A DNA stretch of 7,183 nucleotides from a virus (lineage: Duplodnaviria; Heunggongvirae; Uroviricota; Caudoviricetes): the IMG/VR virus record IMGVR_UViG_2537562173_000007; one strand, written 5' to 3'. Made by a program: the position numbers and the translations under genes. The notes under the pieces are model-generated. The model was not told the DNA's origin, did no database searches, and was given only the letters and a program-made list of their open reading frames with translations. Below are positions 1-7,183 of the stretch, piece by piece. Position 1 is the stretch's first letter; each line of letters opens with the position of its first letter.

Positions 1-1321
1 GATGGGACACACCGAAGGTGGTGAAGGGCGTGAGCTTCCTGCTCCGTCTGACCGTAACAGCGGACGACGGCAGTGAGCGACTGGTCAGCACGGCCCGGAC
101 GACGGAAACCACATACCGCTTCACGCAACTGGCGCTGGGGAACTACAGGCTGACAGTCCGGGCGGTAAATGCCCGGGGGCAGCAGGGCGATCCGGCATCG
201 NNNNNGTTCGCAGTGTGAACACCGTTGGCAAATCGGCATTTGTGGAGGCTGTTGGCCAGCCGAGTGATGATGCATCCGGCTATCTGAATTTTTTCAAAGG
301 AGAGATAGGGAAAACCCATCTGGCTCAGGAGTTGTGGACGCAGATTGGTAACGGTCAGCTTGCGCCTGACCTGGCTGAAATCAGGACGTCCATTACGGGT
401 GTCAGCAATGAAATCACGCAGACCGTCAATAAAAAACTGGAAGACCAGAGTGCGGCAATCCAGCAGATACAGAAAGTTCAGGTTGATACAAATAATAACC
501 TGAACAGCATGTGGGCCGTGAAACTGCAGCAGATGAAGGACGGACGCCTTTATATTGCGGGTATCGGAGCCGGTATTGAGAATACGCCAGCAGGTATGCA
601 GAGTCAGGTGCTTCTGGCTGCTGACCGGATTGCGATGATTAATCCTGCGAATGGCAACACAAAGCCGATGTTTGTTGGTCAGGGCGATCAGATATTCATG
701 AACGACGTGTTCCTGAAACGCCTGACGGCTCCGACCATTACCAGCGGCGGTAATCCTCCGGCATTTTCCCTGACACCGGACGGGCGGCTGACGGCGAAAA
801 ATGCCGATATCAGCGGTAACGTGAATGCGAACTCCGGGACGCTCAACAACGTCACGATTAACGAGAACTGTCGGGTTCTGGGAAAATTGTCCGCCAACCA
901 GATTGAAGGCGATCTCGTTAAAACAGTGGGCAAAGCTTTCCCCCGGGACTCCCGTGCACCGGAACGGTGGCCATCAGGGACCATCACCGTCAGGGTTTAT
1001 GACGATCAGCCGTTTGACCGGCAGATTGTTATTCCGGCGGTGGCATTCAGCGGCGCTAAACATGAGCGGGAGAATAACGATATTTATTCGTCATGCCGCC
1101 TGATAGTACGGAAAAACGGTGCTGAAATTTATAACCGTACCGCGCTGGATAATACGCTGATTTACAGTGGTGTTATTGATATGCCAGCTGGTCGCGGCCA
1201 CATGACGCTGGAGTTTTCGGTGTCAGCATGGCTGGTGAATAACTGGTATCCCACAGCAAGTATCAGCGATTTGCTGGTTGTGGTGATGAAGAAAGCCACC
1301 GCAGGCATCAGTATCAGCTGA
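1..1321 (+). CDS. J: Tail-tip host-specificity protein J (central tail fibre), C-terminal portion; 5' end lies upstream of the window; reading frame broken in coordinates by N-run 201-205
   Basis: Translation upstream of the gap ([40 protein letters not shown]...GQQGDPAS) and downstream ([17 protein letters not shown]...[30 protein letters not shown]...VDMPAGRG...[10 protein letters not shown]) closely matches my memory of lambda gpJ. Stop TGA at 1319-1321. The two ORF-track pieces (18-218 and 215-1321) are joined across the N-run. Confidence 0.88.
201..205. other. Run of 5 N (unresolved or masked bases) inside J
   Basis: Literal nnnnn in the sequence. Flanking translations are both J-like but in different frames (codon starts at 0 mod 3 before, 2 mod 3 after). 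Confidence 0.99.
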
Positions 1322-1340
1322 ATTTTATAACCCATATACG

Positions 1341-1367
1341 GGCGCCAGAAATGGCGCCTTTTTTATT
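1341..1367 (+). terminator. Rho-independent terminator downstream of J
   Basis: Palindromic GC stem GGCGCC (1341-1346) / GGCGCC (1353-1358) with loop AGAAAT, immediately followed by TTTTTTATT (1359-1367). Confidence 0.7.
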
Positions 1368-1388
1368 GCAGAAAAGCGAGAGGTAATT

Positions 1389-1988
1389 ATGCGTAAAGTT
1401 TGTGCAGTCATTTTGTCCGCAGCCATCTGTCTGTCCGTATCCGGTGCGCCTGCATGGGCGTCTGAACATCAGTCCACACTGAGCGCGGGGTATCTTCATG
1501 CCCGTACGAACGCTCCCGGCAGCGATAATCTGAACGGGATTAACGTGAAATACCGTTATGAGTTTACGGACGCGCTGGGGCTGATTACGTCCTTCAGTTA
1601 TGCCAATGCTGAGGATGAGCAAAAAACGCACTACAGCGATACCCGCTGGCATGAAGATTCCGTGCGTAACCGCTGGTTCAGCGTGATGGCGGGGCCGTCT
1701 GTACGCGTGAATGAATGGTTCAGCGCGTATTCGATGGCGGGTGTGGCTTACAGCCGTGTGTCGACTTTCTCCGGGGATTATCTCCGCGTAACTGACAACA
1801 AGGGGAAAACGCACGATGTGCTGACCGGAAGTGATGACGGTCGCCACAGCAACACGTCTCTGGCGTGGGGGGCTGGCGTGCAGTTTAACCCGACCGAATC
1901 CGTGACCATTGACCTTGCTTATGAAGGTTCCGGTAGTGGCGACTGGCGAACGGATGCATTTATTGTTGGTATCGGATACCGTTTCTGA
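1389..1988 (+). CDS. lom: Lom outer-membrane protein (Ail/Lom/OmpX/PagC family 8-stranded beta-barrel), lysogenic-conversion gene
   Basis: 199-aa ORF with SD GAGAGG 6 nt upstream of the ATG. N-terminal signal peptide (MRKVCAVILSAAICLSVSGAPAWA). Internal GINVKYRYEFTD and C-terminal AYEGSGSGDWRTDAFIVGIGYRF with terminal Phe match lambda Lom and the Ail family from memory. Position between J and stf as in lambda. Confidence 0.9.
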   Translation: MRKVCAVILSAAICLSVSGAPAWASEHQSTLSAGYLHARTNAPGSDNLNGINVKYRYEFTDALGLITSFSYANAEDEQKTHYSDTRWHEDSVRNRWFSVMAGPSVRVNEWFSAYSMAGVAYSRVSTFSGDYLRVTDNKGKTHDVLTGSDDGRHSNTSLAWGAGVQFNPTESVTIDLAYEGSGSGDWRTDAFIVGIGYRF

Positions 1989-2092
1989 CAACAGACGCCG
2001 ATTTATCTTCTGTAAATATTGTTATGATACGCAGGTTCATCCACTTTATGGGGTGAACTGCGTTTGAGGAAACGTAAAGTTACACTGTCCTG

Positions 2093-2127
2093 AAGCCCGT
2101 GGCGTCACTGCTGCGGGCTTTTTTTAT
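2093..2127 (+). terminator. Candidate rho-independent terminator downstream of lom
   Basis: Inverted repeat AAGCCCG (2093-2099) / CGGGCTT (2114-2120) around a 14-nt loop, followed by a T-run (ctttttttatt to 2127). Confidence 0.55.
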
Positions 2128-2139
2128 TGGTGGAAAAGT

Positions 2140-5100
2140 ATGACAGTAAAAATTTCTGGCGTGCTTAAAGATGGCACAGGAAAACCAGTACAGAACTGCA
2201 CCATTGTGCTGAAGGCCAGACGAACCAGCAGCACGGTGGTGGTGAACACGGTGGCCTCTGAAAATCCGGATGAAGCCGGACGTTACAGCATGGATGTTGA
2301 GCATGGTCAGTACAGCGTCACCCTGCTGGTTGAAGGTTTTCCGCCTTCACATGCCGGGACCATTACCGTCTATGAAGGTTCCAGACCAGGTACGCTGAAT
2401 GATTTTCTCGGTGCCATGACGGAGGATGATGTCCGACCGGAGGCACTGCGCCGCTTTGAGCAGATGGTGGAAGAGGTGTCACGTAACGCCTCCGCGGTTG
2501 CACAGAATACGGCAGCCGCGAAAAAATCAGCCAGCGATGCCAGTGCATCAGCCAGCGAGGCGGCAACTCATGCAACCGATGCTGCAGCCTCAGCACGTGC
2601 CGCCAGCACGTCAGCCGGACAGGCCGCGTCGTCGGCTCAGTCAGCGTCTTCCAGCGCAGGAACGGCATCGACAAAGGCCCGTGAAGCAGCAAAAAGTGCT
2701 GCTGCTGCAGAGTCATCAAAAAGCGCGGCAGCTACCAGCGCCAGTGCCGCGAAAACGTCAGAAACGAATGCCGCAGCGTCACAACAATCAGCAGCCACTT
2801 CTGCATCCACCGCGACCACGAAAGCGTCAGAAGCAGCCACTTCAGCACGGGATGCGTCGGCTTCAAAAGAGGCGGCAAAATCATCAGAAACGAACGCAGC
2901 CTCGAGCGCCAGCAGCGCAGCTTCCTCGGCAACGGCGGCAGCAAATTCTGCGAAGGCGGAAAAAACGTCCGAGACGAACGCCAGGTCTTCTGAAACGGCA
3001 GCGGGACAGAGCGCCTCAGCTGCGGCAGACTCAAAAACAGCGGCTGCATTATCTGCCAGTGCCGCGTCAACAAGTGCCGGGCAGGCCTCAGCCAGTGCCA
3101 CCGCCGCCGGAAAATCGGCAGAAAGTGCTGCATCGTCTGCTTCAACAGCCACAACGAAGGCTGGCGAAGCCGCTGTACAGGCCAGCGCAGCAGCGAGGNN
3201 NNNCCAAAAAAACGGCTGCCGCATCGTCCGCCAGTTCGGCGGCGTCATCGGCATCATCTGCGTCTGCTTCAAAAGATGAGGCGACCAGACAGGCGTCAGC
3301 AGCAAAGGGCAGCGCCACGACGGCATCCACGAAGGCGACAGAGGCAGCTGGCAGTGCGACGGCGGCAGCTCAGAGCAAAAGTACGGCGGAATCCGCGGCA
3401 ACGCGCGCTGAGACAGCGGCAAAACGGGCAGAGGATATTGCATCCGCCGTGGCGCTTGAGGATGCGAGCACGACGAAAAAGGGGATAGTACAGCTCAGCA
3501 GTGCGACTAACAGCACTTCCGAGTCACTGGCGGCAACGCCAAAAGCCGTTAAGGCCGCGTATGAGCTGGCTAACGGGAAATACACCGCACAGGATGCAAC
3601 GACAGCACAGAAAGGGATAGTTCAGCTTAGCAACGCGACCAACAGCACATCTGAAATGCTGGCGGCAACGCCAAAGTCGGTAAAGGCAGCCTATGACCTT
3701 GCTAACGGGAAATATACTGCTCAGGACGCTACGACAGCACAAAAAGGAATTGTCCAGCTCAGTAGTGCAACCAACAGCACATCTGAAATGCTGGCGGCAA
3801 CGCCAAAGTCGGTAAAGGCAGCCTATGACCTTGCTAACGGGAAATATACTGCTCAGGACGCTACGACAGCACAAAAAGGAATTGTCCAGCTCAGTAGTGC
3901 AACCAACAGCACATCTGAAATGCTGGCGGCAACGCCAAAGTCGGTAAAGGCAGCCTATGACCTTGCTAACGGGAAATATACTGCTCAGGACGCTACGACA
4001 GCACAAAAAGGAATTGTCCAGCTCAGTAGTGCAACCAACAGCACATCTGAAATGCTGGCGGCAACGCCAAAGTCGGTAAAGGCAGCCTATGACCTTGCTA
4101 ACGGGAAATATACTGCTCAGGACGCTACGACAGCACAAAAAGGAATTGTCCAGCTCAGTAGTGCAACCAACAGCACATCTGAAATGCTGGCGGCAACGCC
4201 AAAGTCGGTAAAGGCAGCCTATGACCTTGCTAACGGGAAATATACTGCTCAGGACGCTACGACAGCACAAAAAGGAATTGTCCAGCTCAGTAGTGCAACC
4301 AACAGCGCATCTGAAACGCTTGCCGCGACACCGAAAGCAGTGAAAGCAGCTAATAATAATGCGAATGGTCGGGTACCTTCTGCCCGTAAGGTGAATGGTA
4401 AGGCGCTTTCAGCGGATATAACACTGACGCCGAAAGATATTGGTACGCTTAACTCAACAACAATGTCATTCAGCGGTGGTGCTGGTTGGTTCAAATTAGC
4501 AACGGTAACCATGCCACAGGCGAGTTCTGTTGTTTCAATTACGTTGATTGGTGGTGCGGGATTTAACGTGGGGTCACCTCAACAGGCAGGTATATCTGAA
4601 CTTGTTTTGCGTGCAGGTAATGGTAATCCGAAGGGGATTACTGGTGCTTTATGGCAGCGCACATCGACAGGGTTTACAAATTTTGCCTGGGTCAATACAT
4701 CTGGTGATACTTACGATATTTACGTTGCAATCGGAAATTATGCGACTGGTGTAAATATTCAATGGGATTATACCAGTAATGCCAGCGTGACGATTCATAC
4801 GTCACCAGCATATTCTGCTAATAAGCCGGAAGGGTTAACGGACGGTACAGTTTATTCACTCTATACGCCATCAGAGCAGTTTTATCCGCCTGGCGCACCA
4901 ATCCCGTGGCCATCAGATACCGTTCCGTCTGGCTATGCCCTGATGCAGGGGCAGACTTTTGACAAATCTGCATACCCGAAACTTGCAGCCGCTTATCCGT
5001 CAGGCGTGATCCCTGATATGCGTGGCTGGACGATTAAGGGCAAACCCGCCAGTGGTCGTGCCGTATTGTCTCAGGAACAGGACGGCATTAAATCGCACAC

Positions 5101-5587
5101 CCACAGCGCCAGCGCATCCAGTACGGATTTGGGGACGAAAAACACATCGTCGTTTGATTACGGAACCAAATCCACGAATAACACCGGGGCGCATACGCAC
5201 AGTCTGAGTGGCTCTACGGGGTCTGCCGGTGATCATACTCATGGTAATGGTATTCGTTGGCCAGGAGGCGGCGGTTCTGCGTTAGCATTTTATGATGGCG
5301 GTGGGTTCACTTATGTCCAGGATTCACAGTATCAAGTAAGCCCGGGGACTTCTTCCCGTAGATCGTATTATCAACGTATTCAGACACAGTCAGCAGGTGC
5401 TCATACCCACTCGCTGTCTGGTACTGCAGCAAGTTCTGGCGCACATGCACATACTGTAGGTATTGGTGCGCATACGCACTCCGTTGCGATTGGTTCACAT
5501 GGACACACCATCACCGTTAACGCTGCTGGTAACGCGGAAAACACCGTCAAAAACATCGCATTTAACTATATTGTGAGGCTTGCATAA
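2140..5587 (+). CDS. stf: Side tail fibre protein Stf (lambda stf / E. coli prophage Stf family); frame broken in coordinates by N-run 3199-3203
   Basis: ATG at 2140 preceded by GGTGGA. N-terminus [26 protein letters not shown]...[14 protein letters not shown] matches the Stf N-terminal domain from memory, followed by a long Ala/Ser-rich shaft. After the N-run the gene continues in the frame of ORF 2426-5587 with [14 protein letters not shown] fibre repeats, the GAPIPWPSD...[30 protein letters not shown] collar segment, multiple HxH motifs and the C-terminus [11 protein letters not shown]. Stop TAA at 5585-5587. Confidence 0.9.
2500..3460 (+). repeat. Ala/Ser-rich low-complexity shaft region of Stf with degenerate short repeats (e.g. 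[12 protein letters not shown] / [12 protein letters not shown] / [12 protein letters not shown])
   Basis: Seen in the translation of the 2140 frame and, after the gap, the 2426 frame. GCN/TCN-rich DNA. Boundaries approximate. Confidence 0.6.
3199..3203. other. Run of 5 N (unresolved or masked bases) inside stf
   Basis: Literal nnnnn. Stf-like translation is in the frame 1 mod 3 before and 2 mod 3 after the run. Confidence 0.99.
3479..4345 (+). repeat. In-frame tandem repeat array in stf: 132-bp (44-aa) unit [44 protein letters not shown], six copies (3479, 3611, 3743, 3875, 4007, 4139) plus a degenerate seventh (4271 to about 4345)
   Basis: Copies starting at 3743, 3875, 4007 and 4139 are identical base-for-base by direct reading. 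The copy at 3611 differs only in its first ~25 nt and the copy at 3479 is more diverged. The unit resembles the known phage tail-fibre repeat motif ([24 protein letters not shown]). Confidence 0.93.
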
Positions 5588-6171
5588 TGGCATTCAGAAT
5601 GAGTGAACAAGCACGGACCATAAAAATTTATAATCTGCTGGCCGGAACTAATGAATTTATTGGTGAAGGTGACGCATATATTCCGCCTCATACAGGTCTG
5701 CCAGCAAACAGTACCGATATTGCACCACCAGATATTCCTGCTGGCTTTGTGGCTGTTTTCAACAGTGATGAGGCATCGTGGCATCTCGTTGAAGACCATC
5801 GGGGTAAAACGGTTTATGACGTAGCGTCAGGGGACGAGTTATTTATTTCTGAACTCGGTCCGTTACCGGAAAATGTTACCTGGTTATCGCCGGAAGGGGA
5901 GTTTCAGAAGTGGAACGGCACAGCCTGGGTGAAGGATACGGAAGCAGAAAAAATGTTCCGGATCCGGGAGGCGGAAGAAACAAAAAACAACCTGATGCAG
6001 GTAGCCAGTGAGCATATTGCGCCGCTTCAGGATGCTGCAGATCTGGAAATTGCAACGGAGGAAGAAACCTCATTGCTGGAAGCCTGGAAAAAGTATCGGG
6101 TGTTGCTGAACCGTGTTGATACATCAACTGCACCTGATATTGAGTGGCCTACGAACCCTGTCAGGGAGTAA
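5587..6171 (+). CDS. tfa: Tail fibre assembly protein Tfa (lambda tfa family chaperone)
   Basis: 194-aa ORF. Translation [54 protein letters not shown]...[47 protein letters not shown] is near-identical to lambda Tfa from memory. Its ATG overlaps the stf stop (TAATG at 5585-5589). Stop TAA at 6169-6171. Confidence 0.93.
6007..6134 (+). repeat. Direct repeat copy A (3' end of tfa), ~128 bp, roughly 85-90 percent identical by eye to 7056-7183
   Basis: agtgagcatattgcgccgcttcaggatgctgcagatctggaaattgcaacggaggaagaa...gttgatacatcaactgcacc aligns with 7056-7183 with scattered substitutions. Confidence 0.85.
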
Positions 6172-6184
6172 TCATTGGGATTAT

Positions 6185-6219
6185 GCCGCAGCACGTCGTG
6201 CGCAAGAACGTGCTGCGGC
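6185..6219. terminator. Perfect 11-bp inverted repeat (GCCGCAGCACG / CGTGCTGCGGC, 13-nt loop) between convergent tfa and methyltransferase genes; candidate terminator or protein-binding site
   Basis: Arms at 6185-6195 and 6209-6219 are exact reverse complements. On the + strand a T-run (tatttttt, 6227-6234) follows only after an 8-nt spacer, so a classical intrinsic terminator is uncertain. Confidence 0.4.
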
Positions 6220-6225
6220 TGGATG

Positions 6226-6894
6226 CTATTTTTTCCCTGAAGCGGAAAACATTACTACAGTACCTTTAACCTTGGTTTTAACATTCTCGAAATGCTCTGA
6301 GAGTATATGTGTTAAGCCTTCTTCGGAATCTTTTGTGTTTGAAAAGATGCCTTTCTGATTGTAAATGCGCATCAGTTTTTGACCGAAGCTATTGTGCACA
6401 ACTCCATCGCCAAGAATTGTGGCTCCGTATAGAGTTCCATCGTCAGTTAAGGCCTGCGCCGCATTGCGTATTACACAGCTTTTTGTAGATATATTTCCAG
6501 GCAGGCAGTGAAGAAGGTAAAACATGGAAATGGAATCAAATTGACCATGTAACGCCGCGGGATAAGGTTCAAAAACATCATGGCTAATTTTATGTTTAAT
6601 TTTTGATTCCCCAGCCCTTGTAGATGCCGCGTTCAGGCTAGCTTCGTTCAAATCCATTAAAGATATCAGACTACTCTCAGGTACGTGAGTAAGGTAAAAC
6701 CCAGTTCCAACACCAATATCCAGATGGTTGTTACCTACATGTTCCAGAAAGTGTGGAAGAAGGTGTTCCTTTGTAGGACATCCCCATGCAAGCCGATTTG
6801 ATACTCCCAAAACCCACCAGTCATAAAGCTTTAGGGTAAGTGGTGTGTAAATTTTAGCCCCATCATCTGTGTTTTTTTTCATTGATTTCACCAT
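6226..6894 (-). CDS. Class I SAM-dependent methyltransferase (Rossmann-fold), substrate unknown; prophage cargo gene
   Basis: 222-aa ORF on the minus strand. Motif I LDIGVGTGFY (GxGxG SAM-binding loop), acidic motif II (LISLMDLNEAS), FDSISMFYLLHCLP and DDGTLYGATI are typical of class I methyltransferases. Visibly AT-richer than the flanking tail genes. True start may be the second ATG at 6882 (MKKNTDDG...), which has a GGTGA-like SD. Confidence 0.8.
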   Translation of the reverse strand: MVKSMKKNTDDGAKIYTPLTLKLYDWWVLGVSNRLAWGCPTKEHLLPHFLEHVGNNHLDIGVGTGFYLTHVPESSLISLMDLNEASLNAASTRAGESKIKHKISHDVFEPYPAALHGQFDSISMFYLLHCLPGNISTKSCVIRNAAQALTDDGTLYGATILGDGVVHNSFGQKLMRIYNQKGIFSNTKDSEEGLTHILSEHFENVKTKVKGTVVMFSASGKK

Positions 6895-6923
6895 GTTATA
6901 GTTTTATTTGTGAATTAAATCAA
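6895..6923 (-). promoter_or_regulatory. Candidate sigma70 promoter for the methyltransferase gene (-35 TTGATT, 17-nt spacer, -10 TATAAC on the minus strand)
   Basis: Reverse complement of 6918-6923 is TTGATT and of 6895-6900 is TATAAC, with a 17-nt spacer. The -10 abuts the first ATG (6894), implying a start site near 6888 and translation from the ATG at 6882. Pattern match only. Confidence 0.3.
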
Positions 6924-6950
6924 TTATGGCGATGAATTACAAGGGGTTAA

Positions 6951-7183
6951 ATGCTGCCGCAGCATAGCGATATTGAAATAGCCTGGTATGCTTCGATACA
7001 GCAGGAGCCGAATGGCTGGAAGACCGTCACCACACAGTTCTACATCCAGGAATTCAGTGAGTATATTGCGCCACTGCAGGATGCTGTAGATCTGGAAATC
7101 GCAACGGAGGAAGAAAGATCGTTGCTGGAGGCATGGAATAAATATCGGGTATTGTTGAATCGTGTTGATACATCAACTGCACC
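6951..7183 (+). CDS. Short tfa-like ORF (partial, runs off the 3' end of the window): unrelated ~35-aa N-terminus fused to the conserved Tfa C-terminal segment
   Basis: ATG at 6951 preceded by AAGGGG (6941-6946), with an in-frame stop immediately upstream (taa 6948-6950). Translation [78 protein letters not shown] has a C-terminal part homologous to Tfa residues ~150-185. Not in the ORF track because no stop lies within the window. Confidence 0.6.
7056..7183 (+). repeat. Direct repeat copy B (tfa 3'-end homologue inside the second tfa-like ORF)
   Basis: agtgagtatattgcgccactgcaggatgctgtagatctggaaatcgcaacggaggaagaa...gttgatacatcaactgcacc aligns with 6007-6134. Confidence 0.85.

Follow-up and report, generated by a model that had tools for sequence, protein, structure and literature searches.

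Does the lom gene of this lambdoid prophage form a transcription unit of its own, able to speak from an otherwise silent lysogen, or is it an optional passenger of the late operon? Lom is cited as a moron-encoded protein expressed from the prophage (PMC3594210; PMC7067206), and the general definition of a moron includes a promoter and a terminator of its own (PMC3594210). A first-pass annotation of the locus had described lom as a moron unit flanked by terminators and lying between J and stf. The window, by which we mean the whole stretch of 7183 nt that was analysed, covers the tail-fibre end of the prophage. It begins with the 3' part of J (1-1321, plus strand), which encodes the receptor-binding C-terminus of the tail-tip host-specificity protein (Pfam: Phage_Tail_Tip and Ig_GpJ_C; annotated as gpJ in UTI89) and whose frame is interrupted within the window solely by a run of N at 201-205. 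This is followed on the same strand by lom (1389-1988, 199 amino acids) and a long stf that starts at 2140, so that the placement of lom between these two genes is borne out. Further along lie tfa (5587-6171), a class I SAM methyltransferase on the reverse strand (6226-6894) and, in the end region of the window, a second, partial tfa. A prophage adjoining ompW/yciE/trp in ExPEC strains (UTI89, NU14, APEC O1 and others) matches the window at 99%; the segment 1200-2300 is identical (100%) to E. coli UTI89, where the open reading frame is annotated as an Ail/Lom family outer membrane beta-barrel protein (WP_001233195.1), and the best phage match of the region is PhiR40_1 (96.7%). The identity of the lom allele is already known, and it is annotated in thousands of E. 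coli genomes. What goes beyond the textbook picture is the anatomy of the locus, namely the exact boundaries of the insert, an upstream terminator that comes from the backbone, the existence of two types of 3' spacer and an invariant fourth surface loop. In all likelihood, 1368-2128 is an accessory lom cassette that is docked right after a pre-existing J terminator and is expressed by Q-dependent read-through of the late transcript.

The boundaries emerged from a comparison with phages that lack the gene, for which a phage collection was queried with the 3' end of J joined directly to the 5' end of stf. In most lambdoid phages the two query ends lie about 1.7 kb apart and lom is present; in the seven lom-less records listed (3W, PhiR63_2, PhiR57_1, Lambda_ev245, Lambda_ev066, Tritos and ev207) they are about 1.03-1.05 kb apart, with a J-stf gap of about 60 bp. 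Thus, lom is an optional gene, which some of these syntenic related phages have and others lack. In the four lom-less junctions that were read (3W, PhiR63_2, ev245 and Tritos), the spacer runs from TGAATTTTATAACCC to GGGCGCCAGAAATGGCGCCTTTTTTATT and is followed by the stf ribosome-binding site TGTGGAGTGAATATG; in all four, its hairpin and T-tract are the element found at 1340-1367 of the window. In the window this T-tract leads instead into GCAGAAAAGCGAGAGGTAATT and the ATG of lom, and the terminator-like element beyond lom is joined through TTTTTTTATT to the stf ribosome-binding site (GGTGGA, which together with the start codon ATG at 2140 occupies 2129-2142 as read from the sequence). Since the lom-less phages have this very hairpin and T-tract as the spacer between J and stf, the upstream terminator can be assigned on comparative grounds to J and the phage backbone rather than to the lom unit. 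The inserted DNA mapped in this way, with boundaries at 1367/1368 and 2128/2129, would be 1368-2128, 761 nt in which lom is preceded by a 21-nt leader and followed by a 3' spacer and a single terminator. An imperfect 20-nt direct repeat of the form GC-T6/7-ATTG is present at both ends (1356-1375 and 2117-2136, at a spacing of 761). No isogenic pair with and without lom was found among the phages compared, whose J ends are only 57-79% identical, so that an insertion, as opposed to a deletion, is the presumed event. The unit that comes and goes thus appears to be leader-lom-terminator, promoterless and docked after a conserved J terminator. As an extra gene that is missing from related phages and carries its own terminator, lom is a moron in the loose sense, but the picture of a unit flanked by terminators of its own does not hold, for its upstream hairpin is the one that lom-less phages also carry.

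Examination of the two hairpins reveals that both have the makings of intrinsic terminators. The first-pass annotation had placed them, each with a T-tract, at 1341-1367 and 2093-2127, and we recover them to within 1 nt at 1340-1367 and 2092-2128. The upstream stem (1340-1347/1352-1359; GGGCGCCA/TGGCGCCT) has 8 pairs, 6 of them GC, closed by a GAAA loop, and the T-tract TTTTTATT (T6) lies directly 3' of it and reaches 1367; with its GC-rich stem, loop of 4 and T-run right after the stem, the site fits the anatomy of an intrinsic terminator. Its folding energy is -15.7 kcal/mol (z = -3.3), a stability equalled by 1 of 200 shuffled sequences. The downstream stem (2092-2103/2110-2121; GAAGCCCGTGGC-GTCACT-GCTGCGGGCTTT) has 12-13 pairs, 7 of them GC, a loop of 4-6, and a T-run (T7) to 2125 followed by ATT to 2128, where the insert ends on its right side; the site folds with -20.5 kcal/mol (z = -4.3), which none of 200 shuffles equalled. 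Terminator-like sites as such are found in the window at chance level (9 against 7.8 +/- 2.9 expected), and the two that flank lom are by far the strongest of the 9, most of the others having 5 pairs. In an alignment of 14 phage spacers the upstream helix is paired in 100% of the cells, with compensatory double changes at two pairs (G-C to A-U and C-G to U-A) and a G-U wobble at one, against pairing in 35-62% of cells when the register is slid by 1-3 columns. The segment that precedes it after the J stop (1322-1339, AATTTTATAACCC...) is conserved with and without lom: it is nearly invariant in the 14 phages while the neighboring J ends are only 57-79% identical, and hence this spacer also behaves as a conserved boundary beside a hypervariable module. 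Among 77 lom loci of IMG/VR, the upstream flank is intact in about 75, and hairpin, T-tract and leader are retained in every one of them; in one IMG/VR variant the upstream loop is inverted (AGAAAT to ATTTCT) on an unaltered stem. Downstream, the examined IMG/VR lom loci end in a hairpin and T-tract right before the ribosome-binding site of the next fibre gene, except for a damaged locus (L042) and one in which something other than stf comes next (L026); the hairpin occurs there with wobble variants and as two unrelated sequences of the same form. Together these observations indicate that both flanking hairpins are real and conserved as structures of the terminator type, with termination itself predicted. 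The J hairpin (1343-1352) and the start of stf (2152-2161) share 10 nt in inverted orientation; this was dismissed, as chance alone should yield about 0.5 matches of that kind in 1 kb.

The leader at the left end of the insert (1368-1388) leaves little space for regulatory signals. It contains the Shine-Dalgarno sequence GAGAGGT at 1378-1384, 5 nt before the ATG at 1389, in agreement with the earlier claim that lom has its own, and it is invariant in all non-lambda lom alleles. As there are only 21 nt between T-tract and ATG, 7 of them taken up by the Shine-Dalgarno sequence, a sigma-70 promoter cannot fit inside the insert upstream of lom. A promoter had been suggested for 1322-1388; both a consensus scan, which found no plus-strand sigma-70 site near lom, and a scan with position weight matrices (classical -35/-10 frequencies from the literature, with spacer penalties) were negative, these being consensus-based methods that weak, activator-dependent or non-sigma-70 promoters may escape. 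The latter scan covered 1150-1388 (-10 element between 1150 and 1383, that is, within 240 bp upstream) and gave no credible sigma-70 promoter, its best match (ATGACG-16-CAGCAT) scoring 5.8, as against 13.0 for lacUV5 and 17.1 for a consensus promoter, and lying inside J upstream of the terminator. Downstream of the upstream hairpin there is no -10 hexamer with the critical A2 and T6, and no PhoP-box-like GTTTA repeat was seen when sought by eye. Nor does composition single out the gene: its GC content is 52-57%, against 46-56% in adjacent J and the start of stf, so that lom shows no GC signature of horizontal acquisition relative to its flanks. Of the properties usually ascribed to morons, the locus therefore displays its own downstream terminator and a presence/absence pattern, and lacks a promoter inside the insert and an atypical composition. 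The morons of HK97 and HK022, as defined by Juhala et al. (2000) and by Cumby, Davidson and Maxwell (2012; PMC3594210), resemble lom in being extra genes between two tail genes with their own factor-independent terminator, and differ from it in that the insert in the window has neither promoter nor GC deviation and its upstream terminator belongs to the backbone.

The same general layout is seen in lambda, where lom (NP_040601; PDB 9wso chain C) occupies the same position between J and stf and is likewise arranged as hairpin and T-tract, short leader with a GAGAGGT Shine-Dalgarno sequence, lom, hairpin and T-tract, and stf ribosome-binding site. However, the J-lom hairpin of lambda is of a different sequence and much weaker (a 5-bp stem of about -8.1 kcal/mol, z -0.5), its T-tract is followed by an AT-rich TATTAT/TATAAA stretch that is absent from the window, and its 3' spacer is 70 nt long as against 157 nt. 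Given that the J-lom spacers differ, expression data from lambda are not simply transferable to the allele studied here. The lom loci of VT1-Sakai, BP-4795, CP-1639, PhiR40_1 and UTI89 share both the J-lom spacer architecture and the 21-nt leader of the window, and the Lom proteins of this group of lambdoid E. coli prophages, Stx-converting ones among them, are 83-97% identical to that of the window.

The protein itself belongs to the Ail/Lom family: residues 1-199 match positions 1-199 of the Pfam profile Ail_Lom (PF06316) at 419.1 bits against a cut-off of 23, and this full-length match, the homology to lambda Lom and the UTI89 annotation agree with the reading of the frame as lom. Members of the family abound in E. 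coli, where single 90% clusters comprise up to about 25,000 sequences. As read from the sequence, Lom starts with a Sec signal peptide (residues 1-24, MRKVCAVILSAAICLSVSGAPAWA|SEH, with the AxA site ...AWA|SEH; helix 2-18 in the model) and ends in ...GIGYRF with a terminal phenylalanine, the beta-signal for the BAM complex. Sequence searches of the PDB recovered lambda Lom (9wso; E = 9e-48), and Ail and OmpX over residues 26-199 (E about 1e-19 to 1e-20); neither the lambda J nor the lambda Stf sequence, both tried as possible partners of Lom in that structure, matches 9wso. An AlphaFold2 model from a 23-sequence alignment contains the signal-peptide helix and eight strands (31-37, 52-60, 65-81, 86-106, 111-135, 141-166, 172-182 and 187-198) joined by short periplasmic turns, at moderate confidence (pLDDT 61; 70-86 over residues 80-170 and below 50 in the N-terminal third). 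Its top Foldseek matches are Ail (3qrc) and OmpX (1qj9), with E 6e-10 to 1e-9 and probability 1.0. Lom is thus predicted to be an eight-stranded outer membrane beta-barrel of the Ail/OmpX type; the first-pass annotation had named the absence of such a fold as an argument against its proposal, and structure prediction returns the barrel. Ail of Yersinia, OmpX of E. coli and Rck/PagC of Salmonella share the fold and family clan with Lom at only about 30% identity, and the long protruding β3-β4 and β5-β6 hairpins are common to Lom and the Ail/OmpX-type barrels. Ail, OmpX and Rck/PagC are virulence-associated and chromosomal or plasmid-borne, whereas Lom is phage-borne in the late operon and has a much longer L3 region. 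With the NCBIfam equivalog model for Rck-type resistance to complement killing the Lom of the window scores 112 bits (cut-off 258), and with that for OmpX 99 bits (cut-off 176), short of the threshold in both cases.

Compared with lambda Lom (206 amino acids, the same family and length class), the protein is 42% identical overall, 57% in the barrel core and turns and 29% in the external regions (Fisher p = 4e-4), where the boundaries between loops and strands come from the moderate-confidence AlphaFold2 model and the OmpX/Ail topology. The suggestion that the two proteins have diverged in their surface loops stands for L1, L2 and L3 (23%, 18% and 25% identity, L1 being 8 residues shorter than in lambda) and fails for L4 (GSGDWRT), which is 100% identical. 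Divergence also extends beyond the loops to strands β1 and β3, while L4 and strands β2, β5, β7 and β8 are conserved at 70-100%. Between lom alleles more generally, L1-L3 are mosaic and variable.

In light of the above anatomy, the best-supported way for lom to be expressed is late read-through under antitermination by Q. It is established from lambda that the Q-modified late transcription complex ignores intrinsic terminators. During lytic growth such a complex would read through both hairpins and produce J, lom, stf and tfa as one transcript, and Lom would be made along with the tail genes, which fits the strong late expression reported for lom of lambda. The protein would then be exported by Sec and inserted into the outer membrane by BAM, as its signal peptide, barrel and C-terminal phenylalanine suggest, and its long variable loops L1-L3 would be displayed at the cell surface. 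As long as the prophage is repressed, both terminators may serve to insulate lom from neighboring transcription. Because the cassette is without its own promoter, expression in the lysogen, if it occurs, needs either read-through or an outside promoter, a weak or atypical one that would overlap the terminator or the 3' end of J. This anatomy bears on an old loose end, in that a lom promoter was never characterised, and on a role that was recently suggested for Lom, namely that it benefits the phage at a late stage of infection, instead of or besides the lysogen.

We consider it unlikely that lom is an autonomous moron with its own sigma-70 promoter in 1322-1388, transcribed in the repressed prophage independently of the late genes and including both hairpins. 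The appeal of that reading lies in the literature: lambda lom is reported, in the statements given by PMC3594210 and PMC7067206, to be expressed in lysogens, the general moron definition cited above leads one to expect a promoter, and in Phi24B, where the gene has a different context, lom expression is the same in lysogens as in induced cells (PMC3342100); this independence of induction argues that some lom genes are expressed autonomously. The record for lambda is mixed, as lom went undetected in one array study, which also treats its promoter as uncharacterised (PMC2147009), and is cited as showing strong expression at a late stage of lytic growth (PMC9836094; PMC12366544). For the present allele, an upstream hairpin that is unchanged in lom-less phages, the 21 nt from T-tract to ATG with no suitable -10 hexamer past the hairpin, a best promoter score far below lacUV5 at a site inside J and ahead of the terminator, an ordinary GC content and a J-lom spacer unlike that of lambda all speak against it. 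A different view would regard the hairpins mainly as boundary or recombination sequences of exchangeable modules (the J C-terminus, lom and stf), or as stabilisers or processing sites for mRNA 3' ends in the late transcript. This draws on the near-invariance of spacer and hairpin beside divergent J ends, on insert boundaries that fall exactly at the two T-tracts within an imperfect direct repeat, on the loop-inversion variant, which is typical of palindrome-mediated events, and on the fact, familiar from lambda, that Q-antiterminated late transcription renders termination irrelevant in lytic growth. Yet both elements have the full anatomy of intrinsic terminators, with a T-run of at least 6, compensatory changes keep the pairing rather than the sequence, and two unrelated downstream sequences converge on hairpin and T-tract, which argues for selection on termination. 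While compatible with the late-operon cassette that we favor, a boundary or stabilising role as the main function of the hairpins is thus unlikely.

The purpose of the protein is a separate matter, and by analogy Lom might act at the surface either in adhesion or serum resistance, as Ail, Rck and PagC do, or in blocking phage adsorption, as over-expressed lambda Lom does. It is conceivable, if doubtful, that Lom is primarily a lytic-phase protein for the benefit of the phage, which for instance stops progeny or superinfecting phages from adsorbing to infected cells and debris, rather than a virulence factor of lysogenic conversion; it is encoded between two receptor-binding genes and would be expressed by late read-through. 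Consistent with this, over-expressed lambda Lom gives strong lambda-specific protection, blocking lambda-vir and not T7, and its expression rises sharply late (as given in PMC12366544); the promoterless state of the present cassette and the variability of L1-L3 between alleles also fit. On the other hand, protection is seen on over-expression only, lambda lysogens being unprotected from lambda-vir (PMC12366544), lom is non-essential for plaque formation (PMC10695390), linkage would confound any association with J type, and for lambda Lom a role in adhesion to buccal cells has been reported (Vica Pacheco 1997, as cited in PMC3594210 and PMC7067206). A more elaborate proposal, which we regard as improbable, combines a promoterless cassette at a J-terminator "landing site" and a Lom that is essentially late-only and lytic-phase, for example masking receptors and sparing progeny on lysing cells, with a possible small RNA of about 90 nt that is expressed from the prophage and rides on the lom terminator.

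The last of these elements takes its cue from the 3' side of the late-operon cassette, where two unrelated types of spacer separate lom from stf. The 70-nt lambda type is found in lambda, Stx phages and most IMG/VR loci, and the 157-nt long type in the window, PhiR40_1, PhiR49_2, 569R4, PhiR5_1 and P-EibA. The long spacer goes with a Lom C-terminus reading ...AFIVGIGYRF and the other type, carried by most Stx-phage alleles, with ...GFIVGVGYKF; this pairing of spacer with C-terminus points to a recombination breakpoint inside lom. The extra segment of the long type (1989-2091, of which about 100 nt are additional) occurs in only 5 phage records and always after lom, and the idea that it is an independent mobile module was rejected, as it is never seen without lom in those 5 records. 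A search of 1100-2400 against Rfam at E<=1 gave no match. A small RNA of Phi24B, 24B_1, is described as lying downstream of lom, in a 428-bp region of a podovirus (PMC4426718); given this different context, it is not a comparable counterpart. Within the long spacer, an extended -10-like sequence TGTTATGAT (2020-2028) with a -35-like TTTATC (2002-2007) scores 7.9 with the position weight matrix, which places it in the top 10 on the plus strand of the window, about 0.2 such sites being expected by chance at this spacer size. It is followed directly by a 13-bp hairpin (2029-2063), and together with the shared terminator (2092-2128) the extra 100 nt look like a small-RNA gene, which we put forward as an unproven lead. 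At the position of TGTTATGAT, PhiR5_1 and P-EibA have a perfect TGTTATAAT.

In the 157-nt long-type version of the spacer directly 3' of lom, which is found in this prophage, the segment 1989-2091 contains an extended -10-like element on the plus strand (TGTTATGAT, 2020-2028), which is followed on the same strand by a 13-bp hairpin (2029-2063) and, after a linker of about 28 nt, by the terminator that ends at 2128. At the position of the -10-like element, PhiR5_1 and P-EibA instead have a perfect TGTTATAAT. The resulting layout of about 90 nt is sRNA-like; a search of Rfam with the surrounding region (1100-2400) gave no match. The long-type spacer was recovered from only 5 phage records, and in each of them it lies directly 3' of lom.

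On the other side of lom, the J terminator hairpin occurs in a variant form, seen among the upstream spacers of the compared loci L016-L095, in which AGAAAT, the closing pair and loop, is turned round to ATTTCT while the stem is preserved; seven loci with GGGCGCCATTTCTGGCGCC are an example. Such a variant points to template switching at the hairpin or to an inversion mediated by the palindrome. The last 280 nt of J in the four lom-less phages examined (L004-L007) differ from those of all the lom-containing phages compared, with 57-79% identity. It is possible that the receptor-binding type of J is associated with the presence of lom, in a sample that is small and confounded by linkage. As for the lom product itself, the structure of lambda Lom has been solved with its full 206-aa sequence as chain C of PDB entry 9wso, which has two chains; lambda J and Stf are absent from this entry. 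All of lom is also spanned by an antisense ORF of 225 aa (1314-1991, minus strand), which is most probably not a gene but a shadow ORF of the kind commonly seen opposite GC-rich coding sequence.

Comparison with the prophage of the ExPEC strain UTI89 shows that two 5-nt N-runs, at 201-205 in J and 3199-3203 in stf, replace 246 nt and 65 nt of real sequence, respectively. Thus, the frame breaks that the ORF list appears to show in J and in stf are masking artefacts. Within stf, a 132-bp (44-aa) tandem repeat is present in 6.4 copies with a 94% match (3477-4320), and the window is longer than UTI89 here by about 3 copies (396 nt), indicating that the repeat number of this side tail fibre gene is polymorphic between strains.

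Further downstream, a gene for a class I SAM-dependent methyltransferase (222 aa; 6226-6894, minus strand; Pfam: Methyltransf_12/23/25), with a GC content of about 43%, is flanked by tfa and a partial second copy of tfa (7054-7183), the latter being annotated in UTI89 as a tail fibre assembly pseudogene. This methyltransferase gene has the look of a further cargo insertion at the end of the prophage; a direct repeat of the tfa 3' end flanks it, with one copy on each side.
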